Positions 1 through 63,275 are shown, numbered from the whole stretch's first letter. The stretch is DNA of 63,275 bases, filler included, from Choristocarpus tenellus KU-1152 (GCA_964200185.2; 11 parts of 11 records of this genome joined end to end with filler, not necessarily neighbours in it), one strand, 5' to 3'. Notes: generated by a model not told the origin, from the letters alone. Program-made: numbers and translations.

Positions 1-512
1 CCGCTACCACCACTACCTCCCCCGGCCCCACCCCCTGTACCACCTCCTCCCCCGTAGTTCACTGCCCCTGTGCCTGAGCCAGCACCCACCATCGGCCCAG
101 CGGATCCCATCTTCATACCCGAATATGCCTGATTCGGGCTATCCGGCCTACGGTCCAATCTCTGGTAGTATCCCGACGAGGGCGCGGGGCCGTACTGTGA
201 AGTATGCATTGGGGATGGAGCCATCTGCTTAGGGTAGGCATGCTGTTGATGTTGTTGCGGCTGCTTTTGCTGCTGCCCGTAGCTGCCATGGGTATCGATG
301 CCGTGTCCATGTCCACGGGTGAAATTTCCACCAGGACCACGACCACTTGGGGCGCTGATATGTGCCAGAGGAGTCGGCGACGATCGGCCCATTCCGCGAC
401 CTTGTACTTGTCCATGAACTTGTTGCCCTGGTAGAGATCCCGAGGATGTCGGGCTGTTGGGACTCGTACCTCTGTTTAGATGCGACAGTCCAGGTAGCCT
501 GCGCTCTTCCAT
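1..512 (-). CDS. 5' coding exon of an unknown G/Q/P/S-rich low-complexity protein (runs off the window start)
   Basis: Not in the ORF track because it has no stop in the window. ATG at 512 opens a stop-free frame: MEERRLPGLSHLNRGTSPNSPTSSGSLPGQQVHGQVQGRGMGRSSPTPL...YGQQQKQPQQHQQHAYPKQMAPSP...GAVNYGGGGGTGGGAGGGSGGS. An acceptor-like 'cttgtgcag' lies just upstream (~570). Confidence 0.65.
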   Translation of the reverse strand, partial: MEERRLPGLSHLNRGTSPNSPTSSGSLPGQQVHGQVQGRGMGRSSPTPLAHISAPSGRGPGGNFTRGHGHGIDTHGSYGQQQKQPQQHQQHAYPKQMAPSPMHTSQYGPAPSSGYYQRLDRRPDSPNQAYSGMKMGSAGPMVGAGSGTGAVNYGGGGGTGGGAGGGSGGS

Positions 513-1449
513 GATGCACAACTTCAACGAGGATCAATTGTAATACAGTCCCAATTAGCACTAGGGACCTGCACAAGTCAAGAATGAAACAACTCTAGCT
601 TTCGGGGCGAAATGTTGAAGAGGACTTCACCCTTCCACGACTTTGTTTGGCACCTTCGCCCAGTCCTCCCTGAAGATCTCCCCTGAAGTATGTGGTACAA
701 AAATGACACACGAAACACCGAGAAAGGACTCCTCGTGACTGTCGTCAATTTCTAGCCCAAAAGAGGAACCGAATACAGTGTTCACACGGCAAACTGTTGA
801 ATAGATAAGATATCAACGTTCCACAAGCGCAAAATCCTTGATGTCCTCCACGGCTACTCACGCCCACAAAGACCTCCTTGGTCTTGGAGATGTTGCGGGC
901 AAAACGGCTCGCAAAAACTCCACTGAGACAACCTCTCCCCGCGAAAATTAGGATTCAGGTTCCCCAAGTGGAGCCTCAGTTGTTTTGCTCTGCGTCCAGC
1001 CGCAGGATAAAACAGGCAGCTAGTTACCAACTTTCACCCCTGTCTCATTTGGGATCCCGAAGCTTTGACAAAATCTTGTTTGAGAAATGAGGTGTTTTGA
1101 TTCTATAAAACGGCAGCAGCCAGTCATAGCACACATCACCACAGAACAGAGAAGGAAGAAAAGATCTAAAGATGCGATCTTTTGATCGATAGATATGATA
1201 GATACGTCGGATCACAAAGATAATATCCAAGCTTCAGATTTGAGACCTGATTATAACAAAAGATAGAAGATACATAGAGGAATTTAGTACATTACCTGCC
1301 AAAAAATAAAAACATATTGCCTCATCACTATTATTGTTGTAGTATTATACCAAATATGTAGATATAACGAACTCAAACAAAAACGGACCCTAGAAACTGC
1401 AACCACCTGTATTTTTATTTCGCAATTAGTAGAGTAGTACATACTCTTC

Positions 1450-2050
1450 CGTTCATAGACTATTAAACTACTATTTGTGGAGTTGGGTGGTGTATCATTC
1501 AGGACTGATATGGACATGGGAATATGAAGAAGGAATAGTGTAGTTCTCAGCCTGCACGGTCTATCTCTGACAGACACTTTCGTGCTCCCCTTAGAAATTA
1601 GTGTCCTCCGTAGGACGTCGGTAAGGTGCATGAACTATGATAAGGTTTATATACTTCAATGATGTGTATTAGAAGGAATTCGATTTGGTGGAATGCCCTG
1701 TTGTTTGCCAGTAATTGCTAAGTTTGAGTGATGGTACAAGATGATCTCCTGATTTTGGTAATTCATCTGTTTCAGCAGGGAATGAGAACATGCAGACGTA
1801 GGGGTGATGTAGAATGTGCCTAGTGTTTCTTGTCGTGCAGGGACGTCGCCAGGGATACATCCTCTCCCCACGCTCGCTCACTATATTCTTTTCCGAAGTA
1901 CTTCATAGGCGATCGTGAAATTCAGGTATGCACCCTAATATCGAGCCCGATAGGGTTACCACCAAGGGAGGAATCAGGAAATGTCAGAGTTATGCGGATC
2001 TGTCAAGGAACAGGGGAGCGATTTTGCAACGACTGTGGATCATAGCTCCA
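1450..2050 (-). mobile_element. possible highly degenerate Ty3/gypsy integrase relic
   Basis: Broken frames give GKQQGIPPNRIPSNTHH*SI*TLS*FMHLTDVLRRTL, loosely resembling the rve core LGI..T.AYHPQ.NG..ER..RTL...LR. Many stops. Confidence 0.3.
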
Positions 2051-3599
2051 TATACATGATATAGGCATCTTGGCGAGACCTTCTTAGGGTCATAGACCCA
2101 GAAAAGTTTCGCCAAGATGTCGACGGTGATCGTACAAAATGAAATGCACTTGACCTGACTTTATCCGAGAAGAAGACAGATACATTATAATTGGTCAAGT
2201 CACTACCCATAGATGAAGAACATCTTTCTCGTTATGGATATCACAATTGTTCAACCTTGGACACATAATCAGTGACAGGGCTTGTAGTTCTGTTAAGGTC
2301 AGGAGACAAGACTCAACATATTGGCGGTGTTTCAAACTTTTGAGCGACAGCTATGCGGCTGAGTGTAAGGGATACAGGTGGCACAAAAGATTCGCCTTGA
2401 TGTACTTGAGTCCTACTCTCAGATAGAAATGGACACTCCTTTGGACACTCTGCCACGACCAGGACGACATGCCCCGTGGAGCACATGGCATTTCCTCATC
2501 CTGTGTTGTGTTCCGCAAACTAGAGAGTACCCATCGCCTCCTCTCATATAGATAACATGACTTTTTGTTGAGGATCTAATTCAGGGCGAGAATTAGAGGA
2601 AATGACGTCTCGTGTTTGCGTTTGTTGCGAGAATGGGTGATGAGCAATTTCCTTCCCTATTTTAACGCTGTAGACCTGTGTTTGGAAAAATAACCTGGTT
2701 AAATATGAGAAGAGCTGTCTATGATGGGCGTGACCCGCAGAACACTTTGTCTGTTTCAAGATCTCGATTACGTAGAGACATGCTTCGGGTTCGAGTGCGA
2801 GAAAACAAAGAATGTCAAAATTACAACAATATTTTATGGGCGACTGGCACAAAGCCAGGATTGCCGTGGTCACAAGCAGCATGCTAATGAAGCGAACGTG
2901 ACCACGAAAACAAACTCGTTACTACAGTATTACCTGCTAGGTTTGATATTATCCCCAATATCTGATGTCGTCATAATATGTAAGCTACATTATCGATCAC
3001 TGGATTTCCTGTTGGTATTGGCAAAATAGCACCTCTGTTGTTTTACGAGGTGGTTTGTAACCCATTTGTAAGTGGATGACTTAGTTCCATAGTATTTTTT
3101 GCGTTTGGTGACCGTGAACCTTTTCCTAGTACCTCCTATATGTCGCTAAAAGGAGTTCATCCATGACTTTATAGAATGTTCCGTTGACGACAGTCTTCTC
3201 TACAATATTCCTTATCTTGTTTGTTGAATGTTTGTTTGCTTGTTGAGAGACTTTTTCCCATCGCATTCTGCGGTGGGACCGATAGTGATGTGCACTTCTT
3301 CTCAAAACCGGGGAAACGGCGAGTGGGGGGGATACATTGTAGAAGAAAATCCTATTTTTAAAAAAGACTTCACAAAATGGCAAGGATAAGTATCTCAATG
3401 AACCACGTCGCACCTGACTACTTGCTAGTGGTCCAGTATTTTAGAGCACCACTTACGCCTATTATATGAGAACGTTTGAGCTATTAATCGGATTTTACAA
3501 TGAGCTCCTACCTCACTCTTGTCTAGGAACTCGCATGCTGTCCTAGAACTGTTTTGATTAAGGTTTGTCTATCTCTCCTCAGTCATGCTGTAATGGTCA

Positions 3600-4470
3600 C
3601 TTGCTAAAACCACATCATCAATCCTATCGCAACATTTGGCCCGCTCAGGGGTGGTGTGTGTGGTTCTTGACGGGCCTCTTTTAAAAGCACAGGGCAGCAG
3701 CTATTATCCTCATTACTTGTGTTGGGCAAACTCTCATCAACAACCGAGCCAACCGACCCCAATATTTTATCCAGTTTCTTAGATCACGTGAACCTCACTA
3801 CAGTTGTCGAAAAAGTCGACAGTGGGGAGTTTGGAGCTCATTATTGCTATATATCCACCTCCGTAGGACCTATATTCTCATGTTGAAAGGTTCAACGAAG
3901 AGGGTGTGCTACATGGCCTCAAGCTAATCCACCCATCTCATACTCAACTTGAGCTACCACGTTCGGATTACTAGAAACTTATCCTCCTCTTGCCGTCTCC
4001 AGCAGTTAATACTTCTACTTAAGAGTTGCAACTGATGTTCTATGTCATCACCCAACTATCATATACGAATGATAGCACAATGAACAAGGAGCACAACAGA
4101 TGTCCCTTCACCTCCTCCATCCGGTTGTACATTCCAACACACAACAAACAGTACATTCTCCCTCAAAAATCACTAAGGTATCCCCAAACATTTGGAGGAC
4201 CTGACCTCTAGAGAGGAGTTATCGCATACCTTGTTTGCTTGGTGTCACCTCACGTCAGTCCCAACTTCAAACACCCAGCGCTCACTTACCACAAAATACC
4301 ACCCTGGTCAAATGTCCTCAGGCACTCCGCCAAACATTAAATAACATCACATTCACCATGTATTATCTTCCTTGTTGCCAGTCTTACACATCTTACCATA
4401 CATTGCAACATTCCATGCTAAAGATCATCAGCGCTCTAGTAAGGAACCGGAATTCTGATTGAGAATCATA
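3600..4470 (-). mobile_element. possible degenerate Ty1/copia RT relic
   Basis: Minus-strand fragment at ~4255-4330 reads VPEDI*PGWYFVVSERWVFEVGTD, like the copia RT start (P.G..V+..RWVF..K.D). The rest is unreadable and the boundaries are approximate. Confidence 0.3.
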
Positions 4471-5060
4471 TTTGGAGGAGCAAATTGCGTGGGAATGATG
4501 AGCGATAATTACTATCAGAATTTTCTTTTATATCTTGACATTTTTCCAGCAGGTGCAAAGATGCGGTCCAAGAGATAAAAGTACAACCATCCTGTGTGTT
4601 CTAGTAGATTAAAGAACACGACCTTGACTAGTTGGTTACTGACTTTACCACATGCAAGTTCAATATGTGTACGAAGAAGAACAACATCACTGTTGGCCAT
4701 TTTCAGATTCATTTACTTACAACTTTCTCATCTCTGAGTACAGACACAACAAAACAAGAACTCCCTGGGCAAGAAAGTAGCACCAAGTGATACATGATGA
4801 AAATGACGAAATAGTACCTCGCCCTGCTGAGCAATCGTTCGTGTACAGCATCTTCGCGCAACGTCTCTGCAACAGTTAAAAGACTATGTTTTCCAGCACT
4901 ACCCCCAGCATGAATCCAAAATGTCCATTCCAAACCAGAATTAGACCATTCACCATGCTACAGTCACACCATGCCGACCTTTCCAATTTCATAAATAAAA
5001 TTTAAAAAACGAAGCTGAGAAATTACACATCCATCAACAGCAGTCAGCGAGAGGCAGCAA

Positions 5061-7079
5061 TCAAACGGGGTTGCGATCACGTCCAACCTCGACCATTAGC
5101 ACTGGAACTTCTAACCCAAGTTCATCCCCTTCACTGCTCTCCAAGCAAATCCCGCGTGCGACAAAGTCCTCGACATCATCCCTACCCAAACCACCCTTCC
5201 AACTGCCGCTGCCGGACCCCCCTCGCCGCCAAGCCCCTCTCTCCCCCTTCTCGTAGAGGCCTGGTAAGTAGGCCCTGTACGCAGGCATATACAGAGAGCA
5301 AAAGTTCTGCACTTCTTCATCAGTCAAGCCAGCCTTCCCCTCAGCCCTCATCTTTCTTTCTGCTTCAGCCCGCCACTCGAATACCATCTCTGGGTTTGAG
5401 GTCTGCGGATGCATGTATACGTGTGAGTGTTAACTGCATTTGAAATGCACAATTTCCTGTACTTATCAGACCAGTCTCATGTTCAATTTGTGCTCTACTT
5501 CTCATTTCTACAGCAGTAGTGGTTGTGTGATAGATAGGCAAGGTTGGTTCTGCTTAAGATGCTGGATATCTACAGAAGGATACGCACACATATGCACACA
5601 CCTTGAGGACAACCCAAGCATCAACTTCATCATGAAGTTTTTCATATTCATGAAGGAATATATTCACTTGATTGAGGCTACCGTTCTCACAGGCATTGCT
5701 TGTTTCTGGAGAAACAGAGGTGTTTCAGAGGAGGACAAAAAAATGGAGGCAAGTGTAAGAAGGAAATTAAAAAGCTAGCTGACTCCAGCCAAAATTGGGA
5801 CAGACCACAGGTGTTCTTGAGGCATTATACTAAATTGTCTTTCCAATGCCCTCAACACAGTACCGGTCCAAGCCTCAGAAACTGCTGAATTATCATTGCA
5901 AATAACGACCTAGCTACCGTGGTTCCCATGTATTTCCTCAGTCATCATTCGTCACAACAACTCCCTGCTCCCAAATATCTTACCATCGCGTTCGACTCCA
6001 GCAATTGGGAAAGAGGCGCCTTCTGGCAAAGCCTCAAAGCCAAGCATCCAGCCCTCTAGAAGAATAACTTGAGGAGGGTCCACAACTGTGGCCCAAGCCT
6101 CTTTGGGAGCTCGATCACCCCTTCCTCGCCTTGCAGATTTGTCGTACTGGGGGATCGATAGTGGGGCATCGCCAGGTCGTAACTCTCGGAGGGCTTTAAC
6201 AGTGGCCAAGGCCAGCTCTAGGTCATGAGTGCCAGCATTCCCGCGCACCTGAAGAAGGTTGTTCTCCGGATTTTTTCCAGCGAGGTCATCCTGGAACGGC
6301 ACAGGTAAAGGGGGGAGTAGGTGGGTCCTTGGCCCTCGAATGGTTGGTCTTGACAACCCCTTGTGGTTGCTCCTTGTCAATCGACAACCGGCATGAAAGT
6401 AAAAAATGCAGGAGGATCGCACTGATTTCCCCCATGAAAGGTCGGACAAGAGGCAGTAAGAAACAGGACACCATTAGACGAGGACAACCTGCTGCTCCCC
6501 GGTGAGGTAAAAATCGTCGATAGATAGTACTTCGCAGGACTGCCCACGCCTCTCCAGCAATCTACGAAGCTGCTCTACTAGCGTTGACTTCCCACATCCT
6601 TGTGGCGCAGAGATTCCCACGACTAGTGGGCCATGGTTCTTAATATCATTCTCCGCATCTAATACATGTTTACGCTTCTCCAACAGTTCTTGTATCCAGA
6701 AAAAGAGAGGCAAGTAGAGATGGAAAATCCTGCGCCGCTGTGCCTCGTGGATCAATGTCGGGTTGATACCTAGAGAACTCGCGAGCTCCCCCGCTGCCAC
6801 TCTCCAAGCATTGACATCGATTGGCGAGCCTACGGAGGAACCCAACGGACCCCGGGAAACATAGTCTTCCAAGGAGCTTTTGTCGTCAACTCCAAACTTC
6901 CTGGGGTCCATCCCAAAAGTTGTTGACGAACACATTTTGGCTCCTGGAATACCATGAAACACCAGAGGCGAATGGATGAAAGCATTACAAGATGTTATGG
7001 TCCGGGACATCCAATGGAGGCAACATACACGAGCTAGCAGGCTCCTGGTTGAGGGAGGATGCATTTTGGACCTTGCCAC
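5061..7079 (-). CDS. GLYK: D-glycerate 3-kinase, plastid-targeted; 4 exons (7079-6489, 6290-5984, 5705-5602, 5402-5061)
   Basis: P-loop GISAPQGCGKST, LSIDDFYLT, LLQVRGNAGTHD, PQYDKSARRGRGDR, ILLEGWMLGF, VDAWVVLK, VFEWRAEAE and YMPAYRAYLPGLY are the plant/cyanobacterial-type GLYK motifs. GT-AG junctions keep the frame. The N-terminus ends ...TSCNAF, an ASAFAP-like bipartite plastid signal. Confidence 0.95.
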
Positions 7080-7234
7080 AACAGTTGTACTAATAGTATG
7101 TACACTAAATCAAAGTTGTGGGTGGTTTGTACTTCTGAACCCCAGGTCGAATCCGATTGGACAAGACGAGGTACAGGGTTCGTAATGCTCACACCATCAG
7201 GAGAAACTAGTAGTAGCCCAGCCTTACCACAAAG
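7080..7234. promoter_or_regulatory. putative bidirectional promoter between GLYK and RRP40
   Basis: Only 155 bp separate the divergent ATGs at 7079 (-) and 7235 (+). Confidence 0.6.
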
Positions 7235-10200
7235 ATGGCATTAGACCAAGTGATGGATGAAGTGGGAGATAAACGAATGGAAGGGGAAGCGTTAGGGGGT
7301 GGAAGCAATGGTGCTAGTGACAGTGGCAGTGGCAGTGACAGTGACAGTGACAGTGGGAGTGGAAATGGGAGCGAGGAAGAGGTTGGTGGAAAGGATGGGA
7401 AGCGGAAGGCAGAGGACTTCTTGCACCGAGCACAGCGAGCAATGGATTTACGATTCACACCGAAGCTTACCCTCCCTGGGGACGATGTGACTGAGATAAC
7501 CACCCGGACGACTAGAAACTTGCGACTCGGGGCAGGACTGATCCAGCGAGGAGAAAGCATCTTGGCCACTAGGGCTGGTATGCTGAGGTATCGACCGCCT
7601 GGCACCTACTGGGTGGAGAGTAACGGGCGTAGGTATGTCGCTCGAGCGGAAGACCAAGTCTTGGGGATTGTTGAGGATCGTATGGGGGACTCATACAAGG
7701 TCAACATATTTGGCAGGTGAGTGAAGACAGGACATTGGTAGATCTCTTGAAGTGACCAACGAAAGTCCACTAGTACCTTGGTCTAGAAGATTGGACTGAT
7801 CCTGGTTGAAATAGAAGTAGAGTCACGAACCGTGATCATATTTTCCATTGCTCTTCGTGTGCCCATGTGCCTCACCCAGGCGATGACGCCTGGCATGAGA
7901 TAATGCACTTGCCCACCTCAACATGAGGACCCCAACCAACTGATGAAGACGTATGTGACAACTGACATATATATATATATATTATATATATATATGTTGC
8001 CGTCGCAAGAACTTTTCTAGGCATCATAATGAAATATGAGGTAGGATGTATAGAACTAACCTCGTGGTCGACATACTATTGCCTCCGATATACTGTTGTC
8101 TCCAAGGTTCATGTTTCAACACTCCTCTAGATCACCCTTTTACTGCATGTCAGTCCTCCTCTCCCCACCCCTACCGTAACTTGCTTCCTTTGGTTTCCAC
8201 CTATTCTCGGCAAAGCTCATCCGCCCTGCTGGGCATGCTTGAATTCGATGGGGCATCGAAGCGTAGCAAACCAAATCTCAAGGTGGGTTTGTTCCCTGCC
8301 CACACTCGGCTAAAAGTGTTGACTGGTTACCCTTCCAACAACCGATCAATAGTTTCTTAGTAAGAGGCATGTGGCATGTGTTCCCCCAGTCCTAGTTTTC
8401 TCCCCTTGAATGCTAGTAATGTGTTTCTACATCTAATATATGTGTAGGTATATATTGTACATACGTCAACTCTTACCTTTTTTCAGTGTTTGTATGCCGC
8501 CTACCACCACATGGCCCTCACCACATCTCGGCCCCACTTATTTTCATTTTCTCAAGAGTATCGACCTTGACAACCAAGAAATTATCAATGTCTCTGTTCG
8601 ATGCTTGCAACATATGAGACCACACACAATGCTTTTGCAGTGTTGTACTTTGTTGATGGGATATGGTACACACTGAAGTCCATTAATTACACTATCCTTG
8701 TATCTGGCAAAGATCTCCACACAAACCTGGTGCAACAATCCAATCCCGGTCAATACTTGAAAGCCTTGGCCATTATACACACCATGGCAATGTTTTAATT
8801 CTAAGCCCATCTTTTGTTCCACTCCTCCATTATGTACCATCGTACATGGTTGGGGGGTCACATGACTGCTTATCTGGTTCAATGAATTGACGCGCGCGCG
8901 CGCACGCACCTCTGCACAATACGTAAAATGAACGTTTCATGGCATTGCAGAACGGCGCCTTGGTTTTTTGCCGGGTGGCTGCTGCAGACAAGGACTTGGA
9001 GACAGAGCTAACATGCACATGTGAGGGGAATCCTTGCAGACAATGAACTCCACACAGCCTTAGTATTTGCCCAACAATATTCAGCCGTATTTAACCTTTA
9101 ACAGACGCTATCCGTTTCAACAAACTATCTCATCAACTCCGGAACCTACAGTCCTGAAGTATATTATGTATGACATGTGACAAAGCCTAGAATACAATAT
9201 TGTTCAGAAAGGTTGAGTATATTCATGTGATTGGGTGTTGATCTACCCACTCCACAACCCCTCCCTCCAGCCACTCACCATGGATCCAAGAAAGAGTGGA
9301 TGACCGGCCAGTCAACATTCGGTGAGATCAAAGGGGGCTCCTCTTCACGCTGCTCGCTGCTGCTGGCACGTAGCTTGACCAAACCTGATTGTCAGGTGTT
9401 AACATCTTTGGGGAAGCGTCTTCCGTTTGAGATTGCCGTGGGGTTGAACGGGGCATTCTGGGTCGACTCCGGTGAGCCTTGGGATGTGAACGTGGATTGG
9501 TTGGATGGAGGGAAGAGGGAAGGAGTGTATGGATAGTACGCTTACACAGTACCTAATAATAGATAGAAGTGTGTATTAATGAAGCATCCCAAGCTTCACA
9601 CCTTCATGTTATTACTAAGATCTCCATTGTAGTGATATTTTTTTTAGAGAAATGCACACTTGGTAATTTCATTGCTGCTGTACGCATATATACAGCATAG
9701 GTGCACTTTTTTTCCTCTTCTTAATTGATAGGTGTCCTGCTTGTTGGGTGTGTGTGTGTGTAAGATTGGTGTTTGTCGACCAGAATGACACACTCTATAA
9801 ACAAAGAGTGGCAGGGGAAGATAATTGAGCACCACCAAAGGCTACCTACCGCCCCAGTGTGCACCCATCCATCAACCACAACTGAAATTACTTCGCAAGT
9901 TGTTTTTTAGTGTTACATGCATATGCTACATTTGGCAGTTTGTACAAAAAAGGCTCACTCCCCTTCCGTTCCATGTCGAGCATTTTTATGTACTATTTTC
10001 CGATGTGCACAATATTCCTACCTCGCCTGCCCCAACCCATTGAATACCATCCCATGGAACGCCATCCCATAGCGCGGATCAATTTTGCTGCTTCATTACC
10101 AACCATGTGCACCACAATACATTTTGATGTAGCTCATTTTTTTGCTCCCATAACCTCCACCTGTTTCCACCTCCCGATCCCTCCCTTGCGACCCTGCACC

Positions 10201-10419
10201 TTTTTAAAAAAAAATGCCTTCCTGCCAAAATGCCCCACGTGTTCCCCCTCGGCAAACCCCCATGGGACCTTGTGATGCGTGATAGGGTCTGAGGAGACCA
10301 CTATCGTGATCATTAATGCCATTCTCAACTCAGAGGTTATGACGGATGCTCAGACCGAGGTCATGGTAGAACGACTTGTGAGTAGCCTCAACAAACCAGG
10401 GGATCGCCTCGGAATGTAG
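7235..10419 (+). CDS. RRP40: exosome complex component RRP40 (EXOSC3); 5 exons (7235-7716, 8216-8282, 8951-9020, 9271-9471, 10286-10419)
   Basis: LPGD..LRLGAGL..ATRAGMLR..YWVESNGRRYV..DQVLGIV..YKVNI; LEFDGASKRSKPNLK; GALVFCRVAAADKDLETELTC; PFEIAVGLNGAFWV; final exon TTIVIINAILNSE...TAG. All junctions are GT-AG and in frame. Confidence 0.95.
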
Positions 10420-10730
10420 ACCCGATAGCGGATATAGTTTGTCTTGGTAGATGTATGAGAGTGTATGTTACAACTTGCTGATGGGCGATGGAACGACCGG
10501 GGGGAGGGGGGGGGGGGGGTATCTTATCTTCTCCATCATTTATAATTCTACATTTTTTTTTCAGACCNNNNNNNNNNGGTGGATAGGTTTTGTTTTGGGA
10601 GTGGTGTGGGAGGTTTTGTTGCGGGGGGGGGGGGGGGGGGGGGAGGGGGGGGGGGGGGGGGGGGGGTATCTCGCTCCAATCGGTGTTGATTTAATCCACA
10701 GACAGAAGTATGCAGGCCCTTGATATGTTA

Positions 10731-10833
10731 ATGAGCAGATTAAGGAGGGGTTTATATAGAGTACTTGCGTTTCTTCTGTGTTGATGAGCAGATTAAGGAG
10801 GGGGTTGTATAGAGCACTTGCGTTTCTTCTGTG
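10731..10833. repeat. tandem duplication of ~52 bp
   Basis: atgagcagattaaggagggg-t(t/g)tatagag(t/c)acttgcgtttcttctgtg occurs twice back to back. Confidence 0.8.
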
Positions 10834-11057
10834 GTGCGAGTATGACCACCGTGGTGTTGTCTCTTGTCTTCATGTTTCGGTCACGAAGTACCCAAAGTGT
10901 ATAGATGGTATGGGTCCCTTTTCAAGTACACTTTGATCACACGATCGTATGTTTTGTTGAGGGGGGGGGGGGGGGGGGGGGGGGGTGGGAGTGAAGGTCG
11001 GGAGGGGGGGGGGGGGGGGAAGGGGGTAGATTTCGGGGGGCTCCGTATAATTAAAAA

Positions 11058-11158
11058 ANNNNNNNNNNNNNNNNNNNNNNNNNNNNNNNNNNNNNNNNNN
11101 NNTTAATTAATTAANNNNNNNNNNNNNNNNNNNNNNNNNNNNNNNNNNNNNNNNNNNN
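11058..11158. other. artificial contig linker (also at ~16069, 20415, 25390, 34150, 37707, 42306, 47761, 53924, 60213)
   Basis: An N-run/TTAATTAATTAA/N-run cassette, which puts stops in all six frames, recurs ten times. Confidence 0.98.
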
Positions 11159-11412
11159 GCTCCTCCTCCCCCTGGTCCTGCTCCTCTTCCCCCGCCACCC
11201 CCACCCCTACTCCCTCGCCCTCTGAAAGCATTGCCACCATTCCTCGGCCGTCCATCTCCGCCTCGGCTGTAGCCATTCCCATCCTGTTGCGTTCCTAACG
11301 CGTTACCACCACTCGGACCATAGTAGGAGACTGAAGCGGAGCCGCCATAGTTACCACCAGGCATACCATAACCCCCATTCCCGTAGTCGGATGCACGTCC
11401 ATAATGCGACAT
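11159..11412 (-). CDS. N-terminal G/Y-rich RGG region of a probable RNA-binding protein (e.g. DEAD-box helicase), truncated by the contig end
   Basis: MSHYGRASDYGNGGYGMPGGNYGG...FRGRGSRGGGGGGRGAGPGGGG; the core domain is not in the contig. Confidence 0.55.
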
Positions 11413-13711
11413 AACCTAGTGAGTGTAACAAAGACGTGGTCACTAGAGCACAAAATATATATTTAGTCTCGAGCTCGCGAAAAATGAGATTATCTAAATA
11501 CAGCTCTGTGGTGTAGAGGCACTGGTTCGGATTAATGAGTCCATTCGGTTGGAATATGTCCAAGATCATTGCCTAATGTAGTATCGTCAAACGACGAACC
11601 TCGTACAAGGAATAGAGAATGTAGGTGGGACCTCGAGCTACAAAGCATATTTCAATATTATACATATGGTGGAGATGAAGTAGATCATTGTTCACCTTTG
11701 GTCGTAACTCTCACGGCCCTACGTCAGATCTAGGGCCGCGAAGCACAGTCGTCCCTGTTTGTGATTGCCATTCACAATCCAAAAGATCGCCTGCAAACTT
11801 ATTTGATACCGTTTAGGGGAGACCACCACGCGTAGTGCCACTCGCCGGTGTGGTATAAGCGTGATCAGATCATACACCCTCTGTATTCGGATGGATGAAT
11901 TTCTCAATGTCTGTGACCTCCTCTTGCTGCTTACGCCTTGGATTGGGCTGATAGTAGGTGGCCGGCCCTTTGCTGCAGTCCATTTTTGGCGAGTCAGGAT
12001 CACTTTTTAAAAACGCGTGGTGCAACTGAAAAAAGAAACGCAAGAGCGCCACAATTTACTTGTGTTCCTTGATCGAAAACGATAGAGTTTTAGAAAGATT
12101 TGAACATCCAAGATGTTCGTCTATGCTACATTCTACGTTCCCAATATGTTTCTCAAGTATGTCATCACAATATATAGGGTATTTACTACCGAATAGCGTA
12201 AGAACCATACCAAACTTTTGTTTTTATTTCGCAAATGCAAGTATCATCCTACGAATAATAAATTATACATCACTACGAACCCCTTACCTCTTGAGAATGT
12301 AAGTTTTCGCGCCCATACAACGTACCCATAATGACACGCCTTATTATCTGACAGGAATCAATTGGTTTAAGGCTTCCAGTAAATTTAGGTACACAAAAAC
12401 AGAAAGGGCAGAACCATACGCACACTTTTCACAGACATTTTGGTCCTCGTCTAGAGCTTGAGCGAGGACCAAAATTCAAGTATAATTTGTCTACTCTCTA
12501 CTCCCTTGCGATTTGAACCTTACCGTCGCCGTGGCCCTCTCAGGTTTGACTCATGACGCGTAGAGTCTGCTGGGGTCAGAAGATTGGACCAGCATGTCGC
12601 AATTGGGTTTGCTGTGGTGATGGTCATTCGATGAGAAGAGAAGAAACACGATGCAGGGAGATATACCATTTCGAATCGTGTTACTCTCCTCCTATTTGAA
12701 TCAGAAAAATTGATTATCACTTGCGATTTGAACCCCTCTGCAACTGTCACTTTCCAAGAGTTGACTCACTATGTTTGACGCCTATTGGGGGTTGGAATGA
12801 TGATGGACACCCACCCTTGTAGTTGAGTTTGAAGAGGAGCAGAAGGACACGACCCGGTGACAGATGTCATTTCGATAACATGATCTCTTTCACCGTATCG
12901 CGTCATTGTTGAGTTTCCTCCTCTTTAAAAGAGAGGTGACTATCACAGTTGCCATAATGTGTATCCCTCCACCTTGACCCATGCCGAGTCAGCTGAAGTA
13001 TAGTGTGCCACCCAAAGCCCATACAGCGCTCCCATTCACAGTTTTACTTTGGTTTTACACTCACGAAGATCTACCACGATTTTCTATCATTTTGTATCTA
13101 TCTGCTAGTCCTCTGACCCCAGTTTTCCTGAGGGAGCAATGAAAATGGTGGGTGGATTTAAGACGGTAATTGGGCAACTTGCAGTGTAAGATATGTGTGA
13201 AGTCCTGAATCCAGTTCACACGAGGCACAGGTGGGTCGAAAAGCTGAGTTACTTGCCCTCTGCAGCGGAATTAAGGGGAAGACTGTTTTTGGTGTAGAGA
13301 AGGAGGACCTGGAAGAAATGTCCCCGAAGAGGCAAAGAAGTTTAAAAGAACCCAGCGTTTTGTTAATGTGTCTCTAGCTCATGAAACTTACGCTTATACT
13401 GTCCTTGACCTTTGATCTTCGTGACTATTTTTGTCACCATCTGAACACATGAGGGGATAACATATATGCAACCCTTTGCTCTACTGGGTCAAATTGAAGT
13501 GCTTTGCCGTTAAGGACAAGGTGGTGATCATGCTGACACCTAGTCATCAGTGATGCAACCCAATGAAGCCCCACGATGCTTAGGGAACGTACATGGGGTG
13601 CAACACTTCAACAAACTTTATCATTATAACCTGTTCACGTGCCTCATCGTCAAAGGTCATAAGTTATGGTTTCCACATGATGCCTGGAACAGAAGTGACC
13701 ATGATCATAAT

Positions 13712-13971
13712 AGGTCAAACCAACTGAGAGGTAGGCAAGTTTGAATTTTGAGGATCCCAACAAAGGGAGGAAATAGGCCATTTTGCATAATTGAAGAAAG
13801 AGCCTTTGCTGAATTGTGGTGTTACATTGTGTGTGAAAGGAGAAATATAATTTTTGGATGTACTATTGAGTACATAAGGCAATTAAAACAGTGTGCATTG
13901 CACAGGGTAAGAAATATTGCTTAGAGTGTAAAAGGGTTTAAAACCTGCTTATGTCTTGATTGGGTTGACTC
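13712..13971. mobile_element. MITE family C, copy 1 (~260 bp)
   Basis: Alignable along its length to 23578-23842. Imperfect TIRs aggtcaaaccaactgagagg / cttgattgggttgactc; flanks taat/tgat. Confidence 0.7.
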
Positions 13972-14700
13972 TGATTATAATGCTCTCTGCCCTCTGCCCT
14001 GTTGGTGTACATGGTGAAAGAGGGAAAAAATGTATGGGGAATGCTATGTGGTATCTTCAGAGTAATATATGTATATACCCCCTCTGAATTGAAATTACAC
14101 TATCAGCCTGCCTTGGAGGAGCTAAATCACGTTGCATAGAAATATGTAATGTAGGAGAGGTAACCGCATTGTGTGGTGGTAGGGTAATGTGGGACTAGGA
14201 TATGAAGAGAAGGAATCCTTGTCCCTCACCTCAGCAAATGGATAATGTGTATGATTGTGACCCCTGTGACCAAGATGCTGTCGTTACTGTTACATTAACA
14301 TTCTCATTGTTCTTTCCCCCCTCATACAGAGTAAAGAAAGCTGTAGAGGATTTGTCCTGAGAACACAACTGAATCAGTGAAGACTGAATACAGAGTTGGA
14401 GAACAAATTTAGATTGCTGAAAGTGTGTGATAAGAATAAAAATGTCAGCTAACTCAACAAGGATCAAGCGTCCCTCGTCTGCTTCTGTGTGCATTCACAG
14501 GGGCACATGAGTGGGTTGTTAACTTCCACTTCATAAATCCATTCATTCATCAATCTATTTGCAACATCATCAAAGTTATCGATTTAACCAAGACACTATT
14601 TCATAGCTAACAGTGGGTTTAATAGCTTTCTAGCCAACTTTTTCGTTATCTTAGTGAATTATGCGTAGTATCTACGTTTACTGACGAATACTGGTGTCCT

Positions 14701-14954
14701 GAGTAAAATTATCTTAGAAGGTAGGGCTGCGTCCATTTGGGGTCAAGATCCGATGTAGCGATCTGATGCACTTTTGGCTAGCGTTTTTGTAAGGAAGTAT
14801 CAATATCTATGTTTTGGACTCACCTTTTCAAGACGTATACATTTTGCCTACTCCTACACAGTTTGGAGTAGGAAAATGTCATTAAAAAAAATGGGAAGCC
14901 AAGCCCCAAATGGACAAATAGGGAAAAACTCGTACCCTCTAAGCTACTTTACTC
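14701..14954 (-). mobile_element. MITE family A copy
   Basis: TIR gagtaaaattatcttagaagg...ccctctaagctactttactc; 4-bp TSD TCCT/TCCT. Confidence 0.9.
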
Positions 14955-14959
14955 TCCTT

Positions 14960-15960
14960 CGGCTCCACCACCGCACTCCTCATCACACACCTTGGTCATA
15001 TTGGCAGTTGACCCGTCAATGAGACCATGCTCATGACCATCGTAACCTGGTAACATAATATTAACTTTCCATTTTTCCATCAAGCATCGCCATTGATGAT
15101 GGATAAAACCTGATGCATCCATCAGGTTTGTCAAACCCGATCAAGGCTGCATCCAGCAAAGGAGTGTCTGCAAGGCAACCTACAATAGAGAAGCTGCAAG
15201 CAGGAGAAAAGGTAAAAAAGCTTCCTGCCCCCCCAACACAACAATATGCCCAGAATTTGTCAGCATGAAGAAAACTTTTGCAAACACATGAAGAGGTACA
15301 TTCTGGACAAGGTCAGCAAAGGCCGCAAGAGATGTTACGGCGTACATGAGAGTCGTGGTTTACATCTCATGCAGCTCCACAACACACATTTGCAAAAAAA
15401 AACAATTTTTGCAAATGTTTGTCAACATCCTTAAAATGCCACTCTGGGCACCTCGAGTAAATTTCATCCAGAGCCAATACCTTCGACTCATAGAACAGAG
15501 TGCACCTAACACTGCTTCAGCTCACTGGATATAGCAAGGACCCATGGAAGTAGTGATAATATGAGCTGGTACAGGATGAAGTTCGTTAAAGGAAAGAATG
15601 ATTCCCTCGACTAGGAATCCTCTCGACAAAATCGGACCACCTTGATGGAGAAGGAACTTGACTGGACATTGCTGTAAGTTTTCATCACATTGTCGACTTT
15701 CGCCATACGGTTATCTAGTTCGTATGCTGCAGGTCGTGTCCAGATTTAACTGCGTTGAGCGTGCAACAGTGGAAGTAGACGAAAGTTTTATGGGGGAAAT
15801 CCATTATATGTCGTGTCATTGGACAATAATTTTTGAGCAAATTATTGTAAATATCTACCATGGCAAGCTTATTTTTTCAACTGTACTCACCTGAAAATTT
15901 ACTCAGCCCTGTACTTCTCACATGCAGTACCACAGACGATTGTATTGGCCTTTTCCCGAC
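14960..15960 (-). mobile_element. degenerate Mutator-like (MULE) transposase relic with SWIM finger
   Basis: Minus-strand fragments TSSCVCKSFLH (~15290) and RLPCRHSFA (~15165) form a CxC...CxH SWIM motif, followed by FIHHQWR, like the I..RW after SWIM in MULE/FAR1 proteins. Stops and frameshifts are present. Confidence 0.45.
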
Positions 15961-16168
15961 ATGCAAAAAAGGACTATAATGCAATAGATGAAGGAATGAC
16001 GAGGTGAGTGGTAAAAGGTCATGCTTCAAATGGTTGAGGAATGCTAGACCCAAAGTATCTTGGGGGGGNNNNNNNNNNNNNNNNNNNNNNNNNNNNNNNN
16101 NNNNNNNNNNNNTTAATTAATTAANNNNNNNNNNNNNNNNNNNNNNNNNNNNNNNNNNNNNNNNNNNN

Positions 16169-16246
16169 CGTTGGTTTGTGAGGGGGCGTCCGGACCGAAA
16201 CGGACGCCCCCTCACAAACCAACGCCCCCCCCAGATACTTTGACTC
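16169..16246. mobile_element. near-palindromic short member of MITE family B (left end lost at contig start)
   Basis: Perfect 24-bp inverted repeat cgttggtttgtgagggggcgtccg / cggacgccccctcacaaaccaacg with an 8-nt loop, then the family TIR cccagatactttgactc. Confidence 0.75.
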
Positions 16247-16689
16247 AGCCACCGTCCTCGTATGATTTATTTTGGACTGAAATGTATTTAGGGATCTACG
16301 CTTGGCGCTTGAGTGGGTGTAGACTATGCTATTATGACTCAGGAAAGTTGCCGTTGGGCTCAATGCTTGGAGCCTAGGTGGTTGCCGCCGCTTGGTTTGA
16401 ATGTGGAAGAGAGGTCATCTGTTGTGGAAATCTCGACTTGTACTGAAGAGGGTGGTGTGGAGTACGAGATGCTTGTGCGTCAACGTATTTCTGGTAAGGT
16501 TTCTGCCAATTGCTCTGTGGTTCGATCAACGCAAAGAGGGGAGGAAAAAGGATTGGGGCATTGCAGTAAAAGCAATAGAGGATGGTGGCAGAACGCTGTA
16601 ATGAGGATGAAATCTGGGTTGCCACCCGACCAATAAGAACATGCGTATGAGGACACATAAACACAACTCTTCGGAAGAATAATAAATTC

Positions 16690-18640
16690 AATGTACCAAA
16701 TGCACAAGTCCGTTGATTTAGAGAACGTCCGATCTCTCCACCACAACATGTCTGTCGAGGTATGTGTCGGACTGGCGAAGTAGAGGGTGACTCACGAATA
16801 GGAATTGGCCTATATTGTTCTTCAAAGCCGTGTCTGTCGTCAGTATGGTGGTAGTGTAGGACTTGTTCAGATCCAGCCCCGTGTGGAGGAGCGTCTTGGT
16901 CAATACTGTAGTGTTGGACAAGAAGTTGCATATTTCGCATGTCGCCATTCTCCCATTTGACCTCGTAGGGGTAGCTGACTCGCTCCTCTCTAATATTCAC
17001 CGTGTAGTGGGGCTGGTGCTTGGTCACGGTCCCTCGCATCCGCTGATCGTCTCATCTGAAGTATAGTCCCCTGCCCTTGACTCTGGCATTGAGTGTTTCA
17101 CCCTCATCTGAATCCGGCACATAACTCAGTGTCGGTTCCAGGAGTATATATTTCTATGCATCCTTGTCCATGTCCCTACGCTTCCGCCGATGTTCAACAA
17201 TGGACCGACTGCGTTGTCTGACACACAGGGCTGCCGCCTCGTCACTATCCCTCTTGTTCTTCTCTCGAAGTTGGTTGACACCCTCCTTGATCTCGTCCTC
17301 TGTCATGTACGAACCCAGTTGAGGGGGTGAAGATTTTTCGCCATCGTCCAGGAGGTAGGATACTGAGTACATGTACGCCCCTGAACCATCTACGTGAACA
17401 TCGCTGACCTTCCCCTGTATGATGGCCCCCCCACTCGCGTGTAGGATGAAGCTGGTTCCTCGACCGAACCTGGCATCGGATGTGCCCCCAAGTCTGAGTT
17501 GCCTAGAGAAGGGAGCAGGCATCCCACCGAGAGATGGCCGGTTGGATTCCGAGGTGAACCTCTGGTATTGACCAGGCAGGATTGTGAATGTGTTGTCCAG
17601 GTGGTTGTGGTCGATGTCTGTGAAATCTGGGATGATGATAGCCTGAAGGGGCACGACGCGGGGACCCGCTTGTGCGTCCTGCATCACCACAAACAAGTTC
17701 GTTGCAGGGGCTGTGTTGGTGTGTAGGACTATTGGAATGTGTTTGCACGTGGTGGCCTGGTTTGGTTGTATAGGGGTGTTGTTTTTTGACTTTCTTGAGA
17801 AACGGATAGCTTTATGTACGATAGAGGATACACTTAGGGAGCGGAATGAACGAATGGGATGCGCTTATTTGCCCTATGTAAGCTGTGAAATATTATGCGA
17901 AAGGTGTCAGTGGCGGTGGCAGATCGGGAGAACAAAATGAAATTGATTTGGATGTCAGGATTGGACGTTATTGGAGGAATCCATGTTGGTTAAAGGGACA
18001 TAAGGGGATATGTGACACCTGAATATGGACAGGTGGAATCATTCGTGTGGGGCATTGTTCCCTTAGAAGCTATTAGAAGCATTACTCACCTTGTCCGTCT
18101 GTGACATGTGAATAGTTGGAATTCCATCAACGAAGCTAGCACTCAGCACCTCGAAGTCTTCAGTGACAAAGACGACCTCATCTCCAGCACTGAGCATCCC
18201 TCCGTAACTGGAGTGGTGTCTGGCATTCCATTGAATCGTATCCTTGCGGTGGGCAGTGAATGGCAAGAACTCTATACCATTGTACTCCGATGGCTGCGTC
18301 CGCACAATGCATATGTTCCCCTCGTCGAGCTGTCTCTTCTTCCTCGACAGCTGACTTCTCAGATATATATCACCCGTTACCGCTTCCGTGGAAAATCTGA
18401 GGTCTATCTCCTCAAGCGGGGGCACGTGGGTTAATTGTCACCTGCATTGGGCCAGGTTGCCGACGGAACAGTTCGTTCCGTAGCACGACAGTTCTGTTTT
18501 GATCAATATACGGGAGTCTCTGGGGGTGAGCCGACCAGTGAAGAACCTGTGCATGGACTTGATTCTACTCTGGTTTGGGGCATGTGGGTTGTGTCATCTC
18601 GCACGGTCGATCTTGTAAGATGGGAGGTGGACTATCTCCT
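16690..18640 (-). pseudogene. multi-exon pseudogene with tandem Tudor-like modules
   Basis: ORFs 17154-17696 and 16374-17039 are the same frame, separated only by a TAG and a TGA. Read through they give VKGRGLYFR*DDQRMRGTVTKH...YPYEVKWENGD, and upstream FGRGTSF..GKVSDV..YMYSVSYLLDDG. The exon at ~18090-18640 has two more TGA stops; there is a frameshift near 16870. Confidence 0.6.
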
Positions 18641-18653
18641 GTGTATGGAACGC

Positions 18654-18912
18654 GAGTGAAAGTATCTTAGAGGGTAGGAGTTTTGCCCTGTTCGTCCATT
18701 TTGGGCTTTGGTTCCCAAGGGTTTTTTATGGCATTTTCCTACTCCAAAATGTTTAGGAGTAGGTTAAAGGTATACATTATGAAAAGGTGTGTCCAAAAAA
18801 TAGATATTGACACTTCCTAACAAACACGATAGTCAAAATTACATCAAACATCACAACATTGGAATTGAACCCCCAAATGGACGCGACTCTACCCTCTAAG
18901 GTACTTTGGCTC
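18654..18912 (+). mobile_element. MITE family A copy
   Basis: gagtgaaagtatcttagagggta...taccctctaaggtactttggctc; flanks ACGC/ACGT. Confidence 0.9.
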
Positions 18913-19059
18913 ACGTGTCGACGTATAGAAGTTTCGTATAGGTGTTACTGTGCTGTCTGCCGTCCCTGTCCGTCCAATCCTAAGGGTTGTGGTGATTGTG
19001 ACATGTGCGTATAAGGGGAGGGGTGGTACGTGTTGGAGTCAGTGTCTGCACTGAAGCAG

Positions 19060-20345
19060 TGTGCTGTGACCGATTCGATGTGATGACATTTTGTTTGGAG
19101 TGATATGTGCTACATATTGCTGTAACGAGTGTTTGGTAATGACGGATGGCAGTGTGTGATGAAACCCCAAACTTGGAGTTTTGTGTTAGTTTGCCGATTG
19201 GCAGACTTCTGAAAAATAGAGGGCGATGGTTGCAAGTGCGCACGGACTTTGTGCGGTCTATTAAGAAGTGCATATGAGCGATCATCATGTGATTCGTGGT
19301 GTCAACATGAAGGGAAGGCACGGATGTGACATAATGGGTCGACGAAATACATTGCCTTGGCGGAATATATGGGTTAGGAAGGGGCGGGAGGGTGCAGAGT
19401 GTCGTGAGTTGCAAACAGGGATTAATTATTGTGAGTGGGGAAAGTCATACACGTGGTATATGTGTTAACTTTTCCTGCAGCAAGCGATGGATATATGACC
19501 GACGTTGTTACGTGCAAGGAAACAATAACTAGGAGTTTGGGGTTAGTTTACCGATTGGCAGATTCATTGTAAATCGAGGGCGATGGTTGCAAGTATGCAC
19601 GGATGGCACGCGGTCGATAAATAAGTGCGTATGTGCGATTATCATGTGATTTGTGGTGTCGACATGAGGGAAGGTGCGGATATGACATAATGGGTCAACG
19701 ATATCTATTGCGAGTTTAGAGCGAAAGTATCTCAGAGGGTATGAGTTTTGCCCTGTTTGTCCATTTGGAGCTTGGCTTCCCATGCTTATTTTTTTGACAT
19801 TTTTGTACTCCAAAATGTTTCGGAGTAGGTAAAATGTATATGTTGCGAAAAGGTGAGTCTGAAACAAGGATATTGACACGTCCTAACAAACACAATATCC
19901 ACAATTACATCAAAACTGCAACATTGGATTTTGACCTCCAAATGGACATAGCTCTACCCTCTAAAGGTACTTTGACTATTTAGTGTATGGGTTATCAAGG
20001 GGCGGGGGGTGCAGACTGATGCGAGTGGCAAGGAGGGATCAGGTCCAGGGGGTGGGGATAATCATGCATGTAGTATATGTGGTATATATTCCTGCAACAA
20101 GCGATGGGTATATGGTCGATGTGTTGACACTGGAAAGAATAGAGGAACTTGGAATTTTGCGCGAGTTTACCAATTGGCAGACTTGTACAAAATAGGCGGC
20201 GATAGTTGTAAGTGTGTATAGACTATCTGTACAGTCATTTCGTAAGTGCGTATGTGATATCTTGACACTGCACATCGTGTTGGCGTGAAGGGAGTGCCGA
20301 ATGTGACATAAGTTCGAACGGTACGTGTTGAGTGTTTGTTGCATA
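19060..20345. repeat. old tandem triplication, ~360-bp period
   Basis: Homologous blocks (ggagtttt..tt(a/g)ccgattggcaga..ggcgatggttgcaagt..tgacataa) start at ~19175, ~19531 and ~20150. The period is ~356, and ~360 after removing the MITE at 19719-19978. Confidence 0.8.
19719..19978 (+). mobile_element. MITE family A copy
   Basis: gagcgaaagtatctcagagggta...ggtactttgacta; TSD TTTA/TTTA. Confidence 0.9.
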
Positions 20346-21592
20346 TGTGGGCAAGGGGTGTACGTATTGGGGTTGTCGCTAGTGGCAAACAGAGGCCGAA
20401 CTTTGTGAGTGGGGNNNNNNNNNNNNNNNNNNNNNNNNNNNNNNNNNNNNNNNNNNNNTTAATTAATTAANNNNNNNNNNNNNNNNNNNNNNNNNNNNNN
20501 NNNNNNNNNNNNNNGCGAGGGCGGGCCGCACTGCAAAGGCGGCCCTGGGAGTGAGGGACACGGGGGCGCCCTTCCTCCGGGGGGGGGGGTCGATGGGGGG
20601 GTTGCCATGCCGACGTTCTGACCCTCGACGTGCCCAGTTCTGGTCTCAAAATCCCCAAAAGACCCCTACATTGACGGCTTGAAGCACCTCGAGTTTGTAC
20701 CTGATGATCCTCGACCCTCACCTTTTCTGAAAGCTGATATTGTCAACCCGCTTCCATTCTGTGGCGTTATCGTCCGATTCGGCGCCGTTCTCGCTCGGCG
20801 AGCCCAGATGTTTCACAGCATAAACTTATGGCACAGACGTAGTGTTATTATATAATCCCATTTATTTTGACCAAAACATCATGATCAATGTCGAATATCA
20901 GTCAACTATAAATGCAAGTGTTGAAGCACAAAGCGCATAGTTGAATCACAAAAAATACAAGATATCGAAGTACAACTAATGCAAAGATAATTTGAACCCT
21001 TAACGTCGGAAAAATATAACAATTGTTCCACACCCATACCTTGAAACTTCTCACCAGAAAGAAGTATTATTTGATACAAAAAGAAGTAGCTCCACTCTCA
21101 TTCTTCGTTCGGTTCAATAATGTCAACCACCAAGTTTTAACCCATCACCAACAAGCATGTTGCTTATCACATCAAAAGTACACAATGCATTTTCTTGACA
21201 GAATCCAACATCCTCCTCCACACTAAGATTGGTTTTCGTCTATATAGTTGCATTCACCCGAAAAATACTAATAATATATGCCGAATCAACATTTATTTGA
21301 TGAGGTTTAGATCTCCTGTCAATTCAACAAAGAAAATATCGAGTTACTTTGCCCATTGTTTACTGTTCCCCTTAACGGCATCACAGGAGAGACCCCACTT
21401 TGATCATATCAGACAACGTTGTCCATTGACATCAGCTCCTAACTAGTCAACCTTTTTGTGGTATTGAAAGTGGTTCTTTTTGGGGCCGTTGTTGTGTTCC
21501 GTCCGTCCACCTACTCAAACCTCGTAACCACATCGCTCACTCGCAATCTTGCAAATTGCGTTGAGCCTACATAGCTTGCAACTGGCGTCAAC

Positions 21593-24500
21593 ATGAAGAT
21601 CAGTTATCTAGCCATACTTGGGCTCCTTAGCGCCAGTGCTAGGCACACTGTCTTGCAGCTTGAAGAAGATAAAAATTCCCATCACAGAGAACTGCGTGTA
21701 TCGGTGAGGATACCTAGTGCATATAAAAAAATATTTTTGACGAGCCATCCAATATTCAGGGTCACTACTGATAACTCTGTGAAGGATGTGATGCTTCTAT
21801 TCTTGGTACACTCCACATAGCACGTACCTCTTGTGGATATCTAATCAATACCAAAGGTCGTCTTTCCCTCTGAAACCCTGCACTTTCCCCCCTCGGTTCG
21901 GTGCTTCAATCACTCCTCGAAATTGCCTTCACTACTGCAAATCACAAGGACTACGACCATGCTAACCTTCAGGGTCAAAGTATCTGGGGGGGGGATGTCG
22001 GTGTTCGTTTTTCACCCTTTTTTCGATTTTCACTNNNNNNNAAAAAAAGAGTTGTTTGATCGAAACGGACGCCCCCTCACAAACCACCCTCCCCCCCCCA
22101 GATACTCTTACCCTTCATCGTCTGCTGACGGTGACTTAGTTTGCTTTGGCGCAGCACTATTCTGCTACTGATACTACGTGAAATTAGCAGAGGAGACCTG
22201 TATTGTGGTGAACTGAGTGGGGTAGAAAATCGCTAGCATCTAACAACCCATCATTAACCATTTGCGTGCTTTGTCAGCAGTAGGATCTAGGAGTTTGATA
22301 CAAATTTCGAACAAAGAGATGCGAATTACTGCTCTTCAGTGTCCTTGATGTAGAAATCTTGGTGGCATTGCAGAGAACTTCGTTTTAGTATATACAGATC
22401 TGACGAGCAACTGCAAAAAGTAGCCTCAACAGAAATAAGGAACGCTGGGTGTCTTCCAGTAATTTTCGTCAGCATTGCCTTGTGACTCGACACATTCCTT
22501 CAATGCCTCCAAGGGTTGGATCGCCGCGTATTGTTGATCTGCTGTCCACGTTCAGGGTTACAAGGAAAATGACGACAATAAGGATTGAAAGAGGAAGGAC
22601 AAGGACATCAACAAGCACTATGGCCGTGCGCTGTCGGTGAGAATGCCTCGGTTACGCCATGCATATATGATGGAAGTACATATGTTTACTTAATTGTGCT
22701 CCGAATCTATTGCACTACCAGCAGTAGTGATTTTTTATTAGGTTGAAGATAAAATGCATCTATTAATGTAAGACCATACATCCCTGGTGCTCTCCGCTTC
22801 CACTTTTAAACTATGTTATGCTTTCCTTTTGGACACTTTTGTGCAAAAACTATGTCAAATTAGTGCATTCCAATACTTCATTCATTTTCCCCATGCCCGT
22901 GTCGGTAAAGGCCTTGGCACTTTCCTCTTTCCTTGACCATATAATGTCTACTGTTGTATCTCAATACTTTGAATAGGACTACAAGGATGGGCCCTACAAG
23001 GACAAGAACGACGACAAGTACCATGCCCGTGCCTTGTCTATGAAGTTGCTTGCTAAGGTCGCTTTAAATTCATCAGAACACGAGATCTATTCGATTGTAC
23101 GCTAAGTAAAGCGTCACTCTTGTAGTACCTCTGTGTCTAGCGTGGTGGAGGTCATACTGCTTCTTTTGATGGTACTTCATATCATTTCCCTCTTACGATA
23201 ACCCCAAACACACCCTCTCTGCTGGAACCCTGCATTTCTCTGGTCGGTTCGATGTTGCATCTCCCTGCTGGAAACCGCCCGAATTGCTGCAAATTGAAAG
23301 GACCATGATGAACCGGTGAGCATGGTTGAGTACATTGTTTTTCTACTGTAATAGTAGGAGTATTTTACAACGCCTGGAGTGCTCACTGAGTGCAGAGTAT
23401 AATATCACCCGCCCAAACCATAATGGTGTGGTCATGTTGCTTCTCTACTAATGTCAAGCTTTCACACCATGTCCCTCTTGCGGTATCTAACCCCAAACGT
23501 CAAACATTCTGTTGGAACCCTGTACTTTCAACACTTTGACGTTTTCACCCAACTCAAAGTAGGATGGAGGTTATGTTGAGCCAATCCAATTGAGAGGTAG
23601 GCAAGGTTGCACTTTAAGGATCCCAAGAAAGGTTAAAAAAAACTATATTTTGTACTGTCGCAGATAGAGCATTTACTGAATTGTGTGGTGTCACTTTGCG
23701 TGTGGAGAAAGAGGAAATATCATTTTTGAGTACATTATTGTTCCCGTAGAGGAGCTAAATTAGAGTGTAATTGCACTGGGCAAAAGGATGATTTAGAATG
23801 CAAAAGGATTCAAACCTGCGTATCCCTCAATTGGTGTGGCTCTGTTATCTCTAGCCACGTCCCTCTTGCGATATCCAATACCAAACATGACCGTATCCAT
23901 TGGTTGAACTCTACACTTTCTCCACTTTACTCGTTTCTTCTATACCTGATAAAACTTGCATAAACTGCTACTATTACCAGGAATACGACCATGAAGACCA
24001 TGATCGTCTACTGAGGGTGACTTTGCTCTGAGCGAAAGTATCTTAGAGGGTACGAGTTTTTCCCTGTTTGTCCATTTGGGCCTTGGCTTCCCTCGGGGTT
24101 CTTATGACATTTTCCTACTTCCTAATATTTCGGAGTAGGTAAAATGTATACGTTATTAAAAGGTGTGTCCGGAACAAGGATATTGACATTTCCTAACAAA
24201 CACGATAGCCAAAATTACATCGAAATCGCAACATTGGATTTTGGCTCCCAAATGGACGCAGCTCTACCCTAAGATACTTTGGCTCTCTGAAGTATTATTT
24301 AACTAATTAGCCCATGAAAATATGTATTCTGGAGTATAGTGCGTAGAGTATGGTACTAACTCGAAAAATGTTCTCTTGAATTTGCCAAGCAACTTAAGCA
24401 GGTAGCCCTCTGTAGCATGAAGTAAGACATGAATGCGTTGCGTGTATAGATACGTAGAGTGGTTGAGTTTGCGAAATATCTGTGTAGAAAGAAGGTCTTG

Positions 24501-25011
24501 CACAGTATGTGAAGGAAAACATGGATACTTTTGAACAGTATTTCTCATCAGCAGCAATATCTAACTCTACTTCAATGCCCCCCTTGCCCCCATTGCGACA
24601 CACCAATTGCGACGGACCATTGTGTTGTGTAATTTTCTACCGTACCAGAGCTACAAGGATAAGGACGATGAGACAAGAAGGACCCTAAGCGAAAGGACAA
24701 GGACGACGACAAGAAAGACCGCAAGAGGAAGGATAAAGGCGATGACAAGCACCATATTCGCATGTTGAAGGTACCTCACGTCTCGTTCCTCATTTCTCAA
24801 TAGTAGTGCAGAGCAACCTATCTGTGTGGTAGTCTTCCGCGGTTATGTGCAGCCAATTGCCCACACAAGGTGCACCATAAACTCGTCTTATGCGTCATTT
24901 TAATCTTTTGTATCGTCTTGGGTTTGTCCAGTGTGTGTCCTTATTGTCAATCACACACTCACTTGTTTTCTCCCTTGTTCATTTATTTTCTTCCTCTTCC
25001 TGTTGCAGTAA
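21593..25011 (+). CDS. secreted repetitive peptide precursor, one xY...HxRxLx module per micro-exon; partly disabled. Exons 21593-21703, 21949-21971+22118-22130, 22556-22636, 22977-23039(or 23057), 23301-23315, 23981-24016, 24649-24770, stop at 25009-25011
   Basis: Signal peptide MKISYLAILGLLSASA, then ...HHRELRVS | DYDHANLHRLLT | GYKENDDNKD*KRKDKDINKHYGRALS | DYKDGPYKDKNDDKYHARALS | DHDEP | EYDHEDHDRLLR | SYKDKDD(-1)DKKDPKRKDKDDDKKDRKRKDKGDDKHHIRMLK | TAA. Exons are AG-preceded, phase 0 and GT-followed, except exon 4, whose donor reads AT. The last acceptor has a long pyrimidine tract followed directly by TAA. Confidence 0.7.
21972..22113. mobile_element. MITE family B copy inserted inside a coding micro-exon
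   Basis: gggtcaaagtatctgggg...ccccagatactcttaccc with TTCA/TTCA duplication. Removing it restores gac tac gac cat gct aac ctt cat cgt ctg ctg acg|gt. Confidence 0.85.
23578..23842. mobile_element. MITE family C, copy 2
   Basis: TIR gagccaatccaattgagagg / cctcaattggtgtggctc; 4-bp TSD TGTT/TGTT. Confidence 0.8.
24030..24285 (+). mobile_element. MITE family A copy
   Basis: gagcgaaagtatcttagagggta...gatactttggctc; TSD TCT/TCT. Confidence 0.9.
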
Positions 25012-25239
25012 TTAATCGGAACTTCTACTACTAACATTCTGCATTCATAGGAGTGTCGGATGTACGCCAGCGATGCAGTTCTAAGCTCCATTAGTGACGT
25101 TAAAGCACGTGATGAGCTTCAATAATGCTAAGGATGCGCTTGGATATTATGCTCGTGTTGCTGGCTTTGTATTTGCTGTTGGTATTAAATATTCTCATTG
25201 GTTCAAGGAGAGAAATTAGAAATAGAAATAAGAGGTGGG

Positions 25240-25389
25240 GGGGCAAAGTATCTTAGAGGGTAGAGCCGTGTCCATTTGGGGTTCAAAATCCAATGTTGCG
25301 ATTTTGATGTATTTTTGACTATGGTGTTTGTTAGGAAGTGTCAATATCCTTGTTCCAGACCCACCTTTTCATAACGTATACATTTTACC
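25240..25389 (-). mobile_element. MITE family A copy, truncated by the contig end
   Basis: caaagtatcttagagggtagagccgtgtccatttgggg matches the family end. Confidence 0.85.
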
Positions 25390-26134
25390 NNNNNNNNNNN
25401 NNNNNNNNNNNNNNNNNNNNNNNNNNNNNNNNNTTAATTAATTAANNNNNNNNNNNNNNNNNNNNNNNNNNNNNNNNNNNNNNNNNNNNGGCTGTTAGTA
25501 GCTTTTCCTGTTTTTTTGAAGCGATCACACCACTTGGTGTCGAGCAGTTTAGGCTACCACAATGACCACACTGAGCTACCCAGCTAGACATGCGACTTTC
25601 TTGGGGGGTGGGCGTATATAATCCCATCGCTCCATCCCACCCCAAAGAAGTAGTCTATGCATGACTTCAAAATTTAAGAATAAACAATTATATGTGTCAG
25701 CCACAATGCTTGATTACACCCATGGCATCCTATTGTCACTTGCGTGTACTACACACAAATAGAATGTGCACTGTTCTTACTTCCAGTTCAAGTTCACAAT
25801 ATTGTGTCTATGTCATGTGCATGTCATCTTTCTGCCCCTCCTGGGTTTCTCCTTTGCCACTTAGAAGTACTTACTAGCTCCAAAGTTCAATCAATAAAAT
25901 TTAGCACCACCGATTGTGAAGTGCCCTACCTATATACACCTCTACTACTAGTACAAGGAATATTGGTAGATGCCTGTCAGAACAGGAGGGCAGAGTGTGT
26001 GAGTAGAGAAGAGTCATGCCGAGGCCACTTATTTCTTCTACGCACTACAAAATGTTTTTGTTGCTTGTTGGGGGTGTAAATGACAGTCTCAGTCCATTAA
26101 GTTGCCTCCAAGAATACAGTACTTTCAACCATTT

Positions 26135-29100
26135 CTATACCCACGGATGAACCAATTGATATGCACAGAAAATTGAGACCCTCCTGTAAAGAATGCGGAG
26201 AGTGAAGTTATTTGCAAAATATATGAGCTTAAAAATCTTGAACAAATTCAACGGCAGTTTATCAAAACTCCACTGGGTACAGGTCCCGCTGTGAACAGTG
26301 ATCTGTCCTTGGTTCACCAGAGTTTGTCCAGCAAAATGGGAAAAAGCTGATTTTTGAGGTTGTGTCAGGTTGCTTGGGATCTTCCAATCATAGATTGAAA
26401 CCACTGACTAGTCTCTCGTAATGTTGCTTTCTTGTAACTATGAGTGAGAAGATTTGATGAGAGCTGAAACAGTTGGGCAGAGTGGGGGAGGGCGACCAGG
26501 TTCAACATTCCATACCACCAGGGCGAGCTACAAATTGCTGCTGCACCTCACTTCACTTCAGCCTGGGGGGGTAGGGTTGAATCGTAGGCACCCTGGACTC
26601 TTCCCATCAGCTCTTTCAATCATGTCCATTGCTTCCTCAAAGGGCAAATGGCTAGCGGGAACATCATCCACAAATATCAAAAGGGAGCCAGCCTTGTACT
26701 TAAGGTGCCCTGCATGGACCTCAGAGGCCAGGTATGCGCCAGGGCTTTTGGTGCTTTGGCCTGCACATTGGTGGTATGGATGGGGCACAAGGTGGGTTAC
26801 GTCATTGTGGAAGGGGGGCAGAATAGTGAGAAGAGCAGCTCATATGGACATGGACTTGCAAATTCTGTGTCAACTCAGAGGAAAACCAAGCGAGGAAAAT
26901 ATTCATATAAACGGACTGTGGTATGGGGGGAGCATGTCGAAGGAGCGATGGTTCAGTGACAAAAGCAATTTTCAACAATGAGCGAAAAGGCAAAGGCAAA
27001 ACGTTTCTTGCAAAAATGTCATTCAAAAAAGACATGTTAGTGGTAATGACAGAACACTTTGCAACCGTTTTGTTTTTTTTGTTTTCCCTGATAACAAAGT
27101 GGCAAAAAGGGGAACATGCCTTCCCCTTTGCGCTTTCAATGGTTACTGAGAGTTGCAGTGACTAAGGAACTCTGTTGCTTTCTCTTAACACTGTGCCAAG
27201 GTGGGTAAAATGTGAGCCAGTGAGAGGGCAACTGCAAAAGCAACATGGAACTCTGTTTGGGGCAATATCTGCTTGGTTGAGGGTAAACTTGCTGTCCTCC
27301 CCTTCCAAAACTAGGAGTACTCTACGTATGTACTTGGAGGTTATTTATCGTCATATCAAAGGGTTTTTAAAAACAAACTGTGTATACTAAGTACATGAGG
27401 TGATACTCTTGAAAGTAAAAGTTGTACTCCTTAGTGTGACCTAAAGACATGAAAATTTCAACAAGAAGGAACACAAGATGTATCTGTACACGATCAATCA
27501 TGCCCTGTCACTGTGTGAGTCAAATTAAAGGTCAAACCACAGCACTGTCCCAAAAAATGTCCACACCTGCCTTGCTATCTCCTTCAACGACATCCAACTT
27601 ATCCACAAAAACTAAAGTATGACAAGAGTGGCTGAAGATTTGAAATAGACAGAGAGCATCATAGCCCCCCCCAGGCCAAGAACCCCTCACCACAAAAGCT
27701 CTCTGAAAGGAAAAAAACGCGTACTTGGAAGGTTTAAACCAAATACCAACCAGGGACAGTGAATAGTGATTCCTCACTTCCGTATCAAAGAAGTCCACTG
27801 CAAAAGGACACTGACATGATTAGACTTGAGCCCATGACAAATTACATGTAATAATACCAAGTCTATTATCATTATGTTTATTTGCAGAAGGACAGAATAG
27901 TTGATTATTTGTTTTTTTTTAACACTGTTTTACCCCAACTGAGCGGTAGGCCTATTCCTAAAGATCCAATACCCCTACATCCATTCACCCCATCTCTCAA
28001 GGCCCAATTTCCACAAATGTTGCAGCCCTTGAGAGAGGATATCTAGGAATTGATAAAGTAAGAACGCACAAAACAAAGGGTTGGGGAAATATCTTCTAAC
28101 AGAGCAGTACATTAGTTGAAATTAACACCTTCTGCAGGAGGCACTCACAATGACTTGAAAAATTAGAAATTGCACACAAAAACATACCGTATCACTAGCG
28201 CATGCAGTCACCTTTTTTCTTGGGTGCTGGTCGGAACTGAAGCACCACCTCCCACTCCTCGCTAGACACTGTCCCAGTATTGACCCCCTGACCCCCAGTC
28301 CCTTCTGACCTTGATGACTGGGAGGGAAACGGAGAAGGGGCAGGGGAAGTCTTCTTTACTTCCTTCTCCATGACACTGTTTTGCCTGTCTCTAGGTCCTG
28401 TAACCTTTGCCCTTCCCTCCATACTTTCATCACACTCTTCTATGCTGCTGCCTCCAACCTCCGGCACTGGTGTTCCCATGTTACTGTCACCCTCCCTGCT
28501 CTCCACGTCACAATTTTCCTCATCTGTGCAATCAATGCCATTGCTACCCTCCCACCCTCCACCTTTGTTGTTGACGCTGGAGCTGTTGTCAGAGCTCTTG
28601 TTGCTCCCTCCCTCCACATCTCTTGTCGAAGCTAGGGAAAGATTTGGTCGAGGAAGAGGCACCGCACCAGCTCTCTTTGCTCTTGACTTGATGCCTGTCT
28701 TGGCCCCCCCAGCACTTGCTACCATTGTAGCTTTGTTTACTGCCTTCACTTTCTCTTGAGCTGCTGTTGAGGTGACTTCCACTACTGTGTTCGTCTTTGG
28801 TGATGCCCCTGATTCTGCACTAGGTTTTTCTTTATTGGTCTCTGCACTGCTCCTGTCCTCCCCTCTATTGCTAATCACCCCCTTGGAACCAGCACCTGTA
28901 GCATTCATTCTCCCCACCACTGCTGCCAATGATGGAGGCTTTGTTGCCAACGTTTCACTTGTCAATAACTTTGCCTCCCCAGTTGTCTTGGACTCCTTCT
29001 CCCCAGTGCTGCCGCCTCTGCCCTCCCCATCCCCCTTTCCCCTGCCCTCCCCATCCCCCTTTCCCCTGCCCTCCCCATCCCCCTTTCCCCTGCCCCCATC

Positions 29101-32100
29101 TGTTGTTTCAATAATCAGTGGGCTTGTGTTGCTTCTTGTGATAGTACCCTTGCTGCTACCACCACAATTACTTCCACTTCTGTCTTTTTCTTTGCTTCCT
29201 TCAGTGCTGCCTCTGTGACCATCATTTTTACCCCCAGCATCATTCTTATCCCTAGACTTAGTTTCCTGCCTGTCCCTACCTGAGGTTTTGTTACGTATTC
29301 TTTGTTTCTTTGAAAGGTGCCCAGCAGGGGCACAGTTGGGGGTCTTGGTCCAGTGTGAATTAATAACTTGAAAGCTGATCTGGCAGGTAGGGCATACAAG
29401 ACCACTAGCCTTCTTTTTGCCTGTTGGAGGAGATTCTGTGCTCACTTTTTCAAAACTGTTCCCACACTTCCTATTGCTCCCTTTCACCTTTTCCTCCCCA
29501 CCACCACTAACTCTCCCACCCCAAATGGCAAGGGAAGTATCATTCTCATCATTGTTGCTCATGATATTCGGCTCCTCATGCTTGTCTTTTCCCTTTCCCT
29601 TTCCCTTATCTTTGGCTGCACTATCCACTTCCTTACCAGAGAGATGTCCTAGTGATCCTGCAGCGGTGCCTCTCCCAGCAACACTACTTCCTCCAATTCC
29701 TGCATATTGAAAACAAAATAACCTCAACATTGAATCAATCACTTTGAGTTCCAGTCACATAGTCACGTGATGGCCAACAAATCGAACTGATATACTTCAT
29801 TTTGAAGCAACAAATCTAACGTACCGTCACATTTGGTCCCATCTTTCACAAGGATTTAAATATAGGGGATAAGAAAAGGTGCAGGACTAGGGCCTGGGTA
29901 GTTAAGGGGCCAGAGCTTGTAATTTGTTGTTTGATGGTTGTGCTTCTCGACAGTAGAGTTCTATAAAATTTCATCTACATTGCACACAGCAAATGTCTTC
30001 TGCCATGCTGATGTCCACAAACATTCTGGCTTCAGTATTTCCAAACCTTGTTAGCTAAGCTTTTGGGCATCCTTGTGGACATATATTGGAATTGCTCTTT
30101 CAAGCCGCTGCATTGAGGAATTGACACACTAGTAAATTCCTCTGCCACAGAAAAAATCGATAAATTCCACATGACATAAAAAGGCACATTGAATCTGGGT
30201 ATCTCAAAATAATACTATACCAATTAACCTCAGGCATAGCTTTTTTTACAGTAATGCAGTATTTAAAGTTTTTTTCTATTGTTTGATATGTGGGTTTCCA
30301 CAAGAAAATTTATGGAATGAGAAATTCCTTAAATCATGTTCAACGCGCACAACTCATCTGTGCATCACAAAAAATCGCCACTGTAATGACTAAACTTGGC
30401 ATGTAAGAGGATTGGTGAGACAACAATTATGATGAACTTGAATATACGGTATGACATACAAGTAGTAGTTAGCAGCACAGCACATGGTAGTTCTGCAACT
30501 GCCATCTACTCCTGTTGCTTGCAGGTGGTGCCTGCAAAACCAGAGTATACTACACAGTACATATTTAGTGATTCCCACATATATGGAAGGCAACAGTCAA
30601 AGGATGTACTTATGTGGAATTCTGCAACATGTTATACGTTGTAGCAACCATCACAGTCCAATAAATCTCCTCACCCTCTGCAAATGTGATCATGCTGGGA
30701 AGGAAACAGCATTCCTTTCACACACACCTCCCACCTCTATTTGCAGGACATTTTGTCAATCAACACCGCATTCATCTTTTCCATCTCACCTGCCATTGAA
30801 GCTGGCGACACCCTTGCAGCAGGTGAGTAAACAAAACCCAAAGATGTACTCTCCTCTTCAGGTGAGGAGGATGTCACAGAGGGGGAGGAGGAGCAGGAGG
30901 ACACTGAGGAGGTTCCCTCGCTCATGGGTGAGTGGGGTGCCAAGATAAATGAACTTGTCTCTTCCATCGGAGAAAGGCTCCTCCTCCGGTGGTATTCCTC
31001 ATGCCTCAATATCCCATCTCCACTCTGCACTACTCTATCCATAGACGCCTGACCTAGCTCAGATCTACAACCTGGCCTGGTGCCTGATCCTGTCCCTTGT
31101 CCTTGTTGAGAGCTAGATTCTGACCCTTGCCATGCCTCAGAGCTCATGCTGGAGTCGGATCTTGAGCCAGGATCAGATCCACTCTCCCTTTGTAATTCTG
31201 CCACCTCTAGGGAGCAAGCTTTATGGTGGCTGTTCAGGCCCTTTTTTGAATATTGCGAGATATATTTGGCGTTAAGAGTTCAGGGAAAGACAGGAAATGA
31301 TGCAGGTGCATTGGATGCAGGTTTCACAGGAGGAGTAAAATATAAGAACCCTTCCCCCTTGATGAGCATAATATATTCGCATGTCGGACAAATAATGATT
31401 TAACTCTTTATTTGTGCTTTACAAATCAGTAGCAAAAGGTATGCCAGAAATTTGTATGTGAAGGAGGAAGGAGTGGTGAAGATGTACTCTAATCGTTTTT
31501 GCCAAGGAATCTTCCATCACAAATCAGGTACTGAGTACAACTCAAGGTTGAGGAATGATGGACAAATCCCAAGATGAGAATATAACCTTGTTGGCTAACA
31601 TGTATTTACTGATTCATTGATTTGGTTTTATCAATATTTAGAAATGACTCATCCCGATACATCAAAAGGAGATACCTCTGTATCGATGACCTGTCCCTAC
31701 CTCATCTTGATATACCAATCTTACCTTGTGATTGACTGTAAAGGAAAGAACAATGTGTACAAGCCACACTTTGTGGTTTGACAGGAAAGAATAAAGGAAA
31801 AACGAAAACCTGGGTAACCCTAACCCTAACACCAAAAAGGAAAGAACAATGGTGCACAAGTCTTAATCTATGGTTCAACAAGAAAGAATAATCTCATGCA
31901 AATACTAAGTGATTTAGTAGGAAAGAGAAATCATCCACAAATCTTCTGTTGCTGCAATTGAATAAGAAAAGGAAGATGTGTACAGTTCTTAGGTTACTAC
32001 AACTGTAATTTCATGCAGTGAGTACCTGGTCCCCTTGTTGCTCTATGATGGTATAAATAATCTCACCCCCCTTTCTAAACTGGCATGTTGTGGAAGTCCC

Positions 32101-34000
32101 AGTAGGGTCCTGGGTGGCATGACGTCTCTAGTGTGTCATGTTGGGATCCATTCATTTAATGTTAATTATTCCAAGTTGATAAAGATGTACCCATATATTA
32201 TTTATTCCATGTATCAGTGGTCAGTGCTTGCATTTCGCGTATCAGTACCACTACCTGTCATAGTGTGTTGATTTGTCAACATCTCATCACATTGTCAGAA
32301 GATTTGTCCCACCCCACTCTCAGAAATATGAGTAGCTACAAAAGATTGGGATTTGCGCTAAACCCTAAATCTTTGATTTGTTAGCGTGTGCTCCAGCGTG
32401 AATAACTCAGATTATGACAGGAACTGCCATTGATTCATCAGAAATTCGTTTGTATGCCACAAACCGGATTTGGTTGTCCAATGTGCGAATATATTCAGGA
32501 TTGACTGATAAACATGGTGTGATACAGTGGTTAAGCTTGATGCGCAGAGTGGTGACTGCAAGCAAGATATATGGGTTGTATGGAGGGTTGAACAGTCATC
32601 GGGGGTCACAGTTGGAGTTGCAATTGTGTACCAAACTGTTTAAGGTGAAAGTTTCCATTAGATTCAGGGTTACTGTTAGAATATGACAATGACTACTCCA
32701 TGCAGGTTGGACAAAGTCACAGAAGAAGTTATTGATACATTCACACTTATTGGGGTGAGCGATGAAGGTTGGAACAGAGTCTAGGTAGGTTCCATGGTCA
32801 CACCGAAGTTCCCTGCTGGTGGGCTCAGGGACAACCTCGAGGTGTAAATGAGGTGTTGTCGGTAGCATGATCAGGCCCAGAATGACTGATAAGGGTTGAA
32901 GCAACCTAGGCAGCTGGGGAAAAAAAAATCAAGGGTGTAATAGTCTGTTCATGGGCAATCTATCCAACCAGGACTGAGTAGGTTCTGAAGCAGGGTTGGC
33001 TCCTCACAAAGGAATCAGCTTCCACATATGAAGCAGTCCTACATGAGGTGCTTATGTCTATTGCTAGCCATACAAGAATGGGAAAGGTATGTCAGCTACA
33101 AGTTCTCACATTGGAGGAACAGAGGTGCAAATGCACAGGCAAGCTTCAAGATCCAGCTGAAAATAGTATATAGAAGCTTATCAGGGAACTTGCCATTATC
33201 CTTCCCTCGTGATTCCTCACATCGCTGGACTCTCGCAAGGAAATACTTCTCTCACCTTGGTCCGCTTCATGCCATATGGGTGCTTTCTCCTCCGAGCCTG
33301 TCACTCAGCGTCGACTGGAAGGTGCTCAGGCAGGAGGTGGGATTTTCTGTCGATTTTCGCTGTGACGCCTGCCTGCAGTTCATCTTCAGTTCATGGCAAG
33401 ACAAAAGACAGCGAGGTGGTTAAATTAGTTGGTACGCCGAACATGTTATACACACACCGATACTCACTACCTGGAGTGGTTATCGACTAAGTCTTGGAAG
33501 AGTTGTATCTGGACAAACAACATTTAGGAAGCAAAAAATCCCATGAATCTTACCAATAACCGTGGGTATCTCAAGAATCAACACTACGAGTGTAATAAGG
33601 CAAAGGCACCCGTTGTTGATGTTCAACGTTTTGGGGGATTGGGCGACAACTTTGAAAGCTACAATATCCATTCATCCTTGATGCCCTCCAGACAACGTAA
33701 TGACAATGTGACAAGATTCACTTGGGGAGCCTAATCAACCAACGAAGGGGCGAATGTCTAGTTGGTAGCTGCATAACACCTCTAATCAAGTCACAAAGCT
33801 CGAAGATATGTGAATCATGTCGGAAATTCTTTCTGGGCAAAGTGAAGCAGCCTATAACAGGGGGACCGAGCTCAGAACCCCTCCTGTGTTGGGGGCAAAG
33901 TTAACATCTGGGTGGATGGGGCGTTGGGAGCTCCATGAGAACCTTCTCAGTTTCTCCTGGCAGTAGGAGACCTTGCGCCTGCGCTAGTTGTGCGCATCAT
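26135..34000 (-). pseudogene. large decayed multi-exon gene or transposon-borne gene with a PDZ-like segment (~26560-26720), a 1.5-kb low-complexity exon containing a C2HC finger (~28212-29700) and a Ser-rich exon (~30825-31205)
   Basis: KAGSLLIFVDDVPASHLPFEEAMDMIERADGKSPGCLRF resembles a PDZ C-terminal half. CPTCQISFQVINSHWTKTPNC is a C2HC-like finger. Neighbouring exon-like pieces (29820-30300, 32400-33900) read as protein but contain stops and frameshifts. Outer limits are uncertain. Confidence 0.45.
29018..29100. repeat. 24-bp coding tandem repeat x3 (GRGKGDGE)
   Basis: ctgccctccccatccccctttccc repeated three times. Confidence 0.9.
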
Positions 34001-34249
34001 GCTGACACACCAAAGCTCAAACACACCCACAACATGCTTGTGTTGTTGGCAGTCTTCAACTCTTGATATTACAACTGTAGAATACAGTACCTACCCCGAT
34101 TTTGTTCACTCATGGGTATGCCCTAAAAAAGCGGCACACAATCTATATGNNNNNNNNNNNNNNNNNNNNNNNNNNNNNNNNNNNNNNNNNNNNTTAATTA
34201 ATTAANNNNNNNNNNNNNNNNNNNNNNNNNNNNNNNNNNNNNNNNNNNN

Positions 34250-34701
34250 ATCATTATGGAAGACCAAGACGAAGATGATGTCAAGGGCATGCACTCGGCA
34301 TATTCAGGTGCAACAAGGGCAGCCAGTCCAAGAGCCCCAGCCCCGGTCAGGAAGGACACCTTGCATGCTTGAGCCCTTCCACTCACACCTAGCCTATCAA
34401 GGGCAGATTTCGACAAGAAAATTTGAAACAGGTGGAAATTAATACAACGTGAAGAGATCCCGAACGAGCTATTGGTGACGGAGGAAATTCCAGAGTACTT
34501 CATCAAAAATGAGCGCCCTTTTCACCTGCGGGTGACGACATTGAGCTCCGGGACGACAGCCTCAGTAACAGTTGGCACTGGGACACCCTTCTTCGCCGAG
34601 GAGAAGAGTCGGCCGAAGCCACTCATCGCATTACGGACCAAGGCCATCTTTCTCTTCTGGTGGGAAAGTACTGGAATGAGGCTGGACCATCGAAAATTCA
34701 T
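34250..34701 (-). CDS. 5' part of a probable mitochondrion-targeted protein (exons 34701-34526 and 34393-34250, truncated)
   Basis: MNFRWSSLIPVLSHQKRKMALVRNAMSGFGRLFSSAKKG...VVTRR|LGVSGRAQACKVSFLTGAGALGLAALVAPEYAECMP: an R/S-rich presequence, a hydrophobic stretch and an AEC motif. The GT-AG intron keeps the frame. Confidence 0.55.
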
Positions 34702-34845
34702 ATTGACCTTGGGAAGGCGTGTGATTCTTGATAGGGTTCTTTTATGTGAGAAGTAGCACTATACAACTATACAACTGACAAGGTATAGTCTTGAACAACA
34801 GGGTTGTCGTTGTTCCGCCCCCTCGTGACCTCTGAGAGGGGGCGC

Positions 34846-36979
34846 ATGAATTTGTTGGGCTGTGTGATTGGTCGTCCCATCAAGCTACGGAAGATAAAGG
34901 CTTCTGCAGCTAGCTTGGTTCTTTTGCTTGCGCAGGCTTGTAGCCCTTTGCGATTTGGTCCACATGTATGTGGTGTCACCTTGTCCTGCAGGCAAGGATT
35001 CCCGTTGTCCCCTGGTCTTCGATTACTTCGTCCTACGATGAATTTTCGAAAGGAAGAGAGTCTGAATGGAGAAGACCAAGGCGATGAAAGTGAAAAGATG
35101 GTGCAAGAGGGTCTCCTCCTTGCGATCAAGACGCGTGATGTTGATCGAGCGCTCGTATTGTACGACACAGCGAGGGACCGTGGCTACAGCCTGTCAAAGA
35201 ATGTATTCAACGGGGTGATAAACCTTTGTAGTGGTGCTGATAAGGTCAGGAAAAAGTTTGCCTGTATCAATTATTGCAAACATATTTCTCGAGTCATGTT
35301 ACGGTGTTGCCTTGTTTGCAGGTCACAAGAAGGTGATGAAAACACCAGCAGTGCTTTCAGTCACTATCTTTCAGTGCAAGCTATGTTTTCGTTACGCTGT
35401 TGTTATGACAAAGTATGCTGGTCATATTTTGGCCAGTCGTGTGATAGGTGCAGGTTTTGTCCACGTCGTTGTCGTGTTGCAACCTCATCTATGCATCGGT
35501 ACAGTTTTCTTACTTCAGCAGTACTTGCTTTAGGCATAGTCTCATTCTTGTTTGGTGCCTGCCGACGACTAAAATCTGTTATCAAACTACTGCGTGGTCC
35601 GACCTGGATGTAAGCATCCTCCACTGCTTGGGATTTGTCGATGGTCTCTTCCATCCTCCTTGATTCCAGAAACTGAATCTACTATTTGTCTAGGCCTGTA
35701 TCTTGACAACCCACGTATCCACGAGCTTCCAGGTCAGCATTCTTGTTCACGTCAGAGCCGTTCGATTGGCTTAATTCCTTGCGTTCACTACCTTAGTCGT
35801 TGTATATTGACATCTCTGAAGGACCGATTCAATTTCATCTGTGCACTCTGGATGGAGAGACTGCATTATCTGTAATTGTTGTACTTACCCCTCCCAATGT
35901 TTTGTAGGTAGTTTCTCAAGTGAGAGCTAGTATCTTTCCTTGTGACTGCTTGCTGCTATGTGTGTTCACCAAGGATGGTCAAATGGTTGTTCAGTGGAGG
36001 CAAAGGTGCTGCTGGACCCTCAAACATGGTCCACGCATTTCACTCACTTTGTTTCGTCTGGTGAAAGCTTGCAGCATGTTCAATTCCGAGTGTCTTACTG
36101 TAATGTCCCTTCTGGAGGTTTTGTATTGGTCTCTCTTGTGGAAACACTTTTGCTCACTTGTTCCACGGAGAGTACTTTTGGGCTACACTATCGTCATTAT
36201 GGGAAAGGCTCCTCATTTGTTTTTGTTGAAGAGTTGGGATGTGCATTGTGCCTCCTTGTCTGGGAGTAACCAGTATAGATCCTGATGATTGGTATACAGT
36301 TATGTGGGTTTGATCTCCCAAGGTATTCAATCCCTTTCAAAGCGTCCTACTATTATTGCTGCTCACAGGACTCAAGGAGGAAATGCACCAATATTCTTAT
36401 TTTGTGAGAAATACTACCTGCCCTGACCTTGTGTTCAACAAAGCTTTACAGGACTTGTTTTGCAGAAGTAGGAACAATGATAAAAGTGAGGTCCCTGAGG
36501 TTGTTACAAGAACTAGTGATCGCCAGCCAACTCTCCATGAGCAGCACAAGTCTTACACTGAAACACCCTAACTTGTATGGAAACCTTGGAGACCACCCCT
36601 CATAGAAAGAGAGAGGTGAACAATGGAATTCAAGGTGAAGATCTCCAAATTGTTTCTCACTCTTTGCCTGAACACCTGCCTTAGCGGAAACCCAATTATT
36701 TTGATTCAGTGTATAATGCCTAACCTGAATGGAAACCCCAAACCATCAATGTTTACTGTTGTCCTGCTTGTGCAGTTCAGCTATGGTGTCCGGGCTTTTG
36801 CAGACATGCAGGAGGCGGGCTTTGCCCCCCAAGAAAACAGTTACATGTTCCTCCTCCGGGATATGGCCAATCGAGAAGCTTACGTGGATGCTTTTGCTCT
36901 GGTGAAGGACATGGTGGCACGAGGCATCCATCCACGACTGAGGTCATACGCCCTGACCATCAAAGGGCTTTGCGATAAG
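34846..36979 (+). CDS. PRORP: PRORP-like (proteinaceous RNase P) PPR region; exons 34846-35244 and 36776-36979; 3' part not in the contig
   Basis: DVDRALVLYDTARDRGYSLSKNVFNGVINLCS and AFALVKDMVARGIHPRLRSYALTIKGLC match the PRORP PPR repeats (..ALRLYDEAR..; AF..VK.M...GI.PRLRSY). The NYN nuclease domain was not seen. Confidence 0.75.
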
Positions 36980-38172
36980 GTAAGCATGCAGGTCGTTGAG
37001 TATTGTTACTGGAAAGAGTGGTGTGGTGTAGTGGTTGATGGTGGTATACACAGGAGTACGTGAAAAAGATAACATGGCAACAGTGCGCCTCTGTACCTGA
37101 TTTGGGTGCTGACCTGGGTTCGTGTCTGGTTGACGAAAGTAGGACTACCTTGTACTCTGTGCTCTTCCTCCGTGCCAAAATCAGAGTATGGTGAAGGTAT
37201 TAGCAGCGATTTAGAATGGAGCCAGTGCGGCGCGGTAGTTTTTTGCTCTTGTTCTTCTTGTCGGTTTTTTTGTCCACTCGGCGGTCGTTGCTATTTTTTT
37301 TAAATATTTTTTGTCCCGAGTACGTTCCGAAGGGCTTTTTTTTTTTCTTCTTTTGATATCGCTCAGCCCCTTACCCTAGCTCTTCTTACTCACTCCGTGC
37401 GGCATTAGTACGATTATTATTGGGTACCGAAATGCGATGTAATGTACAGCACATTACTGACATTACTTTGCAAAAAGAGTACTGTAATACACTGCACACG
37501 GGTACCTTGAAGAAGGTACGGTATACGGTGACTCACAAAGGTACGGTTGTCAGGTAAGTCAAAAACACGCAACTGATAATCTCGCAAGTGTCAACTGTGC
37601 TGCCATCTCCATCTTAAAATTTTATTATTATATTTTTTTTATATATTTTGTCCTCTCTTTTTTTTCTTTTTTTTCTTTTTTTTCTTCCTCGTGCATTATT
37701 GGGGGGNNNNNNNNNNNNNNNNNNNNNNNNNNNNNNNNNNNNNNNNNNNNTTAATTAATTAANNNNNNNNNNNNNNNNNNNNNNNNNNNNNNNNNNNNNN
37801 NNNNNNCCCCCCAGATACTTTGATCCCATTTGGGATATTAAGTCATTTTTCTGACCTTTTGCAATTCATCCATATTCCTATGGAAGAGGTTTTAAGTTTG
37901 ACTTGAAAGCATCTATTTAACTACTGTTTTTAAAATTTTCCAACACAGTTTTGAAAATATCCTGTACTTACGTAAAAAAAAGAGGAGGTTTTGCATGCAT
38001 TTGTCAGCATCCTTAAAACACGTCTCTGGGTACACCTCCCTCTCATTTACTCCTATTACTTACCCCCCTTGCCTTTCATCCTTTGGATATGTTCCGTGCA
38101 TATCAGGTTCACCAAAATTCGGTGTCAGAGGAGCTCCCACAACCTATGTATTGTTGGATCACTTCCTCCAAG

Positions 38173-41100
38173 GTGGAGGAGATGGGCGGAGCTATTGTGA
38201 CAGCAGTGACAAAATACAAAAAAGACTTTGTGGCAGATCTTCGCTACCATTGGACGGCTGGTGAGATCTCACTGATATTACACATACCTAACTTGAGTGT
38301 AATGAGATGATAGTCCCGTCAGAGACTCGGGACTTGCATCTCTGTGAAGAGTGAAAGTATCTTTAGAGTGTACGAGTTTTGCTCTCTTTGCCCGTTTGAG
38401 GCTTGGCTTCCCACAGGTATTTTTTTTTTTACATTTTACCTACTCCGAAATATTTCAGAGAAGGTAAAATATATTCATTATCAATAGGAGTGTCCCCGGA
38501 ACTAGGTTACTGACACTTCCTAACAAATACGATAGCCAAAATTACATCAAAATCACAACATTGGATATTGGGCCCCAAATGGACGAGGCTCTGTTACAGG
38601 TGAATAGCGCGAGCGTTTCTTCTTGTGTTCTAACAAACGTGAGGAGTATACGAGATTACTAGCACATAGGTAGCCATACTGAATCGAAGATGCAGAGTAA
38701 GATTCGTAATGCATACGTATCCTTACAGAAGAAACGTCAAATTCCTAGAAGTTGCAGAATAAAGGTTTATGATTGAAGTATGTATACGGCAGTTTGCAGT
38801 TCTCTTTTGCCATAAATGACCTAAGAAATTGGGTGAATAATGAAATAATAAAAGGCTTTTTGGTCAATAAAAGAGTAGATATAATATATAGAATATCATC
38901 ACTGAAACGAATACACAGAATATATAGAAAACATAGAATACCATCACTGAAAATATGAATAAATAGAATATCATCACTGAAAAGAATATATAGAATACCA
39001 TCACTGAAATTAAGAATGCATAGATTATATAGAATAGAACACCACTGAAATTAAGAATACAGGGGTGGATCCATCACCCCTTTTAAAACAGTCCTTTGAT
39101 CTAGAACAAAAAATTGAGTCGAGCTTTGAGCTACGCACTGAGTGGAGTATTGAGAGAAGGCGGTCTGACACCCCAGGAAACTGTTACCTAGGGCAATGTC
39201 TCCATAGCATCGTTTTAAGGTCGTTGGGTTTGAGTTGTTAATCCTGCAGAGGTGAGTTCTGGAGCGTGCTGTAACAGTTCTACCCTCTAAGATACTTTGA
39301 CTCTGAAATTAGAATTATATGCTCATACCCTCCCTACTTGTTGTGACAGCCTACGCCAAGAGTATCAAATGTGACCTACAATTCAGTATTCTTGATACAC
39401 CCTGCTGCTCTTCCAGGAAATATCATGGTTAAGGCGTCTTTGCAAGGGGAAGATGCTGAGAGGGTATCTCAGCCCATCAAAAAAATGATCTCTTGATAAA
39501 AAAAAGATGGCAGTAAAGAGTACTATGGTACCATAGTGTAATTGTATCACTGTAGAGTGCTTTGACAGTCTCATCTGGGCAATGGTGCATGGCGGAAATG
39601 TTGTAGAAGTCTTTCACTCACAGATGAAAAAAATTGAAATATACTTGCACTACTTTGGAATCGGCACAACACCCCTATGTACTGCACAAAAATATCTGTA
39701 GGTTTGACCGGCTGTTAGAAGAGATCTGAGCAAACCTCAAGTCTTCCATCCTTCCTTGAGTGGAAAACCAATCCTCTCACAAATGGCAATGACCACACTC
39801 CAATCAAGGCAGATAGATGTATAGAGCAATCGTAGTTCGCCCTGCCACCACATTAAGGAATGAGACTTTGCAAGCAGCATGTGCCTCAGGGTCTTTGAGA
39901 AAGGAGATCCAACCATCTGACGAGCACTAAACTGGGCTCATGCATCTTGAGCGATGTCGAGTAGAGCAGCTGTACCTACCCTGGTGAAGTATATATCCGT
40001 GCACAGCCTTTAATTATTTTTTACTTTTTTTGTCGAATCATTGTGTATTGTTACCGTTGCCTCATTTTTTCAAGTACTTCTAACTCAAACAGCTCATTGG
40101 TATATTACTCCGAGAATTCCAGATCCTAGGACACAGCCCTCAAGATATATATTTTTTCAACACACTTCATTGCACTGGATTAGAGTGAAAGTATCTTAGA
40201 GGGTACGAGTTTTGCCCTGTTTCTCCATTTGGGCCTTGGCTTCCCATGGGTTTTTTCATTACATCTTCCTACTCCAAAATTTTTCGGAGTAGTTAAAATG
40301 CATTCGTTATACAAAGGTGTGTCCAGAACAAGGATATTGACACTTCCTAGCAAACAGAATAGTCAAAATTACATCAAAATCGCAACATTGCATGTTGCCC
40401 CCCAAAAGGACACGGTCCTACCCCTCTAGAAGATACTTTGGCTCTTAATGTAATGATATTGTACAAGTATTGGACATTGTGTTCACACACTGTTGTTGAA
40501 GACAATATTGGACATTGTGTTCACACACTGTTGTTGAAGACAATATTGGACATTATTATGTTCACACACTGTTGTTGAAGACAATATTGGACATTATTAT
40601 GTTCACACACTGTTATTGAAGACAATATTGGACATTATTATGTTCACACACTGTTGCTGAAGACAATATTGGACATTGTGTTCACACACTGTTGTTGAAG
40701 ACAATATTGGACATTGTGTTCACACACTGTTGTTGAAGACAATATTGGACATTATTATGTTCACACACTGTTGTTGAAGACAATATTGGACATTATGTCA
40801 TAAACGTTTTCTTGTGGTTGGCTTGGATATTGCTTCCACCACACTACAGACAATAAACAGTGCGTTGAAATGAAGTCCCTACAGCTGTCGTTATAATTAT
40901 AATTATCTCCAAATACCCACTGACATTGTCTCGTAGTCTTCTTCGGGATAACTTGGCTTTGAATCTTCTTACCACGTTCTTCCCCCCCCATCCGTCCAAT
41001 GCTGGCTTGAAAGATATACAAAACAATGAACATAGGGAGACAAAGGACACAGGGGGTGGGCAAAAACCTAAGGGTACAAAGGGGGGAAAAAAAGAAGGCC

Positions 41101-42006
41101 AAGACGGTGGGGGGGGGAAAGGGGACGCAGGAAAGAAAGGGGCCAAAGACGGTGGAGTTGACAAAGGTCAGTAGAGCACTCAACTCTTTGTAGTGAATGC
41201 TGCAATGGTAATAAATCCTGTTGACATGCTTCCTAGTTTGTTAGTTTAGAAACCTTCTGACAGGATACTATGGAGGGGTCCACATAGCGAGACGTCTATC
41301 TTGTTTACATTCACACAGGGTTGGGCCCTTCTCAAACAGTGGGTATCCTTCAGCCTCAGTGGCTTTGTATACCTTGGGTACCTAGAAAAAAAATCATCAT
41401 CACATTAAGGTTTACTGGTCCAATACATAAGCCCTAAATATCCCTCCCCTATCAACTTCTTCCTCACTCATTGGCTGGTTCTTCCCCCTTCTATCTCATG
41501 AAAAAAAATTCTCCTTCCCTGGACTTGGAACCCAAATGCGCTCAGAAGGCAATACAGATGTCGACCCCGAGAATGACATCTCCTTTGGAACTACAAATGA
41601 TTGTGGCCTGATCCCAACCAGGGCGCCTTTGGGGACTATTGCCTGCAAACCTGGACATTCACCACCCGTATATCTATATGTCTTACCTACCCCCACATCA
41701 CCAAGAAAAACACTTCCCATACAGGAAGTTGGGATCATTGGGACTGATTGCGGTGAACCAGATGCAAGTGTCACTAACGGACAGGTCAACTCAGTTGACG
41801 AGAAAGAGGAGGGGAATGATGCCTTGAGTGAAGGGAAGGGGGCAGGGGAAGGTGATATTGGCATTGACGAGGAAGAAAAAATAGATGAAGTAGAGGATGC
41901 TGTTGAATCAACAAAGAAGGATGCAGCAGTGGATGAGGGGGGGGATATAAAGGAGATGGAGAATGCAACAGAATTAGAACGTGAGATGGATGAAAAGGAA
42001 GAAAAG
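38173..42006 (+). CDS. internal exons of an unidentified large protein (38173-38260, ~40940-41166, ~41320-41377, ~41500-42006)
   Basis: Open segments with AG/GT borders: VEEMGGAIVTAVTKYKKDFVADLRYHWTA; KGGKKEGQDGGGGKGDAGKKGAKDGG; GILQPQWLCIPW; acidic ...EREMDEKEEK|gt. Composition resembles large axonemal proteins, but identity is unproven. Confidence 0.45.
38349..39303 (+). mobile_element. MITE family A copy interrupted by a solo LTR
   Basis: MITE body 38349-38591; last 27 bp at 39277-39303; TSD TGAA/TGAA. Confidence 0.85.
38592..39276. mobile_element. solo LTR (685 bp)
   Basis: TGTTACAG...CTGTAACA termini; GCTC/GTTC 4-bp duplication; no ORF; internal atagaata(t/c)catcactgaaa repeats at ~38888-39060. 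Confidence 0.8.
40183..40444 (+). mobile_element. MITE family A copy
   Basis: gagtgaaagtatcttagagggta...gatactttggctc; TSD TTA/TTA. Confidence 0.9.
40468..40798. repeat. 38/41-bp minisatellite, 8 full copies plus a partial
   Basis: tattggacatt(g|atta)tgttcacacactgttgttgaagacaa head to tail with no spacers; order 38,38,41,41,41,38,38,41. Confidence 0.95.
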
Positions 42007-42109
42007 GTGAGAGACTGGAATTCATCCTGATTCTTATGAGCACTTGCATTTTTGGTTGATGTGTAAGGAAGGTGTATTTTTTCTTCCCTCTCGAATCTGT
42101 CATCCAGTT

Positions 42110-42305
42110 GGCCAAAAGTATCTGGGGGGAGGGGGAGGGGGGGAGGTCTACACTAGGGTGTCCATTTGGGTCAAAATCAGGAAAAGTGCATTTCCATTAT
42201 CCATCCTACGTGAAAAAATTGACCCCAAATGGACAGCAAACAAAAAAAAAAAAACCCACCAACCCAACAACACCACAACCACACACACAGAAGAAAAAAA
42301 AAGAA
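42110..42305. mobile_element. MITE family B copy, running into the contig end
   Basis: ggccaaaagtatctggggg...gtccatttgggtcaaaatc...gaccccaaatggacagc, homologous (inverted) to 62827-63011. Confidence 0.8.
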
Positions 42306-44724
42306 NNNNNNNNNNNNNNNNNNNNNNNNNNNNNNNNNNNNNNNNNNNNTTAATTAATTAANNNNNNNNNNNNNNNNNNNNNNNNNNNNNNNNNNNNNNN
42401 NNNNNGGGGGGGGGGCATACACTGCACTACTAGTACATATCACTAGTAATAGTTTTTGTTCCAAAGGTGGTCAATGTTACGTTGCATTATACCATTTGCC
42501 CTGCAAGATCCCCCAGTAATTTCGTTGTGGTTGTTATTACTCCAAACTTTACCCAAAGTAAGTCACATTATTTGATTTGGTCTTTTGAATATCTTCATTG
42601 GTGCAAAGCACTACAGCTGGCACCATCTATCCATATCATGTGCTCTAGTAGGAGAGATGCTGGGGGTAGGGGTTCACATATCGGACCAATCAAATCAAAT
42701 CCGATTAGTGGCATACAAATCAATTTCCGATAAATCAAGGGTCACTCCTGTCATTGATCTGAGTTGAGCACATTGAGGGACATTGTATCCTCACAAATCA
42801 GATATTTAGGAGTTAACTTTCTCACTTATGGGATCCCAAATCATTTTGGACCCATATTTATTTTTATTTCCAAGATTGGTGTCGGACAAATATTCCAACA
42901 ATCTGATGAATTGCTGATGAATGAGATATTGTGATTGGACATTTTGTGCTCACAACCACAAGTCATTGGTGAGGCATTGAACCCAACTTATTTGAACTGT
43001 TGAATATTTTGTGCTTATTTCACAGATTCCAAAGACGTATGGAAAATATTTATGCCCTCCAACATTTTGCAGATGTGGCAGGGAAAAACTAATGAAAACT
43101 ATTCACATGTCTGAAAAACATCTAAGCAAGTAACAGTTGTCACATTTAAGTATAGGTTAGTATGCAGTATATACGTACCAATACACGATTCGGTAACGCT
43201 AACCACTCCTACATTGGGGCATTTTTTGAACTCACAGAAGTTCAGGGCAATCCCAGCATGTTCCGAACCTTGGATGTGACACACTGCAGATGCCATGTCA
43301 CCAAGGACACTACATTGGGGCTTCATCTACATTCCTACTATATATGTATTCTATCATCGAACAAAGGAACCATGTGCTGATTTGTGTAGCCACAAGAGTT
43401 AGTACTAAACAAACATTTGAACGCAATTATTCTATTAATCACAATGTAGTGTGTGTATTTGAAGATGAGCTAGGAATATATTTAACAAAATACAGTTATC
43501 TTTTCTCCATGTATAGCGACAAATCATTTGTACATGCTGATAAAACGGTCAACCTTTCGTTTGAGCATTAACCAACAAGGTGGTTTAATTCCACAACATG
43601 AGTTATACTCAGTATGTGACTTGTGCTACAAGATACCTGTGCAGAAGTGATTTATATATCTTTACCACTCCTTCAATATGTACCTCAAAAGTATGGTTCG
43701 TGTTTCTTGTGTAACAATTTGTTAATCACATGTGAGTTAAATCACGACTAGTCCGACGTGTGCAAGGGCTTACTAACCAAACTTGGAAGTGAAAATGAAC
43801 TAGACAATTGACCTAAGGGTACATGATCAAACAGTTCAATCACGTATCCCTCTACCCCATCATGATTGATGGTGAGCTACAGTAGCTACAATAAAGACAT
43901 GATTTCTACTCCAGTTTCACACATTAATCGATCGTAGTTGTGCTTGCAAAAACTCAACCAAACCAGCCCCACACACCTGTGAGATGAATAGGACATAGTA
44001 CCAAGATCTTGATATTGTAACAGTTGCATTATAGTACTCCATGTCACAGTACTAAAAAAAAGAGTCTGGTGAACTATGGGAAGACTAAGATGACACAAAA
44101 GCGCTGCCACAGGCACCCTTTGTACATCAACACACACAACAACAACAAACTGCCAAAGGTTTTGAGGCAAGAAGAAAGACAAAACAGTAGAGAAGCTGTT
44201 TGCTTCATCTAACCTCCACACATCCCTTTCACATACACAACACTCTCACATTGTAATTTTCCACTCACAATAAATAAATAAAAGGTATAATGTTATTTCC
44301 CCACCGTCCTTTCAACACACCAAATACTGCTATTCACCTGCTCATTTACTCCACCAAAAAATGTGAGTGGTGAGGGGTTACAAAACCTTGTAAGCAACCC
44401 ATACAATCTCAAACTTTATTACGGCGTATGTGCTCTCTTGATGTAGAATTAATGGGGACATGAAAATAAACTACACTGTATATTTAACCATAAAGACATT
44501 CCGTAGATCTGACACCTTCCCAACAAAAACAACTCCGTAGTTTCAGTCAGCTAAATTCTTCTTGCAGGACAGGCCAGAGTGAATGGGGGGCCCAAAACAT
44601 ATCTACAAGCAAGCACATGGGAAAAAAGCACCTTGTCATCAAGCAGTACATACTCAAAACGATCAGCCGCCCAGCACAATAGCACCCCTTCCTCCAGTCA
44701 CCAGCCTCCCTCAAGACATAACAC

Positions 44725-47483
44725 TCAACCCAAAACTACTACATACAAGAAATGATCAGGATGTCGCAGTGCCACCCAGAGGTCAGTAATCGACACGTCC
44801 AGGGGAGGGTTGATCCCTTGGATCACCACGCTCCAAGCAGCTCCCACGTCATCCTCACTACTCCTACCCTCTCCCTTTCCCCCTGCTGTATTCCCTTCCA
44901 AGGAATCATTTACACCTGTCGAGGCCTTGTCTACTGCAGCATCCCCTTTCTTATCCTCTGACTCCCCAGGGACTCCTTCGCCATTAGTTGGCTCTTCCCC
45001 ATCATCTGAAGTACTCCCACCCCCCTCTTCCGACGGGAATATGTCTGGGCAGGCCCATGAGAGGCAATCACGCAGTGTGAATGTATCACCTGGACATAAG
45101 ATGGGGTATCTCGTCATATGGCATAACCAAAAAGAAATTGATGCCCCCTAGTCCCACCAACAAGCAGGCATCCCCAATTTGGAAAAAAAATCACCAAAAA
45201 CTCAGGAATGTAGGACACCATCAAGATAATCACCGAGATAATCAACATCAAGATAATCAACATCAAGATAATCAACAGTGATATGCCATAAATCAAGTAC
45301 AAACACACTATAACACTACGCTCTCATATTAATGAGGGAAACAAGAATTACACACATCCCTTGTGGTTCAAAAATGTCAGAAAAAAAATCAGAGTAGTCC
45401 CAGTGCATATGTTCTTCCCTTCTCCTACCTCTGATAAAAAGTGGAATTCACAGGAGACTCAAAATAGTGTGAGCCCTCGTCTGTACCTTAGTAAACCTGC
45501 AAACGAACAACGAAACCAAAGACTGAAGTTGCTTCAAATTCTGTTCAACTTCAAAAGCTCTCACCATTCGGACGTTTAGCAGGAAAAGGAAGCTGAACAG
45601 GCGGTGCTTTCCCTCTGATAATGCGCACTGGAACTAGCCTGGGTAGTGCTCTATCATTCCTGCTGCCCAGAAATGTATCTACCTCATGGAACACACAACC
45701 ATTGCCTGAAACCAATTGCAGCAACAGATGGATAGTAGGAACATTACCAGAGGCGGTGCGGGGGCAAAGTCCAACTGACTATAATGCCCTCCTCCCTGCC
45801 TAACTCATAGTTTGTGTACATTAGGACTTTACAATACTAGAGCGTGTACATTCTCCAACTGCTATATAGCTGACAACAGAGAACAGCTGATGAGCGTTCA
45901 AGACAGAAAAAAATGCTGCATGAATTGACAAGCTTCATTAGGCTATGTGTAATACTGTTCTGAGGTATGCCCAGGAAAATCCACCAAATCCAGGTCCCCC
46001 ACCGGAATAAGTTACTGGTATCCACAGCAGTCAACAAAAAGAGACGATGTAAGCAGCTGCAGAGAGGTGGGTTTAATCTTCTTTTCAGTACACTCAAATT
46101 GTACAAAACTTGAAAATTTTATACTCTTGGTCCAATTATCACGGTGGGTCCACTCCCTACTTGAGGTGTAAATTGTGTTCGATCTATCTTCTGCCTATAT
46201 TTTGTTGTTGATGTTATGTGCACTCACAACCCTTGATGGCTTCCCATAAACGAGTCTGGTTTTCTTTGGAAAGAGACATTACAGACTTGGAGGATCCGGA
46301 TTGCATAAACAAAGCTTGCTTGAGTGCATTGGTGTAGTGCCTCCTAATATCCACCTCATTCTCCAGTGGAAGAACCTGGGGAAACCACAATGAAAAAGGT
46401 CACAAAAGAATCCAAAAAAGAACATTAGTGAAAAATGGCTCCCATCTTCACAATTACTTCAACCTCCTAGCACGATGAACAAGGTTGGATATGGAGTGAG
46501 TTTCAACTTTGACGAAACGCTGAATAATAATCAGGTCTCTTTCCAACTTCGATTGACTGATAGATTTGCCCTTTGCCCGAGACAAACCCAGATGAAGATA
46601 AAAACCAATTCAAACTCCACCCTGTCGATGGTCGGAATTCACCAACACACATGACATACCAACCCTATGTGCAACATCCAGTCAGCATGAGTATCGCAAA
46701 AGTCACGCAATTCTACCTGTTGTCGTGGTCGACCCTGGAAGTGAACATTTATTCGCCAAGGCAACACCCCACCCGGAGCACCAGAGTCTTTTCTCTGACC
46801 AACACCTTTCCTGACAAAAAGGTCAAAGAGCACTCCTGTGGGCACATGCCTGAGGTATACGAAGTACGAATGTGCCATAACTTGAGAGCTAGGAAAGAAG
46901 GATAAAATTAGTCATCGTGACCCAAATTTTAGAGCTATAAACTGCCTATTTTCCCAAATGGAGGAGCAAGACAAATGGTTCTTGCGAAGATAGACATCGA
47001 CAATGATGAGCGGTAAGACCGTTGAAACAAAAAAAGGATGTGCTGCCTATGGAAGTATTTATTCGCGTCTCACCAACGAAGTGGTTCTCCTGTCCCACCG
47101 TCTTCCAGCCATAGAGTTCGCTGTGCATCAGGAGCAACATCGCCAAAGTGGTGGGCCAAAATTTCTGCAACACAAGGCAAAAAGCTCATGCGAGGCAATA
47201 ACAGCTGTTTGTGCAAGGAGGGATGCAAAGGTGCAGATACAAGAAGAAGGTGAATTCCCTACAGGTCAGTGTCAGAGATTTCAAAATGCAGGAAAGCAAC
47301 CTCGCTCATAGATGAAAGTGCAGTCTGCTGTGTTTTCCTCAGCCAAAACAGACACCTATTCAAAAACCTCACGTAGAGTGGCAGAGGCCTCTGCAAAGCG
47401 GTGACCTCTGAGGCATCCATAGAAAATTCTGCTGGGATTTCTCCTGCCCAGATGAAATTACGCAGTGTTCCTAGAGAAGTCAT
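44725..47483 (-). CDS. ATG5: autophagy protein 5; 6 exons (47483-47373, ~47204-47073, ~46849-46717, ~46375-46228, ~45705-45566, ~45089-44725)
   Basis: IWAGEIPAEF, LLLPRMSFLP, PLRWHVPTGVLFDL, LPWRINVHF, NALKQALFMQSGSSKSVMSLSKENQTRLWEAI, VPVRI and IQGINPPLD...LRHPDHFLYVVV are the ATG5 signatures in order. Confidence 0.95.
45230..45277. repeat. 15-bp tandem repeat x3 in an ATG5 intron
   Basis: (c)aagataatcaacat repeated about three times. Confidence 0.8.
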
Positions 47484-47644
47484 AGTGCCACACCCGATCA
47501 ACAGTGTACACACCAACACCGGGTCCAACAAGTTGAGTGGGAAAAAATCATATTGCTATTGTGGTCGAAGGCGTTTACGCAGTTTCGTGTTGTGGATTTA
47601 CAACCAACTTCAGTCAATTATTCATTACTTTTGTGAAGCTGGCA

Positions 47645-47720
47645 ATGGGGGTTCTCGCACGTAAATCTGTTTGGCGTACGGTCTTCGTGTCGGCGTTTAG
47701 CTCCTTTTTGAGGACCATAG
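47645..47720 (+). CDS. possible first exon of a gene divergent from ATG5
   Basis: ATG 47645: MGVLARKSVWRTVFVSAFSSFLRTI then ag|gtggag. It looks like a targeting peptide; the contig ends 40 bp later. Confidence 0.35.
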
Positions 47721-48829
47721 GTGGAGAGCGCAGAAGGGGGCTTCGAAGAGTCGTGAATGTNNNNNNNNNNNNNNNNNNNNNNNNNNNNNNNNNNNNNNNN
47801 NNNNTTAATTAATTAANNNNNNNNNNNNNNNNNNNNNNNNNNNNNNNNNNNNNNNNNNNNGGGGGGGTACGTGAACCCTTATCTATTTCATGACCTTTTA
47901 TCAGTCCAGGCAGTTGGCATGGAATACGGACCATGACCACATGTATTTAAACAGTGAGTTAGCACTGTCAGAAACATTTGATAAATAGCCAGTCTGGAAA
48001 GACATTTGGAAAACAGGTGAGCCTAGTCAAGACAAGTCAGGCTGAGCAACTCATCATAATTAAGCTGCAAGTATACCATAGGAGCTCTGGTAGGTTCCTG
48101 TCTCTATTTTACATCTTGAGTACAAAGGATACTCCTATGTAATACTAGCAATAGGTCTAACTAAAGCAACAGAAAATAGTTCACCAAAGTGAGTGACCCT
48201 TACAAATCTCTTAGATGTCGTTCACAATCATACCATGAAAAAACAAGAGGTTCCTGCCTGCCTGCCTGTCCGTCCATGCATCACCAGCACCGACTCTCTT
48301 CCTTGAGTGTCACCGTGCGAGTAACTTTTTTCCAAAAATAAACACAAAATCCTAAGTATCAAAAACGATACCTCATGGATTTGGGCTGACTCAGGCTGGC
48401 TCTACCACATGGCCCTTATAAAATCTCCTCCATATTGCACATTTTCTTGCCATTTGGTGCCTTGTGTATTCACCATAGAGGCACCAGCTCTCGATATGTA
48501 TACATGCTGTACTAGTACTCCTTTACATGGGTGTTTTGCAGACAATTTATGAATAGACTGGACAGACGAAATGAACAAGCCAATTGGACTCAGGTCAGTC
48601 CGCAGACTGAACCGTTACAAACTTGGACCAAGTCTGGAAATATCCCAGAATTTATTGGAACTTGGTCCAGACTTTTCAGGAAATAATGGAACTGGTCTGG
48701 CCTATGGACTCTGGGCCGTTCGCATTGGCCCAGCCCGACGAAGAGTCACATTAGTCTATGAAAAAAAAAAGTACAAAAAAAAAAGTGCAATGATTCCCCA
48801 GTTTTATCAAGATTGAAACTTTCGCTCAC

Positions 48830-51800
48830 CTTGACCAGGCGTTCGAAGAGGTTGACGAATGGGTAGCGACTAACCAACACCACAGACTTCTGGAATATTC
48901 CACGGGCGCAGTCCTGCAGCAGCAACAGATTGAGGATTAATCCATACATTACAACAGTAGTGGAAGGCTGTGAGGGAAGATTGAAAATGTGAATAGTTGA
49001 ATCATGGATTGAACTCACATGACACCCATCCCCAACCCCACCACCCCTCAGGAAACCTTCACAGCAGTAAGATATACTGTAGGTCCCACAAACCCGTTCT
49101 GTTGTTACCGCACAAGTATCACGGAAACACCTGTCCAACACTTCTGAGCGAGATACCTAATGAAAGTATGTACCTTTGCTTCAGAGTCTACCTCTTACTC
49201 ATGGCAATACCTAACCCTGCTCGGGAATCAGAACAAACTACTCACTCAAGTCATTTACAACCATCTTGCACCCAGAAAAACAACTATACTGCAGAGGGGG
49301 AACAGGCATGGAGAGAGATAAAGGAGAGGCGATACACTTAAGCCCAAGTGAAAGGACCCTCCGCCTTAAACTACTTCAGGAAAGACTAAAACCCGTCCAC
49401 AATAATTTCCTTCACAAGTTCGCGACTGTGTTCTCCCTTCATGTTTGTTGTGCCACACCATACTCTGAAGCGCATACCTCGTTCTTCTCCTGCCTGAAGA
49501 AGGCGTAACAGTACTCAAACGATTGCTCCAACAGCGACGAGCTGAACAGCGGCAAGCCGTGCGATTTGCGGGTCCTACAAAAAACAGAAGGTTTTCCAAA
49601 GACAACCGAAGGCGGTGTGTTCATAATGGGTTAGGGAAAGGGACAAAACAATTGAAATCATGTGCCCCAATTTGACGTGTTTTTATTGAAGCACTTAGCA
49701 GCAAGGACGTGATATATGTATATATGTATATATATATACACATACATATCACGGTTCTCGTATGTCATTGTTGCACGCAGCATACGAGCGTCTGAACGCA
49801 CATGAAAGATCAAGTATGTAAAACCAAGGATGCACATGAGGGCAAGGATCACACCAAAGGGGCACTGAAAGAGTCTCTCAACACAGTACTGGGGACAAAT
49901 TCCGAGGCGCAGCTTCAACTGAAGTAGACTCACGAAGAAAAAAAAAAATAACGGCAAAGGCTAATGCTACGATGATTGTCAACTGAAGGTACAGCGCCAA
50001 GTTGAGGCACATCGTAAGGGGATGAAGTTTCAGTTACAAACCGCTATCTCCCTTACGTGTGTACGCGGCGAAAGAGCAGAGCATGAAAAACAGACAAACA
50101 AACAAAAGTAAACTGAGTGGAGCGATTACCAAGGTATACACCAACCACGCCACATTGTGCTTAGAACGCTCTATATTGGAAAGGCGTTTCGATGGACGGC
50201 AGTTTAGGACGGTGGCACGGCATTAGTATCATAACATATTGGGCACAGCTAGATGTTAGGGACATACAATACTATGATACTACTGTATCGCTGCAACAAC
50301 ATACTACGAAGGGAAGGGTTAGGGTTAGGGTTAGTAGTGCTAGTTTTTTCCCCAGCAAATCCATCACCAGACACAGCAGGGACAAGCACAAAAAAGAAGT
50401 GCCAAAGGAACTCATTTGAGGTGTAAGTTCAACTTGAAAGAGACACAATACAAAACAGGTTCAAACATCGGATGGAGGGGGAAGGGGAGGGAGTCAGGTA
50501 TATAGCATCTGTGACCCAGATTCACTCATCTGTCGATGGCTGGAATCAAAACCATCAACAGGATTCAAAGAATCACCACCCTGTCCATCACCAATGTAAC
50601 AGGCACATGATTAATCTCTTCGATTGATAAGAAAATACTTTCCTTCTGCATTCTGAATCTGTGATTTTGAGCTTTATTTGGGACACTGCATTAGTCAACA
50701 ATATGCTAGTTGTCACTATAGTAATGAATGAGAAGTCAAGAAGCACAGTGCTTGACATTATTGCAATTGACATGAAAGTACCACTGCCCCTCAACGGTGA
50801 GTGAGTCAAAGTATCTTAGAGGGTATGAGTTTTGCCCTGCTTGTCTGTTTGGGACTTGGCTTCCCACGGGTTTTTTATTACTTTTTTCTACCCCGACATG
50901 TTTCGGAGTAGGTAAAAGGTATACATTATGAAAAGGTGTGTCTGGAAGAAGGATATTGACACTTCCTAAGAGACACGGTAGCCAAAATTATATCAAAATC
51001 GAACATTGGATTTTGACCCCCAAACAGACACAGCTCTACCCTCTAAGATACTTTGACCCAGTACTACAAGACGAGCATTGCCATGTTTCTATAGACCTTG
51101 AGGATTTCTATCAATATACAGGCAAAATAAGCGCTATGACAATTTTCAGCGTTCTTGATCACTATTACAGTTCTCATACATGAATTGCAAGGGCTGAAGG
51201 TACACCAACAGAGTTCAGCTTGAATTGTGGTTTGTCCCTACCTGAAGCATTGATATCAATCAGCTGTGACTAGGGCAGAGGGGATTGAGCGAAGAAAGGG
51301 TTCAAAATCGGGAAGCGCCATGTCCACACCTGAAACAGTAGAAACAGTCCCCCAGCTGAGTCGTATTGCAGTCAGGCATAGCCAGCATTTGTATACGCTG
51401 CCGGTCCTCTGCATCTAAGCTATTGGGAGGGTATACCTGTGCCACAATTTTACACGTGGAATTGGTCAACAACAAATCAAATCATTGTAGTGACAATGTG
51501 CAATATGTGATATGGGAAATGCATTGCAATGGGGCGAGCGGCGAGTGATTGAGTAGGGGCAAGCATAGATGCATCCACGCATCCACTCCAGGAGTAGCTA
51601 TGGCTGCAAGGGGTGGATCGAGGCCATCTATTTTTCGGTTGCGAAACCGCAGCATGCTCCATTTTGCTACTGGCAGTTACAAGGAGTCCAGGATTATTGT
51701 GCCACACGACCTTGCACTTTGGTCCTCGTGACACGTGATGCCTCAATAGCAGTTAGATGGTGGCTGGAATACATTTGTGAACTCTAAATCTTCAGTTCTG

Positions 51801-52770
51801 TCTGATCGTACTCCTCTGGGACGAGTAGGTAGTATTCGCAGAACAGAGAAAGACACGGTTTGGCAACAGGACAACCAGTACCCACCGCCAAATGGCTGGA
51901 ATGGGTGCTGACCTCCGATGGAATAATCAGAGGACAGGTTGGACATACCGTTACATGACACTATCCTTCTCATTCACATGCACAAAGTCTTAAGTTGTAC
52001 CTTCAACACCCCGCACATTCCACACACATGCATACCCCTCGATCATGGAGGCATACTCTTACAACTATGTACACGCCTCAAGCACAACCTCGAATGGCAA
52101 ACTGCACCCTGACTAAATTGACTAAATTGCTTCCCTTACAACGGGGAGTGCGATGACCAACGATGAACTCTTGAGCCTACAACTCATGCTAAGTGCAACA
52201 CCCCCTGGAGAAAATCAAGGCCTGCCTAGTCACTGAGTTAGTTCTGTATTTCGTGAAATCCATGGCCTTGGTGACTTTTGGAGTAACGGAGGAGGACGAG
52301 CATGCTCAGAGCTCCTTCCAGTCACACATACAGAAAACACGACCTTGAAGGTTCGAACCCACCTAAGACCGGAACAACTTGGAACAGGGAGAAAAAACTT
52401 GGACAAGTATTAGCCTTGAGGGTCGCGGTCTTCACAAACACTTCCCTCGAGCTTCTAGGCATAGAATCCGCAATTCCCCTCGCAACACAAGATCTAGACG
52501 AGATTTTCTGTTGGGATGTATTCTTGGACTAATTGTGAAAACTCTTAATGCTCCCACCTGCTCGAGGGTGTGACCTGTCCCCACGTCAAACGTGGCCACC
52601 ACCATGGAGCGTATCCATCCTTCATCCTCACCATGAATGCCATAGTGTGCACAGTAGGACGGGCTCTCAACGTCGTGCACGTCAGACCGAAGAAGAGGCT
52701 CAGGACCTGTGTCCATCCAATCACCCTCTCCCAGGCCCTCAGGCAATTTCCCACTCTTTGGGTATGTCAT
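48830..52770 (-). CDS. DENND6: DENND6/FAM116-like DENN-domain Rab GEF, 5' part (exons 52770-52558, 51436-51330, 49574-49478, 48913-48830)
   Basis: WIRSMVVATFDVGTGHTLEQ|VYPP...LAMPDCNTTQLGDCFYCFR|...YCYAFFRQEKNE|DCARGIFQKSVVLVSRYPFVNLF matches the DENND6 uDENN/DENN pattern (FD...G..E..YP; FPD.N...GD..F.FR; FRQ..D....RG.FQKS+V++S..P). The start codon is uncertain. Confidence 0.85.
50325..50344 (+). repeat. short interstitial (TTAGGG)3 tract; a similar (CCCTAA) tract lies at ~31815-31830
   Basis: agggttagggttagggttag. Confidence 0.6.
50803..51059 (+). mobile_element. MITE family A copy (DENND6 intron)
   Basis: gagtcaaagtatcttagagggta...gatactttgaccc; TSD AGT/AGT. Confidence 0.9.
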
Positions 52771-54696
52771 GAAATTGGAAAGAGGGATCAAGGTGTGGAG
52801 AAATTTCCTTCTTCACGAATGTGCTGAGAGTCGTCCCTCCTCACGCTATTGAAGCGGAGTTCAATTTCTTTGCTATATTTGCATCTCAATAGCGAGCCGA
52901 TCTGATCGATTGGCCCACTTCGGCAACCACTTGAGATAGCGCTATGCCAAATTGAAAACCAAAGCCTCGCCGCAATCTGACGATCTACTGTCTTCCCTTC
53001 GGATGGTGGACAGTTTTCTCCTCCCCAGTCTCGTAGTAGCGAGAGAATCTCTAACTTGGTTTGTGATAGTGAAGGAAGTGATGGAGGCGTTGTCGGTACT
53101 GACTATTGTAGGAGGAGAGAAAGAGAGAGGAGGATACAGAATAAACCAATAATGATAGAAAAATGGAGATCATCTTTCACCAGCCTTAACTAAAAACGTC
53201 TGTTCTTTTCAAAGTATGTTTTTCGAAGAATATAGGTTCCTTCGATTTTGCAAAGAAAAAAGTAAAACTGGATTTATCTTTGTTTGAGAGGTCTCTCTTT
53301 TTCGCATCAGTGTTCTTATCCCCAAAATGAAACGACCAGACCTCAATCAGAAAATCATAAATAACAAATCACATACAAATGTTAAACGAATAATCCGACC
53401 TGTATTTTTTGTATGTTCTTTTACAAACCACAAGAAGGAATTCGGAAGTATTGTAATATTATTACGAATTATGATTATTTGCTTCATAATAAAATCAGGG
53501 CTATTAGATCCGTCATGGCAAAGGAAATTTAAAAAAAGAAGAAATACACAATATCATGGAACATTAATTGTAGTAATGGTTGAGAAAAGGCAACATCCAC
53601 CACAAAAGAAAAGATACAGTAGTGAAAGAAAAATATAGATAGGATCTCCAGGAATTGGAGGTGTGGTGAAAAGATCGCAAGAAGAGGGTTGAGGAGGGAT
53701 TTTGATTCATAAAGACTTTATTGAATCCATGCTGAAACAGATAACATACAGAGGAGGGAGAGAGAGAGAGATGAACGCACAGGAATTACATGATTGTACA
53801 CTGCATATTCTGGTATGAAGATTGGCCGCTACGTACACGTACATACGTACCGTACCGCCTCTAACATGAAAGATGATCACGAGATCGGCTCAACGTAGTA
53901 ACTCCTTTGTGACTGACCTTGCTNNNNNNNNNNNNNNNNNNNNNNNNNNNNNNNNNNNNNNNNNNNNTTAATTAATTAANNNNNNNNNNNNNNNNNNNNN
54001 NNNNNNNNNNNNNNNNNNNNNNNGTGGTTGGCGCGCGCAAATGTATATGACCACACGTCTTATCCACAAATGTGTGTGTCGGAGATCCCAAAAAAAGAAC
54101 CTGTAATTGACATATATATATATATATATATATTCTTAATTTTTGATATTTAAAATATTTTTGCCCTGATTTTAGTATGTGAGCAATCACTGTTGTGAAA
54201 AAAATGTTGTATCACTCTATTTATATGTTTGTAGATATTGGTTTGGCTTTTAATGGAGTAGATAGAATATTTATTGCCTCATAATGACAAATGGCATACA
54301 GATTCGGTTCCACTGTGTTACAAGGTTGGTATCGCACAACACCAGTCTGTTGAACAAGAGTATGAAAAATAATAATTGTCATACAGAACATTATACACAT
54401 ATTATTGGTGGTAGTTGTTTTTGTTGTAGGTGATGAGAATTTGGTACCAGATTTTGGTACCAGAAGTTGGTACCTGAAAAGTACCAAAAAACGGTTGAAT
54501 TGTATGTTACAAAAGTGAACCAAAGCAATCTTGGATTGTGATGGTTTGCAATACCGTAAAGTTGCAAAATGTCTCGAAGATGTTGGATTGGCTGCGTTGT
54601 TTTTGTTGGTGTTGCAGTGGTTGGTTGTGAAAATGTAGGTATGTGTGCCCCATGCACTTTGGAATTAGTCTGTTTGAGAATACTTGTGTGTGTCGG

Positions 54697-54922
54697 TGGG
54701 TGTGTGGGTAAGTATGTATGCCGTATTTTTTTTATGGTGTTGACTTTGTATATTGCTTATTGTGGAGATATTACTGAGTGATGTGAGTGATTACTACTGT
54801 TCTAAATTATTGTGGGTGTGGGGGTAGGTATGCCGTATTTTTTTTATATTGACGTTGTATAGTGCTTATTGTGGAGATATTACTGAGTGATGTGAGTGAT
54901 TACCACTGTTCTAAATTATTGT
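54697..54922. repeat. tandem duplication of ~115 bp
   Basis: gtatgccgtattttttt...gcttattgtggagatattactgagtgatgtgagtgattac.actgttctaaattattgt occurs twice. Confidence 0.85.
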
Positions 54923-55127
54923 TGATGTCATCACTTCCGTGAATTGGAATAATAGAAGTGCAAAACCAAATGTTGTGGAAGTTTCTTCCAGATAGGTTGG
55001 ATACTTTCAAGGTATACCTCCTTCGGAAGATGGCTCTCACATATGTTGATCCCACCACTAAACGAGTCACTGTACAACATGTTGATGTCGGATTGATCCT
55101 ACTTTCCAAACTGTACTGTTGTACTCC

Positions 55128-58100
55128 ATGATGCCTCCTCCATTAAACAAGGTGTGTGACAGATAGGGGGCGCTCTTTGCCATGAGGTCATACAGGTCAC
55201 ATTGTAAACGGGAGTTTCCAATCGAATGATACCCATTCCTCACGACAACCACCAAAAACTGTCTGCATTGGTATTGTGTATCATCCTGTTTCTGGTGAAC
55301 TGAAATGAAAATATATATCTTTGCCTCCCCTTTTTTTGTCAACATAAATAGTCGTTGCTGGGAAGATATTTGCTACTACTACTACTGCTGCAATGCGTAG
55401 GATGTGCATTCGAACTTCCATCCCCTAGACAAGAACCTGGACGAGAACTGGAGCACGCATCTTCGACAGAGGATATCCACCGCCTCACACAGTCTGTTGA
55501 TGTGGAAACTACTGCATCGGCAGAGGTGTACACGTTTTCCAAAACGTACATGGAAAATTTTACAACGGATCCTATGGGTTGCCAGAGCTCCAAGACAGGA
55601 TTCTACAAGTGGAGGGCAGATGCTGGTTGGGGAAGCAATATCAACCGTAAGTGACGCTTGCAGAGTCTACGTTGTTTATCCTCACGTGGCGTCGATCGCT
55701 CTCCGGGGTCGGGTTTTGGTAGTGCGGTAGATGAGAAGTGGGATGTCGACTAAGATGTGGCAAAGGAATAAAATGAGTAGGAGAACAAATTTCACCAAGG
55801 CGACTCACACTCATAAACTTGAGCCAAGAGCAAAGATTCTATTGAGTGTTGGATCCCCTGGTCTGCGCTCGTCTACTCGCCTACAGAATACCATTTCTCG
55901 ACGTGATACTAAGCTCATCAATTTTACAGGCGTTAACTTTCCTCGACCTTCACCTTTTCTATCGTACTTAATACTGGTAGTTGTGGATCTCTCTTTTCAA
56001 CATTTTTAGCGTTGAAATGCAACCCTTTCGCTGTCACATACGATATGTCGGCTGAGGAACATCCGTGGCCTTGAGCACAGTTCCCTCTTCTCACTCCTAT
56101 GTGTATCAACCAGGAATGCTTTCTAGCTGGGTGAATGGTGCTGTTTGCTATGGGTTAGAGGACTTGGCGATTATTGGATCGAATTTGATGAATAATCTAA
56201 ACTGTGAGGACAAGATAATTTCTGGGGAGTGGGCCACTAACGCAACAAATCTATTTGAACACACGACGGCTTCCACTTCTGGTACGGAGGGTTTCGGACT
56301 GAAATGTATCTTCAAGCCAGGACCGCACATGTGCATCTTCCCTACAGTCGATGTGAGCTAGAAGATCAGTAGACATATAGTAATCCCTCGCAAAAGGATT
56401 ACTTTTTGTGTTCCCTCAGTTCCTTGTCACTGTTATGAGGCTCAAAGTATCTTGGGGAGGGGGTGGCGGCTGTCCATCCTGGACCCATTTTTCCTTTTCA
56501 CTATTTTTGGGTGAATTTGGTTACATGCGTAGGATGGATAATATAAGTGCACTTCTCCTGGTTAGGGCCTGAATTGGCATCCTGGCGTAGACACCCCCTC
56601 CCACCTCCCCAAGATACTTTGAGCCTGATTTCTACCGCGACCCATTAGCATTTCCACGTTATGGGCTTGGGAGCTACTATTAGGAGGTGTTTCTCTTTTT
56701 AGTAAAATTGATGTGTAGTTGCCACCTTCAAACTCTGCTACACCCAAGCTTAGCGCGTAAGGTATGCGTAATAGTCCATGTTTTCCAGTGTATGCTCATA
56801 AGCAAATTCACCTGCCACTATCGAAACAACTGAAGCTGTACTTTGCCTTGTCCTGCGTGAATACATACACACGCCTACAATGACTCACTGAAGGAGTATT
56901 CAGCTTTTCTGAAGGAGAAAGAAGCTCCAAAGGAGCTCGAGGAAGAATTGCGGTCGAGGACGACAACAGGACAAGAGCTCAATCACGACAGAGGAAGCAC
57001 TCCATGGCAACAGCGCACGAAACCTGGAGAAATAGAAGCCCGAGAGGTTCGACTCAAGTCAAATGAGTACTCATAGTGTCATCGTAACGGTCATTTTAAA
57101 GTAAGGATTATGGTCCCCAGAACTCTTCCGAATGTTAATATGTTATTAGTCCACTGCTCGGAACTAAGAAGATTGCTCTTGTCCATGAGGATAGTCTTTA
57201 TGTAAACTTCTTCGTCTTCAACTAGTCTACCTCTTGGTCAACATCCCTCAATCACTCTCATTTATAGGCAGTCCATCAGTCCTTTCGCGCTACTACTACT
57301 TGATCCGATTTCTTACTTTAATTTATTGCACCAAACTCGTAACGCCAAATATACTATCAATTCTCACACAAAGCATCAACAGCACAAAACACAAACTGTT
57401 GGACATTATATTGGTATATGCTACAACAATACTTTCATAGTTATCTACATGATGTAACGGGGGATTGAACTCCATTTTGGTGTCAGTTACCATTTTTGTT
57501 TGTGATTGCTGGATTAGAGTCCCTTCTCGATTCCGATTGTGTCCGTTTTCTTGTGGCCCTATTTACACAAAAGAAGCGGTGTTTGAGGTGTGGCTGTGGA
57601 ATTCTTACCCTATTTGGAGGCATATGTCATCGGTTGTTGCAGATTGGTTTGTCAAAAGGCAGGTATATGTGGTACAACCTATTACTATTTGGTAGGCAGA
57701 AGGCTTTTGAATAAACCCAGTCAACCCTGTCCTTGTAGTTGATGGGGGACAGTTCAACATAGTAGCAACAGAATCATTCTGCAGGGCTCGATTCCCAATT
57801 TCCTAATAGTTGCACCCCTCTGTATGTGTAGATACTACTTTCCACGCCTGGAAGCTCGTCAACAGAATACTCCTCTATTCGTCAAATTTTCTGCGACTTG
57901 GAGTCAATGTACGTGGATGAAATTGTAATTGACTTGGAACTGTAGCAGGGCCATGCGGGTTTGTCAACCTCTTGATGGAAAGTGAGATATTATCTGCTTG
58001 AAGCGGAGTAGCGTGCTATAGAATAAGTTGAACTCAGTCTTTCACAGAAATAAATTCTTACTCAGACACACATGCTGACAGGGTGGGAAGGAACAGTCGC

Positions 58101-59690
58101 CCTTGGAGGTAAGTGATGGATCGTTACAATCACAAGTAATGCTGCTGCTGCAGAGCAATGGTGATATGTTTCTATCTAGTGCTGTCAAATCACCATTTGC
58201 ATATGTTCTATCTCTCATCCATTCCATACGGCAATGTCCTCAGGATTTCCTTCTGTTCCCAGTAGCAAGCGTCACAATGAACTTTCGAATAGCACGTGCC
58301 GATCCTCACCAAGAAATCCAATATCAATTCCCTATAAACAAATCGGTATCTTCAGTTTATGTCTTCACAACTTATCATCAGAAGAATGCTACTACGTGGC
58401 AAGGTGACCTGGATGTACGATTACTAAAATATAACATCCAAAAGTAGAACGAAAAGTATGCACATATCATTAATAACAGAGTCCATTTTGTTTACGACAC
58501 ATGGGAGTACTGTTACCAAGACCGGTATGAGCTTTATTGCATGTGTTGTAAGGGTTTTTCACAACAGAGGACAGGGGTCTCTTCCAAGTCTCAGTAACTT
58601 CCTAGTAGGCCTTTTGATCACTTCACATATGTTCACAGCATGGTCGCATGGAACGCCTTTTTACTATGATCTTCTTCTCAGTCTGTTGTCGGTGCACAAG
58701 ATTCCGCAAATAGATTTGCCCGAGGAAGCATTTTGCAAATTTTCGTTCGTAGGCCTGTGGAATGCATGCAGTACTGGTTTGTGATGGTGTGAATCCCTTG
58801 CTCTGCATAGGGTGCAGATGGGGACCATCTTTGAGAAGGTGGACACTTTCGGTAAAGGTTGTTGCCCCACCTTCGCTACGACTGTACTGGTTTGAGCCCT
58901 ATCAGAGCCGCCCCTAATTTTGTGAGTCCTTAGGCACCACAACAACCGGTACAGAGTCAAATTATCTTAGAGGGTAGAGCCGCGTCCATTTGACGTCCAA
59001 AATCCAATGTTCCGATTTTGATGTAATTTTGGCTATCGTGTTTGTTAGGAGATGTCAATATCCTTGTTCCACACACAATTTTTCATAACATACACATTTT
59101 ACCTACTCTGAATCATTTTGGAGTAGGTAAAATGTTACTTAAAACTGATGGAAAGCCAAGCCTCAAATGCACAAACAGGGAAAAACTCGTACCCTTCAAG
59201 ATACTTTCACTCACACAGCGCCGAACTTGACCCTTAATGCTCTCTTCTCCGTGTCCAGGCTTTGGTTAATCACATCTGGAACAATTTGCAACCATGGATA
59301 ATAGATGATATGCGGTTGGTTCTGGACACCTTGCCCACTGGTGTACGTGAAGGTCCATTCATTGGTTTGCACATCAGACGTGGGGACAAGCTCGTTAATG
59401 AAGCGATACTGACCGAGACAAGGGTGTACCTAGAAGAGGCATTTTCGTATCTCAACACAACCGTTTGTGGGCATGAGGGCAATATTCCTCCCGAATGCGG
59501 CGAAAGGCGGACTCCATTGCCTGCAGAAGTTAAAGGTATCTATGTTGCGTCAGACGACCAGAATGCGGTGGAAGAAGTCAAAGAGCTAGCCCCCAAGTTC
59601 TTCGAGTCTGTCGCAGATTTTGTCTACTTATCGGCAGGGATTGGAGAATTCCAGAGCAATAATGACATTCCTACACATGGGTTTACTCAG
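55128..59690 (+). CDS. alpha-1,6-fucosyltransferase-like (GT23, FUT8/NodZ family); exons 55128-55151, 55352-55646, 56114-56352, 56915-57046, 59259-59690; 3' end not identified
   Basis: Hydrophobic anchor RYLLLLLLLQCVGC, AGWGSNIN, FIGLHIRRGDK (motif I) and IYVASDD (motif II). The splice phases join consistently. Confidence 0.85.
56439..56625. mobile_element. MITE family B copy
   Basis: Perfect TIR ggctcaaagtatcttggggagg / cctccccaagatactttgagcc; TSD TGA/TGA. Confidence 0.9.
57900..58950 (-). mobile_element. degenerate non-LTR (RTE-like) reverse transcriptase relic in the GT23 intron
   Basis: In order on the minus strand: LCRARDSHHHKPVLHAF (like LQEK.RE..KPLY.AF), KKAFHATM (like IKAFHD.M) and MRDRTYANGDLTAL (like LLYADD.AL). 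Confidence 0.45.
58954..59212 (-). mobile_element. MITE family A copy
   Basis: gagtcaaattatcttagagggta...gatactttcactc; TSD ACA/ACA. Confidence 0.9.
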
Positions 59691-60449
59691 GTGCGGTTCA
59701 AGTAGAAGAGTAGAGCCGTATTGGGCACTGTAGGATGTATTCTCTTGACTATGTAGCTTGAACAAGGCAGGTATGCTACAGGCGCCCCTCAATGCTCACC
59801 TTCCAGGATGTACAACTCAAATCCAACGACCTCAAAACGACGCTACGAGGGGATTCCAGAGATGATAACCACGTTCGGTGTCAGCTTGATGTTCAGCTCA
59901 GTCAATGTCTCGCTTTTCGCTTTATCAAAAGAGGTACATCAAGAAGGAACTGAGGGTGTGGTGTGGTGGGCCTTCTCAGCCTTCTATTAGCATCATCCAC
60001 CAGTTTTCTACAGTCAGAGAGTTGAATGAAGTCGGCAAACTGCTAAGTGGATACATTAATCATGAATCTTTACTCTGTAACTTCCAGAAATCGATACCTA
60101 TCCTGTAGGATTATGTTCAATTCTAATTCTTACTCTGCATCTCCTATAAAATCATAATTTATCTTGTAAGGCTACCTATATATTACTAATATCGTATATT
60201 GTTCGTAAGTGTNNNNNNNNNNNNNNNNNNNNNNNNNNNNNNNNNNNNNNNNNNNNTTAATTAATTAANNNNNNNNNNNNNNNNNNNNNNNNNNNNNNNN
60301 NNNNNNNNNNNNAGGACACATTTTGAGATGTCTGCTGACGTGTGCAATAAGATAATAAGAGAGAGCACCCCCCACCACCGAGGGTTGTGCTCACTCCGCT
60401 AATAAATACATCCATACAGCATAATGACACGACTATTGGAATATACTTA

Positions 60450-62820
60450 ATGCCAAAAGTCCCCTTCTTCCATAATTCTGTCATTTCCTTCTCCGTCTTC
60501 ATGAAACTCTGACTCCCCCAGTATGTCCAGCTCTGGCTCCTCCACTAACTAGCTCCAGCAGTTTGGCTTCAGGCTGGAAAGTCACCTGCGCTGAGGTCAC
60601 CAGCTTGTCTTCCTGCGGGATCCACACGTGCCAGCATAGAGATGCCCTGTCGTGCCCCGCCTTGACGTAGTGTCATTACCCCAGTCTGAGTCTCCATACC
60701 CGACCAGGCCCCAATTGTCCATTGTTGTTCCATCTTATTGTCTAATCCACCGGTGGTGTCTACGTATATCAGCAGCACTATCTTTTGCAAACCTACGATA
60801 CAACAGTTTCCTTGCACCATGTTGCGTGTATGTCGACAAGTTCAAGCTCAGCTTCGCATGTAGTCTGTAAGGCAGTCCCAGAGTCATGCCTTGGTCACCC
60901 AGGCATCAAACAGGTTGCACACCAGTTATCGGCCGGCATGCAGTGTGGAGGTCCAATGGTTGAGAAACCACTGACAGGCACCTGCAAAGTAGATGCACCA
61001 GTGGAGATAACTGTGCTTATGATATTGGCTCCGGCAAATGGGGTATTTCTGCTTTATCCAATTGAGTGGCTTAGGTACGAAGTCAAGAGGAGGAATAAAT
61101 GTCTCCACATTTCTGCCCAGCTCCTGGTCAGCACTCAAAATCGATGGTGTGAGTCCTGGTCTTAACCGTATAAAAAAAGTCAACCCAACACAAAATCAAA
61201 ATGACCAGATGAGCTCCCCTCTCAACGAGCATCTCAACTCTGCATCCAAGAAAAATCGACCAGTGATGTCACTAGTAAATATACTCTAAATCTCTGCATG
61301 ATGCACAGATACACTACCAAAATTAGATTAATTGCTACAACTTGAATATCTAAACTTCAAAGTATATATACCTAGTATGTACGTAGTGTATTGCCAATGT
61401 GCAAGAGTTTGCCAGAATAAATTGCAGAACCTCCAAATTTTCTTGTACATCTGTGTTGATATATGTTAGTAGCATGATGTGGAGGACCCCTGCACGTTGA
61501 GTATTTGGAAGGTACAGACAGCAGGGCAATAGCCGAGGAAGTCTTTTCAACCCTGATGTGGTCGTTGAGCAGTGTGCTATCGAAAATATCGATGTACGGG
61601 AACCTGTTTAAGAAAACACCCACCCTTCACATAGTCGAAGCACCCCCCCTACTACAGTATCATACTCTTGGCATAGTTTTGATGTATGCTTGGTAACCCC
61701 CCATGTATGTTTGGAATAGGTGGAATCTCTTAGATACGAATCCACAAATCTATCATGGATACCCCAATAAATTGTGTTCATTCCCAAATTAATAATGAAT
61801 ATTTATTAATTTTTTTCATAGTAAACCCTATCTTGTATACGGTCTAGGGGATGGAAGTCCAGAATTGAGGAGAGGAAATTGGTACTTGTCGCCAACCTAC
61901 ATTCTCCTACAGCAAAGCAAAATCTGAACAAACTGGTGGGGGTATACATGACTGTGAACGCAAGGAGCGCTTAACAGGACTATGGGACAATGGCAATCTC
62001 CGTAGTATACGCATATACGTATATTTGTATATCATCAAGTATTCGTTCTTATATACAATGCATCATGTTTTCCTTCTAACCAACGCCTTTTTTTCTCAGC
62101 CATGCCAACAAACGGAAGATTTAAAAAAAATGACATAGCTCAATTTTCCAGTTGCCTCTGGTCAAGACCCTGAGATTCAAGAACAGTCTCCTTGTTGTAG
62201 TCAACCCCTCCTGGTACCAAATAATGCTTGGGTTGGAATACCAGGCTCGTAGGCCAACTATACTTTTCACATTGTCGTGATTGTGTTTGTACGTGGATTC
62301 CCCACGGTCGGTGATCTCTTGTGGCTGATCGCACCCCATATGGGTCTAAAAATACAGGGCACTCCACCAACAGATGTAAGTGTTGCGGAGCAAAAATTGT
62401 GTCTATGCTTCAGCAAAACGAGATATTGCTCAGTCTTGAACAGGTCTCAAGCACCCCTTACCAAACATGTATACGTTGCTTCAATAAAATTGAAGAGGTC
62501 ATAAGCTAAGATTTGATGCAAGGTAAGATTTGTCCCAGCAATTCTCTTTTACAAGGGCGAATCGAGCACTGGGATAAATGGTAAATCTCATATTGAGGAA
62601 CCCTAAGGTCATAGGTCAAAATATGACTATTTTACAACTCCTTAGAAGCGACTGTCATTCATGAATGCCTGAGAGAATGCAGGGGAGACAAAGAGAAGGG
62701 AATTTGGGTTGATGTCTGAGCAGCGACTGAAATGCGAGGGAGAAAATGGCCTCAGAATGGCGATGTGTATTAGAGACACGCTTGGCAAGCCAGGGTAATC
62801 GTGCATACTCAAGACTTCGA
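60450..62820 (-). mobile_element. degenerate Ty1/copia pol relic (integrase/SH3, RT, RNase H order)
   Basis: DHRPWGIHVQ (~62300, copia SH3-like), LHIMLLTYINTDVQENLEVLQ (~61460, like HQMDV..AFLN.DL.E) and LVGYGDSDWGNDTTSRRGTTGH (~60650-60710, RNase H start). Many stops. Confidence 0.7.
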
Positions 62821-62826
62821 AGGTGA

Positions 62827-63011
62827 GGCTCAAAATATCTGGGAGGGGGGTTTGGCTGTCCATTTGGGGTCAATTTTTTCATATCGTGATTTTTGGGTGA
62901 TTTGGTTGCCATAAGTCGGATGGATAATGCAAATAAATGCACTTTTCCCGATTTTGGTCAAAATGGACACCCTCGTGTAGACCCCCCCCACCCCCCCAGA
63001 TACTTTGGGTC
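62827..63011. mobile_element. MITE family B copy
   Basis: ggctcaaaatatctggg...cccagatactttgggtc; TSD TGA/TGA. Confidence 0.9.
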
Positions 63012-63210
63012 TGAAAGAGGTGAGGTGGGAACATTTGGTTAGATCATGATTGAAGCACATCTTGTGGTTGGTAGTTGATAGAGAATCTGAAACTCAGTAT
63101 TAGTGTAGTGACAAAGGTTCATATGTAGGTGCAAAGTACTCCCTCTTGTCGAATTTACACCAAATAGATACACAAGCCTAAGTTCAATAAATTTGGTAAG
63201 GTAGTGAGAT

Positions 63211-63275
63211 GACCCAAAGTATCTGGGAGGGGGGTTTGGCTGTCCATTTGGGGTCAATTTTTTCATATCGTGATT
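63211..63275. mobile_element. MITE family B copy, cut by the window end
   Basis: gacccaaagtatctgggaggggg..ggctgtccatttggggtcaatttttt, nearly identical to the start of 62827-63011. Confidence 0.85.

Follow-up and report, generated by a model that had tools for sequence, protein, structure and literature searches.

Judged by its sequence, the region from position 21593 to 25011 of the window (the whole stretch of 63,275 nucleotides) has, at least historically, a protein-coding and spliced architecture, in which a signal-peptide-like exon is followed by short modules that open with a shared tyrosine and end in RxLx. This copy is most likely a pseudogene, because four of its five x-Y modules are broken. 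On balance, we favor the reading that it is a decaying member of a small gene family restricted to its lineage, whose product would be a secreted polyprotein cut at RxL(x) sites.

Exon modules with a shared start and end

We analyzed positions 20515-25389 and read the modules exon by exon, taking the broken ones piecewise or with X at the break. Outside a GC-rich 5' end, the GC content of this region is 42%, and its longest open reading frame is at most 84 aa. The start ATG has an in-frame stop 6 codons on its 5' side. The N-terminus of exon 1 is hydrophobic and signal-peptide-like over about 16-17 aa, as judged from hydropathy alone, and is followed by an acidic pro-segment. Seven introns of 238-664 nt separate the exons (Table 1), and GTGA is found at five of the seven donor positions. 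The initial annotation had described five internal exons starting x-Y-[K/D]; we located all five, each directly after AG, with DYD, GYK, DYK, EYD and SYK opening exons 2, 3, 4, 5 and 6, respectively. The ends that it had placed exactly at the donor were also located (HRLLT, HYGRALS, HARALS, HDRLLR and HIRMLK, in the same order), but HARALS precedes ATGAAG rather than GT. Similarly, the HHRELRVS end of exon 1 is present, but RELR occupies residues 32-35 and the donor lies two codons further 3'. A last exon opening with TAA was found as described. The sequence HLRALS at 22259 was ruled out as an exon, since GT is not directly 3' of it and an in-frame x-Y start is absent.

Table 1. Predicted exons, related units and MITEs, with positions counted from the first letter of the window.
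Feature	Start	End	Strand	Description
Exon 1	21593	21703	+	37 aa; ends HHRELRVS; phase-0 donor GTGAGG
Exon 2	21949	22130	+	Short A-type, DYDHANL-X-HRLLT; MITE M1 inside; donor GTGACT; AG-free run 90 nt
Exon 3	22556	22636	+	Long B-type, K/D-rich, GYK...HYGRALS; in-frame TGA 22586-22588
Exon 4	22977	23039	+	B-type, 21 aa, DYK...HARALS; AT at donor position 23040
Micro-exon DHDEP	23301	23315	+	15 nt, phase 0; truncated A-type; donor GTGAGC
Dead A-type unit	23455	23577	+	Homologous acceptor region; AG 23558-59, then stop; cut by MITE M0
Exon 5	23981	24016	+	A-type, EYDHEDHDRLLR, intact; starts EYD, ends HDRLLR; donor GTGACT; AG-free run 124 nt
Exon 6	24649	24770	+	B-type, SYK...X...HHIRMLK; 122 nt; internal 36-nt K/D repeat; donor GTACCT
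Last exon	25009	25011	+	Opens with stop TAA; strong polypyrimidine acceptor upstream
MITE M1	21972	22113		142 bp; GGG..CCC termini; TSD TTCA on both sides; high copy; 7-N gap 22035-22041
MITE M0	23578	23842		265 bp; GAG..CTC termini; 4-bp duplication TGTT; intronic
MITE M2	24030	24285		Intronic; same terminal repeat family as M1; very high copy
MITE M3	25240	25389		M2 family, opposite orientation; cut by edge of analyzed region

The modules are of two types: a short xYDH..RLLx type (A), comprising exon 2, the DHDEP exon, the dead unit and exon 5, and a long, K/D-rich xYK..KxHxRxLx type (B), comprising exons 3, 4 and 6. Their order is signal/pro - A - B - B - A - (A) - A - B - stop. About 130 nt on the 5' side of exon 2, the DHDEP exon, the dead unit and exon 5 are mutually homologous, showing that whole units of intron plus exon were duplicated. 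The DHDEP exon, the sixth internal one, has neither the Tyr nor RxL; the intron 5' of it is homologous to those 5' of exons 2 and 5, and its AG-free run of 148 nt is the longest in the region.

Conservation within the modules is selective. Arg at P4 and Leu at P2 are invariant in 5/5 modules with codons that vary synonymously (CGT/CGC, CTG/TTG), while four different residues occur at P1, three at P3 and five at P5. Tyr at position 2 is invariant in the five x-Y modules, and position 1 is D, G, D, E and S. The ends of the B-type exons are 56-72% identical, compared with 14-33%, a background level, for the flanking introns (ungapped). The modules are K/D/H-rich, Cys-free and of low complexity, with Ser at 0-6% per module. 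The predicted A-type peptide of exon 5 is acidic (pI 4.8), the B-type modules are mixed-charge and basic, and KR pairs are present only inside B modules.

We compared the motif counts with 2000 dinucleotide shuffles of positions 21560-25030. AG directly followed by x-Y-[K/D] was observed five times against a shuffle mean of 0.38, and H..RxLx directly followed by GT five times against 0.12; none of the 2000 shuffles reached five for either pattern, both of which were post hoc, chosen from the data. The minus strand gave counts of one and zero, respectively. A looser pattern, RxLx followed by GT, occurs five times against 1.27 in shuffles, and 1% of shuffles reach that count. Because the motif pattern was chosen after the data had been seen, we also used AG-free runs, an acceptor signal that is independent of the peptide pattern. 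The runs 5' of the seven model acceptors are 90, 40, 64, 148, 124, 92 and 75 nt, compared with a background mean of 16.5 nt over 261 AG sites. Five of the seven rank among the top ten of these 261 sites, and none of 200,000 random sets of seven AG sites matched the mean run of the model acceptors.

Breaks in this copy and related contigs

Although the exon modules of the initial annotation stand as real exon modules, it left four breaks unmentioned, and exons 2 and 6 are not contiguous or in frame. Exon 2 is split by the 142-bp M1, so DYD.. and HRLLT are non-contiguous; an in-frame TGA lies at 22586 in exon 3; the donor of exon 4 reads AT; and a frameshift at about 24669-24672 places SYK and HIRMLK of exon 6 in different frames. 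Of the five x-Y modules, exon 5 alone carries no break. M1 carries an in-frame inner GT (21974)..AG (22101), and the next in-frame GT after exon 4 is at 23058, 18 nt downstream.

Three public DNA runs from one study contain the stretch. Contigs of the window copy span the introns with 0-1 differences both in run X1, possibly the source of the assembly (records 2-5, 7 and 8, depth about 20), and in X2, a second sample (records 9-13 and 16, depth about 6). The exon 3 TGA is covered by X2 record 11 with the same letters, the exon 6 frameshift by X1 record 7 with the same letters and without a gap, and the M1 junctions by X1 records 3 and 4. For the AT donor, coverage comes from X1 record 4, which has one unlocated difference in 1560 nt, and from X2 record 12, close to its end. 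Because the DNA contigs carry identical breaks, assembly error was ruled out as their source.

At an 80% likeness threshold, two further contigs per run align with exon 1, the alignment ending 13 nt beyond its donor. At least the deeper related contig rejoins over 21870-21962, the exon 2 acceptor, and then touches B-type text, with joints at 21716>21870 and 21962>24693. In general, the related contigs mostly fail to align at introns and align at exons. These related contigs reach depths of 126.8 and 16.8 in X1, against about 20 for the window copy, and 33.5 and 8.3 in X2, against about 6. The depth ratio of the deeper relative to the window copy is 6.2 and 5.7 in the two samples, where contig depth is not the same as true copy number. 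The equal ratio in both samples suggests that the same genome contains about six near-identical relatives plus one more. A rise in depth is likewise seen over exon 4 in X1 and X2 and, in X1 alone, over exon 3, with adjoining intron bins at 20-29. Over exon 1, the window copy diverges from the multi-copy relatives by about 12%, mostly non-synonymously; among the differences listed, at least 13 fall in 11 codons (4 synonymous, 7 non-synonymous), with no stop and no indel. We conclude that other family members probably exist. The check for intact paralogs that the initial annotation had proposed yielded related contigs with an exon 1 without listed stop or indel, but no database homologue. Its broader proposal, a precursor that is secreted and whose modules each occupy one phase-0 exon and close with a conserved RxLx, is supported by the sequence statistics and the exon-aligning contigs, except that this copy is most likely a pseudogene.

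The MITEs of the region are accompanied by no coding element within 20515-25389. They have short TIRs and a 4-bp target duplication, TTCA in M1 and TGTT in M0, as do Sola-type non-autonomous DNA transposons, with M2 imperfect; a 4-bp TSD is described for Sola2 (PMC3627910). A scan of metagenome contigs with the MITE ends gave two matches sharing a 19-mer alone, which we attribute to chance, and the viral and prokaryotic collections gave none. In Ectocarpus, the median intron is 524 bp and Sola-type elements occur (PMC12477816). The intron sizes, donors and putative Sola-type elements found here are compatible with a brown-algal origin.

A protein homologue search with the exon-1 ORF, the exon-4 ORF and a MITE frame gave no candidates among targets of 0.55-1.75x query length, a window that is uninformative on full-length relatives. 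Phmmer against 1.84 billion representatives found no true homologue; two matches were discarded as unrelated tandem-repeat proteins whose score was summed from weak stretches. Single-exon queries of ESM Atlas, Pfam, PDB and Rfam returned nothing, and an exact cluster look-up with 10 ORFs was blank, as were scans of contigs from metagenomes and viruses with tblastn confirmation. This blank is not proof of novelty, because such searches have little power when the query is a low-complexity stretch of 20-40 aa.

Proposed processing and rival explanations

We propose that intact members encode a polyprotein consisting of a signal peptide, a short pro-segment ending in RELR and a string of charged modules of 12-40 aa, each corresponding to one phase-0 exon. 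Such a protein would enter the secretory pathway, and a processing protease would cut each RxL(x) site to yield short Lys/Asp/His-rich, Cys-free peptides, a set that exon duplication and loss would alter. The protease would most likely be S1P/SKI-1-like and cut after RxLx, in which case the cut would coincide with the exon border in all five modules. RxxL/RxLx is the S1P/SBT6.1 consensus (PMC13082318), and the initial annotation was right to recognize it: Arg at P4 and Leu at P2 are found in the five modules as RLLT, RALS, RALS, RLLR and RMLK, as well as in RELR. Alternatively, the cut may fall after Leu, as in oomycete RXLR and Plasmodium PEXEL proteins (10.1101/2024.04.16.589758). Tyr would then stand at position 3, not 2, so "Tyr-2 peptides" are hypothetical. 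The acidic position of PEXEL (RxLxE/Q/D) is matched where the next exon opens with D or E and unmatched at G or S. We are doubtful, while taking the idea seriously, that each phase-0 exon equals one mature peptide with the protease site at the splice donor, which would make this an undescribed peptide-cassette system; a limited literature search turned up no example of this combination, in which every exon closes with a cut motif. As to function, the high dosage (about six near-identical copies) and polyampholyte composition lead us to lean weakly toward a bulk extracellular role, in the wall, mucilage, adhesion or ion binding, over a hormone.

Several other explanations have to be weighed against a decaying copy of a processed precursor. 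This copy could still be expressed, with its broken modules skipped or rescued via alternative sites to give a shorter peptide set. Skipping of phase-0 modules would preserve the frame, in-frame sites exist inside M1 and 18 nt past exon 4, the frame of exon 1 is open, exon 5 is intact, and there is precedent in the inactivated exons of live Ectocarpus ROCO/NB-ARC genes (PMC3341825) and in Nod25 isoforms lacking modules (PMC13649901). We consider this unlikely given breaks in 4/5 x-Y modules, the additional truncated and dead units, and the mostly non-synonymous divergence of exon 1 from the multi-copy relatives. It is similarly improbable that the product is an uncut, disordered secreted repeat protein in which RxLx serves as a structural or sorting element. 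The last module ends in RxLx with nothing after it, the exon modules of Nod25 are perhaps a mere spacer (PMC13649901), and RXL processing in diatoms is hypothesized (PMC5647440). However, the selective P4/P2 conservation matches a protease consensus, as does an RxL motif right behind the signal peptide, and silaffin repeats likewise end in RRIL/RRNL (PMC4557024). A third explanation is compatible with our preferred one and differs from it in function alone: the released peptides could be signaling ligands, hormones or pheromones, that are Tyr-sulfated like RGF/PSY/CIF. Tyr2 is invariant with acidic neighbors, the A-type peptides are 12 aa long, and fungal KEP and alpha-pheromone precursors show that signals can arise from repeat precursors (PMC6339444). 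We give this no great probability, as the B-type modules are of low complexity and variable length, and the parallels drawn by the initial annotation fit at most in part. Asp precedes Tyr in just 2/5 modules, with GY, EY and SY elsewhere, and SBT6.1 cuts CLEL/RGF far upstream of a single C-terminal peptide, as a pre-processing step (PMC7162652).

An oomycete-type RXLR or other parasite effector is very improbable. RELR at residues 32-35 is in the usual RXLR position and RLLR occurs in exon 5, but the motif recurs in every module, and the gene has seven introns of 238-664 nt, whereas RXLR genes are usually intron-poor. The RXLR string definition includes an EER-type triplet up to 40 aa downstream (PMC3174193), which is absent from exons 1-3, the first [ED][ED][KR] being DDK in exon 4. 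The resemblance to oomycete RxLR noted earlier therefore extends to RELR, which lies no more than about 40 aa past the signal peptide, and not to the triplet. In addition, a folded effector domain is absent; there are low-complexity modules only and no family match. Finally, the blank homologue searches and the abundance of MITEs in the region could be taken to indicate chance patterns in non-coding repeat DNA. We strongly disfavor this and see almost no likelihood in it, in view of the motif counts, the AG-free zones, the codon-level conservation and the exon-limited alignment of related contigs.

Comparison with known systems and implications

In diatoms, the precursors of silaffin, silacidin and frustulin have RXL as the C-terminal end of repeats that are released as peptides (PMC4557024), a processing step that is hypothesized, with the protease unproven (PMC5647440). 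Like silaffin Sil1p, silacidin and frustulin precursors, the predicted protein has a signal peptide (from hydropathy), a pro-segment with an RXL end and short charged repeats bounded by RXL, with RxL in exon 1 and 5/5 modules (PMC4557024, PMC5647440). The diatom parallel holds for these RXL-bounded repeats but not for the Ser-rich cores: silaffins and silacidins are phosphopeptides that are rich in Ser and associated with biosilica, whereas the modules here are K/D/H-rich with Ser at 0-6% and Tyr2, the exon ends have RxLx rather than RRxL/RRL, and sequence similarity was not found. Legume nodulin-25 (Nod25), of the Nvf-28/32 modular nodulins, is likewise secreted and built from few module types with one exon each; alternative splicing drops modules, and an S1P-type RK/RLLL motif is present (PMC13649901). 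That motif occurs once, in a conserved C-terminal region and not per module, whereas here a stop directly follows the last module. Neither the PWxKKN / RK/RLLL C-terminus nor homology to Nod25 was found, as the stop ends the last module and the database searches gave no match.

Fungal KEPs are cut at KEX2 dibasic sites, KR or RR. In contrast, the conserved border here is RxLx, with no dibasic pair at module borders; the likeness is a signal peptide plus repeated cores freed by a secretory-pathway protease (PMC6339444, PMC9769878). The plant SBT6.1/S1P substrates RGF/GLV/CLEL, RALF and PROSCOOP share RxLx/RxxL in a secreted precursor, and two modules share Asp-Tyr, but these substrates release one C-terminal peptide per precursor, and in RGF/CLEL the mature peptide begins well downstream of the SBT6.1 site (PMC7162652); here there are five or more modules and no Pfam match. 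Ectocarpus ROCO-LRR and NB-ARC-TPR genes also have one module per phase-0 exon and inactivated exons inside introns (PMC3341825), but encode intracellular, folded repeats of fixed length rather than predicted secreted peptides with putative cut sites. Because Ser-richness, KEX2 borders, the Nod25 C-terminus, EER and an effector domain are all absent, the region departs from each family compared in a defining feature, and we file it under none. This agrees with the initial annotation, which had recognized no described family.

We know of no processed secreted-peptide family, signal or adhesive, in brown algae. ORF tracks and homology searches are blind to low-complexity exons of 5-40 aa, and such families may escape annotation. 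The main value of this copy is as a pointer to intact relatives, and the predicted peptide ends allow a mass-spectrometry test of the register (after L versus after Lx). If the peptide-cassette reading were true, exon duplication, skipping and loss would directly reprogram the secreted Tyr-2 peptide cocktail, and a host among the brown algae or their relatives would make the system a candidate for such a processed family, with a signal or adhesive role. Should intact relatives prove to be expressed and cleaved, there would be a clean case of cleavage sites matching exon borders, and RxL(x) polyprotein processing would reach beyond diatom biosilica proteins.

MITE families and an insertion in a coding exon

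The predicted precursor gene and its surroundings carry four very high-copy MITEs of two families (M0-M3). In both families the termini read G(A/G)G and the duplicated target is 4 bp long, and we consider them Sola-like on these sequence features. Contigs matching the stretch in public DNA runs numbered in the tens of thousands, the majority of them on M0-M3. M1, inserted in a coding exon, contains an internal GT and AG, and the reading frame is kept if these are spliced (25+29 nt). M1 may be a new intron derived from a transposon. An assembly gap also lies inside M1.

Coordinates of features in and around the gene
Feature	Position	Detail
M0	23578-23842	
M1	21972-22113	GT 21974, AG 22101
M2	24030-24285	
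M3	25240-25389	
Gap	22035-22041	7 N
Acceptors	21947, 23299, 23979, 24647	
Upstream AG-free run	21470-21565	93 nt; closing AG 21564-65
Upstream repeat	20583-20830	GC-rich
TATAAA	20907	
Piece in X3	21100-21351	252 nt, identical

Splice acceptors and the upstream region

The AG-free zones at the four acceptors were unusually long (90-148 nt), and some of these acceptors had a distant CTAAY, 83-103 nt upstream. As a splice-signal trait, these zones could be of use in placing the source organism. A further AG-free run closes shortly before the ATG, and could mark a 5'-UTR intron following an unseen first exon. Upstream of the gene we also observed a TATAAA and a further high-copy repeat, which had a summed depth of about 25,000 in X1, one of the matching runs.

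A probable trace of organism A in a third run

X3, a run labelled organism B, contained MITEs the same as those of the window and a window-identical piece at depth 2. Both are probably a trace of organism A, the source of the stretch, in the X3 sample.
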